Of a stretch of DNA of 64,000 bases, positions 1-64,000 are shown piece by piece. The notes under the pieces were generated by a model that had not been told where the DNA came from, did not search any database, and worked only from the letters and a program-made list of their open reading frames with translations. The position numbers and the translations under genes are program-made. Each line of letters begins with the position of its first letter. Positions within the stretch are counted from its first letter, which is position 1. The DNA comes from Escherichia phage vB_EcoM-E33: the sequence record OL780484.1; one strand, written 5' to 3'.

Positions 1-1316
1 ACGCTGATAGTCATATTATCAACTGAACTACTTCCTGTAGTATTTCCTCTGAACATTAGTGTAGAAGCATTGTTGTGGCCATCAATATTAACCGAACCAC
101 CAACAACATCAATATTACCAGGAGTAACTAACAAACCACCAGCGGTGTTAACGTTTGTAGTACCCTTACCACGGAAATAGTGGTGATAATTGCCACCTTG
201 ATAATAACCTAAAAGAGTTTGACCGTCGCCATACGCGTTATTATCATGATAAGTGACAACCGTCGCCAAAGCATAGTTTTCCGACGGAGGAGTGGTTAAA
301 TCGGTACCGTTTACAGAATAACCCATAACCATTTTTCTAAGACTGGTGGTTTCTGCAGGGCCGTACAGGAAAGTTCTCGTGCCGTTATTAACGCTGAAAT
401 AATATCCATCCTGATGCCATTTTAACCCGGTGTCATTATCGCCAAGAGCAATTGAAGCCGTTCCTAATTCAGAATATCCTTTAGAGTTACCTGGGGTGCC
501 TACAGAAATAGAATGGCCTGCTTTCAATCCACCGGACCAGGTAAATGACCAAAGATAAGCTTCTAAGCCGTCGCCGGCATACCAGGTTATTCCGTCATTA
601 TCTTTAACTTCATGGAAAATGCTCGAACTAACGGCATTTCGCATAACACGAAGGTGGTTAATAGCTGTTTCACTTTCTGCCAATGGGGTATTATCGGCCA
701 TTGAATAGATATCATAATCACCTTTAACCTTTTTATTAGTAATAACTTTATTGGTATAAATTACCGGAGTTGATACAGATTTCCATCCAAAAACTTCAGG
801 GGAAGAAAACACACCATTGCCTGAAAACGCGTAGGTGCTTTCGCCACTTGTCGCATAATCTTGTACGCGAATATTAACTACCTGAGTGGTCGCTCCAGCA
901 TTATTTGGCGAAAAGATAATGCCACGTTCGCGGGATGCGCCGTCAAAAAATCTCAAATGGGACGTCGATGCACTCTTAGAAATAAGCTCGCCACCTTCGG
1001 TCATTATCTGGCCAGCGGCAATAATGTCACGAGTTACACGAGCAATACCGGTTAAATTAAAATCACCTGTTTGGGTAAAGGTACCATTTAGGGTGTAATC
1101 GCCAGTCTGGTTGTAGTTACCGGTATGAATAACATTGCCGTCAATATTACCACCTTTAGCAAAGCCAAGGTCGATAATCGCTCCAGTATCGTCTTTAGTA
1201 AAAAGTAAACGGTCCTTTAAGTTAATAGCCAGTTCGCCTTCAGCCAACTGGGCCGGTGCTGGACGTACACCGGCTACTTTACTTCTTTTAAATTGGATTT
1301 GCTTTAAAGTAGCCAT
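1..1316 (-). CDS. 37: Long tail fibre distal subunit gp37, N-terminal part (gene continues past window start)
   Basis: Minus-strand ORF from ATG at 1316 translating MATLKQIQFKRSKVAGVRPA..., matching recalled T4 gp37 N-terminus; RBS AAGAGG upstream; synteny with 36/35/34. Confidence 0.85.
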   Translation of the reverse strand, partial: MATLKQIQFKRSKVAGVRPAPAQLAEGELAINLKDRLLFTKDDTGAIIDLGFAKGGNIDGNVIHTGNYNQTGDYTLNGTFTQTGDFNLTGIARVTRDIIAAGQIMTEGGELISKSASTSHLRFFDGASRERGIIFSPNNAGATTQVVNIRVQDYATSGESTYAFSGNGVFSSPEVFGWKSVSTPVIYTNKVITNKKVKGDYDIYSMADNTPLAESETAINHLRVMRNAVSSSIFHEVKDNDGITWYAGDGLEAYLWSFTWSGGLKAGHSISVGTPGNSKGYSELGTASIALGDNDTGLKWHQDGYYFSVNNGTRTFLYGPAETTSLRKMVMGYSVNGTDLTTPPSENYALATVVTYHDNNAYGDGQTLLGYYQGGNYHHYFRGKGTTNVNTAGGLLVTPGNIDVVGGSVNIDGHNNASTLMFRGNTTGSSSVDNMTIS

Positions 1317-1324
1317 AATGCCTC

Positions 1325-1972
1325 TTAATAATAACCAAAATCTTGAATAGAATCTTTAATAACAATCTGGTCAAAACGAGGAACGTGTCCTGCGTCAGAG
1401 GCCGGATTCAGCGAAATAAAGTTAGGAGCAGCAAGTACCCCGGTCATTGTTTGCATGTTAGTATTATTTATTTGGACTTGTTTTGCGTTATCTACTAACG
1501 ATAATCCTACTTGAGCTTTAGTAGGGGTGTTGCCTGGGCTGAATACACGACCTGATTCGTCATAAACTTGACGGGATAATGAATCACCCATTACTGTGAG
1601 GCGTTTAGCACCCACTACTGTACTTGGGTCAAATATAACGAACGGTGTACCGTCTTCCGTTTCATATCCAAAAGCACCTTTAATACGGAAAGAAGCCGTG
1701 AACGGGGCCCCGCCAGTTCTTGCTCCTAATTTAATACCATATCCATTGGTATCATTAAAGGTCAGGCCTTTTTCAAAATACACGTTATTCTTATAATTAC
1801 CACCATTTGCTTTTGAAACAAAGTCGTTATCAGCGGCTTGTGGTTTATTATATTCGGTGTAAACTTTATACGTTTTGTAAAGAAGGTCATTTGATACAGG
1901 CGTTAAGGGGAAATTACCTTGGTGCCATAATACTGAACCTCCTGCTGTAGAACCTAATTTTAAATCTGCCAT
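1325..1972 (-). CDS. 36: Long tail fibre connector gp36
   Basis: 215 aa, MADLKLGSTAGGSVLWHQGNFPL...PRFDQIVIKDSIQDFGYY closely matches recalled T4 gp36 (221 aa). Confidence 0.9.
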   Translation of the reverse strand: MADLKLGSTAGGSVLWHQGNFPLTPVSNDLLYKTYKVYTEYNKPQAADNDFVSKANGGNYKNNVYFEKGLTFNDTNGYGIKLGARTGGAPFTASFRIKGAFGYETEDGTPFVIFDPSTVVGAKRLTVMGDSLSRQVYDESGRVFSPGNTPTKAQVGLSLVDNAKQVQINNTNMQTMTGVLAAPNFISLNPASDAGHVPRFDQIVIKDSIQDFGYY

Positions 1973-2005
1973 TTGAGTTTCCTTTGGGAGTTATAGCCTT
2001 TTATA

Positions 2006-2013
2006 TATTTATG
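2006..2013 (-). promoter_or_regulatory. Late promoter-like motif for genes 36/37
   Basis: Minus-strand CATAAATA (one mismatch to TATAAATA) 34 nt upstream of the gene 36 ATG. Confidence 0.45.
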
Positions 2014-2030
2014 GCCGTAGAAAACGAAAA

Positions 2031-2048
2031 AGGAACCCGAAGGTTCCT
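2031..2048 (-). terminator. Intrinsic terminator hairpin after gene 35
   Basis: On the minus strand GGAACCttcgGGTTCC followed by TTTTTCGTTTTC, directly after the gene 35 stop. Confidence 0.7.
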
Positions 2049-3169
2049 TAATATTTTTCTCTAAATTCAGCGACCCAAACCTGACCAGGTTTAGTGCCTG
2101 TTTTATCATATAGCTGGGCTATGGTAGTACCCATATTTTTAGTTTCTGTACCAAAGTTCATACGAATACCGTTAACACCAAATTCAGCGGGTTTTGGCTG
2201 AGGTTCTGATTCAGATATCTCACCGAACATAACATTTCGAACTCCACCTTGTCCGGCCGAAGCTGTTTTTCTGGCATAAAGGGTAAAGTCTGTAGTACCT
2301 TCAGGAACCATTACTACCCGTTCAAATGTCATCCATGCACCAGCAGGAACGTTGGAAGGAACGTCCATATTAACTGTCCCGGTTAAAGCACCTGAGGCAT
2401 TAAAAAATCTAACAGACATCTGAGAGGTCCCGACGTCTTTTAAAGCTTGGTCGCGCATTAATTGAAACTTAAGGTAAAAGAATTCACCTGGTTTCATATT
2501 ATAATCTGTTAATGGGGTTGTAGGAGATTCGGTAGGAAATCGCTTAATTTCATCTCCATCATTGCTTAGATAAGTGCTTTCGTCTTCAACAATTCTGACA
2601 GGATATCCTGTACCACCAACGTCGCTGATATCATCAAATACCACTTCTAATGGGGTAGAAACATCTTCGACCAATACCCCATCATTATAAAGCACATGTT
2701 CCATTACTATAGCATTCCTTCCTGAAACATAAAATGCCGAATAAGACGGCTCGAAGCGGTCTATTAGCCATTTAGATGGAAATGCGGTACTTCCTGCTGC
2801 ACGGAACCAATCGATAAGTTTTTGTGAAGCATTTAATCTACCAGAAGATACTAAACAAACTATTCTATTAGCCGGTATAGAATTTATATACGTTATAAAA
2901 GCTTCAGAAATAACATCAAAATCTTTTGTAAAACTATAAGTTTTGTTAGCCACTATTTTGGGTTCAGCACTAACATCGATTTCTATAAGGTTTAATCCAT
3001 TTTGAAAATTCTGGGAACCGAAGTTCCCATCTTGAAATTTAACATATGCTTTTGTGGTAGACTTAGTACAACTACCAGCTATACTAAGTTTATACCTCAC
3101 AGCATTGTTTTCAGATAATGTAGGAACCTGGACATATCCTTGTCCAAATTCTGCCATAAATCTTTCCAT
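2048..3169 (-). CDS. 35: Long tail fibre hinge protein gp35
   Basis: 373 aa, MERFMAEFGQGYVQ... matches recalled T4 gp35 (372 aa). Confidence 0.9.
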   Translation of the reverse strand: MERFMAEFGQGYVQVPTLSENNAVRYKLSIAGSCTKSTTKAYVKFQDGNFGSQNFQNGLNLIEIDVSAEPKIVANKTYSFTKDFDVISEAFITYINSIPANRIVCLVSSGRLNASQKLIDWFRAAGSTAFPSKWLIDRFEPSYSAFYVSGRNAIVMEHVLYNDGVLVEDVSTPLEVVFDDISDVGGTGYPVRIVEDESTYLSNDGDEIKRFPTESPTTPLTDYNMKPGEFFYLKFQLMRDQALKDVGTSQMSVRFFNASGALTGTVNMDVPSNVPAGAWMTFERVVMVPEGTTDFTLYARKTASAGQGGVRNVMFGEISESEPQPKPAEFGVNGIRMNFGTETKNMGTTIAQLYDKTGTKPGQVWVAEFREKY

Positions 3170-3177
3170 AATACCTC

Positions 3178-6100
3178 TTATTCAATCCACTCAAACTTAA
3201 CGGATTTAGTGACCGGGTCAGGAATAATACGAACGTTACCAATACGTAACCAATCAAGGATTGTAATGTTACCCATTGTAGCGTTATCAGCAGGCAATGC
3301 ACCAACCTCTTCAGCAGAAGGAGGGTTATCTGCCGTATAGACCATAGAGAACGTAGTCCATGCGTTTTTATTTTTCTGCCAGGTACGTGTATAACGAATA
3401 GTACCACCATTCAGTCCTGTAGGATAGCACACCCAATCCTGATAACATGAATCCAATGTATTACCAAACTGAGTTAACGTACCAGGATATTTAACTTCCT
3501 TATCACGAACAGAATAATCAAACCAAGTACCACGTAATTTCTGACCTGATGTACCGAGAACCTCGTCACCAAAACTACCGTCTTCGTTACGATAACGAAT
3601 AGCCGGAGAACTAAATGCACCTGTTTCTGTTAACCAACCAGAAGCATTCCATATCTCGTCAGAAACACCGGCAGGTTTAGTTTGGACCGTATCAATATTA
3701 ACCTGACGTTTAGTTTTCATCGTCCAATAACCAGGGAACAGGTTAAATGTAGCCGAATCATCGATATCGACAGACCAGAAGCCAACGGTTTCTGCAGTAG
3801 GGGCCTGGGATGCTAATGTAGGTTTAACACCAACAGAACGGACGTATTTTTGAGCAACCAAACCATTATTTGCCGATACCTGCCCGGTGGAAACGATAGT
3901 ACCTGAAGTAGTTACGTTTTGCAACGAAGACAGAGCAGAAGCATTTAGTGTGGTTGTAGAAACACCGTTAGAAGTGGTTATACCTGTGATATTAGCATTC
4001 TTAGAAATACTAATGGAACCACTATTAACAGCAAAGTCACCAGTCGTATTAAAGGTCCAGTAGAAAGATTCTAAAGAACCCGGCGATGGAAGATAATGTA
4101 TTTTAAAATCACGAGTTCCGTCGTTTACAGTGCCTAAAGAGAATGTACCTTGCCCTAAACGTTGTTTAACAATAGGATGGAACTTGGCATCCGGGGTCGA
4201 ATTTATCTCGGCAAAAATCGGAGCTAAAGTATCACCTTGAGAGTTCCAAGTACCTGCACCAGATTGGGGTCCTACAAATTTAATAGATTTACCTGAGCTA
4301 ACAGATACATCATTTTTAAAAGTAGAATTTCCAGTTACTTCTAGAGAACCTAAAATAGTGTTGCCGGTAATATTAGCCGTACTAGAAGACACCAGAGGAG
4401 CGGCCAGGTTCAATTGTTTTGTCAACGTTAAAGAACCATTAACCGTTTGGTCAACGTCTCTACGAATGAACTGGAGTGAATCTAGGCCATCCAATTTCTC
4501 GGAGTTCACAGCCGTAGCATTTATAGGTAAAAAGTTCTGTAAAGTTTTATTCATCTCGTAAGATGAAACAGCATAACCTGTTTTAGGGTAGTTAGCTGCG
4601 TTCAGAACAGTATCGTCATTCTCATAAAGGCCTGTACCTGAGTTAAATTTAACACCAGAACCAGTAACTTTATTTCCTGAATAGGTTAAAGCACCTTCGG
4701 TTAGTTTAACAAATCCACGACGAAGTGCAGTAGCTTCCCAAGTGGTTTCAGTTTGTACTACATATTTTAAACCAGAAGGGCTTACAGCCAGAACTTTAGA
4801 AGTTCCTGCGGTTGTTTCGGTATTCGTTGCAACACGAATAATACCTTCAGAACTTTCAGTAGATTTTTTATAATGCAATTTCAAAGGAGTGATGATAGTT
4901 TTATCATCGGTACCAACGTTGACTTCGGTCTGGGTCGCCAGGCGAGCAGTACCACGTTGTGTCTCATTTGCTTCTCTAATATCTAGTGTATAATGGTTCC
5001 ATAAGGTTCCTGATTCAATCAAACCACTGGCTGCTGAGACAGAAGTTCTAGCAGTATCATTAAATCTTGTTTTAACTTTCAACGGAGTTGAAATAACATT
5101 ATCTAACGTACCAGCATCAAATTCTACCTGTGTTGCAATTCTAGCAATACCAGTCAATCCTTCCGTAGCTTTCCTATCATTTAACGTCTTAGGCGTTACC
5201 GCACGAGTATAATCTGTTCCAGTATCAGTTTCCTGTTGCGTAGCAATTTCAATTAACCCTGTACGAGTATCAAGGGCCACACGAGCATGTAATGTTTCCG
5301 GAGAAACAGCACTGTTGGCAAATCCACTTGCAGTTTGACCTGCGTTAACTTCAGATTGGTTAGAAAGATATACTGTACCCTGTTGAACTTGGGTAGCTTT
5401 ATACTGGTCGAGAGCTTTAGGAGAAATAACCAAATTGCCTACGTTCTTATTATAAACGTTAGTACCTACAGTGTCTCTAGCAGTCGCAGGAGTGGTTCCT
5501 ACAGTAGAGGTATATGTTACAATACCTGAAAGACTTTCCGAACCCTGGCGTGCTTGTAGCTTCTTAGGAGTGATGATTGTAGTATCATCTGTACCCGTGT
5601 TAGTTTCAACTTGCGTAGCAATTTCAGCAACACCACGGCGAGTTTCGGTTGCAGTACGTTCGTTTAATTTCTTAGGAGAAATAATCAAATCGTCCTGGAA
5701 TGCGAAGGTTGTGTCCTGGTTCACCTGAGCAGTAGTAGCAATACGAGCAATACCACGACGAGATTCAGTCGCTACACGATTAGCTAAAGTCTGTGGAGTA
5801 ATTGCAAGTTCTTTCTCAGGGTTATTTTCATGGTCAACGTTTGCCTGAGTCTGCGACGCAAGGGCAATAACACCTAAACGAGCACGAGTTAAATCATCTT
5901 TAGAATCTACACGTTCTATAGTAGGAACGTTCTGAGCAACAACCCAATATTTGCCACCTGTAGTGGTGTCTTCGATATAACTCAGTTCAATAACCGGAGT
6001 ATAACTTATATTGCCATTAAAGGTCAGTACGTCATTCAATACCCATTCGGTTTCTGGTGGATATTCTGAACGTTTAGGGAATTGAAGCAACTGGACGGAT

Positions 6101-7227
6101 GAAGCAATCTTATCTCCTACGGCAGCCTTAATATTTACTGTCTGAGCTTTACGGAGATAGTTCAGAGCAATCTTAACGACATCACCCTGGGCCACACCGG
6201 TAGGTAATGTGATATTAATTGTCTGGGGTGTCGTGTTATTAGGACCAAAAACAATAACACTTTCGTTAGCCAAGAGTTCAACATCGTCACGAATTACACG
6301 TAAACGAGTTTGTCGGTCGCCGTCCCAAACATACCATAATTTTTCGGTAGAGTTATAAACAAAGAATCCATCACCTGAAGTACGGAATTCCATGCTATGC
6401 TGGCCAGGCTTACCTAATGAAGATGACGCATCAAATGTTTCAACGATTAAGTGGAATTTACTTCCTAAACCATCGATATCAACGGTTTTAATAATATCAC
6501 CTTGGTTCGCATACTTAGGAAGAGTAAACTTAATTACTGCACCTGAAGTATAACGACGTAAAACGTTATCACCCGCTTGTGATTGGAACTGGGCGGTGTT
6601 CGGTTCTACACGAATACCACGTTCTTCATTAGCTGCTTCCCAGAAATGCCATAAACGGTTGGCAAAGATAATCATATTATAGGAAAAAGGCTTCGTAATT
6701 AAGGTCTCAGTGAACTGGTTACCGAAACGGACAATTTTCTGATTACCACCACCTGGAGCAGAACTAGACTGGAGCTTAATTTCATTATAACCTACACGGC
6801 CACCAATATCCTTGATTACGATGGTATCACCATCAGTAGGGTTAGGAGGCAGGGTAAACGTAGTAAAGCTAGCAGCAGAATCCACAGCAATATATTCACC
6901 GGAAGCCAGCTGGCGTGTAGGAGATGCTACGGTAATCCATTTAGGGTCAGTACGGGTAGCAGTCCAATAACCTGGTACAAAGGCTCCTGCCGGAGCATCG
7001 ATATCACGTTGAGCAACCCAGATACGTTGGTCATGGATTACGGCAAACCCTTTCTTATATCCGCGCGTCTCGTCGTACGCCTGGATGGTGTTCTCATCTA
7101 TAAAGAATTCAACGTTGACGCCGTCGTCTAATACATTGTAATCGGCTTTGGCAACATTGATAACTTTCTCGCCTGCAGCATCGAGTCCGGATGTAGCACG
7201 GAAGGCAGGTTTTAAAATATCGGCCAT
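3178..7227 (-). CDS. 34: Long tail fibre proximal subunit gp34
   Basis: 1349 aa; C-terminal GNVRIIPDPVTKSVKFEWIE and internal repeats (TATETRRG..ATQ) match recalled T4 gp34 (1289 aa). Confidence 0.92.
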   Translation of the reverse strand: MADILKPAFRATSGLDAAGEKVINVAKADYNVLDDGVNVEFFIDENTIQAYDETRGYKKGFAVIHDQRIWVAQRDIDAPAGAFVPGYWTATRTDPKWITVASPTRQLASGEYIAVDSAASFTTFTLPPNPTDGDTIVIKDIGGRVGYNEIKLQSSSAPGGGNQKIVRFGNQFTETLITKPFSYNMIIFANRLWHFWEAANEERGIRVEPNTAQFQSQAGDNVLRRYTSGAVIKFTLPKYANQGDIIKTVDIDGLGSKFHLIVETFDASSSLGKPGQHSMEFRTSGDGFFVYNSTEKLWYVWDGDRQTRLRVIRDDVELLANESVIVFGPNNTTPQTINITLPTGVAQGDVVKIALNYLRKAQTVNIKAAVGDKIASSVQLLQFPKRSEYPPETEWVLNDVLTFNGNISYTPVIELSYIEDTTTGGKYWVVAQNVPTIERVDSKDDLTRARLGVIALASQTQANVDHENNPEKELAITPQTLANRVATESRRGIARIATTAQVNQDTTFAFQDDLIISPKKLNERTATETRRGVAEIATQVETNTGTDDTTIITPKKLQARQGSESLSGIVTYTSTVGTTPATARDTVGTNVYNKNVGNLVISPKALDQYKATQVQQGTVYLSNQSEVNAGQTASGFANSAVSPETLHARVALDTRTGLIEIATQQETDTGTDYTRAVTPKTLNDRKATEGLTGIARIATQVEFDAGTLDNVISTPLKVKTRFNDTARTSVSAASGLIESGTLWNHYTLDIREANETQRGTARLATQTEVNVGTDDKTIITPLKLHYKKSTESSEGIIRVATNTETTAGTSKVLAVSPSGLKYVVQTETTWEATALRRGFVKLTEGALTYSGNKVTGSGVKFNSGTGLYENDDTVLNAANYPKTGYAVSSYEMNKTLQNFLPINATAVNSEKLDGLDSLQFIRRDVDQTVNGSLTLTKQLNLAAPLVSSSTANITGNTILGSLEVTGNSTFKNDVSVSSGKSIKFVGPQSGAGTWNSQGDTLAPIFAEINSTPDAKFHPIVKQRLGQGTFSLGTVNDGTRDFKIHYLPSPGSLESFYWTFNTTGDFAVNSGSISISKNANITGITTSNGVSTTTLNASALSSLQNVTTSGTIVSTGQVSANNGLVAQKYVRSVGVKPTLASQAPTAETVGFWSVDIDDSATFNLFPGYWTMKTKRQVNIDTVQTKPAGVSDEIWNASGWLTETGAFSSPAIRYRNEDGSFGDEVLGTSGQKLRGTWFDYSVRDKEVKYPGTLTQFGNTLDSCYQDWVCYPTGLNGGTIRYTRTWQKNKNAWTTFSMVYTADNPPSAEEVGALPADNATMGNITILDWLRIGNVRIIPDPVTKSVKFEWIE

Positions 7228-7259
7228 TTTATTTCCTTTTCGTTTTCAGGGTATAGAAC

Positions 7260-7267
7260 TATTTATA
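7260..7267 (-). promoter_or_regulatory. Late promoter for gene 34
   Basis: Minus-strand TATAAATA 33 nt upstream of the gene 34 ATG. Confidence 0.75.
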
Positions 7268-7274
7268 GCAAAGT

Positions 7275-7303
7275 GTTTACTTCTTCTAGGGTCGTGATAT
7301 AAT
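7275..7303 (+). promoter_or_regulatory. Early (sigma70-type) promoter for rnh
   Basis: GTTTAC, 17 bp spacer, TATAAT. Confidence 0.75.
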
Positions 7304-7334
7304 GAACCTCTACACTAATTGGACAGAGGTTCAT

Positions 7335-8282
7335 ATGAACGATTTAGATTTTTTACTTCCTGAAGAAGACCAACAAAAAGATGGATTTTTACTCCTAGAT
7401 TTCAGCCAAATCATTATGGCTGCAGCTTTCCAAGAGTTTGGTGAGAATGCTGGATTTCCTAAAGTAACTACAGCAATGCTTCGACACCTCGTGTTGAATT
7501 CAATTAAGAAAAATATTAAAGACTTTAAAAAACAGGGGTACAACCAACTGGTTATTTGTGTTGATAACTCTAAATCAGGTTATTGGCGTCGTCGCTATTC
7601 ACCTTATTATAAGAAAAACCGTGCTAAGGCACGTGACGAATCACCATTTGATTGGGAAGGTTTATTCACAGCAATGCATATTATTGTTGATGAACTGGAA
7701 CAAAACATGCCTTATATTGTTATGAATATCGATACAATCGAAGCTGATGACCATATTGCTGTTTTAACCCGAATCCTCACGGCTTTAGGCCATCCAGTTA
7801 TGATTGGTTCTTCGGATGGCGACTTTACTCAACTCCATAAATTCCCTGGGGTAAAACAATGGTCTCCAATGCAGAAAAAATTCGTCAAAACAAAATCTGG
7901 CGATTCATTATTAGATTGTGTAACTAAGGTTGTTAAAGGCGACCGCAAGGATAACGTCGCGAGTATTAAAGTTCGTGGTGATTACTGGTTGACGATGGTT
8001 GAAGGCGAACGTACTCCTAGCACTCGTGCCAAGGAACTTGAAGCAATTGCTCTGAATTATTACGACCATGATATAATTAAAACACTTCTTACTGAAGAAC
8101 AATATGAACGTTTCTGTGAAAACCAAATCTTAATTGATATGGACTTTATTCCAGATGATATTGTTGCTTTAATTACTGAAAGATATAATACGTATAACAA
8201 ACCTTCGAAATCTAAAGTTTATCCTTATTTCGTTAAATCTGGTTTGTCTAAACTAACTGCTACAGTAGCTGATTTTTATTAA
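7335..8282 (+). CDS. rnh: RNase H (5'-3' exonuclease, FEN-like)
   Basis: Matches recalled T4 rnh (DFSQI..., SSDGDFTQLHK, GERTPS). ORF-track start 7302 lies inside the -10 of an early promoter; ATG 7335 has a GAGG RBS. Confidence 0.88.
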   Translation: MNDLDFLLPEEDQQKDGFLLLDFSQIIMAAAFQEFGENAGFPKVTTAMLRHLVLNSIKKNIKDFKKQGYNQLVICVDNSKSGYWRRRYSPYYKKNRAKARDESPFDWEGLFTAMHIIVDELEQNMPYIVMNIDTIEADDHIAVLTRILTALGHPVMIGSSDGDFTQLHKFPGVKQWSPMQKKFVKTKSGDSLLDCVTKVVKGDRKDNVASIKVRGDYWLTMVEGERTPSTRAKELEAIALNYYDHDIIKTLLTEEQYERFCENQILIDMDFIPDDIVALITERYNTYNKPSKSKVYPYFVKSGLSKLTATVADFY

Positions 8283-8292
8283 GGTGAATATA

Positions 8293-8562
8293 ATGGCTAA
8301 AGAAAAAGTGAAAGTTGAATTCAATCAAGAAGAACATGGTAACACATTGGCACAACTGATTAAGTCTGCTTCCGATACTAAATTAAAAATGGAAGCTTAC
8401 GGTGACGAAATTAAAGATATCAAAGACCGTGCTAAGACTGAACTTGGTGTAGACGGTAAAATGTTTAACCAACTGTTCTCTCTGTACCATAAAGGCACCC
8501 GTGAACGTTTCGAAGACGAAAAAACTGAAGTGGTAGAACTGTATGACACAATCTTTGAATGA
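8293..8562 (+). CDS. dsbA: dsDNA-binding protein DsbA (late transcription)
   Basis: 89 aa from ATG 8293 (ORF track begins at an upstream GTG); size and position between rnh and 33 as in T4. Confidence 0.7.
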   Translation: MAKEKVKVEFNQEEHGNTLAQLIKSASDTKLKMEAYGDEIKDIKDRAKTELGVDGKMFNQLFSLYHKGTRERFEDEKTEVVELYDTIFE

Positions 8563-8845
8563 TTTTGATGGAGCGGTTAATACCGCTTCCGAACCTGTCC
8601 ATGTGCTCGTAAACAAACAACAGAATGGCCTTGATATTGAGGCCTTTGTTGAAGCTGAAGGTTGTAGTTACCTCGAAGCGGCTACCGCATGGTTGGAAGA
8701 GAACAGCATCCCTGAAGGTAACTTTGCTCGTTATTTGCCTGCAGGAATTATTGATAAAATTATGAACGAAGCCATTGATGATAACTTGCTTCGACCTTCA
8801 ATGGCTCGAACGCAAAAAACTAATACTCTGGATTTCTTGTTATGA
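8543..8845 (+). CDS. 33: Late transcription co-activator gp33 (by synteny)
   Basis: 100 aa ORF between dsbA and gene 59, the T4 position of gene 33; sequence not independently recognised. Confidence 0.65.
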   Translation: MTQSLNDFDGAVNTASEPVHVLVNKQQNGLDIEAFVEAEGCSYLEAATAWLEENSIPEGNFARYLPAGIIDKIMNEAIDDNLLRPSMARTQKTNTLDFLL

Positions 8846-9495
8846 TTAAGATTCGCATGCCACCAAACAATAACCGTATGGTGAATGGTAAGAGCGTATA
8901 TTCACTATACTTAATGCTCAAACATCACTTCAATGCCAAATACGACGTTATAAAATATAACTGGGTCATGCGAATCTCTGATACGGCTTATCAAAAACGT
9001 CGTGACAAATATTTCTTTGAGAAATTGAGTGATAAATACACTTTGAAAGAGCTTGCTCTTATCTTCATGAGTAACTTGGTGGCTAACCAAGACGCATGGA
9101 TTGGCGACATCAGTGATGCTGACGCCTTAGTCTTTTACCGAGAATATATCGGTAGACTTAAAAGAATAAAACAAGTTTTTGAGGATGATATCAAAAACAT
9201 TTATTATTTTAGTAAGAAAGTGGAAGTTCAAGCGCTTTCTGAAATTTTTGATTATAATAAAAAAGTTAACTCGAGCTATATTTTTAAGCTCCTTCAATCG
9301 AATGTGATTTCATTCGAAACGTTTATTTTGCTTGATTCATTTATGGATATAATAAATAAACATGATGAACAGACCAACGATTTAGTATGGTCTAAGTATT
9401 CGACTAAATTAAATGCTTATAAGAAAATTCTTATAATCGATAATTTAGAAGCTCGTAAATGGTTCATTGAAACTATCAAATCTTGTAAGTTTTAA
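8842..9495 (+). CDS. 59: Helicase loader gp59
   Basis: 217 aa, MIKIRMP...YNWVMRISD...WIGDISDADALVFYREYIGRLK, near-identical to recalled T4 gp59 (217 aa). Confidence 0.9.
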   Translation: MIKIRMPPNNNRMVNGKSVYSLYLMLKHHFNAKYDVIKYNWVMRISDTAYQKRRDKYFFEKLSDKYTLKELALIFMSNLVANQDAWIGDISDADALVFYREYIGRLKRIKQVFEDDIKNIYYFSKKVEVQALSEIFDYNKKVNSSYIFKLLQSNVISFETFILLDSFMDIINKHDEQTNDLVWSKYSTKLNAYKKILIIDNLEARKWFIETIKSCKF

Positions 9496-9523
9496 TGCTT
9501 CAAACCAACTGTGTTAATATACT
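9496..9523 (+). promoter_or_regulatory. Putative MotA-dependent middle promoter for gene 32
   Basis: TTTAATGCTTCA MotA-box-like motif then a -10-like AATATACT about 15-17 bp downstream. Confidence 0.4.
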
Positions 9524-9584
9524 AACTCAATCTGTTAAAAACTGTTAATAAAATATAACTGCTAAATCTGCTAAGGTAAATAAT
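9524..9584 (+). promoter_or_regulatory. Gene 32 5' leader with periodic CTG(T/C)TAA repeats (putative gp32 autoregulatory operator)
   Basis: CTGTTAA at 9532 and 9542, CTGCTAA at 9559 and 9568, AU-rich, ending at the gene 32 RBS. Confidence 0.5.
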
Positions 9585-10490
9585 ATGTTTAAACGTAAAG
9601 ACCCTTCCCAACTGGCTGCTCAACTGTCTGCAATGAAAGGTGGTTCTTCTTTCTCTTCCGATGATAAAGCTGAATGGAAATTGAAAGATGACAATGGCGT
9701 TGGTACTGCGGTAATTCGTTTCCTACCTTCGAAAAACGAAGAAAATCCATCTCCATTCATTAAGCTCGTTAACCACGGCTTTAAGAAAAATGGTCAATGG
9801 TACATTGAAAACTGTACGTCTACACACGGTGATTTCGATTCATGTCCTGTATGTAAATACATGAACCAGAATGATACCTTTAATACTAATAATGCCGAAT
9901 ACAAACTGATGAAACGTAAAACTTCCTTCTGGGCTAACATCCTTGTTATTAAGGATAGTGCAGTGCCTGCTAACGAAGGTAAAGTGTTTAAATTCCGTTT
10001 CGGTCAGAAAATTATGGATAAAATCAACCAGATGGTTGAAGTTGATACCGATATTGGTGAAGTGCCGGTTGACGTAACATGTCCGTTTGATGGTGCGAAC
10101 TTCGTACTGAAATCTAAGAAAGTTGGCGACTTCAAGAACTATGACGATTCCAAATTCATGGGTCAGTCTGAAATTCCTAACATCAATGATGAAGCTTACC
10201 AAGCTAAATTGATGGAAGAAATGCACGACCTTTCTAAACTGCTCGATTTCAAATCATTCGAAACTAACGAAGCCAAGTTTAAGAAAGTTGTTGGTACAGC
10301 TGCTCTTGGTGGTGCTGCCGCTAAAGCTTCTGCAGCCGCTGATAAGATTGGTGATGACCTGGACGCATTCAGTGCAGACCTTGATGCATATGATTCTAAA
10401 CCATCTACACCGACTCGTTCCACTACTCCTGAGCCGTCAGTAAGTCCTTCTGATGACGATGGTCTGGACGACCTGTTAGCTGGTCTATAA
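9585..10490 (+). CDS. 32: ssDNA-binding protein gp32
   Basis: 301 aa, MFKRK...VIRFLPSKN...[10 protein letters not shown]...acidic C-terminus; matches recalled T4 gp32 (301 aa). Confidence 0.95.
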
Positions 10491-10506
10491 GTTATTGATT
10501 TATAAT

Positions 10507-10531
10507 GGGAAGACTTCGGTCTTCCCTTTTT
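10507..10531 (+). terminator. Intrinsic terminator after gene 32
   Basis: GGGAAGACttcgGTCTTCCC followed by TTTTT. Confidence 0.85.
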
Positions 10532-10542
10532 GGCATTTAATG

Positions 10543-10571
10543 GTTTACAACGCCTTTAAACGTGATACTAT
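10543..10571 (+). promoter_or_regulatory. Early promoter cassette
   Basis: GTTTAC, 17 bp, TACTAT, then conserved leader AGACCTATCAACTA...GAGGAAATAAAATG. Confidence 0.75.
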
Positions 10572-10599
10572 AGACCTATCAACTACATGAGGAAATAAA

Positions 10600-10989
10600 A
10601 TGGAAATCGGTAAAACTTATGAACTTCGTCCTGAATGCATTAAAGACTTTATTGAAATGGACGAATATGAAAATAATAAAAGCATGGTCGACCTTATCCA
10701 AGACAACGGAGGTTGGTTTGAAGTAAAGGATATGTTGACTATGGATGGCGACAAATTTGTGACTGAAATCGAATGTGCAAATGGCGAGATTTATAATGCA
10801 TTTGGGTTGGTGCCAAATTATTTTGAGTTGCATGAAGATGAGTTCTATTGCTTCTGTGAATATGTTGTGGAAGATAAAGAAATCGATGAGCCTATTGCTA
10901 AGGCCGGTGTGACTCAAATCCATTGCATTGTCACCGAACAGAACGTTGACCAAATCATTGAACTTTTGCAAAAAACTTTTAAGGCCTAA
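10600..10989 (+). CDS. Hypothetical acidic early protein (frd.x-like position)
   Basis: 129 aa ORF 29 nt downstream of an early promoter, RBS GAGGA; D/E-rich. Confidence 0.6.
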   Translation: MEIGKTYELRPECIKDFIEMDEYENNKSMVDLIQDNGGWFEVKDMLTMDGDKFVTEIECANGEIYNAFGLVPNYFELHEDEFYCFCEYVVEDKEIDEPIAKAGVTQIHCIVTEQNVDQIIELLQKTFKA

Positions 10990-10990
10990 T

Positions 10991-11251
10991 ATGACTAAAG
11001 ATGATTTCCTGGATGCAGTAGAAAAAGCCAGTGAGAAATTTGAAGTGATGGGTGTACGAGTTCATAAAGACCGAAATTACGGGCTCGATATCCAAACTTA
11101 TTCATTATGGCTTGTAGGTGAACATAGTCTTGTAACCACCTTAGTTATGGGTGTTGATGCCCAACCTTTACTGGTTAAATTTAGAAGTATGGAAAAAGCT
11201 ACCAAAGAAATGATTAAGCTTGGTAAATGGCTTGATAAAATTCAAAAATAA
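10991..11251 (+). CDS. Hypothetical early protein
   Basis: ATG 10991 follows the stop of the previous ORF; ORF-track start 10928 is an overlapping upstream extension. Confidence 0.55.
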   Translation: MTKDDFLDAVEKASEKFEVMGVRVHKDRNYGLDIQTYSLWLVGEHSLVTTLVMGVDAQPLLVKFRSMEKATKEMIKLGKWLDKIQK

Positions 11252-11253
11252 GT

Positions 11254-11282
11254 GTTTACAATGCCTTTAAACATGATACTAT
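11254..11282 (+). promoter_or_regulatory. Early promoter cassette (near-identical copy of 10543-10571)
   Basis: GTTTAC, 17 bp, TACTAT, same leader. Confidence 0.75.
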
Positions 11283-11314
11283 AGACCTATCAACTAATGA
11301 GTGAGGAAAATAAA

Positions 11315-11542
11315 ATGGCTAAGGTTAATATTGATATCGTTGATTTTGAATACACTTACGAAGTTATCCGTAATCGTTATCCTTCTTTAGTTATGACCCA
11401 TATTAAAGATACCCAATTCTGTAGTATGCAAATTGAAGTCCAAGGTCCTCTTGAAGACCTTACCCGCTTTATGGCTGACGAGTATTGTGACGGTATGCAC
11501 CTGGAAGACGCTAAATTTTATATGGGCCTAATTCAAAAATAA
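11315..11542 (+). CDS. Hypothetical early protein
   Basis: ATG 11315 preceded by GAGGAAAATAAA leader; an alternative in-frame ATG at 11297. Confidence 0.55.
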
Positions 11543-11572
11543 GTTTACACCAGGCTATGGTAGTGATACTAT
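11543..11572 (+). promoter_or_regulatory. Early promoter cassette
   Basis: GTTTAC, 18 bp, TACTAT; inverted repeat GGCTAT/ATAGCC spans the -10. Confidence 0.7.
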
Positions 11573-11597
11573 AGCCTTATCAACTAAGGAGAATAAA

Positions 11598-13280
<1,683 letters not shown>

Positions 13281-13341
13281 AAATTCAAATAATCTGTACT
13301 CTGTTTTTGGTTATTATGGTTGGGCTGAATTTGGTGCTATA

Positions 13342-13635
13342 ATGAGAGTTTGCAGAGTTGTTAACAAGTATAAAGAAGACTTTGATGTCAATATCCAACG
13401 TGGAACTATGTGGGGTAATCCATTTAAAGATGGAACCCGCGAGGAAAACATCAAGAACTTTAAAGAATACTTTATTGCTAAAATAAAATCGGGCGAAATT
13501 AAAAGAGAACATCTTGAAACCCTTAGAGGTATGCGTATAGCGTGTACCTGTAAACCTAAGGACTGTCATGGGGATGTGATAGCCCTGGTTGTTAACAAAC
13601 TTTTCAAAGACACGTTCTCATTAGAAGACCTATAA
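13342..13635 (+). CDS. DUF4326-like small protein (nrdA.1-like position)
   Basis: 97 aa; WGNPF and C.CKPKDCHGDV motifs as I recall for DUF4326; weak RBS. Confidence 0.6.
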   Translation: MRVCRVVNKYKEDFDVNIQRGTMWGNPFKDGTREENIKNFKEYFIAKIKSGEIKREHLETLRGMRIACTCKPKDCHGDVIALVVNKLFKDTFSLEDL

Positions 13636-13638
13636 ATA
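13631..13638 (+). promoter_or_regulatory. TATAAATA motif upstream of nrdA (possible late promoter)
   Basis: Exact TATAAATA overlapping the stop of the DUF4326-like ORF, 64 nt before the nrdA ATG. Confidence 0.3.
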
Positions 13639-13701
13639 TCAGTCCATGCTTAACAGGTTCTATGATAGAATAATTATAGAACCTAACATATTGAGGAAAT
13701 T

Positions 13702-15957
13702 ATGCAAGTACAAAAAAGTAGTGGTGTATCCCAAGATTTTGACGCACAAAAAATTATTAAAGTTCTGACTTGGGGCTGTGAAGGAACCCAAATCGACCCC
13801 TATGAATTATACGAAGAAATCAAATCCCATCTTCGTGACGGTATGACTACCAAAGATATCCAAAATCTGACTGTTAAGGTAGCAGCCAACCTTATCTCGG
13901 TTGAAGAGCCTGATTACCAATATGTTGCTGCAAAAGAATTGATGTTTGCACTGCGTAAAGAAGTTTATGGGCAGTTCGAACCACGTAGCTTTATCGACCA
14001 TATTTCCTATTGTGTTAACGAAGGTAAATATGACCCTGAATTGTTGTCTCGATATTCTGCAGAAGAAATTACTTTCTTAGAATCTCATATAAAGCATGAA
14101 CGCGATTTCGAATTGACTTATGCTGGTGCGATGCAGCTTAAAGAGAAATATCTGGTTAAAGATAAAACAACCGGTAAAATCTACGAAACCCCTCAGTTCG
14201 CTATCATGTGTATTGGTATGGCCTTACACCAAGACGAGCCGGGTAATCGTTTAGCACATATTATTCGTTTTTATGATGCTGTAAGTACCCGTCAGGTTTC
14301 ATTACCAACTCCTATTATGGCTGGAGCACGTACACCAACCCGTCAATTTAGTTCTTGTGTGGTTATTGAAGCAGGCGACTCACTGAAATCTATTAACAAA
14401 ACTGCTAACTCAATAATTGAATACATTTCTAAACGTGCCGGTATTGGTATCAACGTTGGTATGATTCGTGCTGAAGGTTCTCGTATTGGCATGGGCGAAG
14501 TCAAGCATACCGGTGTTATTCCATTCTGGAAACATTTCCAGACTGCTGTTAAATCATGTTCACAAGGTGGAATCCGTGGCGGCGCTGCTACTGCTTATTA
14601 TCCTATTTGGCATTTGGAAGTTGAAAATCTGCTCGTTCTGAAAAACAACAAGGGTGTCGATGAGAACCGTATTCGTCATATGGACTATGGAATCCAGTTG
14701 AACGACCTGATGATGGAACGTTTCGGTAAGAATGATTACATTACTCTGTTTAGTCCTCATGAAATGGGTGGTGAGCTTTACTATTCTTATTTCGAAGACC
14801 AAGACCGTTTCCGTGAATTGTATGAAGCCGCAGAAAAAGACCCTAGTATTCGTAAGAAACGTATTAAGGCACGTGACCTCTTTGAATTGTTCATGACTGA
14901 ACGTTCAGGCACTGCACGAATTTATCCTCAATTCGTTGATAACACTAACAACTTCACACCATTTATTCGTGAGAAAGCTCCTATTCGCCAGAGCAACTTG
15001 TGTTGTGAAATTGCTATCCCGACTACTGACGTGAATAGTCCTGACGCTGAAATTGGTTTGTGTACGTTGTCTGCATTCGTATTGGATAACTTCGATTGGC
15101 AGGACCAAGACAAAATCAACGAGCTGGCTGAAGTACAAGTACGTGCACTTGATAACCTGTTGGACTATCAAGATTATCCTGTTCCTGAAGCTCTGAAGGC
15201 TAAGAAACGTCGTAACCTGGGTGTTGGTGTTACGAACTACGCCGCTTGGTTAGCAAGCAACTTTGCTTCTTATGAAGACGCTAACGATTTAACTCATGAA
15301 TTGTTTGAGAGATTACAATATGGACTTATCCGAGCATCCATCAAGCTGGCCGAAGAAAAAGGACATTGCGAGTATTATTCAGACACTAAATGGTCTCGAG
15401 GCGAATTACCTATCGACTGGTACAATAAAAAGATTGACCAAATCGCAGCCCCTAACTATGTTTGTGACTGGACGTCGTTGCGGGAAGACTTGGCTAAACA
15501 TGGCATCCGTAATAGCACATTATCAGCACTTATGCCGTGTGAATCAAGCAGCCAGGTTTCCAACTCTACAAACGGTATCGAACCTCCACGTGGTCCGGTA
15601 AGTATTAAAGAATCTAAAGAAGGTAACTTCCGTCAGGTAGTTCCTAATGTAGAACATAACCAAGGACTCTACGATTACGCTTGGACCCTTGCTAAGAAAG
15701 GTAATAAACCTTATCTTACCCAAGTGGCAATAGCGTTGAAATGGGTGTGTCAATCAGCATCAGCGAATACATATTACGACCCACAGATTTTCCCAAAAGG
15801 AAAAGTTCCGATGTCGGTAATGCTTGATGACCTGCTGTATTTCTGGTACTACGGCGGTAAGAACCTTTACTATCATAACACCCGTGATGGCTCTGGTACT
15901 GATGACTACGAAATCGAAACTCCTAAAGCCGACGATTGTGCAGCTTGTAAGCTTTAA
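13702..15957 (+). CDS. nrdA: Ribonucleotide reductase large subunit NrdA
   Basis: 751 aa; ATP-cone N-terminus and class I RNR catalytic region; matches recalled T4 NrdA. Confidence 0.95.
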   Translation: MQVQKSSGVSQDFDAQKIIKVLTWGCEGTQIDPYELYEEIKSHLRDGMTTKDIQNLTVKVAANLISVEEPDYQYVAAKELMFALRKEVYGQFEPRSFIDHISYCVNEGKYDPELLSRYSAEEITFLESHIKHERDFELTYAGAMQLKEKYLVKDKTTGKIYETPQFAIMCIGMALHQDEPGNRLAHIIRFYDAVSTRQVSLPTPIMAGARTPTRQFSSCVVIEAGDSLKSINKTANSIIEYISKRAGIGINVGMIRAEGSRIGMGEVKHTGVIPFWKHFQTAVKSCSQGGIRGGAATAYYPIWHLEVENLLVLKNNKGVDENRIRHMDYGIQLNDLMMERFGKNDYITLFSPHEMGGELYYSYFEDQDRFRELYEAAEKDPSIRKKRIKARDLFELFMTERSGTARIYPQFVDNTNNFTPFIREKAPIRQSNLCCEIAIPTTDVNSPDAEIGLCTLSAFVLDNFDWQDQDKINELAEVQVRALDNLLDYQDYPVPEALKAKKRRNLGVGVTNYAAWLASNFASYEDANDLTHELFERLQYGLIRASIKLAEEKGHCEYYSDTKWSRGELPIDWYNKKIDQIAAPNYVCDWTSLREDLAKHGIRNSTLSALMPCESSSQVSNSTNGIEPPRGPVSIKESKEGNFRQVVPNVEHNQGLYDYAWTLAKKGNKPYLTQVAIALKWVCQSASANTYYDPQIFPKGKVPMSVMLDDLLYFWYYGGKNLYYHNTRDGSGTDDYEIETPKADDCAACKL

Positions 15958-16010
15958 TAAAATCTGATTATAATTGACTCATGGATGAGTCACTAACAAA
16001 TGAGAATAAC

Positions 16011-17189
16011 ATGTCTACAGTTTTTAATACCACCCCAGTTGATGTTTTAGTCGAACCGATGTTCTTTGGTTCAGGATTGGGTATTGCTCGTTATGATATC
16101 CAACGCCATAAAGTATTCGAAGAGCTTTGTGAGAAGCAGTTGAGTTTTTTCTGGCGTCCAGAGGAAGTTAACTTGATGATGGATGCTGCCCAGTTTAATA
16201 AGCTTCCACAATTCCAGCAAAATATTTTTACCAATAATCTGAAGTATCAATCACTTCTGGATAGTATCCAAGGACGTGCTCCTTCTGCTGCACTTCAAGC
16301 CTTGATTTCAGACCCTAGCCTTGATACATGGGTGGCTACATGGACCTTTAGTGAGACTATTCACTCTCGTTCATATACCCATATCATGCGTAACCTCTAT
16401 ACAGACCCGTCAAAGGTATTTGATGAAATTCTGTTAGATGACGCTATTATGAAACGTGCTGAATCTATTGGTCGTTATTACGACGACGTTATTGAGAAAA
16501 CTCGCTATTGGCAGAATGCTAAAGCTGATATCGAATACCAAAAAGAAATTAATGCAGACGAAGACGATATTGAAGATGCTATTGAGCATGAGATGTATTG
16601 GAAGCGTGAGCTAATGAAATCCCTTTACCTTTGCCTTCATGTAATCAACGCATTGGAAGCTATTCGTTTTTATGTATCTTTCGCATGCACCTTTAACTTC
16701 CATAAAAACATGGAAATCATGGAAGGTAATGCTAAGATTATGAAGTTCATTGCACGTGATGAACAGCTTCACCTTAAAGGTACTCAGTACATTATTCGTC
16801 AACTCCAACTTGGTACTGACGGTGACGAATGGGTTAAAATTGCTCAAGAGTGTGAACAAGAAGCAGTTGATATTTTCATGGAAGTTAACCGTCAAGAAAA
16901 AGAATGGGCTGCTCACCTGTTCAAAGATGGTACTTGCCCTGGATTAAATACTCAGAACATGGGTGCTTTTGTCGATTACCTGACAGTTTCTCGTATGAAG
17001 CAATGTGGCTTACCGTGTCCTATTACTGATGCTCCTGCCCGCCATCCTTATCCTTGGATTCGCGAATACCTGAACTCTGATGCTGTACAGGCTGCTCCTC
17101 AGGAAGTGGAAATAAGTTCTTACCTTGTAGCACAAATTGATAACGATGTCGATGAAAAAGTAATGGCATCGTACAAGAAATATTTTTAA
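16011..17189 (+). CDS. nrdB: Ribonucleotide reductase small subunit NrdB, uninterrupted (no intron)
   Basis: Start set at ATG 16011 (MSTVFNT..., as recalled for T4 NrdB); ORF-track start 15981 has no RBS. Confidence 0.92.
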   Translation: MSTVFNTTPVDVLVEPMFFGSGLGIARYDIQRHKVFEELCEKQLSFFWRPEEVNLMMDAAQFNKLPQFQQNIFTNNLKYQSLLDSIQGRAPSAALQALISDPSLDTWVATWTFSETIHSRSYTHIMRNLYTDPSKVFDEILLDDAIMKRAESIGRYYDDVIEKTRYWQNAKADIEYQKEINADEDDIEDAIEHEMYWKRELMKSLYLCLHVINALEAIRFYVSFACTFNFHKNMEIMEGNAKIMKFIARDEQLHLKGTQYIIRQLQLGTDGDEWVKIAQECEQEAVDIFMEVNRQEKEWAAHLFKDGTCPGLNTQNMGAFVDYLTVSRMKQCGLPCPITDAPARHPYPWIREYLNSDAVQAAPQEVEISSYLVAQIDNDVDEKVMASYKKYF

Positions 17190-17194
17190 GGAAT

Positions 17195-17208
17195 GGGGCT
17201 TCGGCCCC
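17195..17208 (+). terminator. Stem-loop between nrdB and denA (attenuator-like)
   Basis: GGGGCttcgGCCCC immediately after the nrdB stop; only a short T run follows. Confidence 0.5.
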
Positions 17209-17216
17209 TTATTGCT

Positions 17217-17630
17217 ATGAAAGAAATCGCAGACGAATTTAGCTTTATCAAGTACGTCACCCTAGAACTCCAAGATGACGCCACCATAGCTCCACTCACA
17301 GTACCAAATAAACAAAATGTCATATATGCTATAGCGGTTGATGATATACTAGTCTACGTCGGGAAGACTAAAAATCTTCGTAAGCGCATCAACTACTACC
17401 GAACCGCTATTAATCGTAAGGACCAAACGTCGGATTCGACTAAGTCCATTCTGATTCATGAAGCATTAATGGCAGGTAAAAAGGTGGAGTTCTATGCACG
17501 GCAGTGCTTTAATCTGTCGATGACTAACGAACTTGGAACTATGTCAGTTGAGACCATGTCTCTTGAAGAGCCAATGTTCATAAAGAAATTTAATCCACCT
17601 TGGAATACCCAACATAGGATAAAGCAATGA
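17217..17630 (+). CDS. denA: Endonuclease II (GIY-YIG family)
   Basis: 137 aa from ATG 17217: MKEIADEFSFIKY...VIYAIAVDDILVYVGKTKNLRKRINYYR matches recalled T4 DenA; the ORF-track start 17193 would include the upstream hairpin. Confidence 0.9.
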   Translation: MKEIADEFSFIKYVTLELQDDATIAPLTVPNKQNVIYAIAVDDILVYVGKTKNLRKRINYYRTAINRKDQTSDSTKSILIHEALMAGKKVEFYARQCFNLSMTNELGTMSVETMSLEEPMFIKKFNPPWNTQHRIKQ

Positions 17631-18775
17631 TTGAATTATATGATAACTTGATGGCCCTGGTTAAAAACTCGACTAAATCTAAGTTCTTCTTTAAAGACTT
17701 TCAGAGTGCTCTAGGAGTCAACTATCGCATCTTTAGTTATAACTACGCATCATACAGTGATTGGTTGGAAGACGGCGCACTAGAGTGCCGAGGCATTATG
17801 TTTGAAATGGACGAGAAAGGTCCTGTACGTATTGCCGCTCGTCCTATGCAAAAGTTCTTTAACCTCGACGAAAACCCTATGACTATCGGTCTGGATTTGT
17901 CGCCAGAAAATATCGACCTCGTAATGGCTAAGGAAGATGGTTCTCTGATTTCTACATTCATGGACCGACAGTATCTTTCTGTTAAATCTAAAGGCTCTAT
18001 CCATTCATCAATGGTGCATGATTCTTTACGGTTCCTTCGTCTCCCTGAGAACGAGGCTTTTGCCGCACGTCTAGAAGAAATCACCAAAGCTGGGTATACC
18101 TGCAACCTTGAATATGTTGCACCTACCAACCGTATCGTGCTGGCTTACCAAGAAACAAATCTCATCCTGTTGAACGTTCGTAATAATGAAACCGGTGAAT
18201 ATATTCCATATGCGGAATTGTTTAAGGACGGCGCACTGCGTAAGCATTTGGTTGAAAGCTATGAGCTCGCTGAGGGCGATTTCGTAGAAAACATCCGTAA
18301 GCAGGAAGGCATTGAAGGTTTCATCTTTGTACTGAAAGATGGTACGTTCTTTAAACTCAAAACCGCCTGGTACAGTGCACTGCATCATACCAAAGATTCC
18401 ATTAACAACAACGAACGTTTGTTTGAAGTTGTAGTGGCTGGTGGAACTGATGACCTTCGTGGTCTGTTCAGTACAGATTCCTTTGCTATCGAGAAAATCG
18501 ATGCCTTTGAACGCATCCATTTAGATTACCTAGAACAATCATTAGCCTTGTTAGAAGCAGCTTACTCTCAACTCAAAGGTCGCGACCGTAAAGACTATGC
18601 CGTTACTGGACAGCTAATCCTTAAGGACTTCCCAGGGTTGTTCTCTATTCTTATGCAGGCGTACGTAGGCGGTATTAATTATGATACGGTCATGGACCAG
18701 ATTAACTCTGTGTTCTTGAAAAATCATAAGGCCCAAATCCCTGAAAAATATTTGAAAGAAATTGTGGTAGAGTAG
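17627..18775 (+). CDS. rnlA: RNA ligase 1 (gene 63)
   Basis: 382 aa; FSYNYASYSDWL, CRGIMFEM, KEDGSL (lysine nucleotidyltransferase motif I) match recalled T4 Rnl1. Confidence 0.92.
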   Translation: MIELYDNLMALVKNSTKSKFFFKDFQSALGVNYRIFSYNYASYSDWLEDGALECRGIMFEMDEKGPVRIAARPMQKFFNLDENPMTIGLDLSPENIDLVMAKEDGSLISTFMDRQYLSVKSKGSIHSSMVHDSLRFLRLPENEAFAARLEEITKAGYTCNLEYVAPTNRIVLAYQETNLILLNVRNNETGEYIPYAELFKDGALRKHLVESYELAEGDFVENIRKQEGIEGFIFVLKDGTFFKLKTAWYSALHHTKDSINNNERLFEVVVAGGTDDLRGLFSTDSFAIEKIDAFERIHLDYLEQSLALLEAAYSQLKGRDRKDYAVTGQLILKDFPGLFSILMQAYVGGINYDTVMDQINSVFLKNHKAQIPEKYLKEIVVE

Positions 18776-18803
18776 TTTACATCTCCTCATGACGTGTTAG
18801 TAT
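18775..18803 (+). promoter_or_regulatory. Early promoter cassette upstream of the alc-like gene
   Basis: GTTTAC, 17 bp, TAGTAT; -35 overlaps the rnlA stop codon. Confidence 0.7.
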
Positions 18804-18833
18804 AGACTTACCAACTAATGAGGAGAAAACAAA

Positions 18834-19334
18834 ATGAATATGCAAATGATTACTAACGAAATGGTTGTTAAGGCTTTTGGTGACTCTACTGACGGCATCC
18901 AAGTTTTTAAAGGTTCTCGTGCAGTAGGTTACCTGACCGATCTTCGTGTCACTTTAGCTAAAAATGCTAAAAAGAAAATCAAGCAAAAAGAATACTCTAC
19001 CCGTTATGCAGAAGAAAAGCGTGAAGCAATGCCTCAAGCTGTTAACTCTATGGTCGAGTTTCTCCAAAACAACCTTTCCAAATACGATGCCGAGGTGTTT
19101 ATTAATATTAGCCAACCTAATGTTAAAATCTCAGGCATCACGTTCTATTTGATTTGCGACCCATTAAGCGACAAGTTTAATCGCCTTGGCATTTCAAGTC
19201 CTTACCATACCGCTGAAGAATTGTGTTTTATGTTCGAAACGTACAAAATTCAGTGTGAAAATCCTAAAACAGTTCTTATTAATTCCCTGTCACGTGATGA
19301 CATCATCGAGATTATTACCAAATGTCTAAATTAA
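18834..19334 (+). CDS. alc: Alc-like protein (positional assignment only)
   Basis: 166 aa ORF between rnlA and the spanins, the T4 position and approximate size of alc; sequence not independently recognised. Confidence 0.5.
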   Translation: MNMQMITNEMVVKAFGDSTDGIQVFKGSRAVGYLTDLRVTLAKNAKKKIKQKEYSTRYAEEKREAMPQAVNSMVEFLQNNLSKYDAEVFINISQPNVKISGITFYLICDPLSDKFNRLGISSPYHTAEELCFMFETYKIQCENPKTVLINSLSRDDIIEIITKCLN

Positions 19335-19675
19335 GTATTTACCTTTTAGCTGGAGCCATTGCAGTAGGTGCTTACGGTTTTATTTCGTATCAATCAAGTC
19401 GTATTGATACCCTTACTGAAGAACTGAAAACTACCCAGCAAACGGCCAAACAGAATGCCGAAGCCGTAGAGGACCTACGTGGCCAATACTCGGATATTGA
19501 ATTCCGTACTACTGAAATGAATGCCCGAATGGATAAAATTAAGGTAGAAAATGAAAAGCTCCGTAAAGATTCGAAGAAGGCGCACGTGGTGGCAAGTAAG
19601 CCAGGATTGGTCGAAAAACAAATCAACAAGTCCTTCGATTCCTTTACAGAAGACTTCAGGAGCATTACAGAATGA
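19322..19675 (+). CDS. pseT.3: i-spanin (inner-membrane spanin subunit)
   Basis: 117 aa; N-terminal hydrophobic segment (IYLLAGAIAVGAYGFI) followed by a charged coiled-coil-like region. Confidence 0.7.
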   Translation: MSKLSIYLLAGAIAVGAYGFISYQSSRIDTLTEELKTTQQTAKQNAEAVEDLRGQYSDIEFRTTEMNARMDKIKVENEKLRKDSKKAHVVASKPGLVEKQINKSFDSFTEDFRSITE

Positions 19676-19962
19676 TTAAATTATCTGTGGTAGTATTATC
19701 TATTGGCTTGTTAGTTGGATGTGCCCAGGACATCCCTGTAGTGCCTAAGCAACAACTACATCCTTCATGGCCACAACCTATTGCCAAACATAATGTTAAA
19801 TGGCAGGTTAAGGTAATCGATGGTAAAGCTTGGGTTGGAATGCCATTTGAAGATTCCCAAGAACATCGTATTTGGTTGAATGACGTAAAAAGATATGTAC
19901 AAGACCAGAAATCTATGTTATGTTATTATCGTTCTGGACTAAAAGAGGGGAAGTGCAAATGA
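19672..19962 (+). CDS. pseT.2: o-spanin (outer-membrane lipoprotein spanin subunit)
   Basis: 96 aa; lipoprotein signal with lipobox LLVGC; start overlaps i-spanin stop (ATGA). Confidence 0.75.
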   Translation: MIKLSVVVLSIGLLVGCAQDIPVVPKQQLHPSWPQPIAKHNVKWQVKVIDGKAWVGMPFEDSQEHRIWLNDVKRYVQDQKSMLCYYRSGLKEGKCK

Positions 19963-20066
19963 TTGAGACATGCGTTTGCGGTTGGGATGCCGTTAGATTT
20001 GGCGCTGCATTCTTTTGTTTTGGGATTGTGTTCAGCATGTGTATGCATGGTCTTTTCGGAAAGTAG
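19959..20066 (+). CDS. Possible 35-aa hydrophobic Cys-rich peptide
   Basis: ATG overlaps the o-spanin stop (ATGA); translates MIETCVCGWDAVRFGAAFFCFGIVFSMCMHGLFGK; below ORF-track size cutoff. Confidence 0.25.
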   Translation: MIETCVCGWDAVRFGAAFFCFGIVFSMCMHGLFGK

Positions 20067-20095
20067 TTTACAAACTCTTGGGAGCAGAGTATAAT
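20066..20095 (+). promoter_or_regulatory. Early promoter
   Basis: GTTTAC, 18 bp, TATAAT. Confidence 0.7.
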
Positions 20096-20129
20096 GCTCC
20101 TACGGATTATAAAAATTGAGGAAATTATT

Positions 20130-21333
<1,204 letters not shown>

Positions 21334-21334
<1 letters not shown>

Positions 21335-21531
21335 TGAATAATATCGAAAAGATTTTTCGTACAATCGAAGAAATTGAAAAACGTAAATGCTTTTTCTTCG
21401 GCGTATGGCCTTTAACTGATGGACGTATTGGCCTGGATGTTATGGACTATAAAGATGAAGACAAGGTCGATGGTGGTATTTTTAAATCCGCTCCTGAACT
21501 CCTTGCCTTCTTGGAAGAACATTATGTATAA
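21334..21531 (+). CDS. Hypothetical small protein
   Basis: ATG 21334 overlaps pseT stop (TAATG). Confidence 0.5.
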
Positions 21532-21739
21532 CAAACACCACGAAGTTGAAGAAGAAGCTTATAAAGAGCTTCAGAAACTGGTAGGTCAGAATATGTCTCC
21601 TACCCTCATTAACTCACTAGCAGCCCTTCGTAATGACCTCAATGAACGTTACAAAGGCGAGTACTATGTTGAGTTCGTTCCTCTGACTGAAGTCGTTGAC
21701 CGGTTTATTGTTAACGTGAAGGTCCATACAGTACACTGA
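21524..21739 (+). CDS. Hypothetical small protein
   Basis: ATG 21524 overlaps stop of previous ORF; ORF-track start 21419 is an out-of-frame overlap with the upstream gene. Confidence 0.5.
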   Translation: MYNKHHEVEEEAYKELQKLVGQNMSPTLINSLAALRNDLNERYKGEYYVEFVPLTEVVDRFIVNVKVHTVH

Positions 21740-21746
21740 GGTAATT

Positions 21747-22025
21747 ATGTTCCCTACTTATTCTGAAATTGTTAAAGTAGTTTTTAGTCAGATTGTATCT
21801 GATTACCTATACGAACCCGTCGACACGTCGACTGAACTAAAGGTGCATGGTCGTTTGTCTGCTATTCTGGAAATCATGTTCCCGGATGCAGTTGATGCAA
21901 TCACTGTTCAACTCACGCCTGGTGCAGCAATTGCAATTGTCCCATTTAAAATTGATAACCACATTTTGGCTATTTCATGCAAAATGGACTTCCAGAAACA
22001 AACGGTAGTTGTCGAAGCAATTTAA
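21747..22025 (+). CDS. Hypothetical protein
   Basis: 92 aa ORF, RBS GAGG upstream. Confidence 0.55.
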   Translation: MFPTYSEIVKVVFSQIVSDYLYEPVDTSTELKVHGRLSAILEIMFPDAVDAITVQLTPGAAIAIVPFKIDNHILAISCKMDFQKQTVVVEAI

Positions 22026-22027
22026 GT

Positions 22028-22057
22028 GTTTACACTATGGTAGGACTGTGGTATAGT
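22028..22057 (+). promoter_or_regulatory. Early promoter embedded in a stem-loop
   Basis: GTTTAC, 18 bp, TATAGT; 9-bp inverted repeat GGTAGGACT (22039-22047) / AGTCCTACC (22058-22066). Confidence 0.7.
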
Positions 22058-22087
22058 AGTCCTACCGAAACAAATGAGGAAATCGAA

Positions 22088-22642
22088 ATGAGCCAGTTCT
22101 TTGAAGAGCGTAAGTTTTATAAGTTCGTTGGTGAATACACTAAAAACAAATTCACTAATAACGGTGCTTATGGCCTCAATACAGCTTTTGCTAAGTATGT
22201 GGGTATGAATCCGTTTGAAGTTGAAATTGATTACCATAACGGGAAGCCACGTGTAAGCCGAATTCGTGTATATGACGAGATGATGTTTGTCGACCCGAGC
22301 AAAATGACAGGTGATCCTAATGATGCAAATAGTGTTCTTTTTAATTCATCAGGCTTTTTTAGCCATGAATTCGAATACTTTATCGAAGTGGTAGACCCTA
22401 AAGAACTGCAGTTAGTTTTCCAGAACCCTGAAATCAAACCTATTAAAACTCCGGCCGATTGGAAAGTGCTTATTGTTAAAAATGGTAAGATTGAAGTTCA
22501 TTCTCGCCATAACACAAAGGAACAAGCCGATCGTCAGGCTGAAGAGCTTTTGACTAAGTCGTTCCAACAAGTGTGTTATATTGTTAAAGGCGACGTTACC
22601 CAAGCTACCACTACCAAACAACTTAAGTTGGAGACCATCTAA
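22088..22642 (+). CDS. Hypothetical protein
   Basis: ATG 22088 with RBS GAGGA, downstream of an early promoter embedded in a stem-loop. Confidence 0.6.
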   Translation: MSQFFEERKFYKFVGEYTKNKFTNNGAYGLNTAFAKYVGMNPFEVEIDYHNGKPRVSRIRVYDEMMFVDPSKMTGDPNDANSVLFNSSGFFSHEFEYFIEVVDPKELQLVFQNPEIKPIKTPADWKVLIVKNGKIEVHSRHNTKEQADRQAEELLTKSFQQVCYIVKGDVTQATTTKQLKLETI

Positions 22643-22875
22643 TGCTGAGCGAACAACCTATTACTGTAGAGCAGTTCCAAGTTAAAGTTAAAGAATTTGC
22701 TCAGGCCCTGATTAATAAGGTTTCTGTACGTTTTCCTGACGCAACTCTGCGAGTAATTCAGGAATCACCACGTGCGGTATTGGTTATCGTTAATCCTAAA
22801 AATGGCGGCCAGATTACCCAGTTGAAACTTGGTTCTGATGGTCTGGTCGAAGCGCAGCGAGTGTTCATAGAATGA
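22642..22875 (+). CDS. Hypothetical small protein
   Basis: 77 aa, start overlaps the previous stop. Confidence 0.55.
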   Translation: MLSEQPITVEQFQVKVKEFAQALINKVSVRFPDATLRVIQESPRAVLVIVNPKNGGQITQLKLGSDGLVEAQRVFIE

Positions 22876-23417
22876 AAGCAAGCACATACCTTCAGATTGC
22901 ATATCTGATTTCTCAAGAATCAAAATGTTGTTCATGGAAAGTGGGTGCGGTTATCGAAAAGAATGGTCGCATTATCTCTACAGGCTATAACGGTTCACCG
23001 TCCGGCGGTGTTAACTGTTGTGACCACGCTGTGGAACAAGACTGGACCCGTGTTGTGTATGACCCAGCGCGGATGTCGCATAAATCTGTTCTTCTTAAAG
23101 AACACCGCATGGCTCACGCTGCATGGTCATCTAAAAATGAAATCCATGCTGAACTGAATGCTATTTTGTTTGCAGCTCGTACCGGAAGTTCTATTGATGG
23201 CGCTACGATGTACGTGACATTATCTCCGTGCGCCGATTGTGCTAAGTCTATTGCGCAGTCTGGAATTAAAACATTGGTTTATGCTGAGCTCTATGACCGA
23301 AATCCTGAAGGGTGGGACGATATCCTCCGTGAATCAGGCATCGAAGTTATCCAGTATAATCGTACAGGTCTCCGTTCTTTGAACTGGGAATCAATTCAAA
23401 ACTATTGTGGTGAATAA
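22872..23417 (+). CDS. cd: dCMP deaminase
   Basis: 181 aa; CCSWKVGAVIEKNGRIISTGYNG and HAE...SPC.DC zinc motifs; matches recalled T4 Cd. Confidence 0.93.
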   Translation: MKASTYLQIAYLISQESKCCSWKVGAVIEKNGRIISTGYNGSPSGGVNCCDHAVEQDWTRVVYDPARMSHKSVLLKEHRMAHAAWSSKNEIHAELNAILFAARTGSSIDGATMYVTLSPCADCAKSIAQSGIKTLVYAELYDRNPEGWDDILRESGIEVIQYNRTGLRSLNWESIQNYCGE

Positions 23418-23650
23418 TGAAATTTCGTCTAGTTAAATTTTCAGGTCTGAACTCAAAAGGTGAAAACCTGATAGCCTATTCAGTAGAATATAAAAAGTAC
23501 TTTTTCTCTCGTTGGAAATCGTACTATAAATCCGAGTGGGTTCGCGCTGAAATGAAATATAAAACGGTGCCTATTCTTGATAATTGCCATAGCCTATTAA
23601 GAGCTCTAAAAGAGCGTAATGCAACCACTATCAAAACTATTCTGGAATAA
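23417..23650 (+). CDS. Hypothetical small protein (31.2-like position)
   Basis: 77 aa ORF in operon-like arrangement. Confidence 0.55.
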   Translation: MKFRLVKFSGLNSKGENLIAYSVEYKKYFFSRWKSYYKSEWVRAEMKYKTVPILDNCHSLLRALKERNATTIKTILE

Positions 23651-23652
23651 TT

Positions 23653-23952
23653 ATGATTTTAACCGAACAAGAAACTATTCGTCTCCGTGAAAAAGTCAAG
23701 ACTATTTTGTCTGTTGGTTTTCACGAAGTCCTGTTTGAAAAAGCCGATGGTAGCGCCCGTCGTATGACTTGTACTCGCGACTTAGACCTGCTGCCATATA
23801 AAGAAGTCCAGGCCCCTGGACCAGAAGCCAATAAAGAACCTGTTAATTATATCAGAGTATTTGATACTAAGGTTAATGATTGGCGCTCATTCCGTTTCGA
23901 TAAGCTGATTTCTATTAACGGCCTTCAGACTGAAACTCTGCTTGTCCTGTAA
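23653..23952 (+). CDS. Hypothetical protein (31.1-like position)
   Basis: 99 aa ORF. Confidence 0.55.
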   Translation: MILTEQETIRLREKVKTILSVGFHEVLFEKADGSARRMTCTRDLDLLPYKEVQAPGPEANKEPVNYIRVFDTKVNDWRSFRFDKLISINGLQTETLLVL

Positions 23953-24010
23953 TATGCTTTAAGAATAGCGTGTTATTATTAATCTATCAACAAAACAATA
24001 TGGATTAAAT

Positions 24011-24334
24011 ATGGAACTTCCTATTAAAGCGGTCGGAGAATATGTTATTCTCGTTTCCGAACCAAAACAAGCTGGTGATGAAGAAACTACTGCATCTGGT
24101 ATCGTTATTGGCAAACTTCATCAAGGTGAAATCCCTGAACTTTGTGAAATTTATTCTGTAGGACCTGATGTCCCTGAAGATTTTTGTGAAGTAGGTGATT
24201 TGACTCCACTTCCTGTTGGTAAGATTGCTAACGTGCCTCATCCTTTGGTTGCATTGGGTATTAAACAACCTAAAGAAATTAAACAAAAATTCGTTACCTG
24301 TCACTATAAAGCTATTCCTTGCCTTTATAAGTGA
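24011..24334 (+). CDS. 31: Co-chaperonin gp31 (GroES analogue for capsid folding)
   Basis: 107 aa; [15 protein letters not shown]...[15 protein letters not shown] near-identical to recalled T4 gp31. Confidence 0.92.
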
Positions 24335-24342
24335 TATAAATA
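24335..24342 (+). promoter_or_regulatory. Late promoter-like motif upstream of rIII
   Basis: TATAAATA right after the gene 31 stop; about 140 nt leader to rIII. Confidence 0.45.
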
Positions 24343-24480
24343 ATAATATGGATTGGCTGCCGGACTAGTTAGTTAACCGGAGAATCCTAAGCGGTGGACT
24401 ACAACTGAGAGACTTGCCGAAAGGAAGTGAAATTCAGAAGAACGTGTCCACCAATCTTTATCTCGAATTGAGAAACTAAA

Positions 24481-24729
24481 ATGAACAAACAATTGAATCA
24501 CGCTCTTGAACTGCAACGCAACGCTTGGAACAACGGTCACGAAAACTACGGCGCATCTATTGATGTTGAAGCCGAAGCACTGGAAATCCTGCGTTATTTC
24601 AAACATCTGAATCCTGCTCAGGCTACTCTGGCTGCTGAACTGGAAGCTAAAGATGAACTGAAATTTGCTAAGCCTTTGGCTTCAGCAGCTCGTAAAGCAG
24701 TACGTCATTTTATTATTACCCTGAAGTAA
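24481..24729 (+). CDS. rIII: rIII lysis-inhibition accessory protein
   Basis: 82 aa, MNKQLNHALELQRNAWNNGHENYGASIDVEAEALEILRYFKHLNPAQ... matches recalled T4 RIII (82 aa). Confidence 0.9.
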   Translation: MNKQLNHALELQRNAWNNGHENYGASIDVEAEALEILRYFKHLNPAQATLAAELEAKDELKFAKPLASAARKAVRHFIITLK

Positions 24730-24760
24730 GTTAAATCGAGGAGCCGTCGAACTGTTTGAT

Positions 24761-24780
24761 TAATGATTTGCGAATCATTA
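24761..24780 (+). terminator. Stem-loop downstream of rIII
   Basis: TAATGATTtgcgAATCATTA followed by TAGTTTTA. Confidence 0.4.
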
Positions 24781-24807
24781 TAGTTTTAAGACCCCAACAG
24801 TTTTACG

Positions 24808-24836
24808 GTGTACCTCTTGAATGTATTTTGTACTAT
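24808..24836 (+). promoter_or_regulatory. Early promoter downstream of rIII
   Basis: GTGTAC, 17 bp, TACTAT (same variant -35 as at 25206). Confidence 0.6.
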
Positions 24837-24991
24837 CACGCGTCAGAAAAAGGTTATCTGTCTAAGTCGTGGTTGGTATGATGACGAGGTTTATGGTTAT
24901 CCTGTCGTTAAATATCCGAAACCTATGTTCCCCTTGAGGGCTTGCGCAGGCAACGCCAATAAGTCCTGCATCCTAATTTAAGAGATTTAAA

Positions 24992-25153
24992 ATGGCTAAG
25001 AAAGAAGTTAAAGTAGTTGACGGTACCTCTAAACGCGCTGGTTACAAGCGTGCGTCCAACAAGCGTATCAATCAGGTAGTTGATAAGCTTCAAGCTCGTG
25101 CTCGTGCAGTATTGCGTGCAGATGCTGCTTGCTTTGGTAAGCCTCAGGCATAA
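24992..25153 (+). CDS. Possible 53-aa basic protein
   Basis: ATG 24992 at the end of a ~150 nt leader, followed immediately by a terminator hairpin; below ORF-track cutoff. Confidence 0.35.
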   Translation: MAKKEVKVVDGTSKRAGYKRASNKRINQVVDKLQARARAVLRADAACFGKPQA

Positions 25154-25158
25154 GTTAT

Positions 25159-25182
25159 GGGACTCTTCGGAGTCCCATTTTT
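25159..25182 (+). terminator. Intrinsic terminator
   Basis: GGGACTCttcgGAGTCCC followed by ATTTTTGTTT. Confidence 0.85.
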
Positions 25183-25205
25183 GTTTCTAAATCTTTAAAA
25201 AAAGG

Positions 25206-25234
25206 GTGTACATCTCCGGTAGGCATGATACTAT
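25206..25234 (+). promoter_or_regulatory. Early promoter cassette
   Basis: GTGTAC, 17 bp, TACTAT; GTACAT/ATGTAC inverted repeat flanks it. Confidence 0.7.
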
Positions 25235-25275
25235 AGACATGTACCAAATAATACTAAAACAAACCGGAGAATAAA

Positions 25276-25608
25276 ATGAAAACTGTAAATCTGAATGCAT
25301 CTGTTAAAGCTAAATGTTTCAACGGTGAATATCAAGAAACCATGTGGGTCCTGACTGCAGTTGAAGGTGATATCATCGAAGTTGAAACAACTGAAGGTAT
25401 GGGTACTGATTTTACATTCACCATCGAGCTTCACAACTTCTTTACAGGTTGGATTTATGAACTGAAAACTGTAATTACTGGTCGTATTGAAGAAAACAAA
25501 AATGGTGAATTCTATTATGTTAATGCCCGTACACGTGCTGAACGTCTGATTGCTCAGATGAAAAAAGTTGGTAAACTTGATATGAAAAATTGGAATGTTG
25601 TGAAATAA
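25276..25608 (+). CDS. Hypothetical early protein
   Basis: 110 aa, own early promoter and RBS GGAGA. Confidence 0.6.
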   Translation: MKTVNLNASVKAKCFNGEYQETMWVLTAVEGDIIEVETTEGMGTDFTFTIELHNFFTGWIYELKTVITGRIEENKNGEFYYVNARTRAERLIAQMKKVGKLDMKNWNVVK

Positions 25609-25611
25609 ATG

Positions 25612-25640
25612 TTTTACTTTGGTACAGGTTGTGTTATTAT
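25612..25640 (+). promoter_or_regulatory. Early promoter embedded in a stem-loop
   Basis: TTTTAC, 17 bp, TATTAT; perfect 9-bp inverted repeat GGTACAGGT (25621-25629) / ACCTGTACC (25644-25652). Confidence 0.65.
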
Positions 25641-25681
25641 AGACCTGTACCAAATAATACGAAAACAAACTGGAGAATAAA

Positions 25682-26047
25682 ATGAACTACATCAACTTCG
25701 AACGTAAATATGTTTCTAACGGTATCGCTGGTTCTTCTGAAGTTATTTGCCTGTGGAAACACAACAACGGCGCGGTGTGCGAAATCGAACAGTGCATGAC
25801 TCCTAACTACGTTTATATGCGCTTTGAAAATGGTATTACGGTTTCAATCACAATGGAAGGTTCTACTTTTAAAATCGCTTTAGATGATGATTTCCGTCAA
25901 CGTGATTTAGGTACCCATCCTTGCTGGAACGGTGTTAATCGTAAGCTTCTGGTTAAAACTTGGATTCGACACATCCTGAGCAACCGAGCTAAACCTGAAC
26001 ACCTGGAAGCAATCTTTGATGTAGTTCTGAACGAATTCGACATCTAA
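25682..26047 (+). CDS. Hypothetical early protein
   Basis: 121 aa, own early promoter and RBS GGAGA. Confidence 0.6.
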   Translation: MNYINFERKYVSNGIAGSSEVICLWKHNNGAVCEIEQCMTPNYVYMRFENGITVSITMEGSTFKIALDDDFRQRDLGTHPCWNGVNRKLLVKTWIRHILSNRAKPEHLEAIFDVVLNEFDI

Positions 26048-26057
26048 TCTTAAAAAT

Positions 26058-26073
26058 GGAGGCTTCGGCCTCC
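26058..26073 (+). terminator. Stem-loop (weak terminator or leader structure)
   Basis: GGAGGCttcgGCCTCC followed by TTTGAGG. Confidence 0.45.
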
Positions 26074-26088
26074 TTTGAGGAAAATATT

Positions 26089-26376
26089 ATGTTTATGACC
26101 ACTTATTTCGATACTCGTAAAAATTTCTGTGAAGTTGTTTTCTCTAAAGCAGGTAAAGACGTTCCTGCCGACAAACAACCTACTCGTGAATCTATTAAGG
26201 CCTATGCTGATGTTGTATGTCCAGTAGAATTCCGTACTGTTAATGGTCGTGATACCTTAGCAATCACTAAGCTCAACCGTGATATCAATATCGACCCTAG
26301 TGCCGCCCGTGAAGTCAACACCTCTGACATCTACGGCGGTAATGTTAAATCACACGGCTTTCAGATGAGGTTCTAA
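26089..26376 (+). CDS. Hypothetical protein
   Basis: ATG 26089 after hairpin 26058-26073, RBS GAGG; ORF-track start 26056 would include the hairpin. Confidence 0.5.
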   Translation: MFMTTYFDTRKNFCEVVFSKAGKDVPADKQPTRESIKAYADVVCPVEFRTVNGRDTLAITKLNRDINIDPSAAREVNTSDIYGGNVKSHGFQMRF

Positions 26377-26570
26377 TGCAACTATTTTTATCGCAAACAG
26401 TCCAGTTAAAAGGTGTAGGTATTCCTGGAATGATTTCAAAGGTTCTACCTGCTTTTAAATTAGGTAATGTTACTATTAAAGAAGCCTACACCGTCCTATG
26501 GGTCGATGGAACTGAAGATGTTCGCATGGGTGGTGAACTGTCTGTAATCAAATGTTTAAAGCGAGGATAA
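26376..26570 (+). CDS. Hypothetical small protein
   Basis: 64 aa, start overlaps previous stop. Confidence 0.45.
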   Translation: MQLFLSQTVQLKGVGIPGMISKVLPAFKLGNVTIKEAYTVLWVDGTEDVRMGGELSVIKCLKRG

Positions 26571-26571
26571 T

Positions 26572-26784
26572 ATGGTTAAGAAATTGATTCAGAAATTATT
26601 AGGTACGGAAATGGTCGAAGTGACTTATCGTGTGACTGATTTATCTCCTGTGCATCCGCAAGATGAACCATATACTAAAACAATTAAAATGCTGAAATCT
26701 GATGGCGGATTATCTATTGAAGACCGTCTACCTGGTTATGGTCATTGGGCTGATGTCGAAATTATAAGTGTCAAAGATGTCTGA
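26572..26784 (+). CDS. Hypothetical small protein
   Basis: 70 aa ORF with RBS AGGA. Confidence 0.5.
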   Translation: MVKKLIQKLLGTEMVEVTYRVTDLSPVHPQDEPYTKTIKMLKSDGGLSIEDRLPGYGHWADVEIISVKDV

Positions 26785-27235
26785 GTTAGAAATAAGAAGC
26801 AATTTTCCATGGCCATCGTGTGCATTAAGTAACTTTGCTAAATGGCCTTTCGTTATGGATGGTATCCAATTTGGAGGGCTCGAAGGATTCCTCCAAGGGT
26901 GTAAGGTGAGAAATCATGAACAACAAAAACGTATATTTGGGATGTCCGGTCTGGCCGCACAACAAACTGGAAGAGCTTATGCAAGAGCTGCGGACCGTGG
27001 GACGCTTTTCTGGCTTGGAATTCCCTTTTCAAGATACTCTACATCATGGAAAGAGTTGTATACAAATGCATATTTTGAAGCAGCGCTCCAAAACAAAGGA
27101 TTCCGCGACGCATTACAAGCTACAAAGGGCAAAGTTTTAAAGCATTCGATGGCGAGCCACCTTACAGAATGTGATACAATACTAACTGAAAAAGAGTTTA
27201 TCGACATCCTAAACAAATTGAGAGATTTATTATGA
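26777..27235 (+). CDS. NADAR-like (YbiA/DUF1768-like) protein
   Basis: LSNFAKWPFVMDGIQFGGLEGFLQGCK resembles the N-terminal signature I recall for E. coli YbiA (FSNFAAWPIKVDGKTWPTSEHYFQAQKF); start ATG 26777 or GTG 26768. Confidence 0.6.
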   Translation: MSELEIRSNFPWPSCALSNFAKWPFVMDGIQFGGLEGFLQGCKVRNHEQQKRIFGMSGLAAQQTGRAYARAADRGTLFWLGIPFSRYSTSWKELYTNAYFEAALQNKGFRDALQATKGKVLKHSMASHLTECDTILTEKEFIDILNKLRDLL

Positions 27236-27870
27236 AACCAGTTATCTTAACAGATATCGATGGAGTATGTTTAAGTTGGCAGTCCGGCTTGCCTTATTTC
27301 GCACAGAAATATAATTTGCCTTTAGAACATATTTTGAATATGATTCAGGACGAACGTTTCTTATCTCCTGGTGAGCTGTTTAATTGTGATAATGAATTAG
27401 GCGCTCGTTTAATCGAGAAGTACAATCAGTCAGATTTTATTCGTTATCTGTCTCCTTACATGGACGCATTAAAACATATCAACAAGCTCAAAAAAGACTT
27501 CGATTTTGTAGCCGTGACTGCGCTAGGCGACTCAATTGATGCACTGCTGAATAGACAATTCAATTTGAATGCTTTGTTCCCTGGCGCATTCAAGGAGATT
27601 CTGATGTGTGGTCATTCAGAATCAAAAGAAGACCTCTTCATAAGAGCTAAAAATACGTACGGTAAACGTATTAAGTTTTATGTTGATGATTTGGCTCACC
27701 ACTGTGATGCCGCATCTAATGTTCTCATGGATATCCAAGTTTATTGGTTGGCTCGTGGTGAACGTGACTTTAAACCTAATTTGGCCGTAAAGGTTAATTC
27801 ATGGGACGATATCGCAGCAATCGAATCCCTTCGTAATAATGCCGCAGTTGAATGGATTGCTCGAGGTTAA
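27232..27870 (+). CDS. HAD-superfamily hydrolase-like protein (possible nucleotidase/phosphatase)
   Basis: 212 aa; N-terminal ILTDIDGV (HAD motif I) and later YVDD; ATGA overlap with the NADAR-like gene. Confidence 0.6.
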   Translation: MKPVILTDIDGVCLSWQSGLPYFAQKYNLPLEHILNMIQDERFLSPGELFNCDNELGARLIEKYNQSDFIRYLSPYMDALKHINKLKKDFDFVAVTALGDSIDALLNRQFNLNALFPGAFKEILMCGHSESKEDLFIRAKNTYGKRIKFYVDDLAHHCDAASNVLMDIQVYWLARGERDFKPNLAVKVNSWDDIAAIESLRNNAAVEWIARG

Positions 27871-27871
27871 T

Positions 27872-28021
27872 ATGTTTGTAGTTCATACAATTTCAGACTA
27901 TGGTCCTACCACTACAATGGATTATGGTCATGTAAACCAGTTTATTCGTCATGTGAATCATGATTACTCATTTGATGTAAATCCGGCTAAAGACCATCCT
28001 GTTTGGCGCGAATGCGTCTAA
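27872..28021 (+). CDS. Hypothetical small protein
   Basis: ATG 27872 directly after the HAD stop, RBS GAGG; ORF-track start 27839 is an overlapping extension. Confidence 0.35.
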   Translation: MFVVHTISDYGPTTTMDYGHVNQFIRHVNHDYSFDVNPAKDHPVWRECV

Positions 28022-28109
28022 CAGGGATTCATTTATGTCCACTTTATGTCCAAGTTCAAATCTGATGGGCGAATGAGATTTGTGTTCTCTTATCATAAGC
28101 GATTAGACT

Positions 28110-28135
28110 TGCTTTTGGCTGATGTGGCTTATAAT
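28110..28135 (+). promoter_or_regulatory. Putative middle promoter for DNA ligase
   Basis: TGCTT, 15 bp, TATAAT. Confidence 0.4.
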
Positions 28136-28160
28136 AGAATCCATGACTAATGAGGTGATT

Positions 28161-29687
28161 ATGATTTTAGATATTTTAAACGAAATTGCTGCTATTGATT
28201 CTACTAAAGCTAAAGAAGCCATTATTGCTCGTGAAAAGGACAATGAGCTTCTGAAACGTGTTTATCGTATGGCTTATACCCGTCGTCTGAACTACGGTAT
28301 TAAAAAGTGGCCAGAACCTGGATTTACATCTCAATCCTTTGGTATGATTACTCTTGAAGACCTTCTTGATTTCGCTGAATTCACATTAGCCACACGTAAG
28401 ATTACGGGTAATGCGGCTATTGAAGAACTGGCTCAAATCATTGCTGATGCCAAGGCCCCGGATGCCGAGGTATTACGTCGTGTAATGATGCGCGACCTTG
28501 AATGTGGTGCATCGATTTCTATTGCTAACAAGGTTTGGAAAGGTTTAATCCCTGAACAACCGCAGATGTTGGCGAGTTCTTATGATGAAGCTTTGATTAA
28601 GAAAAATATTAAATGGCCAGCGTTTGCTCAATTAAAAGCTGATGGTGCTCGTTGTTTTGCCGAAGTTCGTAACGATGGTGTGACATTCCTTACTCGTGGT
28701 GGTAACGAATATCAAGGGCTTAATCTTTTGGCGGCTGAATTAATGGCCATGACCGAAGAAGCTCGACAACGCCATCCTAATGGCGTTATGATTGATGGCG
28801 AATTAGTTTACCATACTCCTAAGGTAGAACCTAAAGCATCTAATGATTTGTTTAGTATGTTTGACGAGGAACTTCCTGAATTAAGTAAGGCTAAGGAATT
28901 CCAAACTGCCGCCGATCGTTCTACGTCAAATGGATTGGCTAATAAGGCTCTTCAAGGAACTATTTCGGCTACTGAAGCCGCTGGTATGGTATTACAGGCA
29001 TGGGATTATGTCCCACTGGATGTCGTGTATTCTGAAGGCAAAATTAAAGGCGATAAGTATGATGTACGCTTTACAGCCTTAGAACTTATGGTGGCTCATA
29101 ATGTCGTATTGCATGGTACAACGCGGGTTGAAGCTATCGAAAACCAGTGGGTTAATAATCTTGAAGAAGCTAAAGTCGTTTATAAGAAATATGTCGACCA
29201 GGGCCTGGAAGGTATTATCCTTAAGAACATGGACTCCTACTGGGAAAACCGCCGTTCTAAGAATCTTATCAAGTTCAAAGAAGTAATCGATATTGCTTTA
29301 GAAGTGGTGGGTTATTATGAACACTCGAAGGACCCTAACAAGCTAGGTGGTGTCGAGTTGGTATCACGTTGTCGTCGAATTACAAGCGACTGTGGTTCAG
29401 GCTTTAAAGATACCACCCATAAGAAAGATAAATCAGGTAAAAAAGTATTGATTCCATTGGAAGACCGTCCTGATTTAGACCGTGAACTTCTTATGAAACA
29501 AGCTCGTGAAGGTAAATTGATTGGCCGTATTGCCGACTGTGAATGTAATGGTTGGGTTCATTCTAAAGGACGTACCGATACTGTAGGTATTTTCCTTCCA
29601 ATTATTAAAGGTTGGCGTTTCGATAAAACAGAAGCTGATACATTTGAAGATGTATTCGGGTCGTGGGACCAAACAGGACTTAATTAA
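28161..29687 (+). CDS. 30: ATP-dependent DNA ligase (gene 30)
   Basis: Start at ATG 28161 (MILDILNEIAAID..., RBS GAGG); KADGAR adenylation motif; matches recalled T4 DNA ligase. Confidence 0.93.
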   Translation: MILDILNEIAAIDSTKAKEAIIAREKDNELLKRVYRMAYTRRLNYGIKKWPEPGFTSQSFGMITLEDLLDFAEFTLATRKITGNAAIEELAQIIADAKAPDAEVLRRVMMRDLECGASISIANKVWKGLIPEQPQMLASSYDEALIKKNIKWPAFAQLKADGARCFAEVRNDGVTFLTRGGNEYQGLNLLAAELMAMTEEARQRHPNGVMIDGELVYHTPKVEPKASNDLFSMFDEELPELSKAKEFQTAADRSTSNGLANKALQGTISATEAAGMVLQAWDYVPLDVVYSEGKIKGDKYDVRFTALELMVAHNVVLHGTTRVEAIENQWVNNLEEAKVVYKKYVDQGLEGIILKNMDSYWENRRSKNLIKFKEVIDIALEVVGYYEHSKDPNKLGGVELVSRCRRITSDCGSGFKDTTHKKDKSGKKVLIPLEDRPDLDRELLMKQAREGKLIGRIADCECNGWVHSKGRTDTVGIFLPIIKGWRFDKTEADTFEDVFGSWDQTGLN

Positions 29688-29857
29688 TGAAAGTTTATTT
29701 AGAAACAATTGTTATATCAAATACAAATATTACGGCAGTCTCTCAAATCATCCTTGATTTTGAGGACGAAATAGCTTTTGCTGATTTTAAAGATACCTTC
29801 GATGGCTATGAAAAAGGCCCTACATTCGAAGTATATCGTACACTGTTACCACTTTAA
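29687..29857 (+). CDS. Possible 56-aa protein
   Basis: ATG overlaps ligase stop (TAATG); ends just before a hairpin; below ORF-track cutoff. Confidence 0.35.
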   Translation: MKVYLETIVISNTNITAVSQIILDFEDEIAFADFKDTFDGYEKGPTFEVYRTLLPL

Positions 29858-29874
29858 GGCCTTCGGGCCTTTTC
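29857..29874 (+). terminator. Terminator-like hairpin upstream of alt
   Basis: AGGCCttcgGGCCT followed by TTTTCT. Confidence 0.6.
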
Positions 29875-29877
29875 TGG

Positions 29878-29885
29878 CATAAATA
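29878..29885 (+). promoter_or_regulatory. Late promoter-like motif upstream of the alt genes
   Basis: CATAAATA 23 nt upstream of the alt paralog 1 ATG. Confidence 0.45.
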
Positions 29886-29907
29886 AGGTTATTAAAGAGG
29901 AATTATT

Positions 29908-31803
29908 ATGTCCGAACAATTGAATGAGGTATTTGATGGTGATATAAATTTATCTGCTGTCAATTTAAACCCTAAACTTAAAGTCCCACAGATTTGGAAT
30001 ATAAAGGCTGAAGGTAACGAGAACCTTGTTGCCCGCATGGTTTCATATACTTCCGAAGGCGATGTAATTCGTCAGGTTAAGCCTGGTGACAAGTATGTTC
30101 ATGTCGTTTTAATGAGCCTATCGGCTAAAGGTTCTCCTGCCGAACTCAAAGGTGGATTAGGTACCAATCCTATTTCCGCTATTCGTTCTATATTTGATAT
30201 CGTCTATGAACAGGTCAAGGCCCTTCGTATGGACGCTGTTATGTTCCGTTTTCCTACCAAGAAAATGAAAGGGCAGGAAAAAGCTATACAGAGGGTATTG
30301 GCTAAATTAATAGCCTCTAGAGCAGGCGGACAGTTTAAAGTTCTTGATGCCTTGTATCAATTCACCGGTAAGCATTCGTATGTTTTTATCTATCGTAAAA
30401 ATAAAAATATAGAATCTATAAATGGTATTCCTAATATTAATTTAGAATTGTATACTAAAGTCGAATCTGAAGTCGGTGACGTGTATGTTTCAAAGAAAAC
30501 AGGCGAAGATGTTACCAAACTAGAAGCTATAGCTAAGTCCATAGACGAAATAGAAAAATCACGTTCTGATAAAACTGTTATAACCAAAACAAAGGTTTCT
30601 AAACGTGCTGCTATCAATGCTTTATATCCTACAGCAGAGCCTACAGGATTGAGTAAATTTTCGGCAGAGCACAAAAAAGCTTATGCAGATTATTCTGCTA
30701 CTAGTTCCGTTCATTCTTCTGAAGATTCTAAAGAAAGCCAAATAGCTTTAGCCAGTAATAAAATATTAAAAGACACCTCTAAAGAAATGGCAGAATATTT
30801 GGATTATATTTTTAACGGTGTTAATCCATCATTTGAAGTAGACGAGCGCAAACTTAAACTAATTGCTGATATAAAGTTTGCTTTAGAGGCATCAGATTCT
30901 TTAGATAAATCTAATAGTGTCATAGAGGCTTTAAAATCAGGTAAATCTCATGTAGACATTCTTAGACTAGTCGCTGCGGCCCTTTTAGATGATTCAGTTA
31001 AAGGTACTTGGGCTAGAGAATCTAAAATCAAGGAAGTAATAAAATCCTTAGTAGCAGTTTATACAAAATCTATCCAACCATTGTTTAAGATATCTGATAA
31101 TCCTAATTTATCCAAACCTCAAGAAGAGGCAGTCAAAAAGTATACTCGTGGCGGCTACAACCATATAAACAACTTTTTGCTAGGTAAAACAGATACCACC
31201 GATGAAATGATAAAAATGATGGGTGAGTTGGATTCTACATTTGAAAATGGTACAAAACTTCCTAAAGGAACCATAGTGTATCGTTCTCAGATAATGCCTA
31301 CCGAAATGGCTTTGAATTCTATAAAACATAAGGTGATGTATCTTCCTATTTTTGCATCAACTTCATTGGCTCCTAATATTTTCGGTGAAATGGGTCATGC
31401 TCAATCCAACTTAGACCCTGAAGCTCTTTCTAGCGATATAGATAGTAATCTTGAAGACACCATTAAAAGTGCGACCGGAAGTGCTAGAGATACCATTAAG
31501 CTAGGGTTAATTATTAAAGGTGCTGATAAAATTAAGGTTATTGTGCCCGGTGACTTGGCTAATTGGTCTACAGAAACCGAAGTAATTCTTCCTCGTGGGG
31601 TTATGCTTAAGATTAATAAAGTATACGGTGCTTCCAAGGGACCTATGGGTTCAATTGGTAAATATGTTTTAGTGGAATGTGAAGTTGTAGCTACCGAGCA
31701 AATCACAGAGGAAAATTCATATAGCACCGGATTCTCGTTTGGAAATTATGATAGAATTATGTATGAAGATTCTATGGAAAAATTAGCAAATTTATTTAAA
31801 TAG
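29908..31803 (+). CDS. alt: Alt-like ADP-ribosyltransferase, paralog 1
   Basis: 631 aa; N-terminal region resembles recalled T4 Alt; C-terminal R/S-T-S/E-x-E motifs (VYRSQ, FASTSL, TETEVILPRG). Confidence 0.85.
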   Translation: MSEQLNEVFDGDINLSAVNLNPKLKVPQIWNIKAEGNENLVARMVSYTSEGDVIRQVKPGDKYVHVVLMSLSAKGSPAELKGGLGTNPISAIRSIFDIVYEQVKALRMDAVMFRFPTKKMKGQEKAIQRVLAKLIASRAGGQFKVLDALYQFTGKHSYVFIYRKNKNIESINGIPNINLELYTKVESEVGDVYVSKKTGEDVTKLEAIAKSIDEIEKSRSDKTVITKTKVSKRAAINALYPTAEPTGLSKFSAEHKKAYADYSATSSVHSSEDSKESQIALASNKILKDTSKEMAEYLDYIFNGVNPSFEVDERKLKLIADIKFALEASDSLDKSNSVIEALKSGKSHVDILRLVAAALLDDSVKGTWARESKIKEVIKSLVAVYTKSIQPLFKISDNPNLSKPQEEAVKKYTRGGYNHINNFLLGKTDTTDEMIKMMGELDSTFENGTKLPKGTIVYRSQIMPTEMALNSIKHKVMYLPIFASTSLAPNIFGEMGHAQSNLDPEALSSDIDSNLEDTIKSATGSARDTIKLGLIIKGADKIKVIVPGDLANWSTETEVILPRGVMLKINKVYGASKGPMGSIGKYVLVECEVVATEQITEENSYSTGFSFGNYDRIMYEDSMEKLANLFK

Positions 31804-31811
31804 GATAGATT

Positions 31812-33893
31812 ATGACCCAATTAAATGAAGTGTTCGAGTCCGAAGGTACACTGCCTGTTGTGAACTTGAACCCAAAACTTAAAGTACCTCAGATTTGGAA
31901 GATTGGAGACGCGGAGTCTCAGTTAGTAGCACGTATGGTATCCTATGCTTCTGAAGGCGATGCTATTAAACAGGTTAAGATGGGTGATAAATATGCCCAC
32001 GTTATCCTTATGAGCCTTTCAGCTAAAGGTACTCCAGCAGAACTTAAAGGTGGCTTAGGCCCTACTCCTATTGATGCTATTAATACCATTTTCGACGTAG
32101 TATTCGAACAGGTTAAAAAGCTTCGTATGGATGCCGTGATGTTCCGTTTCCCTACTAAGAAAATGAAAGGTCAAGGCCCTATCGTTCAACGGATTATCCA
32201 ACGTTTGGTAGCACAGAAAACAGGTGGACGTTTTAAAGTAGTTCCGGCTATGTACCAATTTACCGGTAAACATACTTACATCCTGGTAGTTCGTAAACAA
32301 GCTGATATAGAAGATATCAAAGGTATGCCTGGAATTAATGCTGAATTGTATACTAAGGTAGATTCTGATGTCGGTGAAGTTTATATTTCTAAAAAAGAAG
32401 GCGTGCAGGTTACTAAAGAAACTGCTATCGCCGGTAGTATTGCTAAGGTTGAAGAACGTCGCACTGATAAAATGGTTATAACCAAGACTAAGATTTCTCG
32501 ACGTGCTATTGCAGCAAGTCAATCGTTAGAATCTTATCGTAATGAAAGTGAGCTGTTTAAGAAATATGAAGCTACTGCAGTAGATTTTAATAAACCGGCA
32601 ACAGTTCCATTAATCCCTGAGGCTCAGGAAATGGTTACTAATAACAATTCTCCTGCGGCTAAAAATAAGGTTGCTAATATAGTGGCTGAAGGCACTGCTG
32701 AAGAATTGCATTACGATTATAAAATGTTCCCACTTCACGGTATTGGCGAAATCCAAGAGAAAATTAAAGAGAAAATTCTTACAGCAATAAAAAACGAACC
32801 TTTGACATCTGTTAAAGCTCTAGAAAAATATGCCTCTGCTATTAATACCATTTTCGAAGAATATAAAGGCGAGTGGCTGGCTATCCATAACAGAACTCGT
32901 AAAGGCCAACCTGATGACCTTTGGAACGAATTGACAGAGGCCAAGTGGAAAGCAGCCAAGACTAAGTTCATTAAAAAACGCGTGTATAGTTTTGCTGGTG
33001 TGGGTGGTGGTATTATGGTTGATATTACTATTGCTCGTGAAGGTTCTAAATATACTCCATCACAAAAGCGTGGTATCAGAGAATATTGTGGTTCAGGATA
33101 TACAGACATAAATAATCTTCTTTTAGGACGTTATAATCCTCAGAACTATGAGGTTATGAGCGAAAAAGATATCGAATCCGCTGTAAATAATTTAGATTCA
33201 GCTTTTGAAAATGGTGACCGTATACCGGAAGGCATTACAGTTTATCGTGCCCAGAGTATGACTGCTCCTATATACGAAGCACTAGTTAAAAATAAAGTGT
33301 TTTATTTTAGAAATTTTGTATCTACTTCTTTAACTCCTATAATTTTCGGACGTTTTGGTGTTACGCACGCTGGTATTGGTCTTTTAGAACCGGAAGTTCG
33401 CAACGAATTGACAGTTGATAAAAATGAAGAAGGAATAACTATTAATCCTAATGAAATAAGAGCATATAAAGAAAATCCTGATTATGTTAAAGTTCAAATA
33501 GGATGGGCTATTGATGGGGCCCATAAAGTTAATGTCGTATATCCAGGAAATCTCGGAATAGCAACTGAAGCCGAAGTTATTCTACCGCGTGGATTAATGG
33601 TCAAAGTTAATAAAATAACAGATGCTTCTAATAATGATGGAACAACATCTAGTAATACAAAACTCATTCAAGCTGAAGTTATGACAACAGATGAGCTTCA
33701 AGAATCTGTGGTATATGATGGTGATGTACTAATGGAAACCGGCGAGTTGGTCGTATATCAAGATGACTTCGATACTTCCGAAAGCCCCTTATCTTTTGAT
33801 TCATTTGTTAAATCTACACGGTTTGATGTACTGCCTCTTTTGGCTTCATGCATAGACCTCTATGACATCCCAGAAAAATTCATCCAAGGGTAA
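31812..33893 (+). CDS. Alt-like ADP-ribosyltransferase, paralog 2
   Basis: 693 aa; shares N-terminal ~230 aa with paralog 1; VYRAQ, FVSTSL, TEAEVILPRG. Confidence 0.85.
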   Translation: MTQLNEVFESEGTLPVVNLNPKLKVPQIWKIGDAESQLVARMVSYASEGDAIKQVKMGDKYAHVILMSLSAKGTPAELKGGLGPTPIDAINTIFDVVFEQVKKLRMDAVMFRFPTKKMKGQGPIVQRIIQRLVAQKTGGRFKVVPAMYQFTGKHTYILVVRKQADIEDIKGMPGINAELYTKVDSDVGEVYISKKEGVQVTKETAIAGSIAKVEERRTDKMVITKTKISRRAIAASQSLESYRNESELFKKYEATAVDFNKPATVPLIPEAQEMVTNNNSPAAKNKVANIVAEGTAEELHYDYKMFPLHGIGEIQEKIKEKILTAIKNEPLTSVKALEKYASAINTIFEEYKGEWLAIHNRTRKGQPDDLWNELTEAKWKAAKTKFIKKRVYSFAGVGGGIMVDITIAREGSKYTPSQKRGIREYCGSGYTDINNLLLGRYNPQNYEVMSEKDIESAVNNLDSAFENGDRIPEGITVYRAQSMTAPIYEALVKNKVFYFRNFVSTSLTPIIFGRFGVTHAGIGLLEPEVRNELTVDKNEEGITINPNEIRAYKENPDYVKVQIGWAIDGAHKVNVVYPGNLGIATEAEVILPRGLMVKVNKITDASNNDGTTSSNTKLIQAEVMTTDELQESVVYDGDVLMETGELVVYQDDFDTSESPLSFDSFVKSTRFDVLPLLASCIDLYDIPEKFIQG

Positions 33894-33896
33894 ATA

Positions 33897-36020
33897 ATGG
33901 AAAATTTAAACGAAGTTTTTGATAGTGATTCCGCTAAAAACTATCCAGTAACAAATCTTAAACCGGGTTCCGGTATTCCACAGATTTTCTCTATCCAAGC
34001 GCCAGGTAACGATAACCTGGTTGCTCGTATGGTATCTTATGCGTCTGAAGGCGATGCTATTAAAATGGTTAAGCCAGGCGATAAGTACGTCCATGTCATC
34101 CTAATGAGTTTATCTGCTAAAGGCGCCCCGGCAGAACTCAAGGGTGGTTTGGGTACCGATCCACTCGGTACACTGAACACCATTTTCGATACCATATATG
34201 AACAAATAAACAAACTTAAAATGGACGCGGTTTTGTTCCGTTTCCCTACTAAGAAAATGAAAGGTAAAGGTCCTACCGTTCAGCGCGTATTAGCTCGCTT
34301 GGCTATGGCTCGTACCGGTGGTAAGTTTAAAGTTGTTGACGACATGTTCCAATTCAGCGGAAAACATACCTACGTTCTTTTAGTACGTCGTGGTGCTAAT
34401 ATTGAAGATATCAAGGGTATGCCTGAAATTAATGCCGATCTTTATACTAAAGTTGAGTCTAAAGTTGGCGAAGTGTATGTTTCTAAGAAAACCGGCCAGG
34501 CTGTAAGTAAGGTCGAAGCCGTAGCGGCATCTATTGCACAAGTTGAAGAGAAACGTACTGATAAGGCTGTCATTACTCGTACTAAGATTTCGCGTCGTAT
34601 GGCAGCGGCGGCGCAGTATTCTACTGCTGAGCCTGAAACTTTGTCCCCTAAAGAATTGCAGGTTTATAACGAGTTTGAAGCTTCTGTACCGGTTCACACG
34701 GCTGAAGGCCCTGAGAATGAAGGTATTGAACAGATTAGTCAGAACTTTAAAAAAGGTGCTATTACCAAAATGCGCCAGGCTTCTCAGTTTAAATCTAAGA
34801 GCGAGGACCTTGCCAACTTTAGATACACTATTGCTCTCACACACGCTTTAATGACTGATAGTAAATTTAAACTAAATTATGCTAATAGAGATAAACAAGG
34901 GTTTGAAATTTACTCTAATAATATGGCATTTTTTAATACAGAAGTCGATAGACTTTTAAGTGGCCTTTCGCAAATCAATACAACCAATAGTCTGGATATT
35001 ATTAAGAAAATTGTTAATAACCTGAGTACCCGTTTTAAGGGTTCCCCTTCAGAGAAAGCATCTAGAATTGCTTTCGCTATGGAAGCCGTTTATAAACTGG
35101 TTAACGATTCTATTAGTGATGCATATGCTTATTCAGGCGAGCTCATTAAACCTAAGGACCTAACCAAAGACGAAAGCAATGCTATTATTGAATATTGCGC
35201 GGCTGAATATGCTCCTATGAACTTATTCCTTTTAGGTAAACCTGAATCCGAAAACAATACAACGGCTATTAAATTGATTAAGGATTTAGACTCGGCATTT
35301 ACTAAGGGTATTAAACTTCCTAAGGGTACTATTTTGTATCGTGGTCAGGATTTGCCATACAAAATTCTGCGCCATAATATCGATAACAAAACATTTTACT
35401 TTAAGAACTTTGTGTCAGCCTCACTAAAACCTAACATCTTTGGTGAATTTGGTAAAAATTATATGGCCCTCGACAACCAAGCCGTTTTTGTTGGCGGTGA
35501 AGGTTCTTTGTCCTCAGCTGATGAGTTGTTTAAATTGGCTAGTGGTAGTTCATCTGATGTGGGTGAAGTCGATGACGAAGAGGTAGAATGGGAAGAAGAC
35601 GAGTTCGGTAATCCAATTGCACCTGAAGGTCCTGCGGATAGAATTGCTGAAATTGGTATGGTTATTCGAGGTGCTGAAGCAGTTAAAGTTATCGCTCCTG
35701 GTGACCTTACAGAATATGCCGAAGAAGCAGAAATTATCCTTCCGCGTGGATTATTGTTGAAGGTTGATAAAGTAGCGGCTTTTGCCATGAATGATAGAGT
35801 ATCTCACAAATACCTTATGGAAGCTACCGTAACGCCTCCTTCAGAGCTCAGCGAATCTGTTTACGATGGCGACCATTTGATGGAAACTGGTGAAGTTCGC
35901 CTGATGGATGGATTCAGTCAATTCTTGGTTAATGAATCCGTTTCTGAAAGCAACGAAGCTATGGAAATCCTTGCCGCGTCTTTGGATATCTCTTCTTTAT
36001 CAAATAAATTCAAAATGTAG
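33897..36020 (+). CDS. Alt-like ADP-ribosyltransferase, paralog 3
   Basis: 707 aa; shares N-terminal region; LYRGQ, FVSASL, EEAEIILPRG. Confidence 0.85.
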   Translation: MENLNEVFDSDSAKNYPVTNLKPGSGIPQIFSIQAPGNDNLVARMVSYASEGDAIKMVKPGDKYVHVILMSLSAKGAPAELKGGLGTDPLGTLNTIFDTIYEQINKLKMDAVLFRFPTKKMKGKGPTVQRVLARLAMARTGGKFKVVDDMFQFSGKHTYVLLVRRGANIEDIKGMPEINADLYTKVESKVGEVYVSKKTGQAVSKVEAVAASIAQVEEKRTDKAVITRTKISRRMAAAAQYSTAEPETLSPKELQVYNEFEASVPVHTAEGPENEGIEQISQNFKKGAITKMRQASQFKSKSEDLANFRYTIALTHALMTDSKFKLNYANRDKQGFEIYSNNMAFFNTEVDRLLSGLSQINTTNSLDIIKKIVNNLSTRFKGSPSEKASRIAFAMEAVYKLVNDSISDAYAYSGELIKPKDLTKDESNAIIEYCAAEYAPMNLFLLGKPESENNTTAIKLIKDLDSAFTKGIKLPKGTILYRGQDLPYKILRHNIDNKTFYFKNFVSASLKPNIFGEFGKNYMALDNQAVFVGGEGSLSSADELFKLASGSSSDVGEVDDEEVEWEEDEFGNPIAPEGPADRIAEIGMVIRGAEAVKVIAPGDLTEYAEEAEIILPRGLLLKVDKVAAFAMNDRVSHKYLMEATVTPPSELSESVYDGDHLMETGEVRLMDGFSQFLVNESVSESNEAMEILAASLDISSLSNKFKM

Positions 36021-36049
36021 TTTACAACACCACAAGGATGTGGTACTAT
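36020..36049 (+). promoter_or_regulatory. Early promoter
   Basis: GTTTAC, 18 bp, TACTAT; -35 overlaps the stop of alt paralog 3. Confidence 0.7.
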
Positions 36050-36077
36050 TACCTTACACAAACATGAGGAGAACATT

Positions 36078-36368
36078 ATGAAATCTGCATTCCGTTTTAA
36101 TGGTCAAGAACTGGTAGTTGAAAACGTTATCCCTGCTTCTGAAGAGTTTGACAGTGCAGTGGGTAATGAATTACGTCGAGTTTTCGGTGAAGACAAACAG
36201 TTTGATATCCGACCTGTTGAGAATTTTTCTTATCCAGAACAAACCGAAAACATTTTTAACGGTGTAGTGACAGGACAACTCGAATCCGAAGCTCCTATTT
36301 CGGTTACGGTGTTTGTTAAAAAGCAACCACTAATGACCACAGCAGGTTTCATTTCGTTCCGTAAATAA
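36078..36368 (+). CDS. Hypothetical protein
   Basis: 96 aa ORF with own early promoter, RBS GAGGAG, followed by a bidirectional terminator. Confidence 0.55.
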   Translation: MKSAFRFNGQELVVENVIPASEEFDSAVGNELRRVFGEDKQFDIRPVENFSYPEQTENIFNGVVTGQLESEAPISVTVFVKKQPLMTTAGFISFRK

Positions 36369-36375
36369 ACCCCTA

Positions 36376-36402
36376 AAGGAGAGCATATGCTCTCCTTTTT
36401 TG
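36376..36402. terminator. Bidirectional terminator between convergent plus-strand early block and gene 54
   Basis: AAAGGAGAGCATATGCTCTCCTTTTTT palindromic hairpin with flanking T/A runs. Confidence 0.85.
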
Positions 36403-37332
36403 TTATAACAACCTCGATATTCCACTATTAACCAATCCTGTTAATCCACTAGAAGCTCCTGAAAGTCGGCTTAATTTAGCTACTGAAGAACTCAGGGAAT
36501 TGCTCTCACTTATACCCGCCACGCCTTTAAGGACTTTATCTTCCAACCATTCATAAGCAGCTTGTTTGCCAACTGCACCAGTCTGTACACTTCTATAAGC
36601 AAATGTAACATCAAATGAAGCAATTTGGTTATCACCGTCGTAAGATAATTCCGGGGAAGATACGCTCATTGGAACGCAACCATTAAGCATTACTACCGTA
36701 TGTGGTAATCCATTACGGGAATGAAGGTTGACTTGAATGTCAGCTTCAACATCCTCCGGTAATGCTCTTAATTGTGTAATAGGGTCTTGAACACTATTGA
36801 CCCAATCATTAAAAGCACGGTAGTTAGCAGCTTCAGAATCCATACGGAAGCTTAATACTAATGGAGAATATTCTCTTCCGGTAATTTTGATGTTAGGTGA
36901 GTTGTGGTTCAAATCCATTTCATAGTTCAAAGTATTATCCGGGATTTTAACGGCGTGGACTAAAAGACCTGCCGTAGGATAGGCCATATTGAAAAAATCC
37001 ATCAGATATGTACCTACTTCAAACTCTCCTAGTAAGCTCTGCACAACCCTGGATGACATAGCTCCAATCAAATATTTACTTATGCCTGACTTACGAATCA
37101 ACTTCTGAGTGCCCGCTGTCACTAATGTCGTAACACCTTGGGTCAACTCTCCTTGTGTAATACCAAACAAATCGCTATTCAATGGGATATTGTTAAATAA
37201 AGCTCCACCGAACTGGTCGAGGAGCGTCTGAGATTTAGAAGAAGGAACTGTGGCAAATACCACACTAAACAGGTTATTCCTTTGTAGGTCAATATTAATT
37301 GCCTGATTCTGAAATTCTTGTAAAGTATACAT
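36403..37332 (-). CDS. 54: Baseplate tail-tube initiator gp54
   Basis: 309 aa, MYTLQEFQNQAINIDLQRNNLFSVVFAT... matches recalled T4 gp54. Confidence 0.92.
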   Translation of the reverse strand: MYTLQEFQNQAINIDLQRNNLFSVVFATVPSSKSQTLLDQFGGALFNNIPLNSDLFGITQGELTQGVTTLVTAGTQKLIRKSGISKYLIGAMSSRVVQSLLGEFEVGTYLMDFFNMAYPTAGLLVHAVKIPDNTLNYEMDLNHNSPNIKITGREYSPLVLSFRMDSEAANYRAFNDWVNSVQDPITQLRALPEDVEADIQVNLHSRNGLPHTVVMLNGCVPMSVSSPELSYDGDNQIASFDVTFAYRSVQTGAVGKQAAYEWLEDKVLKGVAGISESNSLSSSVAKLSRLSGASSGLTGLVNSGISRLL

Positions 37333-38420
37333 TAGAATCCTTCCGTATAAAGTGAGCCACGGTTCAGAGTAATAATTTCACGGAAAGTAACTTCTAAACT
37401 AAACGTAGATGGTAAGTTAGGAGCAATAGCCAATCCGTTAAAATGGCCGTCCGGAGTTTTATCAAAACGGATACTCTGGATTTGGCATGGGCCAAAAATA
37501 TCTTCACGACCATCATATGAACTGCTATCACCAAAGTTTCGGATATACCAAATGGTTGGGTTACTTACCACAATAACATTAGAAAGGAAGCTTGTAATAC
37601 TTTCCCCTAATAGCTTACCATCAAACTTGTCAATAGCTTCTTTTTTAAATGTAGAACGATACCAAGTATCAATCTTCTCTTTTAATTCACCTGCGAAAGC
37701 CGAATTACCCGTTTCGCCGTAAGAATAATAGTTGAAGATTTCGTATATTTTAATAATCTGGATAAGGTCTTGGGCATTTCGTGGAGTCATTTCCCAAGTG
37801 AATACCTTAGTACGGTTATCCGGACCGGCGTACATACTACGAGCTGTAGTGTATATCTGTTCGCCTGAATCAGCCATTACGCCGTTAGTCACAGATTCTA
37901 ATGCACCAAATACCGCGGTACTAGCAACGTTACTTAAAATACCTGTAGCAGTACCACCGCCTTTAGTAATTAAGGACTCACCAACATCATTAAATTTGTG
38001 TGATACGGAATCCACATCAGATTTAGAACGAGGTAAAAGGATATTAGCTAAGGCTTGGCTATCAAATTTAACGCCCTTAGTATTTCCACCAAATAAGTTT
38101 TTAACAGCACTATATGTTCCACTATTGCCTGTTAATTTGCTGGCTGCACTTGAGAACTTTTTAGTCATTTGACTCGAACGGTCGTTACGCAAATCCGGAG
38201 ATACACGAGAACTAAAATTATATGCGGTAAAAAGCAATCCATTTTTATAGAGGTCGTTTAATACCATATCGGTTGAGGTATCATTACCTGAAGCCCGCTC
38301 AGCTGGATACTGAGCGGTTACCGTGGTTTTTATTGGTGGTGTTTTAGATTGACCTGCGGAGGTCTTTGAACCTCCTTTAAACAAGGAGGCTACATCAAAG
38401 TCAAGTTCTTTTACTTTCAT
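37332..38420 (-). CDS. 48: Baseplate tail-tube cap gp48
   Basis: 362 aa; T4 synteny (29-48-54) and size. Confidence 0.85.
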   Translation of the reverse strand: MKVKELDFDVASLFKGGSKTSAGQSKTPPIKTTVTAQYPAERASGNDTSTDMVLNDLYKNGLLFTAYNFSSRVSPDLRNDRSSQMTKKFSSAASKLTGNSGTYSAVKNLFGGNTKGVKFDSQALANILLPRSKSDVDSVSHKFNDVGESLITKGGGTATGILSNVASTAVFGALESVTNGVMADSGEQIYTTARSMYAGPDNRTKVFTWEMTPRNAQDLIQIIKIYEIFNYYSYGETGNSAFAGELKEKIDTWYRSTFKKEAIDKFDGKLLGESITSFLSNVIVVSNPTIWYIRNFGDSSSYDGREDIFGPCQIQSIRFDKTPDGHFNGLAIAPNLPSTFSLEVTFREIITLNRGSLYTEGF

Positions 38421-38428
38421 TATTAATC

Positions 38429-40165
38429 CTAATTAACTTTAGTAGCTTGACGCATACCAGGAGCAGGAGTAGAGGACTGTGGAGGCATATTATAGCTTGT
38501 CTTACTCGTTTTCTTGATATTCGTTTGCTGATTTATTTGAGTTGGAGCTTGCTGACTATATTTAGCATTTTCCTTTGCTCTCATTTGCTCATCAACCTTT
38601 TTAACCTGGGTATTTTCAGGAGATTCCGCTACAGAAGCAGGTTTAGGCTTTTCAGCTTCATTAAATTTCTCTAAAGATTTATTCATCTTATCAAGTAATT
38701 GCTGGATATTAAGGTCTTTCGGTGCCCCACCTTTAGCCATAATAGGGTCGGCCAATTGTTTCTCGATATCAGCTTTAAATGCTTTAGCATTTTCGATATC
38801 TTTAGAATCTGGCTTCATTATATTATCAGCGGTTTGTGTCAAACGAATAATATCAGCCTGAGCTTTATCACGTTTCTTGAAATACTCTAAACGTTCTTCT
38901 TCAGGGAGGTCACGGAAGCTTGTGTCAATTCCACCTGCGCGTAATTGGTCGGCTTGTTCTTTAGTAAGATTACCGTATTTCTCTGCCTGGTTTATAAGCT
39001 CAGGTTTATCCTTATACTTCTTATTCATTTTCTCGGCTGTTTCTAAAGCCTCGGCAGAACGTCTATCATGGTACTTGGCCACTTTAGTTTGGTCTTCATC
39101 GTCTAAAGTGGCTCCGGTATTTTGCTGATATGACATTAAAGCAGAAGCCTCTACGTTTTCAGCTAAATCACCCATACCAGGTATTTTACTTAAAATAGCA
39201 GAAATCAACTTAGAAATACCAAGCATTAAAAGTTGTGCCATATTTTTGGTAAGATTAACCATACCACGAATAATAGCTTCAGCCAGACCTAACCAGTTTC
39301 CTTCACTAAACATGGCTTCAGCATTCTTGGCCCATGTCATTAGCCCTTCAAGTAATGGTCCCCACTCTTTAAACTTATCGTTAAATTCTTTCCACCCTGA
39401 CTCAAATTGGTCCATGAAATATTGGAAGTATACGCGAATGGCATCTATACCAAATATTAAAAGGACTAAACCTGCTGCGAGTTTAGCAGCTTCAGCGGCA
39501 GCGGTAATGGTATACTTAAAAAGCATGCCTGAAATTCTATCAGCGACGCCTATAGAAGCTTTAAATCCCTTTTCAGTTATTTTAGTAAGGGCTTCGATTT
39601 TCTCGGAAAGAGAAGTCTTATCACCTTCTTTACCTTCATCTGAATTTTTAGGAGGCTCAGGCATAAATTCGGCGTCAGGTTTATTATCTTCAGGTGGAAG
39701 AATATCTTCAACAACAGCAGGAACTTTAGGAGTTTCGGCCTTAGGTTCTTCTGGAATAGAGTCTTCAATAACCTTTAATGAGCTCCCTTCCGGTGGAATA
39801 GAAATACCAGAAAATTTAGCCTCCAACATATTAGAAAGCTTATTAATCTTTTCGTTTAATGCATCCGAAAGAGCTTTAGACTGTTGGGTTTGTTCTGATA
39901 TGGCTTCGGCCGTTAATTCTGTTCCAGCGACAACATCTTGGACGCTTTTGTCTACTCGGTCTACAGAATTAATAATCTGGTTAGACTTTGTCTCAACAAC
40001 TTCAGAGAGCAATTCAGACGCCGCCTGGGAATCGGATAAAACATCTGATATATTTCCTAATTCGTCGTTCTGAGTTTGGGCTAGCGCCTCAGCACGACGC
40101 TGAGGAGCCATTTCTTCAATCAGTTTATTGCGACGAAAACTATTCTGATTAGATTCGTTCTTCAT
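38429..40165 (-). CDS. 29: Baseplate hub / tail length determinator gp29
   Basis: 578 aa; T4 synteny and size (T4 gp29 about 590 aa). Confidence 0.85.
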   Translation of the reverse strand: MKNESNQNSFRRNKLIEEMAPQRRAEALAQTQNDELGNISDVLSDSQAASELLSEVVETKSNQIINSVDRVDKSVQDVVAGTELTAEAISEQTQQSKALSDALNEKINKLSNMLEAKFSGISIPPEGSSLKVIEDSIPEEPKAETPKVPAVVEDILPPEDNKPDAEFMPEPPKNSDEGKEGDKTSLSEKIEALTKITEKGFKASIGVADRISGMLFKYTITAAAEAAKLAAGLVLLIFGIDAIRVYFQYFMDQFESGWKEFNDKFKEWGPLLEGLMTWAKNAEAMFSEGNWLGLAEAIIRGMVNLTKNMAQLLMLGISKLISAILSKIPGMGDLAENVEASALMSYQQNTGATLDDEDQTKVAKYHDRRSAEALETAEKMNKKYKDKPELINQAEKYGNLTKEQADQLRAGGIDTSFRDLPEEERLEYFKKRDKAQADIIRLTQTADNIMKPDSKDIENAKAFKADIEKQLADPIMAKGGAPKDLNIQQLLDKMNKSLEKFNEAEKPKPASVAESPENTQVKKVDEQMRAKENAKYSQQAPTQINQQTNIKKTSKTSYNMPPQSSTPAPGMRQATKVN

Positions 40166-40676
40166 TTAAGATATCCATGATTTTAAGCAATCCTTTGATA
40201 GGACCATTAGGACCAGGGATAGCTACAGTAGAAGTTATATCGTCGGCCCATGTAGCAACAAAGGCAGGCATATCCAGAAAATCTGGTACATCATCACCAA
40301 GATAAAGAGATTGTAGTACACTATCAACAGGACCAAATGTTTGAAATGGTTCGTGTGATTTAAATTTAAATGTCTTACCTTGGAACTGGAATTCAAGTCG
40401 TTGGCAAATATAAAGGTCATTTAAATTATATGTGAATCCATCTTTAGTTACTTTTTCTTTTAATCGTCCGTTGAATTCTAAAAGGTGTAAAGCAGCAAAA
40501 TCTGTTTCTGCTGCAGACAGTCCTTTACAAATGGATTCCATTGTCATATAGAGGGCCTTGTAAGGGTCCTTTTCATCTTTAACCAATTTCTGGTGTTTAA
40601 GACCCAATTTAGGAATGGAAATCTCTTTGTCACCCAGCGTTATTTTCTTGATCGGGAGTATCAGTTTTAAGTTCAT
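40149..40676 (-). CDS. 28: Baseplate hub distal subunit gp28
   Basis: Start set at ATG 40676 ([11 protein letters not shown]...); overlaps the 3' end of gene 27. Confidence 0.75.
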
Positions 40677-41799
40677 TTTTAACCTTCGGCGGTTCTTCAA
40701 TCTTAATAGGCTTACCATTAGTAAACATATAAAGGTTTGTAATTGATGTATTGTTACTCACTTCATGAATAACTTCGTCTACATAAAAATCGTACTGGAA
40801 TTGGTTTTTAGGGTCATAGAAATTAATCTTATCGCCTGGAGTTAGTTCAAAGTTACCATATACCTTACAATGAGCGTATCCATCGTATTGGGCCATAGTA
40901 ACTAATCTATCGGCTTCTTCAAAACCGTTTCGGTAGGTATAATCAGAATATCCACCGGAGCGAGAAACCAATATACTGTTTTGCCCGTCACCAAAAGTAA
41001 TTCGTGTGGCGTTTTTGTCTAAGAAAGAGTGGGCGTATACAGTAGCGTTTTCATATGGTTTTCTGGAATGTTGGTTGGCTTTAGTTAACCATTCAAAATC
41101 AAATGCGATAGGTGTATCCATATCTTGAACGTATTGACCTATTAATCGCGGCTCACCCACTACAAAATTAATAGGCTCTTGGTTAACCATAAATTCGTAG
41201 TCCATGATAGAAATACCATCTATATCTTCCCAGACAAATACAAATTTATCAGATTCAACGGCCATACCTACTTCTCGTACAAATTCCATATAACGGTCCA
41301 TTGAATCACACCAAGGAACATTAGGAACGTAAACGTTTATCCCGTTCAAAGGAGGAGCAAGAAGCGGACGGTCTTGATAAATAACACCAATCATTTCAGT
41401 TAATGTTTCTTGAACACTCGGGAAGAACATACGACTAAATTTAAGATTCTCTAAAAAGTGGATTGGGGCGAGTTGTATTGTTATGATATTGTCGCCCTTC
41501 GAATCCACTCCTACAGCAAAGTGTTTACTTCCATAAATTCTTGATTGGGTACGTTCAGAGTTAGCATTCTTAACAGAAATTTGAATAATCTGCTCACCGT
41601 CCATTTTAGTATGAAGGTTCTTTGCATCATAAAACTGAAGCAACCCTTCATTACTACCGTAAAGCCCATCTCGCATTGTTAGAGTAGTAAATGTCGCGCC
41701 TAGTTCAACAAAACGATGCTCTAACCAGGCGTCATAATCTTCGTAAAGGCGTATACTAATATTAGGAAAGCCTTCACGTTGCATAGTTTTTGAACTCAT
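40630..41799 (-). CDS. 27: Baseplate hub subunit gp27
   Basis: 389 aa; ...[39 protein letters not shown]... matches recalled T4 gp27. Confidence 0.92.
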
Positions 41800-42548
41800 T
41801 TCTTAAGGTCCTTTTCAACCAAAGACAAAGCAATACCGCGTTCGATTGGAATCATCTGCATAATGCTTTCTAATGAATAATTGTTCTTTACCAATAAATG
41901 GTTTATTTGGTAAAATAAAAATATCTCATCCGGATTGACTATAAGCTTAAACACCTCTAAAATATCGGTATACGTAATTGTTCTACGATTACAGCACCCA
42001 TATTTGAGTTCGAAATGAATAGGGCTAGTTTGTTTAACTATATCCTCTAAAGTGGATAAGTCTATAGCATCTATTACGGCTAATTGGTCTTCTTCAGAAA
42101 GGTCAGTCCAATTATATTTCCCGTTTTCATCTTCCACGGTTTGGAGGGTGTTCAGAATCAATTCGGATTTGTCTTGATATTCTATTTCTGGAAATTTGAA
42201 TGTTAGCTTCAAGCCGGCCACTTCAATTGTGGGATTATCTAACTTGGTCTGTTTCAAATTGAATAAAACTTGTCTATCCTTTTCACACTTACTACAAGTG
42301 TATCGGATAGGAATTTTGGTCTTGCCGAGTGATGACGTATAAAGTTCAATGAACATATATGGGCGCCATGACATAGGATATTCACCGAAGTATTCTTCCA
42401 GTAACTCATCTAAAATTTGTTTTTGCTCTTCAGGCGATTTATTATTCATGTCATTTCGAATCAAAATAAAATCACGATAATCAGCTACTGTAAAAGGTTT
42501 AAATCGGTGGACTCCATCAGGCATTTCACAACGTACTATATTAGCCAT
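41796..42548 (-). CDS. 51: Baseplate hub assembly protein gp51
   Basis: Start set at ATG 42548 ([12 protein letters not shown]..., RBS AAGAGG), giving 250 aa as in T4 gp51; ORF-track start 42599 runs through the promoter. Confidence 0.75.
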
Positions 42549-42568
42549 AGGGTGTCCTCTTATTGATG

Positions 42569-42576
42569 TATTTATA
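42569..42576 (-). promoter_or_regulatory. Late promoter for gene 51
   Basis: Minus-strand TATAAATA 21 nt upstream of the gene 51 ATG. Confidence 0.65.
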
Positions 42577-42580
42577 AATA
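42573..42580 (+). promoter_or_regulatory. Late promoter for gene 26
   Basis: Plus-strand TATAAATA 19 nt upstream of the gene 26 ATG; shares 4 bp with the gene 51 promoter. Confidence 0.65.
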
Positions 42581-42598
42581 AGCTTAAAGGAGAAGACA

Positions 42599-43222
42599 AT
42601 GAATTATACTTTTGACGTAAAAATTAAAAACAAAACCATAAAATGCAGAGCATTTACCCTCAGAGAGTATAAGGACTTGCTCCAAGCTAAATTAGAAGGC
42701 AGAATAGAGTCCTTTATCAATGAACTCATTTCGAATTGCACAGATGCTCGTGATTTAAACAAGCAAGAATCTGAGCTCCTGGTGATAAACCTGTGGGCCC
42801 ATTCATTAGCTGAAGTGAATATAGAACGTGAGTGGAGTTGTAGTTGTGGCCGCTCACAGGTTGTCCCTATGACACTAACTCGAGCAACATTGGGTAAAGA
42901 GCCGGATGTTATTAAAGACTTTGGCAACTTTAAAATTGTTTTCAGATATCCTAAACTCTTTGAAGATAAAAATAGAGCTATGATGGTCGCAGGGTGTATC
43001 GATTATATTTTAACTTCTGCAGGCGAAAAGCTTCTTCTTTCCGATTTAAGCGATGCGGAACTTGATGACCTTTATTCTGTGATAACAGAAAAAGATATAA
43101 AAGAAGTTTATGATGCACTAGTCGCCCCTAAGCCTATTTTGGCTATACCTATTTCTTGTGAATGTGGTGAACACACCGTCCACGTTATTGAGGGACTTAA
43201 AGAGTTCTTTAAGGTGATGTAA
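42599..43222 (+). CDS. 26: Baseplate hub subunit gp26
   Basis: 207 aa; divergent from 51 as in T4; size match. Confidence 0.8.
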   Translation: MNYTFDVKIKNKTIKCRAFTLREYKDLLQAKLEGRIESFINELISNCTDARDLNKQESELLVINLWAHSLAEVNIEREWSCSCGRSQVVPMTLTRATLGKEPDVIKDFGNFKIVFRYPKLFEDKNRAMMVAGCIDYILTSAGEKLLLSDLSDAELDDLYSVITEKDIKEVYDALVAPKPILAIPISCECGEHTVHVIEGLKEFFKVM

Positions 43223-43611
43223 TGAATATCAATAAAATGTATTCAGATTTAGACCCTGAAATGAGGACGTCTTGGAATAGAGACGTCGCTAAAGCTACAG
43301 GTGCTCGCGCAGTAAAAAATAGTTTGTTAGGCATTATTACTACTCGCAAGGGTTCGCGCCCTTTTATGCCTGAATTCGGTTGTGACATCAGCAACCAATT
43401 GTTTGAGAATATTACTCCATTAATCACAGACACCATTAAGCGTAATATAGTTTCCGCAGTGCGGAACTTCGAACCTAGAATTTCTGCTCTAGCTGTAGGT
43501 GTGACACCTGTGTACGATGATAACTCGATTATCGTGACCGTTCAGTTTAGTATCGTTGATGACCCAGATACATTAGAGCAAATTAGAATCCAGCTCTCGC
43601 AGAGTGGTTAA
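43222..43611 (+). CDS. 25: Baseplate wedge subunit gp25
   Basis: 129 aa; INKMYSDLDPEM...LLGIITTRKGSRPFMPEFGCD... matches recalled T4 gp25. Confidence 0.92.
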   Translation: MNINKMYSDLDPEMRTSWNRDVAKATGARAVKNSLLGIITTRKGSRPFMPEFGCDISNQLFENITPLITDTIKRNIVSAVRNFEPRISALAVGVTPVYDDNSIIVTVQFSIVDDPDTLEQIRIQLSQSG

Positions 43612-43669
43612 TTGCTGTTCAAATGAATAGTGTATAATGGTCCTATGGTTATTACACAGGAAACATGCG

Positions 43670-44104
43670 ATGAGTAAAGAGATTGAGTACAAGTTGGAGT
43701 CGTTTCAAGATGCTTTGGATGAAGATTTAAAGATTGATGGAACTCGTTTACAATATGAAGTACAGAACAACGTTTTGCTGCACAGCAAATGGCTAAGGCT
43801 GTATACGAATTGTAAGAAAGAAATAATGAGATTAGAAATCCAGAAAAAGACCTCACTTAAGAAGCGATTAGATTTCTACACGGGACGTGGAGAGCCTGGT
43901 GATGAGGTTTGTATGGACCAATATGAGAAATCTGAATTAAAGACCGTTATGGCTGCGGATTCTAGTGTAATTAAAATCGACACATCAATTCAGTATTGGG
44001 CTTTATTACAAGACTTTTGTAGTTCAGCACTTGATGCTATTAAGGCGCGTGGTTTTAACCTTAAGACCATGCATGAGATGAGACAATTTGAGGCGGGCAA
44101 ATGA
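43670..44104 (+). CDS. uvsY: Recombination mediator UvsY
   Basis: Start at ATG 43670; KSELKTVMAADSSVIKIDTSIQYWALLQDFCSSALDAIKARGF matches recalled T4 UvsY. Confidence 0.92.
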   Translation: MSKEIEYKLESFQDALDEDLKIDGTRLQYEVQNNVLLHSKWLRLYTNCKKEIMRLEIQKKTSLKKRLDFYTGRGEPGDEVCMDQYEKSELKTVMAADSSVIKIDTSIQYWALLQDFCSSALDAIKARGFNLKTMHEMRQFEAGK

Positions 44105-44205
44105 GTTATCGTAAACCAGTCATCAATAAATGCCCTAAACCATCTAAAGAGCGGATGGACGAACTCCAAAAATTCATTAATGCTGCTTTAGCAAGTAATA
44201 AATAG
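44101..44205 (+). CDS. Possible 34-aa protein (uvsY.-1-like position)
   Basis: ATGA overlap with uvsY stop; MSYRKPVINKCPKPSKERMDELQKFINAALASNK. Confidence 0.4.
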   Translation: MSYRKPVINKCPKPSKERMDELQKFINAALASNK

Positions 44206-44233
44206 GTATGTAAGTTAAACTAAGGAGACAATC

Positions 44234-44401
44234 ATGTCAGATAAGATTTGCGTTGTCTGTAAAACTCCAATCGATGCTGCATTGGTTGTTGAAACAGAAA
44301 AAGGTCCGGTTCATCCGGGCTCATGCTATAATTACGTTCAAAGCCTGCCTGTTACGGAAAACACTGAAGAACAGCTGAACGAAACCCAATTACTACTTTA
44401 G
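44234..44401 (+). CDS. Small Cys-containing protein, possible zinc ribbon (uvsY.-2-like position)
   Basis: 55 aa with strong RBS AAGGAGA; CVVC...HPGSC; followed by a terminator. Confidence 0.5.
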   Translation: MSDKICVVCKTPIDAALVVETEKGPVHPGSCYNYVQSLPVTENTEEQLNETQLLL

Positions 44402-44430
44402 TCTAGTGTGTATAGCCATTTATGGTTATT

Positions 44431-44458
44431 GGCCCTTCCGAAAGGTTGGGCCTTTTTT
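44431..44458 (+). terminator. Intrinsic terminator after the uvsY operon
   Basis: GGCCCTTCCGAAAGGTTGGGCC followed by TTTTTTG. Confidence 0.8.
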
Positions 44459-44460
44459 GT

Positions 44461-44688
44461 TTAGAAATCTTCCTCTTCCTCGTCGTCCATCGACTCCAAT
44501 TCAGCTCTCTTACCAGCCAATGCATCACGCACGCTAATATCGTCCGAATCACGAAGTTCAGCTTCCTTACTACGAGTTTTGTAATACTTCTCTAGTTCCT
44601 TCAGACCGTCCATAGTCTGACAAGAACCAATTTTAGCCATGAAGCTTTCAATAGATGCTTCTTGAATAACTTCTTTAAAGGTTTTCAT
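44461..44688 (-). CDS. uvsW.1: UvsW.1
   Basis: 75 aa acidic C-terminus ORF immediately downstream of uvsW, as in T4. Confidence 0.7.
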   Translation of the reverse strand: MKTFKEVIQEASIESFMAKIGSCQTMDGLKELEKYYKTRSKEAELRDSDDISVRDALAGKRAELESMDDEEEEDF

Positions 44689-46181
44689 AAATCCACCTGT
44701 TTCATTACGTAATTAAATTTCTCATCAGCATAACGTTGAATACGTTCTAAAGCGTGTTTGAGGGCGTAGTTCAAATGAACATATTTCTTTTTAGCCGTAG
44801 CTGATTTAGGCTTAACACCCATGTCGTCGATGATATCCCACACCTGTGCTGTTGATTTAGAGGCATGTTTACGGAGTACACGACCAATTGTCTGGAGTAC
44901 AATGATTTTAGATTTTACTGGATGGGCAAATACAACGTGGTGAAGGTTCTTAACGGAAATACCAGTAGAGAACACACCATAACTTGCCACAACAATAATA
45001 CCCTTACCATTTTCCGCCATTACTTTCAGAGCATTACGCGTTTCGGTATTAACTTCACCTGATACGTAATAAACTTCTTTATGTTGCTCTTTAACCATTT
45101 CAAAAAGAGTTTTACCGTGTTCGATGTTTTTAAACATCAGGAATACGTTCTCTTCTTTCTTAGCGAGTTTAACAGCTAAATTAGCAACCCATTTATTACG
45201 ACGAGTAGCCTTAGTAATGACCTTGATTTCTGATTGGTAATCTTTACCTTTCATTTTAACCGTGAATTCGTCTGGGTATCGAAGGAAAATACTGTTGATT
45301 TTAAGGTCAGTAACCTGTCCTTCTTCCATTAACTGGGAGGTGGATACTGGCTTAAACACATCACCAAACAAACCCATATATTGCATTAAATTAGCTTTAC
45401 CATCTTTTAAAGAACCAGACAAACCGAATTTAAACATACAGTTGGTTAGGCCTTCGATGATAGTAGAAATAGATTTACCTGTAGCCAAATGGCATTCGTC
45501 GTTCATAAACATACCGAACTGAGCAAACCATTCTTTAGGTTGCTTGATAGCGGTTTGATAAGTTGAAACATAAATCATTGCATCGGAATCACGAGCAGTA
45601 CCTGAACGAATACCAAGCATTGCGGCTTTAGGGAACAGACGATAATCGATGAAGTCGTTAATCATCTGGTCGACAAGTGCAGTAGTAGGAACTAAGATGA
45701 GGATTTTACCTTCATAGTTCTCAACGTAATATCGACTCAGGAGCGCCTGGATTAATGATTTACCTGCGGATGTAGGTAAATTCAGAATTGCACGACGTTT
45801 TGTCAGGCCGTTGTATACGGCTTCATTCTGATACCAATGAGGCTCAATCTTGGTAGACCCTGAATAAATTTCTTGAGAAGCTACCCATGAATCAAAATCT
45901 TCACGAGAAATATCTTCCTGTTCAAGAATACGTGGGTCAATCCACAGAGAGTATTCAAATTGTTCAGCGAACTTTTTAATTTGAGGGACCAATCCATAAG
46001 GAAGTTTACGGTTGTAATCCAGAAGGCGAATACGTCCGTCCCATTGGCCATAACGAAATTTAGGGTTGAATTTATATCCATCAGCTTCAAAGCTAAAATA
46101 GTCTCTGAGTTCGTAGAATGTAGATTCATCGCATTCAATACGGACATGACTAAAATTATCAAAATGTACTTGAATTTGCAT
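44685..46181 (-). CDS. uvsW: UvsW DNA helicase (SF2)
   Basis: 498 aa; helicase motifs (LPTSAGKS Walker A, DECH) and T4 synteny. Confidence 0.9.
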   Translation of the reverse strand: MQIQVHFDNFSHVRIECDESTFYELRDYFSFEADGYKFNPKFRYGQWDGRIRLLDYNRKLPYGLVPQIKKFAEQFEYSLWIDPRILEQEDISREDFDSWVASQEIYSGSTKIEPHWYQNEAVYNGLTKRRAILNLPTSAGKSLIQALLSRYYVENYEGKILILVPTTALVDQMINDFIDYRLFPKAAMLGIRSGTARDSDAMIYVSTYQTAIKQPKEWFAQFGMFMNDECHLATGKSISTIIEGLTNCMFKFGLSGSLKDGKANLMQYMGLFGDVFKPVSTSQLMEEGQVTDLKINSIFLRYPDEFTVKMKGKDYQSEIKVITKATRRNKWVANLAVKLAKKEENVFLMFKNIEHGKTLFEMVKEQHKEVYYVSGEVNTETRNALKVMAENGKGIIVVASYGVFSTGISVKNLHHVVFAHPVKSKIIVLQTIGRVLRKHASKSTAQVWDIIDDMGVKPKSATAKKKYVHLNYALKHALERIQRYADEKFNYVMKQVDL

Positions 46182-46195
46182 AAGTAATTCTCAGT

Positions 46196-46203
46196 TATAA
46201 ATA
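46196..46203 (+). promoter_or_regulatory. Late promoter for inh/hoc
   Basis: TATAAATA 34 nt upstream of the inh ATG. Confidence 0.65.
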
Positions 46204-46209
46204 TAGTTA

Positions 46210-46217
46210 TATTTATA
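46210..46217 (-). promoter_or_regulatory. Late promoter for uvsW
   Basis: Minus-strand TATAAATA 29 nt upstream of the uvsW ATG. Confidence 0.65.
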
Positions 46218-46236
46218 CACCAACAAGAGACTAATT

Positions 46237-46908
46237 ATGGATACTCAATATATTGAAGAGCTTCGTGCACTCGAAGATAAAAAAGAAGCTAAAGCTAAGT
46301 TAATCGAATACGGCGAACAGTTTGGTTTAAAACTTAAGAAAACCCGTTCGTTTGATAATTTGATTATCGATATCTCTGAAGGCCTTAAAGCCTTGGCTGA
46401 CGAACCACTTCCGGAAACCGAAGGGTTGTCCATTTCTGATTTGATTGATGCTGCTGATGAACTCACTGGTGATAAAGATTTTATCGAAGGTGTAGAACCA
46501 GCTAAAGAAGAAGCAACCCTGTTGTTCGATGCCCCTGAGGCTGCAGTAGAAGTCGTTGAGGTAGCCGAACTTCCTAAGGTAGAGATTATCGAAGAGGATG
46601 TTCCATTTGACGAAGAGAAATTCAAAGGGGCTATAGCCAAGGTTGTTGAATCTGAAAAACCTGTATTCTCTTTACCTGAAAACTTCAGTCCTAATCTTTT
46701 GCTTATCGGTAAGAACCCAGGTTATTGCACCGTTCCTTGGTGGATTTACCAATGGATTTCTGAGACTCCGGATTGGAAAGAACGTCCAACTGCTTTCCAA
46801 CATCCTTCTGCCCACCAAACATTATTTAGTCTGATTTATTACATTAATCGTAATGGTTCAGTATTAGTACGTGAAACTCGTAACTCATCTTTTGTCACTT
46901 TAAAATAA
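46237..46908 (+). CDS. inh: Inh, inhibitor of prohead protease (by synteny)
   Basis: 223 aa ORF between uvsW and hoc, T4 position and size of inh; late promoter upstream. Confidence 0.7.
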   Translation: MDTQYIEELRALEDKKEAKAKLIEYGEQFGLKLKKTRSFDNLIIDISEGLKALADEPLPETEGLSISDLIDAADELTGDKDFIEGVEPAKEEATLLFDAPEAAVEVVEVAELPKVEIIEEDVPFDEEKFKGAIAKVVESEKPVFSLPENFSPNLLLIGKNPGYCTVPWWIYQWISETPDWKERPTAFQHPSAHQTLFSLIYYINRNGSVLVRETRNSSFVTLK

Positions 46909-46917
46909 GGGTTTATT

Positions 46918-47766
46918 ATGGCTTATACCGTAGATATGGCTCCTTTGGCGGCTACGGCCGTTATTGGAGCAACAACCAATTTCACTGCGACCGGTTCCGG
47001 TGCTGCAGCTGAAGGTACCGAATCATTTGTCTGGACCGTTGATGGCGTTCCTCAATCTTCTGTGACTGCTGCAATGGATTATGTTGCTGTTGGCCCGGCA
47101 GGCAGCAAGACTATTAAAGTTGTTGCAACAACTACACCGGCGGACGGCGAACCAGAAACAGCTGAAGCCGAAACAACTTTAACTATCCAGAATAAAACCA
47201 TTTCCGGTGTTTCTGTGACATTAACCCCAGCTTCGATTAATGTTCCGGAAGGCACTCCAGCTTCTTTTAAAGCGGATGTGGTCGGCGCTCCTGCCGGCGC
47301 TACTTTTGCCTATTCTTGGAAGAAAGACGGTTCTCCTGCAGTTGGCACCACGGATACTCTAGCAATCGACACAAGCACTGAAGGTTCACAGGTTATTGAA
47401 GTTTCTGTTGTGGTTTCGGCGACTGATTATGACCCTGCGACTGTCACAAAAACCGGTAATGTAACAGTCACGGCTGAAGTCGCACCAGTTCCGGATGGTG
47501 AACTACCTTACGTTCATCCGCTGCCGGTACGTAATTCGGCTTATATTTGGTGCGGTTGGTGGGTTATGGACGAAATTCAGAAAATGACTCTTGCTGGTCA
47601 AGACTGGAAAACAGATAACCCAGATAGCCCGTATTATTTGCACCGATACACACTTCAAAAAATGATTACCGACTATCCAGAGGTTGATGTACAAGAATCT
47701 CGTAATGGTCGAATTATTCATCGCACCGCTTTAGAAGCTGGTATTATATACGATTACGTTTACTAA
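46918..47766 (+). CDS. hoc: Hoc-like outer capsid decoration protein (Ig-like repeats)
   Basis: 282 aa; two Thr/Val-rich repeats then a Trp-rich C-terminal domain; T4 synteny; shorter than recalled T4 Hoc (376 aa). Confidence 0.8.
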   Translation: MAYTVDMAPLAATAVIGATTNFTATGSGAAAEGTESFVWTVDGVPQSSVTAAMDYVAVGPAGSKTIKVVATTTPADGEPETAEAETTLTIQNKTISGVSVTLTPASINVPEGTPASFKADVVGAPAGATFAYSWKKDGSPAVGTTDTLAIDTSTEGSQVIEVSVVVSATDYDPATVTKTGNVTVTAEVAPVPDGELPYVHPLPVRNSAYIWCGWWVMDEIQKMTLAGQDWKTDNPDSPYYLHRYTLQKMITDYPEVDVQESRNGRIIHRTALEAGIIYDYVY

Positions 47767-47770
47767 TTAT

Positions 47771-47789
47771 GGGCCGCAAGGCCCATTTT
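47771..47789 (+). terminator. Intrinsic terminator after hoc
   Basis: GGGCCgcaaGGCCC followed by ATTTTG. Confidence 0.75.
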
Positions 47790-47810
47790 GCATTAAAGTA
47801 CAAAATTCCT

Positions 47811-47840
47811 GTTTACAAGTTAAAAATTCTATGTTAAGAT
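47811..47840 (+). promoter_or_regulatory. Early promoter (weaker -10)
   Basis: GTTTAC, 18 bp, TAAGAT. Confidence 0.5.
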
Positions 47841-47869
47841 GGGTTTACCAACTCAACGAGAGAATTGAT

Positions 47870-48079
47870 ATGGATAAGGTTAAAGTACATTTTTTACACG
47901 AATCTGGGTTGAATTTTATAGAAATTGCTAAAAAAATGGGCGGGACCGCTAAGGATATGGCCAAAGCATGGGTTGATGTAGAACAAGCCAAGGCCAAATT
48001 TAAAGCGAAAGAAAAGGTTGTTTATCGTAAAAGATTGAACAACAAGGTTCGGCGCAAAGCGCGTTCTGGTTCAAAGTAA
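47870..48079 (+). CDS. Small basic protein, possible DNA/RNA-binding (24.x-like position)
   Basis: ATG 47870 with RBS GAGAGA behind an early promoter; Lys/Arg-rich C-terminus. Confidence 0.5.
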   Translation: MDKVKVHFLHESGLNFIEIAKKMGGTAKDMAKAWVDVEQAKAKFKAKEKVVYRKRLNNKVRRKARSGSK

Positions 48080-48081
48080 TA

Positions 48082-48107
48082 TGCTTTAAATTTAGGTGTG
48101 ATATAAT
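48082..48107 (+). promoter_or_regulatory. Putative middle promoter for rnlB
   Basis: ATATGCTTTA (good MotA-box match), 15 bp, TATAAT. Confidence 0.45.
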
Positions 48108-48193
48108 GGGTCTAGGTCCTTCCGTTAAACCATTTGGCTTGGTGACAGAAGACTACTAGCTCTTCTATTTAATTATATTTATTATGGTGATTT

Positions 48194-49201
48194 ATGTTCA
48201 AGAAATATAGCAGTCTCGAAAACCACTACAACAGTAAGTTTATCGAAAAACTCCGTACTAACGGTTTGACTGGTGGTGAATGGGTAGCACGTGAGAAGAT
48301 TCATGGAACCAACTTTAGTTTAATCATAGAACGTGACGCAGTCACATGCGCCAAGCGCACTGGCCCTATCCTCCCTGCTGAAGATTTCTATGGTTATGAA
48401 ATTGTACTTAAGAACTATGCTGATTCTATTAAATCTGTTCAACATCTAATCGAATCGATTAATTACCAGTCATATCAGATTTACGGCGAATTCGCTGGGA
48501 CAGGTATCCAGAAGAATGTGGACTACGGCGATAAAGACTTTTATGTGTTCGATATCCGAGTTACTAAAGAAGATGGCTCAGAATCTGTTCTAACCGATAC
48601 ATTGATGGAAGCCTTCTGTATTATCCATAAGTTTAAGGTAGCTCCATGTCTGGCCACTGGTAGCTTTGAAGACCTTATTAAACTTCCTAATGATTTTGAT
48701 TCAGTTGTTCCTGATTATAATTTTGCAGTGGATAACGCAGGCTTAACTATTGCAAACTCAACCGATTTTATTCCTAAGGTAGAAGGTAAGGTATTCACGG
48801 CTGAAGGCTTTGTATTGAAACCTGATGTTCCTACCTGGCTTCCAAACGGAAATCGTGTGGCGATTAAATGTAAGAACTCTAAATTCAGCGAGAAGAAAAA
48901 GTCTGATAAGCCTATTAAAGTTGCAGTGGTATTGTCCCAAGACGATATGGATTTGATGTGGCAATTCACCGATTATGTGACTGTTAACCGCATTAACAAT
49001 GTCATCAGTAAGATTGGCGAAGTATCGCCGAAGGATTTCGGAAAGGTGATGGGCTTGACAGTCCAGGATATCCTTGAAGAAGCCGCCCGTGAAGAATTGG
49101 AATTAACTGATGCGGAAAATCCCGTTGAAGTTAAAAAGCAGCTCGTTGAGTGCGTAAAAGAAACATTAAGACATGTATGGATTGAACTAGTATCCAAATA
49201 A
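48194..49201 (+). CDS. rnlB: RNA ligase 2
   Basis: 335 aa; N-terminus [20 protein letters not shown]...EKIHGTNFS (adenylated Lys motif) near-identical to recalled T4 Rnl2. Confidence 0.93.
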
Positions 49202-49209
49202 ACGATAAA

Positions 49210-49236
49210 GGGACCTTACGGTCCCTTTTATTTTTC
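49210..49236. terminator. Bidirectional terminator between rnlB and the gp24 paralog
   Basis: GGGACCttacGGTCCC followed by TTTTATTTTT. Confidence 0.8.
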
Positions 49237-50508
49237 TAAAGGCGGTAATTTTACGCCGAGATAAGAACTCAATTGACTTTGATTAGCCATTTTGTCCATA
49301 TCAGAACCATCAATAATGCGGGCTTCTTTATCGTCCTTAGCGACGGTATAAGGGTTTGCAGTCAATGCATAACGAGCAAGCAATGCTACTGTAGGTTGTA
49401 AGCTTTCCGGGTCAACAATAACCTTAAATTCACCAACTGAAGTATCACCTTCTTCGTCAACCACATTCAAACCTTCCGTATAAGGCGCATAATATAAAGA
49501 TGCGACCGTCTGTCCTTCACCCATCTGGGCATTTACACCAACAATAACATAATCACATGGACTATTCATATCAGCATAAAGTGGTAGGCCATTCTTTAAT
49601 ATACCATAAGCCAATTCGTCCTGGTCTTCCTTTTTCTCAACCCAACCAGAGGCGGCGAGAATAGCAGCACAACGAGAACTAGCTACTGCATAAGTCCCGG
49701 CAAAAGAAGTCTGTCGTTGGACGGCAGAGTTCATCTCACACATATAATAATATAATGTGCGAGCACGGTCCTGGGCATTATCGTAGCGAGGGTTGGTAAG
49801 GTCTAATACACCCTTTTCAGAAACACCCCGGACTTTAAAACGAGAGCTCACGGTAATTAATGACTGTAATACATCCTTATTAATTTCTTCTGCCATTTGA
49901 ATGCCTAGCAGATTTTCAACGAAATTAGGAGCATTAAACCCGTTAGATTCTAGGTCTTGGGCTAATTCGACTGTCAATGAAGTTTTCAGTTTACGTGATT
50001 TAACTTCAGATTGCCATTTGTCGATACGGAATCCGGTTTCAGCAATTTCAGGATGGCCTTGTTCAAATTTAGAAGTAATAGCAGCATCCGACACCATACG
50101 GATATGGCCGGCTGCCACTGCTTCAGAAATAACTTCGCTGAGGTTGGTTTCTGTGGTTCCGGCGAAAGGAGATGCTTCTAGAACTTTAAACACTACGCTT
50201 TCAAACTGGAACATATCACCGACCGCATAAGCTGTAGATGAATCAGTAAATTCTGGAATATTTTCACGTTCCGTCATACCAATCTGGCCCGCAAATGTTG
50301 CTCCACCAAGATAAGTCATTTTGTCGTCAGGATTCAGTACACGTACCCCATACAGAGCAGCAACCGGTTGATTTGTTTTTTGTTCAGCAACTAGGGCTTT
50401 AAAGATTCGTTTATTAGTTGCTTGGGTGTATGAAAGAAGAGCAGGACGGCCAACCGAGCTGGCAGCCGTCAATGTGGATTCTTTAATTAGGTCTACAATC
50501 TTAGACAT
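49228..50508 (-). CDS. Head vertex protein gp24 paralog (divergent second copy)
   Basis: 426 aa; same family as gp24/gp23 (LTVELAQDLESNGF, YYAPYTEGL, VAKDDKEARIIDGSDMDKMA); start overlaps stop of upstream gp24 by 1 nt. Confidence 0.85.
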   Translation of the reverse strand: MSKIVDLIKESTLTAASSVGRPALLSYTQATNKRIFKALVAEQKTNQPVAALYGVRVLNPDDKMTYLGGATFAGQIGMTERENIPEFTDSSTAYAVGDMFQFESVVFKVLEASPFAGTTETNLSEVISEAVAAGHIRMVSDAAITSKFEQGHPEIAETGFRIDKWQSEVKSRKLKTSLTVELAQDLESNGFNAPNFVENLLGIQMAEEINKDVLQSLITVSSRFKVRGVSEKGVLDLTNPRYDNAQDRARTLYYYMCEMNSAVQRQTSFAGTYAVASSRCAAILAASGWVEKKEDQDELAYGILKNGLPLYADMNSPCDYVIVGVNAQMGEGQTVASLYYAPYTEGLNVVDEEGDTSVGEFKVIVDPESLQPTVALLARYALTANPYTVAKDDKEARIIDGSDMDKMANQSQLSSYLGVKLPPLEK

Positions 50509-51791
50509 TAATCAGCCTCGTAAATAATTGCCGGAAGTTTAACGCCAACCAGATAAGACATATTGCTCTGTCCAGCCATTAAATCCATATTGGTTGCATC
50601 GATAACACGAGCTTCTTTATCGTCTTTAGCCACGGTGTACGGGTTAGCTGATAGTGCATAACGAACCATCAGAGAAATAGAAGGTTGTAATGAATCCGGG
50701 TCAACAATAACCTTATAAGCACCGACGTGTTCTTGGTCATCTAAATCTAAGCCTTCGGTATAGGGAGCGTAGAAAATAGAACCGACAACTTCATTACCGC
50801 CGTAATTCTCTTTAACACCAACGGTAACATAATCTAATGGACTGTTAACGTCACAAAACAGAGGCAGACCATTCAACAAATATCCGTATGCAGTTTCCGG
50901 AAGCCAATTATTATCTTCGGGTTTATGTTTTAACCAGCCAGAACCTGCAAGCATTGCAGCCACACGACTTGAAGCCACAACAAACGTGCCAGAATAAGAA
51001 GTAGTTTTCTGGATTTCAGAATTCATCTCACAAACGAGTTCATAAAGTTTACGTGCAGATTCAGGAGCACTGTCATAAGACAAATCGATGATGCCGTTAT
51101 CAGATACACCAGTAACTTTATAACGTTTGGATACGGTTATTAGAGATTGCAGAACGTCTTTATTAATTTCATCTGCCATTACTGTAGCCAAGAGGTCTTC
51201 TAAGAACGCCGGCGCGTCAAAGCCATTTGATTCCATATCCTGCGCTAATTCTACAGTCAAAGCCGTCTTCAATTTACGGGTCTTAACCGGAGCATTCCAT
51301 TTATTAACCTGGAATACAGCATCAGAGATTTCTACATCACTCGCTTCAAATTTAGTGGTATGGGCAGCATCAGGAACCAGACGACATGTTAATGACACTA
51401 AACCTTCTTGAAGAGCATCAGCCAATTCTGTGGCGCTAGTGGACGCGAGTGGGCTTGCTTTAAGAGCCTTATAAACCACATTCTGGTACTTGAAATATTC
51501 ACCCTGAGCAATCGCCTGGGCCTTATCTGTGAGTTCTGGGATAGTTTCACGGTCTTTAGAACCAACTTCACCACCATAAGAGGCACCTGTCTGGAAACTA
51601 AATTCATTATCAGGGGTAAGATATTTGACACCATACAGTGCAGCAATAGGCTGGCTAGTACGTTGTTCGGCGATAATATCACGGTAAATCAATTTGGTTG
51701 TAGCACGGGTCAAAGCAACAAGATTAGGGCGACCCAATGAGTTGCTGGAAGTAGTTGTTGACTCGCGCAGTAATTCGTTAATCTTTGCCAT
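50508..51791 (-). CDS. 24: Head vertex protein gp24
   Basis: 427 aa, MAKINELLRESTTTSSNSLGRPNLVALTRATTKLIY... near-identical to recalled T4 gp24. Confidence 0.92.
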   Translation of the reverse strand: MAKINELLRESTTTSSNSLGRPNLVALTRATTKLIYRDIIAEQRTSQPIAALYGVKYLTPDNEFSFQTGASYGGEVGSKDRETIPELTDKAQAIAQGEYFKYQNVVYKALKASPLASTSATELADALQEGLVSLTCRLVPDAAHTTKFEASDVEISDAVFQVNKWNAPVKTRKLKTALTVELAQDMESNGFDAPAFLEDLLATVMADEINKDVLQSLITVSKRYKVTGVSDNGIIDLSYDSAPESARKLYELVCEMNSEIQKTTSYSGTFVVASSRVAAMLAGSGWLKHKPEDNNWLPETAYGYLLNGLPLFCDVNSPLDYVTVGVKENYGGNEVVGSIFYAPYTEGLDLDDQEHVGAYKVIVDPDSLQPSISLMVRYALSANPYTVAKDDKEARVIDATNMDLMAGQSNMSYLVGVKLPAIIYEAD

Positions 51792-51819
51792 TGCGCTTTC
51801 CTTATTGAGGGTATATGTT

Positions 51820-51827
51820 TATTTATA
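51820..51827 (-). promoter_or_regulatory. Late promoter for gene 24
   Basis: Minus-strand TATAAATA 29 nt upstream of the gene 24 ATG. Confidence 0.7.
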
Positions 51828-51833
51828 AAAGTT

Positions 51834-51863
51834 GTTTACAGCAAGATTCTCACATGTTACTAT
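51834..51863 (+). promoter_or_regulatory. Early promoter reading antisense to the late capsid block
   Basis: GTTTAC, 18 bp, TACTAT. Confidence 0.7.
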
Positions 51864-51892
51864 AGACATATCAAAACATGAGGAGATTAAAA

Positions 51893-52159
51893 ATGAACAA
51901 GTTAAACTTTATTCGTACTACTCTTTCCGCTCTTGATAAAGACATCAAAGCTCTGGTAGAAAAATTCGGTAACAATCCTAATGGTAATGCAGTGAATGCC
52001 TTAGTTAAGAAATACGAAGCCATGGCTTATGCTACCGACTTCTGGTGGAACGGTGAATACTCTACCCATACCAAAGACAAATCTGGTAACTGGCTGAAAA
52101 TCCAAGAAAATCGTATTGACTTCCGTGATATCATCAACCGCCGAGTTAAGATTGCATAA
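51893..52159 (+). CDS. Hypothetical early protein encoded antisense to the late capsid block
   Basis: ATG 51893 with RBS GAGGAG behind an early promoter; lies where T4 has segD (as I recall) but shows no endonuclease motifs. Confidence 0.55.
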   Translation: MNKLNFIRTTLSALDKDIKALVEKFGNNPNGNAVNALVKKYEAMAYATDFWWNGEYSTHTKDKSGNWLKIQENRIDFRDIINRRVKIA

Positions 52160-52174
52160 TACAGAAACAAGAAT

Positions 52175-52192
52175 GGGAGACCGAAGTCTCCC
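52175..52192. terminator. Terminator hairpin between the 51893 ORF and gene 23
   Basis: GGGAGACcgaaGTCTCCC; on the minus strand the loop reads UUCG and a T-rich run follows. Confidence 0.7.
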
Positions 52193-52208
52193 ATAATAAG
52201 GTTATATC

Positions 52209-53768
52209 TTAGATACCTTTAACATATACGCGACGGAAGTAACCATTCAGACCAAGGCTGTTAACGATGTCAGGCATACCATTCTGGATACGTTTGGTAG
52301 GAGCCTGAGCAGCAGGGTCAGCGAACGGGTTGATACCGATACCGTAACGAGTTTTGAAGCCCATTACCGGTTGGAAGTTCTTCGGATCGGAACCACGCAG
52401 CGGGGTCAGTGCAACGTACGGAGCATAGTAGATACCTGCGTCCATTTCGTTAGCGCCTTTATAACCGATGGTGAAGTAATCGGAACGTGCATACTGGTCG
52501 ATGTAAACGCGATATTTACCACCAAGAACACCGGCAAATACTGCTTTGGTTGTGTCAACGTTGAAACCTTGACCCAGACCTTGAGCTGCATAACTTACAG
52601 AAGTATCAACTGCAGCCAGTACGTTAACTACGTTACGGGAAGCGATGATGAAGTTACCAGCACCACGACCGGTCTGACGAGCGATTTCGGCTGCTTCTTT
52701 ATCAATCTGGAACAGAAGGGCTTTAAAGCTCTCACCGGCCCAACGAGCACCACGGATATCAATCGGGTCCTGGAAGTCAAACACACCAGCTTTAGCGCCA
52801 ACGGTGTTGGTCATACCAGATTTACCAACCTGTGCAGAGTAGTTAATCCAATCGATAACTTCACGGTTGATTTCGAGCATAATTTCGGTAGCAAGGATAC
52901 CGGACAGTTCAGCATCTGCATCCATACCGTGTACTGCACGAAGGTCCTGTGCCAGTTCGATAGAGTAGCTTGCTTTCAGCTGACGGGATTTAGCTTCGAT
53001 AACTTGTTTGTCGATGCGGAAGCCCATTTCGTTCCACGGGTTATCGGTAGAACCGTTAAAGCCTTCCTGAAGTTCGGCGATAGAAGTAGCCATACCTTCA
53101 GCCAATTCAGCCAACTTACCAGCTTCAATCAAAGCGGTAACAGCAGCATCCAGTTTAGCGGCATCAGTAGCAGCAGCATCAACGGTTACGGCTTCAACAG
53201 CCTGGAAGTGTGCAGCACCGGTAGCTTCGAAGAAGTGAGAATAAATTTTACCAACTTCCAGAACTTTGCTTGCCGCCAGTGCTTCGAAAGTTTCAGCAGC
53301 ACCCTGACCAGAGAACATAGCGTCTGGAGAATACATCGGATGGAAAGCTTCTTTAGCGCCAGAAGCGATAGGGTCTTTACCATAAACTGCACGAAGGGCA
53401 AATACCTGGCCGGTAGGGTTATTCAGAGGCTGAACACCACAAATATCAAAAGCAATCAGATGAGGAATAGCACGACGAACCATACCCATTACTGCCGGCC
53501 CAATCTGAGTTACAGCACCAGAAGTCTGGCCAGCTGCGATATTGGTAGCATCATAACCGTGGTCACCACCAATTTCAGCTTCGGTCAGGAAAGAACCAAA
53601 TGCTTCAGAGATTTTTTCATCACGATATTCCGGAGCAGTCAGGATGTCTTGTTCCTGGTTTTCGAAAATTTTAGCGATGATAGCTTGTTTAGAAGCACCC
53701 ACGATTTCAGGAAGGGCTTCGTTTTCCAGCAGAGCGGACCATTTTTGAACTAATGCATTCTTTTTCAT
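52209..53768 (-). CDS. 23: Major capsid protein gp23
   Basis: 519 aa; long near-identical stretches to recalled T4 gp23 (AEIGGDHGYDATNIAAGQTSGAVTQIGPAVMGMVRRAIP...). Confidence 0.97.
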   Translation of the reverse strand: MKKNALVQKWSALLENEALPEIVGASKQAIIAKIFENQEQDILTAPEYRDEKISEAFGSFLTEAEIGGDHGYDATNIAAGQTSGAVTQIGPAVMGMVRRAIPHLIAFDICGVQPLNNPTGQVFALRAVYGKDPIASGAKEAFHPMYSPDAMFSGQGAAETFEALAASKVLEVGKIYSHFFEATGAAHFQAVEAVTVDAAATDAAKLDAAVTALIEAGKLAELAEGMATSIAELQEGFNGSTDNPWNEMGFRIDKQVIEAKSRQLKASYSIELAQDLRAVHGMDADAELSGILATEIMLEINREVIDWINYSAQVGKSGMTNTVGAKAGVFDFQDPIDIRGARWAGESFKALLFQIDKEAAEIARQTGRGAGNFIIASRNVVNVLAAVDTSVSYAAQGLGQGFNVDTTKAVFAGVLGGKYRVYIDQYARSDYFTIGYKGANEMDAGIYYAPYVALTPLRGSDPKNFQPVMGFKTRYGIGINPFADPAAQAPTKRIQNGMPDIVNSLGLNGYFRRVYVKGI

Positions 53769-53789
53769 GTGTTGTATAACCTTATTAAA

Positions 53790-54605
53790 TTAAGAAATTC
53801 GTGATGCTGCGATTGCAGACAGGTCCGCGAAGGACAGGGTAGGCTTAGCGCCTTTTTCTTCAACTGCTTCTGAAATGTAATTCAGTGCCGCAGCATCGTC
53901 TACATTTTTATTTATAGCGGCTTCGGTGATTGGGTTTTCAACGTCAGACTGACCTTTAACCATTTCAACAATAGCGCCAATTTTTCTACCGAATGCATCG
54001 GAATAATCCATGCCTTCTACCAGAGAACTAACTTTTTCTTTTTGGGATTCAGTCAGGTCTTTAGTTGCTTCCGTAACAGCAACTTCACGCTGTACGTAAT
54101 TAATATACGCGTCGCGCTTACCAACTTCTTCGAACAGACGAGCGGTTTCATCTTTCTGCTCTTGGAGTTCTTCTTCCATTTCAGCAACAACATCTACTGC
54201 TTCTTCTGGAACAACCACATTGTGTTCAACAAACAGTTCTTTCATACCCATCAACATGGATTCGAACAGTTCGGCTTTAATACCTTTATCAACAGCCAGC
54301 TGGTTTTCAGCCATCCATTCTTTAGCAACGTGGTCAAGGAAACGACCTGCAGCTTCTTGGATTTTCTTATCGGCTTTTTCTTCAGCTTCTTCTTTATTTT
54401 TCTCGACTTCTTCTTCCGCTTTTTCAGCGATTTTAGCGATGTGAGATTCAGCCAGTTTCACGGCGTGTTGCTTGACGGTAGCTTCGAATACAGTGCCGAA
54501 AGTTTCTTTTGCTTCCGGAGAAATATTAACTGATTCGAAAATACTGTCAAGAGCAACGGAAGCATCAATATTCTGTGCTTCGGCGATCAGTTGTTCTTTA
54601 AGCAT
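53790..54605 (-). CDS. 22: Prohead core scaffold protein gp22
   Basis: 271 aa, MLKEQLIAEAQNIDASVALDSIFESVNISPEAKETFG... matches recalled T4 gp22. Confidence 0.9.
   Translation of the reverse strand: MLKEQLIAEAQNIDASVALDSIFESVNISPEAKETFGTVFEATVKQHAVKLAESHIAKIAEKAEEEVEKNKEEAEEKADKKIQEAAGRFLDHVAKEWMAENQLAVDKGIKAELFESMLMGMKELFVEHNVVVPEEAVDVVAEMEEELQEQKDETARLFEEVGKRDAYINYVQREVAVTEATKDLTESQKEKVSSLVEGMDYSDAFGRKIGAIVEMVKGQSDVENPITEAAINKNVDDAAALNYISEAVEEKGAKPTLSFADLSAIAASRIS
53909..53916 (-). promoter_or_regulatory. Candidate late promoter for gene 23 (inside the 3' end of gene 22)
   Basis: Minus-strand TATAAATA about 140 nt upstream of the gene 23 ATG; no closer match found. Confidence 0.4.
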
Positions 54606-54635
54606 TTTGTAGTCCTGTTGTTTAGATAATAATAT

Positions 54636-55271
54636 TTATAACGCTTTTTTCATGGCCTCTGCGAGAGCCATAAAGGCGTCATCGGCACTGGTATCGGTTT
54701 CTACCGTTTGTGATTCTGTAATTTGCTTCGGAGTTACATAAGCATCAGGAGCAGATGGTCCCCATACTGCATCAACACCGACGGTTAATTTATAACCTTC
54801 GTTTACACGCTTATATCCTTTATTGGTTTCAGTTAAAGAACCAAGACCGCGAGAACTAACACCAGGAACCCAGCCAGCTCGGATATTTGCAGCTAGTTTA
54901 TCACCCGGGCCATGGTCACCTTCGATGATACGTGCACGTCCATAAACATCATTACCTTTCCACCACATATCTTCAATAATGATAGCAGCTTGCATAGGGT
55001 CAACGTTAGCACGAGGTGGGTGGTTTAATTCTCCTAAAGCTTGTTTAGTAGCAACCTGTTCTGCCATATAATCGGCAACGGCTTTTTCCAAAATAGGTTT
55101 TGGGTAAAGGCGTTTATTACGGTTAACTACCTCTGCTTGCATGAAAATGCCTTCTATATAAAGGCCGGGAGCAAGCCCAGAATTTTTTCCATCATGAGAT
55201 TCCAACATAGGAACCCCATCGATAATTTCACCTGGTTGTCCCCAATGTTCGATGAGCAATTCAGGTTTCAT
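54636..55271 (-). CDS. 21: Prohead protease gp21
   Basis: 211 aa; near-identical to recalled T4 gp21 (LLIEHWGQPGEIIDGVPMLESHDGK...). Confidence 0.95.
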   Translation of the reverse strand: MKPELLIEHWGQPGEIIDGVPMLESHDGKNSGLAPGLYIEGIFMQAEVVNRNKRLYPKPILEKAVADYMAEQVATKQALGELNHPPRANVDPMQAAIIIEDMWWKGNDVYGRARIIEGDHGPGDKLAANIRAGWVPGVSSRGLGSLTETNKGYKRVNEGYKLTVGVDAVWGPSAPDAYVTPKQITESQTVETDTSADDAFMALAEAMKKAL

Positions 55272-55699
55272 TAGTTAAGTCCAAAAGCTTTACGTTTAGA
55301 ACGGGCTTTCTTACGCTTACGTTCGGCACGTACTTGAGTAGACGGATTAGCACGTTTGGTTTTAGATGCTTTACGAGCAATCTGACGGCGTTTTGCTTTA
55401 GATAAACCTGTCGTTTGGAACGCATTACGTTGACGGGTTTTAATATCTTTAGTACGAGTAAGCTCACCTTTAGAGGAAACGTGTTTAACGATAAATTCGT
55501 TAAGAGCCATTGATTCATTTAAAGAACCAAGAGCGATAGCACATTCGATATCGCCTTCAGCAATCATGTTCTCTACAAGATTATTTATATCGCTTTTCTC
55601 GAGCGCTTCAGAAAGAGCAGCAAAACGTCCCTGTGCTTCTGGAATTTTGGCCTCTACGCTTTCTAGAGTTAATTCGTAATCATCAGGGATAAGGAACAT
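55271..55699 (-). CDS. 68: Prohead core protein gp68
   Basis: 142 aa; T4 synteny (20-67-68-21). Confidence 0.75.
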
Positions 55700-55944
55700 T
55701 ATTCGTCGTCCTCGTCATCATCCGCATCGTCAGATTCTTTTTTGTCTTTCTTATCTGCTTTATCGGATTTTTCGTCGTCTTCGTCATCTTCGTCAGCTTC
55801 TTCGCCTTCAATCATAACGGAGCGAGCAATTTCTGCTTTACGGGCTTCAATCAAAGCGGTTACTCGAGATTCGATAAGCGGGGCTGCTGCTTTACGAACT
55901 GCTACGAGGTCGTTTGATTTAATAGCTTCGATTAAATCTTCCAT
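55699..55944 (-). CDS. 67: Prohead core protein gp67
   Basis: 81 aa with highly acidic C-terminus; T4 synteny. Confidence 0.75.
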
Positions 55945-57518
55945 TAGAAATCCTCTTCTTCTTCATCTGGGTTTTGGAAACGAGCCTCTTTAGACTCTTC
56001 TTCAATTTGCTTAGCTTCTTGATTAATTTCTTCGTCGGTCATTTGGAGGAAATCTTTCATAGCCGTTTGATGTGAAATATACTTACCAATAAATGGTTCA
56101 GCCATCGTTAGCATATTGATTCTGCGTTCCATGATTTCAGCATCTTTCATTTCACTGAAATAGCTATCACGGTTAAACGTAACTTTAATATTATTTATTT
56201 CCTTTTCCCACTCATCTTCTGTAATAATCTTTTTAAGAATGAGGTTTGTTTTTAACGGGTCTAGGAAAATTTCTTCAAATTTGTTTTGTAGTTGACGAAT
56301 CCATTTAGAGAATTTTAATTCGTCACGAGTGATTGCTGTACCGGCATCAAACATAACACCAGAATTAGACTCGCTAGGGATACGTGATTCAGGAACACGC
56401 AACGCACGGTAAAGTGCTGTGCGGAAATAAAGAACGTCATCCATATCACTCATACCAGTAGCACCTGGCATTGTATCAACTTCTGTTACCGCTTTACCAT
56501 CACGACGTTGCAACCAATAGTCTTCAGTCATGGACATATTGTGTTGTTGGTTTTTAATTTTACCTGTCGAAGCATCATACACCACACGGTTTTTCATCGT
56601 GTTCATGATATGTTGCATTTGTGCTGCAGCCTTACGTGAAGGCATATTACCTGTATCGATATAAAACACACGACGGTCAGGAGCACGTGTAATACGGTAG
56701 ATGACCATTGCGTCTTCCATCAATTTAAGCTGGTTTGCAGGCTTAATAGCACGTTGCAAATAGCCAATGATGTTTTTACCACAACAATCTAATAATCCAG
56801 AATGAGCATAAACCACTGCAGCACGAGGAATTTTAACTTTAGTCCCGGCTGAATAAATGCGTCCGTCAGCGCAATAACTTTCATGGCCTGTATCATAAAC
56901 GAAAAACTCGCGATATCCGTCTACAACTTTAACGCCATCTTCCATACGTGTAACGATTTCACGAATATATTGGACTTGGCGTGGGTCTAAGCGACGAAGC
57001 TCTTGTACGCCATCTTTCATTTTTTTAGGGTTTATAATTTTATGAAAGAAAATTCTTGAGTCTACATACCAGCGTTGGAAATGGTCAGTACCTTTACGTT
57101 GGAAATTTAAAAGGTTTAAAACTTCACTGAATTCGGCCAAGATTTTATCTTTAATTGCTTGACTAAATTCTGTCCCGTCTAAATTCAATGCAACTACTTC
57201 TTTATCATCCTCATAGACAATAGCGTCAGACACAATTTCCTGTACGGCGTTGTCGACTTCATAGTTGTTCATTAAATTACGGTAGGTATCAATAAGTTCC
57301 CTGGTATTTTTAACTTCAGGCTCATTACTACCAAACATCTGTTGCATAAGAGCATTATAAGGAATATTTTGCTCTCGTGTCTCAATTTCGCGAGCGCCAT
57401 CATCAAGCTTAGGTGCGGTGACAGACTCTAAATTGTTATTAATTTGTTGTTTATATTCTTTTTCGTCTTCATTAGCCCATGGCTTAAGAAAACTTAATAT
57501 TGTATTAAAGTTTGCCAT
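55944..57518 (-). CDS. 20: Portal vertex protein gp20
   Basis: 524 aa; T4 synteny and size. Confidence 0.93.
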
Positions 57519-57566
57519 TAGAGTCTCCGATGAATGGGATAAGGAGCCGAAGCTCCTTGATAATTC

Positions 57567-57574
57567 TATTTATA
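57567..57574 (-). promoter_or_regulatory. Late promoter for gene 20
   Basis: Minus-strand TATAAATA 49 nt upstream of the gene 20 ATG, with hairpin 57541-57558 in the leader. Confidence 0.65.
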
Positions 57575-57575
57575 C

Positions 57576-58067
57576 TCATTCCCACCAATCGATAGCGAAC
57601 GTAGATTCGAAAGTTTCTACCTCGTTGTTGCTGTCCCAATCCATCTGGACTTCACCAACGTTAGTAGGCCATAAGCCGTAAATTGTAACTTCTTTGGTCA
57701 CAGTCTTGCCGTCACGATGGAACTGGCGAACTACTGCTTGTTTCTTATATTCTGCAGGTGCTGCACCGGTAATTTCATTGGTCATACCGTGACAGAGATT
57801 CTGCCAATCGACAATTGCTTGACGGGTGTCATGTGCATCATCGTTATAAATGGTAATGGTCCAATCATCAAACGTACGGTCACCGGCTACGTTAATTTTA
57901 CGGTTCATGTAGCCAACCGGTACTTTTTCTACAATGCCTGCTGGCATTGGTGCTGCTTTACATTTAAAGCTAAAGTTTTTACCAAGAAATGGAATTTCCA
58001 CTTCGAAAAGGTTAGGGCGTGCAAAGTCACCTGACTCAAATGCACGAGTGATATCTGTCAACTCCAT
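57576..58067 (-). CDS. 19: Tail tube protein gp19
   Basis: 163 aa from ATG 58067 (MELTDITRAFESGDFARPNLFEVEI...), matches recalled T4 gp19; the ORF-track start 58097 would run into the upstream hairpin. Confidence 0.93.
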   Translation of the reverse strand: MELTDITRAFESGDFARPNLFEVEIPFLGKNFSFKCKAAPMPAGIVEKVPVGYMNRKINVAGDRTFDDWTITIYNDDAHDTRQAIVDWQNLCHGMTNEITGAAPAEYKKQAVVRQFHRDGKTVTKEVTIYGLWPTNVGEVQMDWDSNNEVETFESTFAIDWWE

Positions 58068-58119
58068 GGGATGCCTCTTAAGTCGGTTCCTGGACACACC
58101 AGGAACGTTCTGATTAATT

Positions 58120-58127
58120 TATTTATA
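58120..58127 (-). promoter_or_regulatory. Late promoter for gene 19
   Basis: Minus-strand TATAAATA 53 nt upstream of the gene 19 ATG, with hairpin 58085-58106 in the leader. Confidence 0.65.
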
Positions 58128-58252
58128 ACAGTTGATAAATCATATTCCTAAAGAATAATCAACCCCAGGCGCAATTCTGCGTGATGTACGCTGTAACCAA
58201 ACTCATGGTATAATGGTTTTAGGTTCTTTATATTACAGCCTGGGATAATAGA

Positions 58253-60235
58253 TTATACTAAAGGTCCAATCAATTCATCAAAATCAGCACCAGTGCTCGT
58301 TGCAACGAAGTTCAACGTGATGTAGTTAATAGAACGGGCCGGTTTAACGTAGATATTAGCAATAAACTCATTACGGTCGATAACCGCAGGGGTGTTCACT
58401 GTAGTATCACAAACCACACGTCCTTCATAAATCCCACCAAGTGCCTTAATACCATCTAAGTACTGAGAAACTTCCATACGGAAGCTTGAACGAGTGAAGT
58501 TGTCGTTCAATTCAAACAGTTTATATTTAGAGGCATCACCGATATTTTTCTTAAGCATGTTGAACAGACGGCGAACGTTAATGTGGTCCATCGGAGATGG
58601 AACTTTGGTTGCAGTCTTATCACCAAACAATACGAAACCATCGCCACCAGCAAAACCAACAACTGGGTTAATAGCTTCTTGGTACATGCGGTCACGTTGA
58701 GCTTGGCGCGGTTCAATTGCCAATTTCAGAACGTTAAGAATCTGGCCACGGTTATAACCTGCCGGAGACATCCAAGGCTGAGAAACATCATCAGTACGTG
58801 CACACAAACCAGCCATATCAGCGGCCAGAGGCACCCAACGGTTTACGTCATTATATTTGTCATACTGATATTTATAGTTACCATCAATAGCAGCATAAGT
58901 GGTGCTAATGTTCATGTTGTTGGTATCGAAAGTACCTGCACCGGTACGCCAGTCGATAAGATTATCTACTGCACGAGTCAATGGAACGTTAACCAACAGT
59001 CCTTTAGGAGGAGAAATAAATGCCAAGCAATCCTGACGTTCATCAGCAATACTAACAACGTGTTTCTGGACGGTAGAAGCAACTTCATCACCTTCACCGG
59101 CAACGGCACCAGCAATCAAAAGGTTAATATGGAGTGCTTCACGGTCGGCAAACAAATCCCAACCCTGCATCAAATCACTCGCAGTAACCTGATCGTTAGC
59201 AGATACACCACCCATAAGATTGATGATACCACTAAAACCGGCCGGCCAGTTCAGAGAGGTAGCGAAGATATAGTTCGAAGTGCCTTTAGCGAAATAATCA
59301 TCCAGATAGATGTTATTACCGTAAACGTCTTTTTCGCCTTCTTTGGTAGAAAGTACGACGGATTCTACGATTGCACCATCACGACGAACAATAATAGCAT
59401 ACTGGTTATCGGACTGAGGGCCGTAGTTGAATACCGCTTTAGCTACAGAAGCACGAGTACCACCGTTTGGATAAATATCCAACATTTTAGTAGAACCAGC
59501 ATCATAAGCCGCTTTAGAAACAATTTCAACTTCCAGAGTACTACCAATTTCACCAGGATAAAGGGCGACCACACCAGGCATACCAAACTGTTTAAGAGAT
59601 GCTTGGAACTCCAGGGAAGTAATAGCTTCTTCACTGTTCTCTGCTTCAGTCAACAGAATACCGGAATCGGTTACAATTTTACCGACAGTAATAGTACCAG
59701 AAACACCGGAAGAGGCAGAAGTAACTTCAGCAGTCCACGCAGGGCCTAGGTTCGGATACTGGTTAACAGAACGAGCATAAGAAATAATCTTGCCGGTAGG
59801 AATAAACACTGATAGAATTTTACCGTCTGTATCGACCGAAGTTACACGACCTTCAGATTCAACAACAGTCTGGTTATATTTGATATTAATTTTATCGCCT
59901 ACCGCATAGTTAGAACCTGCAGTAGTAATAGCGGTTTGGACGTTACCCGCTACCGGAGACGCGTTTTTAGCGAATTCACGGTTAACAACACGAACAGTAC
60001 GAAGGTCGTTACCATACTGGAGGAAGTTCATACCCGACATGAAGTAATCAGCAACTTCGTTATTAGGACCTCCAAATAAGTCGACCAGTTCAACTTCATT
60101 AGTAATCTGAGTTACCTGGAAAGCAGGGCCCCACTGGAATTTACCAACCAGCGCTGCACGACCCGTTGCGTTACGAACGACAGTACTCTGTACGGACGTT
60201 TCTTTGAGCTCAATGCCCGGTGATAATAAAGACAT
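58253..60235 (-). CDS. 18: Tail sheath protein gp18
   Basis: 660 aa; T4 synteny and size (659 aa). Confidence 0.95.
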   Translation of the reverse strand: MSLLSPGIELKETSVQSTVVRNATGRAALVGKFQWGPAFQVTQITNEVELVDLFGGPNNEVADYFMSGMNFLQYGNDLRTVRVVNREFAKNASPVAGNVQTAITTAGSNYAVGDKINIKYNQTVVESEGRVTSVDTDGKILSVFIPTGKIISYARSVNQYPNLGPAWTAEVTSASSGVSGTITVGKIVTDSGILLTEAENSEEAITSLEFQASLKQFGMPGVVALYPGEIGSTLEVEIVSKAAYDAGSTKMLDIYPNGGTRASVAKAVFNYGPQSDNQYAIIVRRDGAIVESVVLSTKEGEKDVYGNNIYLDDYFAKGTSNYIFATSLNWPAGFSGIINLMGGVSANDQVTASDLMQGWDLFADREALHINLLIAGAVAGEGDEVASTVQKHVVSIADERQDCLAFISPPKGLLVNVPLTRAVDNLIDWRTGAGTFDTNNMNISTTYAAIDGNYKYQYDKYNDVNRWVPLAADMAGLCARTDDVSQPWMSPAGYNRGQILNVLKLAIEPRQAQRDRMYQEAINPVVGFAGGDGFVLFGDKTATKVPSPMDHINVRRLFNMLKKNIGDASKYKLFELNDNFTRSSFRMEVSQYLDGIKALGGIYEGRVVCDTTVNTPAVIDRNEFIANIYVKPARSINYITLNFVATSTGADFDELIGPLV

Positions 60236-60264
60236 TTTGAATCCTCTTGGTTATGCTTTATTGT

Positions 60265-62574
<2,310 letters not shown>

Positions 62575-62578
<4 letters not shown>

Positions 62579-63441
62579 GGGTTTCTCCTTGGTGCTGGAG
62601 GCGCTGGCTCGACAGGCACTGGAATATCTTGTGAATATGTTTGAATGGACTTACCGTCCCATTCTTTTTCTTCTACACCTCTAGGAACCACTTCGCTATC
62701 AACCGATTCGAAATTACCTTCAGGAGCGAGTTCCTTTGAGTTGGCAAAGAAATCAAGATAAATGGTTTTAATTTCGCCTTCCATTTCCTTCACAGGAGGA
62801 TATAACCAACCATTAACCTCAAACATCATAGACCACTCTAAGCGACGTCTAGAAGTGGTATCACCTTCTAATTGTTCATCCATTGCTATAGATTGGAACA
62901 CAATACGGATATCACGGTCAAATTTAATTTCGTTTGTATAGAGTTCAGTGATAGTTGTATTGAAGTGAGGTTGGAAATAAGGCATAATCTGTTCTACAAT
63001 TTGGAACATATCATCTTGGGTTCTAGTGTAAATACCCAGTTCGAAAATCATTTTAACCGGAGTAGGAGAATATTGGCTGACACGCTTACGTGGGTCGCCA
63101 TTCTCAAATTGAATTTGTGTTCTGTTTTGAAGGGCTGTTTTATATTGTGAGTTGTAAAGCATATCAACCATTTGGAGGTTCATACGCGGAAGAACTGTTT
63201 CCACTTTAGCTTTTTGTTCGGCCCGTTCTTTAGCTGTCATATTAGGATTTGGAATATTCTGTACTGCCGTCCATTTACCCAAATTTGCCATAAATCTTTC
63301 TTTAGAAGCATATGTAATAGGAACCTTAATAAATTTAAGTCCTGTATCTTCTCTTTGACGTGCTACTTGAACATGGGAAAATAAATCACCCATCAAAACA
63401 ATATAGCGACGTAGCGAACTATTATACCAATGTCCAAACAT
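62575..63441 (-). CDS. 15: Tail sheath stabiliser / tail completion protein gp15
   Basis: Start at ATG 63441 (MFGHWYNSS..., RBS GGAGG), as recalled for T4 gp15; the ORF-track start 63444 is a TTG. Confidence 0.9.
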
Positions 63442-63454
63442 CAAACCTCCTAAA

Positions 63455-63473
63455 ATGGCGCACCATGCGCCAT
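63455..63473 (-). terminator. Hairpin between genes 14 and 15
   Basis: On the minus strand ATGGCGCAtggTGCGCCAT then TTTT then GGAGG RBS and the gene 15 ATG. Confidence 0.55.
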
Positions 63474-63480
63474 GTATTAT

Positions 63481-64000
63481 TTAATCATCTAAAAAAGCAT
63501 CATCAAATGCTGTAGGAGGAGCATCCTCTCCTCGTCCATTAATTACAACATAAGGATGTACGAATTCCGCCGCTTCAGCATTAATCTCATTGACCTCTTC
63601 ATATTGAATGTCGGAGATATCAGCCAATCCGTCGATATTCTTAACAGGCATTAAATCAAGCTCACTAAACTCAGGGATATTAATACCTTCATTTCTCTGT
63701 AATTCAGGGCGAAGTTCTTCACCATTGTAAATGAACTTGGTAGCGGTGATGCGCCGCTGGACGTTAGCTCCTACTTGATAGAATGGGTCGTAAGGTTGTA
63801 CCCAGTTAATTTCGAATAGGCTGTTGTCCATTGGGAAATAAATCAAATCACCTGAAACAGGTTCAGTGCCATTGCATTGATGTTTAAAAAGGTTAGGGTT
63901 AATTGTGATTGTTACTTCATCATTAACCATCATACCGAACTTACTGAAATAAGTATTGTCACCGGAATAACCTTCAAAGGAATCCAAATAACCTGCAAAT
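63481..64000 (-). CDS. 14: Neck protein gp14, C-terminal part (gene continues past window end)
   Basis: Open reading frame runs to the window edge; position upstream of gene 15 as in T4. Confidence 0.8.

Follow-up and report, generated by a model that had tools for sequence, protein, structure and literature searches.

A 64,000-nt stretch of DNA (the window) from Escherichia phage vB_EcoM-E33 (OL780484.1) carries two adjacent minus-strand genes of the gp24 capsid vertex family. The upstream gene, 24a (50508..51791), is the T4 gene 24 ortholog, its product being a capsid vertex protein precursor of 427 aa. The downstream gene, 24b (49228..50508), codes for another vertex protein of the gp24 family, 426 aa long, which falls into a separate and old clade. 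Neither ORF has an internal stop. Gene 23 (52209..53768, minus strand), on the 5′ side of the pair, encodes the major capsid protein, whose hexamer lattice is closed by vertex proteins. The gene order is 23, a small opposite-strand ORF, 24a, 24b, rnlB, 24.3, hoc, inh and uvsW, and is the same in JS98, Bp7, QL01 and WG01. The window DNA is 99.7–99.9% identical to Escherichia phages Bp7, QL01, WG01 and LQ5, the first three lying at 99.7–99.8%, and 86% identical to JS98 across the locus; its phage is a Bp7/JS98-type T4 relative (Dhakavirus). The LQ5 record is without annotation.

Promoter, junction and terminators of the gene pair

A T4-type late promoter, TATAAATA (51820..51827, minus strand), is an exact match and lies 29 nt 5′ of the 24a start codon, followed by a Shine–Dalgarno sequence read as AAGGAAA (51803-51797, minus strand). 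Between this promoter and the 24b start, we found no internal late promoter for 24b, with one mismatch allowed. Terminator-like hairpins bracket the pair. One (52173..52194, minus strand) is located directly 3′ of gp23 and sets the transcript of gp23 apart from the unit formed by 24a and 24b. The other (49207..49228) is bidirectional, being GC-rich with T-runs on both strands, and lies where 24b and rnlB converge. Terminators are annotated in NP4 and KLB2 at the counterparts of both hairpins.

As the preliminary description had read it, the TAA of 24a (50510-50508) and the ATG of 24b (50508-50506) overlap by one nucleotide on the coding strand, GAGGCTGATTAATGTCT. The junction (50506..50519, minus strand) consists of GAGG (50519-50516, minus strand), which is the Shine–Dalgarno sequence of 24b, and TAATG, with a 7-nt spacer between GAGG and the 24b ATG. 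GAGG followed by TAATG or TAAATG is conserved in seven cultured phages. We compared 13 loci from Dhakavirus, Gaprivervirus, Gelderlandvirus, Kanagawavirus, an FBB1 (Risoevirus)-type contig and uncultured phages, and in all 13 the spacing of the two genes ranges from a 4-nt overlap to a 1-nt gap. Translational coupling of 24a and 24b is plausible. No significant RNA structure that would hide the 24b ribosome-binding site was detected at the junction (z = 0.66). Coupling is also made less certain by the GAGG Shine–Dalgarno sequence that 24b has of its own and by the commonness of 1-nt overlaps, which are routine within this head-gene cluster. The relative synonymous codon usage (RSCU) of 24b correlates less well with that of gp23 (r = 0.62) than does that of 24a (0.82), which may be a weak hint of lower expression.

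Family membership of the two proteins

Both proteins are collinear end to end with T4 gp24, which bears out the assignment of the two ORFs to the gp24 family. BLASTP matches to T4 gp24 extend over ~424 aa, with 70% identity for 24a and 56–57% for 24b at full length. The earlier reading of 24b as divergent yet of this family therefore stands, while that of 24a as near-identical to T4 gp24 was wrong, near-sameness being confined to the first ~20 residues. The 24a protein is 100% identical to the 'head vertex protein' of Bp7. Between themselves, 24a and 24b share 55% identity at full length (E = 7e-177). Both match Pfam PF07068 (Gp23 family) far above the cut-off of 24.4 bits, at 330.2 bits (24a) and 323.8 bits (24b), as well as phrog_138 (E = 2e-131 and 1.6e-122, respectively).

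The alignments place 24b far closer to gp24 than to gp23: its matches in the Protein Data Bank (PDB) reach E ~ 1e-150 for the T4 gp24 chains 1YUE, 5VF3 and 8GMO versus E ~ 1e-11 for gp23 chains, and its identity to the gp23 of the window is 28% over 286 aa (E = 3e-21). The lengths of 427 and 426 aa fit a gp24 of ~427 aa without the long N-terminal propeptide of gp23. An AlphaFold2 model of 24b (34-sequence alignment) was of low confidence, with a mean pLDDT of 50.7 and a pTM of 0.45. On sequence, 24b is predicted to adopt an HK97-like fold that includes the insertion domain of gp24, since it shares 56–57% identity at full length with the solved chains 1YUE and 5VF3.

In T4, the prohead protease removes the first 10 residues of gp24 (PMC9958956), and mature T4 gp24 chains in the PDB begin at residue 11. 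At the level of the motif, both proteins of the window have the protease site (cleavage at the arrow): MAKINELLRE↓S in 24a and MSKIVDLIKE↓S in 24b. The form (L/I)xE↓S at residues 8–11 is kept in 16 of 16 proteins of the downstream-type clade.

Distribution, selection and age of the pair

Paired vertex genes are already known: public records have listed them since 2007, beginning with that of JS98, under the labels 24a/24b (JS98, JS10), 24(1)/24(2) and vertex protein I/II. At an identity of at least 80%, the upstream-type gene occurs in 91 phage records and the downstream-type gene in 87. Full-length gp24 matches were found in ~1,555 records, only ~90 of them with the pair; a single gene 24 is the usual state of T4-like phages in this collection. 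In all 13 loci, the downstream-type gene directly follows the upstream-type gene on the same strand, and the pair sits between gene 23 and rnlB (the window and 12 other loci). We found no phage with a solitary downstream-type gene and, in the genomes examined, no case in which 24b alone was lost beside a kept upstream-core-type 24a. On the question whether the duplication is ubiquitous and already characterised in this phage group, which the preliminary description had raised, the pair proved ubiquitous and annotated, but a functional study of the pair, or of the role of 24b, was not found in the searchable literature. Proteomics, genetics or structures for any pair-carrying phage were likewise not found in the literature, and the PDB matches are T4 chains only. 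One article matched 'head vertex protein II' (PMC11544783), in the main text of which the term was not found.

Across 21 phage pairs, dN/dS is 0.04–0.08 for 24a and 0.02–0.07 for 24b, so both genes are under strong purifying selection. Beyond the lack of virion data in the searchable literature, nothing positive speaks for 24b as a pseudogene or as a protein that does not enter the virion, a reading to which we give very little weight. All genomes examined have an intact ORF, which together with the low dN/dS rules out a pseudogene; moreover, the Shine–Dalgarno sequence and the cleavage motif are conserved, and the homology to a structural protein is full-length.

Synonymous divergence between the paralogs has reached saturation (dS 1.5–3.3). 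Third-position identity between 24a and 24b varies from 0.23 to 0.67 with no near-identical tract, and no gene-conversion tract was seen between them. Recent duplication and gene conversion were rejected on the basis of the saturated dS and the absence of a near-identical tract.

We built gp24 trees by neighbour-joining only, with bootstrap. The upstream-type and downstream-type clades are each monophyletic (bootstrap 100%), and the window's two copies adjoin those of JS10 in their respective clades. 24a groups with the gp24 of T4, RB69 and PG7, with the downstream copy outside (bootstrap 100%), and 24a and 24b are sisters in 0% of bootstraps. Site patterns agree with this: only 5 derived sites are common to both copies, against 53 at which 24a is the same as the T4 group and differs from 24b. 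The downstream clade (n = 28 sequences; identity 66–100%) emerges near the gp24 of Jiaodavirus, Tegunavirus and Acinetobacter phages, at the weakly supported base of the Tevenvirinae gp24 radiation, its exact branch point having a bootstrap of 31–63%. From these sequence comparisons, 24b appears to have branched off before the T4, RB69 and upstream-type lineages split, making the split between 24a and 24b an old one.

These data speak strongly against the view that gene 24 was duplicated in tandem only recently, within the lineage of this phage, and that its downstream copy is now diverging. Such an event would fit the adjacency, equal length and collinearity of 24a and 24b, and also the excess of lineage-specific changes at otherwise conserved sites in the downstream copy (30, versus 13 in the upstream copy). 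Because of this ~2.3-fold excess, some acceleration and long-branch attraction are possible. However, present-day rates are equal in the two copies, the paralog dS is saturated, the trees and shared sites separate the copies, and the downstream clade is found in five genera, always in the same position; we regard a recent duplication as highly improbable. What stands of the preliminary description is the presence of two intact tandem gp24 paralogs with a stop/start overlap; a reading of the pair as remarkable, or as of recent date in this phage, finds no support. Its suggestion of ongoing subfunctionalisation is also unlikely, because dS is saturated and the 24b branch predates the T4/RB69/upstream-type split.

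The origin of 24b could instead lie in a divergent gene-24 allele of a different T4-like lineage, picked up by recombination in a co-infected cell and placed beside the resident allele, after which the pair spread; we consider this possible, though doubtful. The position of the downstream clade near Jiaodavirus, Tegunavirus and Acinetobacter-phage gp24 points in this direction, as does an identity of 64–66% to the gp24 of the Jiaodavirus KLB2, compared to 55–59% to its own neighbour. The vertex module also moves by recombination, as seen from discordant partners in the two clades (P0014/P0058 and P0015/P0088), from discordant identities of the two copies among JS98, VR7 and the window, and from the replacement in MX01 described below. 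However, no solitary downstream-type donor was found, the grouping of the downstream clade with KLB2 has a bootstrap of only 61%, and an ancient in-place duplication followed by several losses explains the largely mirrored topologies of the downstream and partner clades equally well.

A probable two-gene vertex module and its relation to known systems

We favour, as the probable reading, that the locus is a standard JS98/Bp7-type two-gene vertex module, in which 24a and 24b are non-redundant, co-adapted vertex subunits. Purifying selection on both genes, the cleavage motif, the conserved junction and the near 1:1 co-occurrence support it. In such a module, 24a and 24b would be made late from one mRNA, transcribed from the single late promoter 5′ of 24a between the bracketing hairpins, so that their amounts would be linked. 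Both proteins would enter the prohead, where the gp21 protease would trim each after Glu10, and both would supply pentameric subunits to the 11 vertices other than the portal vertex. These vertices might be filled either by homopentamers of one protein or the other, each at different vertices, or by mixed pentamers, and the two genes would be inherited, or replaced, as a unit.

MX01, also a Dhakavirus, is such a case of replacement. Its gp23, RnlB and Hoc are 97.9%, 98.2% and 95.7% identical to those of the window, but it has a single gp24 of a third lineage (68% identity to 24a, 55% to 24b), and both vertex genes have been replaced together by this one gene. A chimera of 24a and 24b formed by unequal crossing-over was rejected for the MX01 gene, since in sliding windows its identity stays at or below 84% with the upstream type and 73% with the downstream type. 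A near-identical gp23 lattice is thus closed by a single vertex protein in MX01, and two vertex proteins are therefore no geometric necessity.

MX01, in which a single vertex gene is enough alongside a 98%-identical gp23, would also fit a conditional or back-up role for 24b, for example at other temperatures, in other hosts or against a host defence that recognises or attacks the vertex protein; 24b would then be optional in the capsid. The small share of pair carriers among gp24-bearing records fits this too, and so do the VR-series phages, which have been described as low-temperature phages. On the other side, 24b has no independent promoter and its junction with 24a is tight in all 13 loci, both of which point to obligatory co-expression; its dN/dS is as low as that of 24a, the record counts of the two types are nearly matched (91 versus 87), and loss of 24b only was not found. 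A back-up role is, on this evidence, unlikely.

Within the favoured two-subunit module, a more specific arrangement is conceivable, if rather speculative: 24a and 24b would each form homopentamers, with the 11 non-portal vertices divided between them by symmetry class, and the single gene 24 of T4 would be a secondary loss from a two-gene ancestor. The loss is suggested because paired lineages of the FBB1 type branch at the base of the T4/RB69/PG7 clade. An example of vertex classes in a prolate head is the apical vertex versus the two rings of five. To our knowledge, vertex-specific specialisation of capsid pentamers is undescribed in tailed phages.

As a finding, the pair matters little, given ~90 public genomes with it and two vertex labels since 2007. 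The question it raises is real but modest: what has kept two vertex proteins, predicted to be co-expressed, under strong selection for so long in several genera, when T4 and even the near-identical MX01 manage with one? The answer would inform how the non-equivalent vertices of a prolate capsid come to be occupied and how genes of the capsid shell undergo subfunctionalisation, and it is of practical relevance where JS98/Bp7-type phages are engineered or used for therapy or display.

JS98 (EF469154), Bp7, QL01 and WG01 have the same gene pair in the same order and differ from the window in nothing of substance. Stop and start abut (TAAATG) in JS98, VR5, VR7 and P896, whereas they overlap (TAATG) in the window, JS10 and NP4. 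The gp23 of the window is 98.3% identical to that of JS98 and 84.4% identical to that of T4. T4 gp24 (1YUE; capsids 5VF3, 8GMO and 7VRT) resembles the vertex proteins of the window in family, length, collinearity, late promoter, the LRE↓S protease site and its position between gene 23 and rnlB. T4 has, however, one gene 24, with segD between 23 and 24, where the window has two vertex genes; the preliminary description was right in giving T4 a single gene 24 with a homing-endonuclease gene at the 23/24 junction. Compared with T4 gp24, 24b has clade-specific fixed changes, mostly in residues 11–70 (V25L, A26S, T32N, L34R, Y36F, K56R and Y57V), and its clade has a conserved stretch at residues ~111–160 that is variable in single-copy gp24s.

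T4 gp24 itself arose from gp23 by an old duplication, after which each copy was retained at its own place in the shell (PMC9958956). The likeness to gp23 and gp24 of T4 lies in the tandem duplication of a capsid-shell gene, which with 24b would have happened once more. The two cases differ in that gp23 and gp24 are ~20–28% identical and have proven distinct roles, in hexamers and pentamers, respectively, whereas 24a and 24b are 55% identical and any division of roles between them is putative.

Two adjacent gp24-family genes and their occurrence

Two adjacent genes for capsid vertex proteins lie on the minus strand, the upstream 24a (50508-51791, 427 amino acids) and the downstream 24b (49228-50508, 426 amino acids), and their products are 55% identical over the full length. 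Both match Pfam PF07068 (324 and 330 bits, cut-off 24.4) and phrog_138. The 24b protein matches the solved T4 gp24 chains 1YUE, 5VF3 and 8GMO with E ~1e-150 versus only ~1e-11 for major capsid protein (gp23) chains, and it is 28% identical to the gp23 encoded in the window; its AlphaFold model was of too low quality for use. These ORFs and family matches confirm the gp24 pair noted in the preliminary description. That account took the upstream copy to be near-identical to T4 gp24; instead, identity to T4 gp24 is 70% for 24a, and 56-57% for 24b.

The pair is real and correctly placed but not new, being already annotated in many public genomes, and the two genes are almost certainly the known 24a and 24b. 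Across its 3.15 kb, the locus shares 99.7-99.9% identity with Escherichia phages LQ5, QL01, vB_EcoM_FB, PSD2002, Bp7 and WG01, 93% with JS10 and 86% with JS98; all these phages belong to Dhakavirus. Annotated records among the close matches already list two vertex genes, labelled ‘24a’ and ‘24b’ in JS98 (GenBank EF469154) and JS10, ‘24(1)’ and ‘24(2)’ in VR7, and ‘capsid vertex protein I’ and ‘II’ in VR5. The gene pair is likewise found in Gaprivervirus (VR7, P896), Gelderlandvirus (NP4), Kanagawavirus (Q7622) and a metagenomic contig encoding the downstream-type protein of Erwinia phage FBB1 (Risoevirus). At a minimum of 80% identity, the upstream-type gene was found in 91 records of the phage collection and the downstream-type gene in 87, so the types occur together at close to a 1:1 ratio. 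As ~1,555 records contain a full-length gp24 match, the pair is present in ~6% of gp24-matching phages. For pair-bearing phages, a literature search that lacked key older papers returned no data from proteomics, genetics or structure determination.

Transcription signals, the gene junction and neighbouring genes

A perfect T4-type late promoter (TATAAATA; 51827-51820, minus strand) lies 29 nt 5' of the 24a start, and no further late promoter was found before the 24b start with up to one mismatch allowed. Terminator-like hairpins directly follow gp23 (52194-52173, minus strand) and 24b (49207-49228). The latter is perfect, 9 bp, GC-rich and bidirectional, with T-runs on both strands, and is common to the convergent 24b and rnlB between which it sits. 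The single promoter and flanking hairpins predict that 24a and 24b form one late transcription unit. Codon usage correlates with that of gp23 at r = 0.82 for 24a and r = 0.62 for 24b, a weak hint that 24b may be expressed at a lower level.

At the junction, which reads GAGGCTGATTAATG on the coding strand, the TAA stop of 24a (50510-50508) and the ATG of 24b (50508-50506) have one base in common, as initially described, and a GAGG Shine-Dalgarno motif lies 7 nt 5' of the ATG. GAGG followed by TAATG or TAAATG is kept in the seven cultured phages compared. The proposed translational coupling from 24a to 24b is plausible, but 24b could also start translation independently from its own GAGG; RNA structure at the junction is not significant (z = 0.66). 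Three more one-base stop/start overlaps, at 55271, 55699 and 55944 on the minus strand, join head genes equivalent to 21, 68, 67 and 20, and T4 genes 20/67/68/21 also overlap in this way. Junctions of the TAATG type are therefore normal for the head-gene cluster rather than specific to 24a and 24b.

Between gene 23 and 24a, the opposite strand holds a 93-amino-acid ORF (51878-52159, plus strand) with a match to phrog_6003, a family of unknown function (E = 8e-50), and none in Pfam. Its counterparts are JS98 orf173 and VR7 ORF190c, and it is apparently absent in phages dhaeg, dhabil and CLB_P2. The same slot holds the homing-endonuclease gene segD in T4, IME08 and IME341; the earlier statement that T4 has a single gene 24, with such a gene between 23 and 24, was right.

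Age and origin of the pair

Gene order is constant in the compared loci, the T4-like copy preceding the divergent one. Identity is 83-97% among upstream copies and 83-99% among downstream copies, while the two types are 55-59% identical in every comparison. The initial reading of a recent duplication is wrong, and we give it very little credence: synonymous divergence between the paralogs has reached saturation (dS 1.5-3.3), no gene-conversion tract was detected in 30-codon windows, and neighbour-joining placed 24a and 24b as sisters in 0% of bootstraps. In 100% of replicates, 24a grouped with gp24 of MX01, T4, RB69 and PG7 to the exclusion of 24b. Site patterns agree, with the upstream type sharing the T4-group state against the downstream type at 53 sites and a derived state common to the upstream and downstream types only at 5.

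The downstream clade, which reaches down to 66% identity in protein searches, comprises 28 sequences on a long stem that branches near the poorly supported base of the Tevenvirinae gp24 radiation. Of its most distant members, five were examined, and each directly follows an upstream-type gene in the interval from gene 23 to rnlB, with spacing from a 4-nt overlap to a 1-nt gap. In three uncultured phages with distant downstream-type genes (L016 2676-4506, L018 2634-4140 and L019 4827-5546), the second vertex gene is followed, before rnlB, by one or two additional genes in the same orientation (166-334 amino acids, one with a faint collagen-repeat match); VR7 has a collagen-repeat protein at the usual hoc site, and alternative head decoration is a possible role for all of these.

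Branching order in the downstream clade follows, for the most part, that of its partner clade, and FBB1-type pairs are basal in both. The single-copy gp24s of T4, RB69, PG7 and MX01 are nested within the partner clade (bootstrap 100%), a pattern suggesting an ancestral pair in that clade and loss of the second gene in T4-type phages. As these are distance trees, deep nodes need caution. Among single-copy proteins, those closest to the downstream clade are the gp24s of Jiaodavirus and Acinetobacter phages, at 64-66% identity and with bootstrap values of only 57-61%. For the origin of 24b alone, ancient capture of a divergent gp24 allele is possible though doubtful, and ancient duplication in place would fit the matching branching orders equally well.

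The trees show some swapping of partners (P0014/P0058 and P0015/P0088). Between JS98 and VR7, the downstream copy is 94% identical and the upstream copy 89%; between the window and JS98, the upstream copy is 95% identical and the downstream copy 90%. These discordant identities indicate recombination breakpoints within or between the two genes among Dhakavirus and Gaprivervirus phages.

Constraint, proposed role and comparison with MX01

Seven phages compared pairwise (21 pairs) gave dN/dS of 0.04-0.08 for upstream copies and 0.02-0.07 for downstream copies. Both types are equally constrained; that 24b is a pseudogene or a non-virion protein is highly improbable. Residues 8-11 form a conserved (L/I)-x-E|S motif in 16 of 16 downstream-type proteins examined. 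The T4 prohead protease cuts the first 10 residues off gp24 at the corresponding site (PMC9958956), and mature gp24 PDB chains start at residue 11. Fixed differences between the clades cluster in residues 11-70 (V25L, A26S, T32N, L34R, Y36F, K56R and Y57V). The N-terminal regions of T4 gp23* and gp24* are N-arms that touch neighbouring subunits after expansion (PMC9958956); if residues 11-70 are the N-arm, the fixed changes would fall in contact surfaces. Residues ~111-160, conserved in the downstream clade and variable in single-copy gp24s, are compatible with altered subunit contacts.

We consider it reasonably probable that one late mRNA yields both proteins, that these pass into the prohead and undergo trimming by the prohead protease gp21, and that they serve as non-redundant vertex subunits at the 11 vertices.

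Escherichia phage MX01, classified in Dhakavirus, has nearly the same backbone as the window (gp23 97.9%, RnlB 98.2% and Hoc 95.7% identical). The Hoc homolog of the window (46918-47766, plus strand), whose equivalent is labelled hoc in the JS98 record, has 282 amino acids versus 376 in T4 (1131-nt gene) and, judged by length, seems to have fewer Ig-like domains. In place of the pair, MX01 carries one vertex gene (L009, KU878969, 2501-3781) that belongs to a third lineage; it shows 68% identity to 24a and 55% to 24b, and no chimeric 24a/24b tract. Its vertex locus is a clean module replacement by recombination. This comparison leads to two conclusions: a single vertex protein is able to close the same gp23 lattice, and both genes were replaced together, not singly. 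A conditional or back-up role for 24b is improbable in our assessment. Joint replacement in MX01 and near one-to-one co-occurrence elsewhere fit a co-adapted pair that is inherited or replaced as a unit.

Follow-up and report, generated by a model that had tools for sequence, protein, structure and literature searches.

The closest described counterpart of the locus analysed here, which lies in a 64,000-nt stretch of Escherichia phage vB_EcoM-E33 (OL780484.1; hereafter the window), is found in phage RB69, for which Nolan et al. (2006) predicted an early promoter on the minus strand (Pe:109605, score 29.9) directly upstream of ORF189c/188c, a late promoter for gene 24 (Pl:109573) and a terminator named '23-><-RB69ORF188c' (PMC1524935). 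The early promoter was called with an HMM, independently of the present analysis, and the terminator of gene 23 was predicted in six of the six genomes compared (PMC1524935). The arrangement of promoter, ORF and terminator is thus already known, having been predicted for RB69 in 2006, and the gene, annotated as hypothetical in each genome that carries it, is largely ordinary. RB69ORF188c/189c, JS98 orf173 and F392_gp010 of phage Bp7 share with the 88-aa ORF of the window the family, the slot, the antisense orientation and the layout of promoter and terminator, and differ from it nowhere substantively: the RB69 copy is split by two frameshifts, and the Bp7 start is placed five codons earlier.

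A second described system occupies the same junction in T4. There, segD, a free-standing GIY-YIG homing endonuclease gene, lies antisense, flanked by the gene 24 late promoter and the gene 23 terminator hairpin; it is the one T4 endonuclease gene antisense to its neighbours, and a 2010 review reported that no segD promoter had been identified (PMC2988022). The sequence ahead of segD can be aligned with the early promoter of the window, but the cargo is unrelated. An initial annotation of the window had described the small protein as unrelated to the endonuclease, and this holds: comparison with IME08 SegD by hhalign gives a probability of 0.5%, and the 88-aa protein contains no GIY-YIG or other nuclease motif and matches no Pfam nuclease. 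Small early-strand genes inside a late structural block have a further precedent in T4 repEB and repEA, antisense in late gene 5 (T4 locus 27981-28118 and 29085-29237), although these overlap coding sequence of gene 5 and are linked to the replication origin oriE, whereas the ORF of the window is intergenic. No T4 ORF, repEA and repEB included, resembles the 88-aa ORF in sequence (family-profile hmmsearch of all stop-to-stop T4 ORFs; best E 0.12). Morons, in the concept of Juhala and Hendrix, are autonomous units of promoter, gene and terminator that have been inserted where conserved phage genes adjoin; they were defined on temperate phages, whose prophages express them. The cassette described here is moron-like in its presence or absence among collinear genomes, its own promoter, its position between structural genes, its dispensability and its apparent movement between genera. 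It is unlike a moron in that it resides in a virulent phage, has an early lytic promoter and apparently no dedicated terminator, and does not stand out in base composition.

In a megablast search, the region 51700-52300 of the window aligns along its whole length with Escherichia phages Bp7, QL01, FB and others (99.8% identity); JS98 reaches 96.5%. By this near-identity to Bp7, QL01 and FB, the phage is assigned to Dhakavirus, the JS98/Bp7-type group of T4-like phages. Leftmost in the neighbourhood is rnlB (48194-49201, plus strand), which has the same place in the Bp7 annotation. It is followed by a tandem gene 24 pair on the minus strand, also annotated in Bp7, whose distal member is gp24b (49228-50508; PF07068) and whose proximal member, gene 24a, encodes the capsid vertex protein (50508-51791; PF07068 Gp23 family, E 2.9e-98; 'head vertex protein' in Bp7). 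Gene 23, for the major capsid protein, lies beyond the small ORF on the minus strand (52209-53768; PF07068, E 2.1e-122; Bp7 annotation). The Bp7 record lists these genes in an identical order and on the same strands, with rnlB, the gp24 tandem, the opposite-strand 'hypothetical protein' F392_gp010, gp23, gp22, and gp21 onward. The late block, which extends over more than 14 kb up to the end of the window, is carried entirely on the minus strand save for the 88-aa ORF, the sole plus-strand gene in it. A small gene antisense within the late capsid block, between genes 24 and 23, had been described in the initial annotation, and it is found exactly where it had been placed. The two copies of gene 24, each with a match to PF07068, share 55.5% identity; the duplication is also present in JS98, IME08, VR26 and Kosakonia phage 305, and absent from T4, RB69/JS09, KP179 and CBH8.

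Two promoters stand back to back on the gene 24 side of the junction. The T4-type late promoter of gene 24a is the box TATAAATA on the minus strand (51820-51827; TATTTATA in plus-strand letters), placed 29 nt ahead of the start codon of gene 24a (ATG at 51791) and invariant in nine of nine aligned phages, T2 with its empty slot among them. Pointing the other way, an early-class sigma-70 promoter occupies 51834-51863 on the plus strand and is composed of GTTTAC (51834-51839), a 15-nt spacer, TGT (51855-51857) and TACTAT (51858-51863); a generic promoter scan reads the same stretch as TTTACA-17-TACTAT with an extended -10 TG. Since a generic sigma-70 match says little in A/T-rich DNA, a phage-specific form of the motif was tested instead. 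The pattern GTTTAC-N14-16-TGnTAnnnT occurs nine times in the 64-kb window, always on the plus strand, against 0.18 occurrences expected from shuffled sequence, a 50-fold enrichment. On the strength of these nine same-strand matches, the site at 51834-51863 is judged to belong to a real, strand-specific promoter class and not to be a chance match. The other eight matches, at 7275, 10543, 11254, 11543, 18775, 22028, 36020 and 47811 of the plus strand, several of them with a TACTAT -10 element, provide a list of candidate early promoters for this phage.

The T4 early-promoter signature consists of GTTTAC at -36 to -31, an A-rich upstream stretch and TGn (PMC1524935; PMC2988021), and the site at 51834-51863 agrees with this consensus in its GTTTAC, TGn, -10 element and A-rich upstream sequence. 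In the alignment, GTTGTTTACA is kept in five of the six other cargo-bearing phages, with variants in metagenomic L011 and T4, and is missing in T2. The TGnTAnTAT box likewise holds its position across genera in most of the cargo-bearing phages aligned, and is absent from empty-slot T2. Counted from the early promoter, the A/T-rich stretch of the late box covers about -43 to -50, where an UP element would lie, and may act as one. Transcription from the early promoter is predicted to start near 51870, about 7 nt past 51863, and to head rightward; the late transcript of gene 24 is predicted to start on the minus strand, a few nucleotides past the TATAAATA box (51827-51820), and to head leftward. 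The two promoters are divergent and their transcripts do not overlap; no early transcript from this promoter can thus run antisense to the leader of gene 24, and the earlier proposal to that effect fails. The two other promoter assignments made with it stand: the elements of a canonical early promoter are in place at 51834-51863 and backed by the motif enrichment (nine against 0.18), and the gene 24 late promoter does lie back to back with it at 51820-51827. Antisense transcription is instead possible where late read-through from gene 23 crosses the small gene, or where early read-through of the hairpin enters gene 23.

A Shine-Dalgarno (SD) site, GAGGAG (51880-51885, plus strand), precedes the ATG at 51893 by 7 nt, and an SD of the GGAG type is kept at the homologous loci in the alignment. 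The ORF extends from 51893 to 52159 on the plus strand (stop codon 52157-52159) and encodes a protein of 88 residues, 10.2 kDa and pI 9.6, a member of phrog_6003 together with Bp7 F392_gp010, JS98 orf173 and RB69ORF188c+189c. In the Bp7 annotation the gene begins at the in-frame ATG 51878, which adds five codons (93 aa) and lacks an SD, whereas the JS98 annotation uses the 88-aa start. The later start, at 51893, is the better choice because 51878 has no SD and because, in the Mosigvirus homologue, a stop codon closes the region equivalent to the extension. The protein is 100% identical to those of Bp7 and QL01.

Sequence divergence among the homologues points to selection on the protein. By the Nei-Gojobori method (NG86), dN/dS is 0.03-0.13 among Dhakavirus-type copies, that of JE01 included, and 0.09-0.11 against Gaprivervirus VR26. 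These values show a true gene under purifying selection, and the ORF at 51893-52159 proposed in the initial annotation is borne out, with SD, ATG and stop in place and dN/dS of about 0.1. In comparisons with JS98 and IME08, dS is 0.14-0.23 for the small ORF, 0.10-0.13 for gp23 and 0.55-0.66 for gp24a. The value for the small ORF does not fall below the range of the flanking genes, which argues against an extra constraint at the RNA level, and the step from gp23 through the small ORF to gp24a suggests a recombination or mosaic boundary at or near the back-to-back promoters. The G+C content of the ORF (39.0%) equals the average of the window (40.0%), and the composition gives no hint that the gene arrived recently from a foreign source.

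The gene 23 side of the cassette is formed by a 9-bp G+C-rich hairpin (52173-52194, readable on both strands), 13 nt past the stop codon of the small ORF. Folding of a 61-nt stretch gives -16.4 kcal/mol on the plus strand (z = -4.4) and -17.3 kcal/mol on the minus strand (z = -3.6). A UUCG loop followed by a U-rich tail is present on the minus strand, that of gene 23, only; the plus strand continues with AAUAAGG. From these features the hairpin is clearly recognisable as the intrinsic terminator of gene 23, and it is only possibly a terminator of the small gene too. The initial annotation had assigned it both functions; the gene 23 part stands, with its U-tail, and the small-gene part is not supported, for want of a U-tail on the plus strand. 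The corresponding hairpin of VR26 has T-runs on both sides, unlike that of Dhakavirus, where the U-tail is confined to the minus strand. An Rfam scan of the region returned nothing meaningful, with a best E of 0.17 for the hairpin alone. A 12-nt inverted repeat of 83% complementarity (51800-51811 and 52190-52201) flanks the cassette, one arm lying in the gene 24 leader and the other overlapping the hairpin; it is probably due to chance.

The protein matches the phrog_6003 family HMM with an E of 6.8e-50, residues 1-88 aligning to profile positions 1-88 of 90, and every source that annotates members of the family calls them 'hypothetical'. A tblastn search places it in 237 phage records, and intact copies occur in more than 230 phage records from three genera and from rV5-like phages. 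All T4-type carriers (Bp7, JS98, IME08, VR26, JS09, RB69, JE01 and metagenomic L011/L012) have it at the 23/24 junction in antisense orientation. Identity falls to about 62-65% in Gaprivervirus VR26 and about 33-36% in Mosigvirus JS09, a divergence between genera far above that of gp23 (62% for the small protein against 97% for gp23 in VR26; 33% against 84% in JS09). The rV5-like myoviruses, with genomes of 145-150 kb, also carry homologues (about 40% identity), which are not next to capsid genes and lie in long arrays of small same-strand ORFs without Pfam match, so that the protein is common to two unrelated lineages of phages infecting enterobacteria. No paralogue was found among all stop-to-stop ORFs of the window by hmmsearch with the family profile. 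A profile search of 1.84 billion representative proteins gave ten matches that reduce to about six genuine clusters; the four discarded were three large repeat proteins and one product of a chimeric contig. One entry, P0024 (160 aa), joins an exact 30-residue stretch of the family to unrelated sequence and is probably a chimeric assembly, and a family member, P0013, bears the spurious JGI name 'NADPH-dependent curcumin reductase CurA'. An apparent divergence of the C-terminal 16 residues in segD carriers, where tblastn covered residues 1-72, is an alignment artefact, as the IME08 protein is full-length and near-identical.

Comparison of the 23/24 junction across T-even phages reveals a slot that exists in five natural states. 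It is empty in T2, where the late promoter of gene 24 adjoins the gene 23 hairpin and there is no early promoter; the junction is equally short, with nothing annotated in it, in most Tequatroviruses, in Jiaodavirus KP179, in Kanagawavirus 305 (a Kosakonia phage) and in Winklervirus CBH8. In the second state, represented by Dhakaviruses dhaeg (MN850609, locus positions 425-495) and dhabil (MN850621), only the promoter is present: the dhaeg sequence reads as an early promoter fused to the gene 23 hairpin, a clean deletion equivalent to 51866-52159 of the window, and a similar short match suggests a like deletion in dhabil. The third state, promoter and ORF, is that of the window and the commonest among carriers. 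In the fourth, found in 38 Dhakavirus records, segD follows the promoter and ORF; in IME08, segD, for which there is no separate SD, begins 4 nt past the stop codon of the ORF and is followed by the same hairpin. The fifth, a promoter-like site and segD, is found in T4 and 52 other records. In T4 the site upstream of segD (NC_000866, locus 5254-5282, minus strand; about 107,250-107,285 in T4 coordinates) reads TTTACA-17-TATTAT with TGn, a 10/12 match, and is 66% similar to the promoter of the window, a similarity equal to that of the VR26 and JS09 promoters. The GGAG...AAAATGAA context that follows it resembles the translation start of the small ORF. The SegD proteins of IME08 and T4 are 56% identical and represent orthologues in one slot, and the T4 layout may derive from the state with ORF and segD by loss of the small ORF.

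This distribution supports the view that, by comparison with other T-even phages, the cassette has the character of an insertion, because the slot is empty in T2 and three other genera, holds segD alone in T4 and holds both ORF and segD in 38 records. The step in dS across the slot points the same way. Transfer of the cassette between genera is evidenced by Tequatrovirus vB_EcoM_JE01 (locus positions 430-800), which carries a Dhakavirus-type cassette of promoter, ORF and hairpin between 23/24 flanks that match T4 at about 94%. Of what had been proposed at the outset, the insertion of a gene into the capsid block is consistent with the empty junctions of T2, KP179, 305 and CBH8, and the placing of a homing-endonuclease gene at this junction in T4 is correct, the gene being segD, in the same antisense orientation. 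The implication that the ORF replaces the endonuclease in the slot fails, since the two are not alternatives: 38 records carry both. The RB69 reference (NC_004928, locus positions 292-532) differs from the intact copy of JS09 by two frameshifts and is annotated as ORF189c and ORF188c; either a real decay of the laboratory strain or sequencing error would account for them. The deletions in dhaeg and dhabil and the frameshifted copy of RB69 show that the 88-aa gene is dispensable in nature.

No relative of known function was found for the protein. Searches of Pfam, with the one sequence and with all 12 members of the family, and of NCBIfam and PADLOC gave nothing above noise; DUF5380 matched below threshold (E 0.075-0.11) in three of the 12 members, all of the Dhakavirus-type clade, and was rejected. 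A profile search of the PDB returned nothing below E 0.43, and a Foldseek comparison of the model with the PDB nothing below E 1; neither sequence nor fold resembles the characterised phage effectors of anti-defence or host takeover. A homology search had been suggested in the initial annotation as a check on the small gene, and it leaves the protein without a homologue of known function. A literature search on ORF188c, orf173 and phrog_6003 and on segD transcriptomics found nothing on this gene. An AlphaFold2 model built from a 12-sequence alignment has a pLDDT of 91.7 and is composed of two helices (residues 3-25 and 31-48), a beta hairpin (52-61/67-71) and a third helix (77-87). A member of 40% identity has a BFVD model, obtained independently, and the two structures superpose at a TM of 0.91. 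The protein is small, hydrophilic and basic, with a pI of 9.5-9.8 in every clade. Its only invariant polar residues are K3, N30, G31, N32, N35 and Q71, an N-G-N-x-x-N turn among them, and all other invariant positions belong to the hydrophobic core; judged from the alignment, this set is not a catalytic constellation.

The best explanation of the locus, which we regard as probable, is an early cassette for a host-binding accessory protein. A self-contained unit of about 330 bp, comprising a sigma-70 promoter, an SD and 88 codons, is lodged there, with the late promoter of gene 24 on one side and the hairpin of gene 23 on the other. From the class of the promoter, host RNA polymerase would use it immediately upon infection and transcribe to the right, leaving gene 24 behind, and the short monocistronic mRNA would end at the gene 23 hairpin or read through it. 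Late in infection, transcription of gene 23 would converge on the cassette, any read-through covering the small gene in antisense. The product is a basic 10-kDa alpha/beta protein that diverges fast under purifying selection and has no catalytic motif. It would presumably act by binding, as a conditional accessory factor on a host macromolecule; the gene is expendable for plaque formation on laboratory E. coli. The layout of the cassette may further have provided a landing pad and an expression platform for segD. The narrower proposal, that the protein binds a host macromolecule in host takeover or counter-defence in Enterobacteriaceae, draws on the analogy with small early T-even ORFs and on the missing enzymatic motif, and we give it about an even chance. 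The arrays of small ORFs around the rV5-like homologues, the fast divergence and the basic pI in all clades are counted in favour of a host-directed role.

The conserved basic charge fits a small nucleic-acid-binding regulator of phage expression equally well, one acting for instance on genes 23 and 24 or on other phage messages, and this is the main rival to the host binder. The pI of 9.5-9.8 in all clades, the compact helical fold with its beta hairpin and the position between genes 23 and 24 in all T4-type carriers agree with such a regulator. It is nevertheless unlikely, given that the rV5-like homologue does not lie beside capsid genes, that most T-even genera build the same capsid with the slot empty and that natural deletion mutants are viable. 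A tie to SegD, with the small protein as its helper, regulator or immunity partner, or with the gene retained as a 'host gene' that supplies a promoter and translational coupling, would account for the 38 records in which segD follows the ORF by 4 nt without an SD of its own, for the homologous promoter and TIR-like sequence ahead of T4 segD, and for the 56%-identical IME08 and T4 orthologues in the same slot. Most carriers, however (Bp7, JS98, Mosig- and Gaprivervirus, the rV5-like phages), have no adjacent endonuclease, T4 has segD without the ORF, and purifying selection acts on the ORF in segD-less genomes as well. The platform layout is real, yet it leaves the conservation of the protein itself unexplained, and a functional tie of this kind is still less probable than a regulatory role.

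Two further readings would take the protein out of the explanation altogether. If the functional product were an RNA, antisense to gene 23 or to read-through from 23 to 24, and the ORF incidental, then the lack of a plus-strand U-tail, which makes read-through into antisense of gene 23 plausible, and the position as the lone plus-strand gene of a late block exceeding 14 kb would both fall into place. Against it, a dN/dS of about 0.1 with abundant synonymous change indicates selection on protein, the strong SD is conserved, the family also occurs in contexts that are not antisense, and the best Rfam match (E 0.17) concerns the hairpin only. Since dhaeg keeps promoter and hairpin and loses the ORF, the sequence of the ORF would not be needed for an RNA role, although the promoter alone might have one. 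We consider an RNA product very improbable. A chance ORF or decaying remnant, to which the frameshifts of the RB69 reference and the deletions in dhaeg and dhabil would lend themselves, is effectively refuted by the intact copies in more than 230 records from three genera and the rV5-like phages, by the low dN/dS and by the confident compact fold with its BFVD superposition (TM 0.91).

As a locus already annotated in its main features, the cassette changes phage biology little; what is added, and is minor, is a comparison of the slot across phages and the promoter-like site ahead of T4 segD. The promoter homologue found there is relevant to the report that segD lacks an identified promoter, and the 23/24 junction, as a defined variable slot with five natural states, lends itself to the study of how late operons acquire accessory genes and homing endonucleases. 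The combination of a confident fold without relatives and a natural dispensability makes the 88-aa protein an easy candidate for anti-defence and host-takeover screens. A more far-reaching view, which we hold to be doubtful, is that the protein founds a new fold family of host-directed effectors, such as inhibitors of a defence system of Enterobacteriaceae or of some host machine associated with nucleic acid, swapped between T4-like and rV5-like coliphages on a mobile early cassette that also served as the ancestral platform for expressing segD. If true, it would explain how T4 segD is expressed when, according to the 2010 review, no promoter of its own had been identified.
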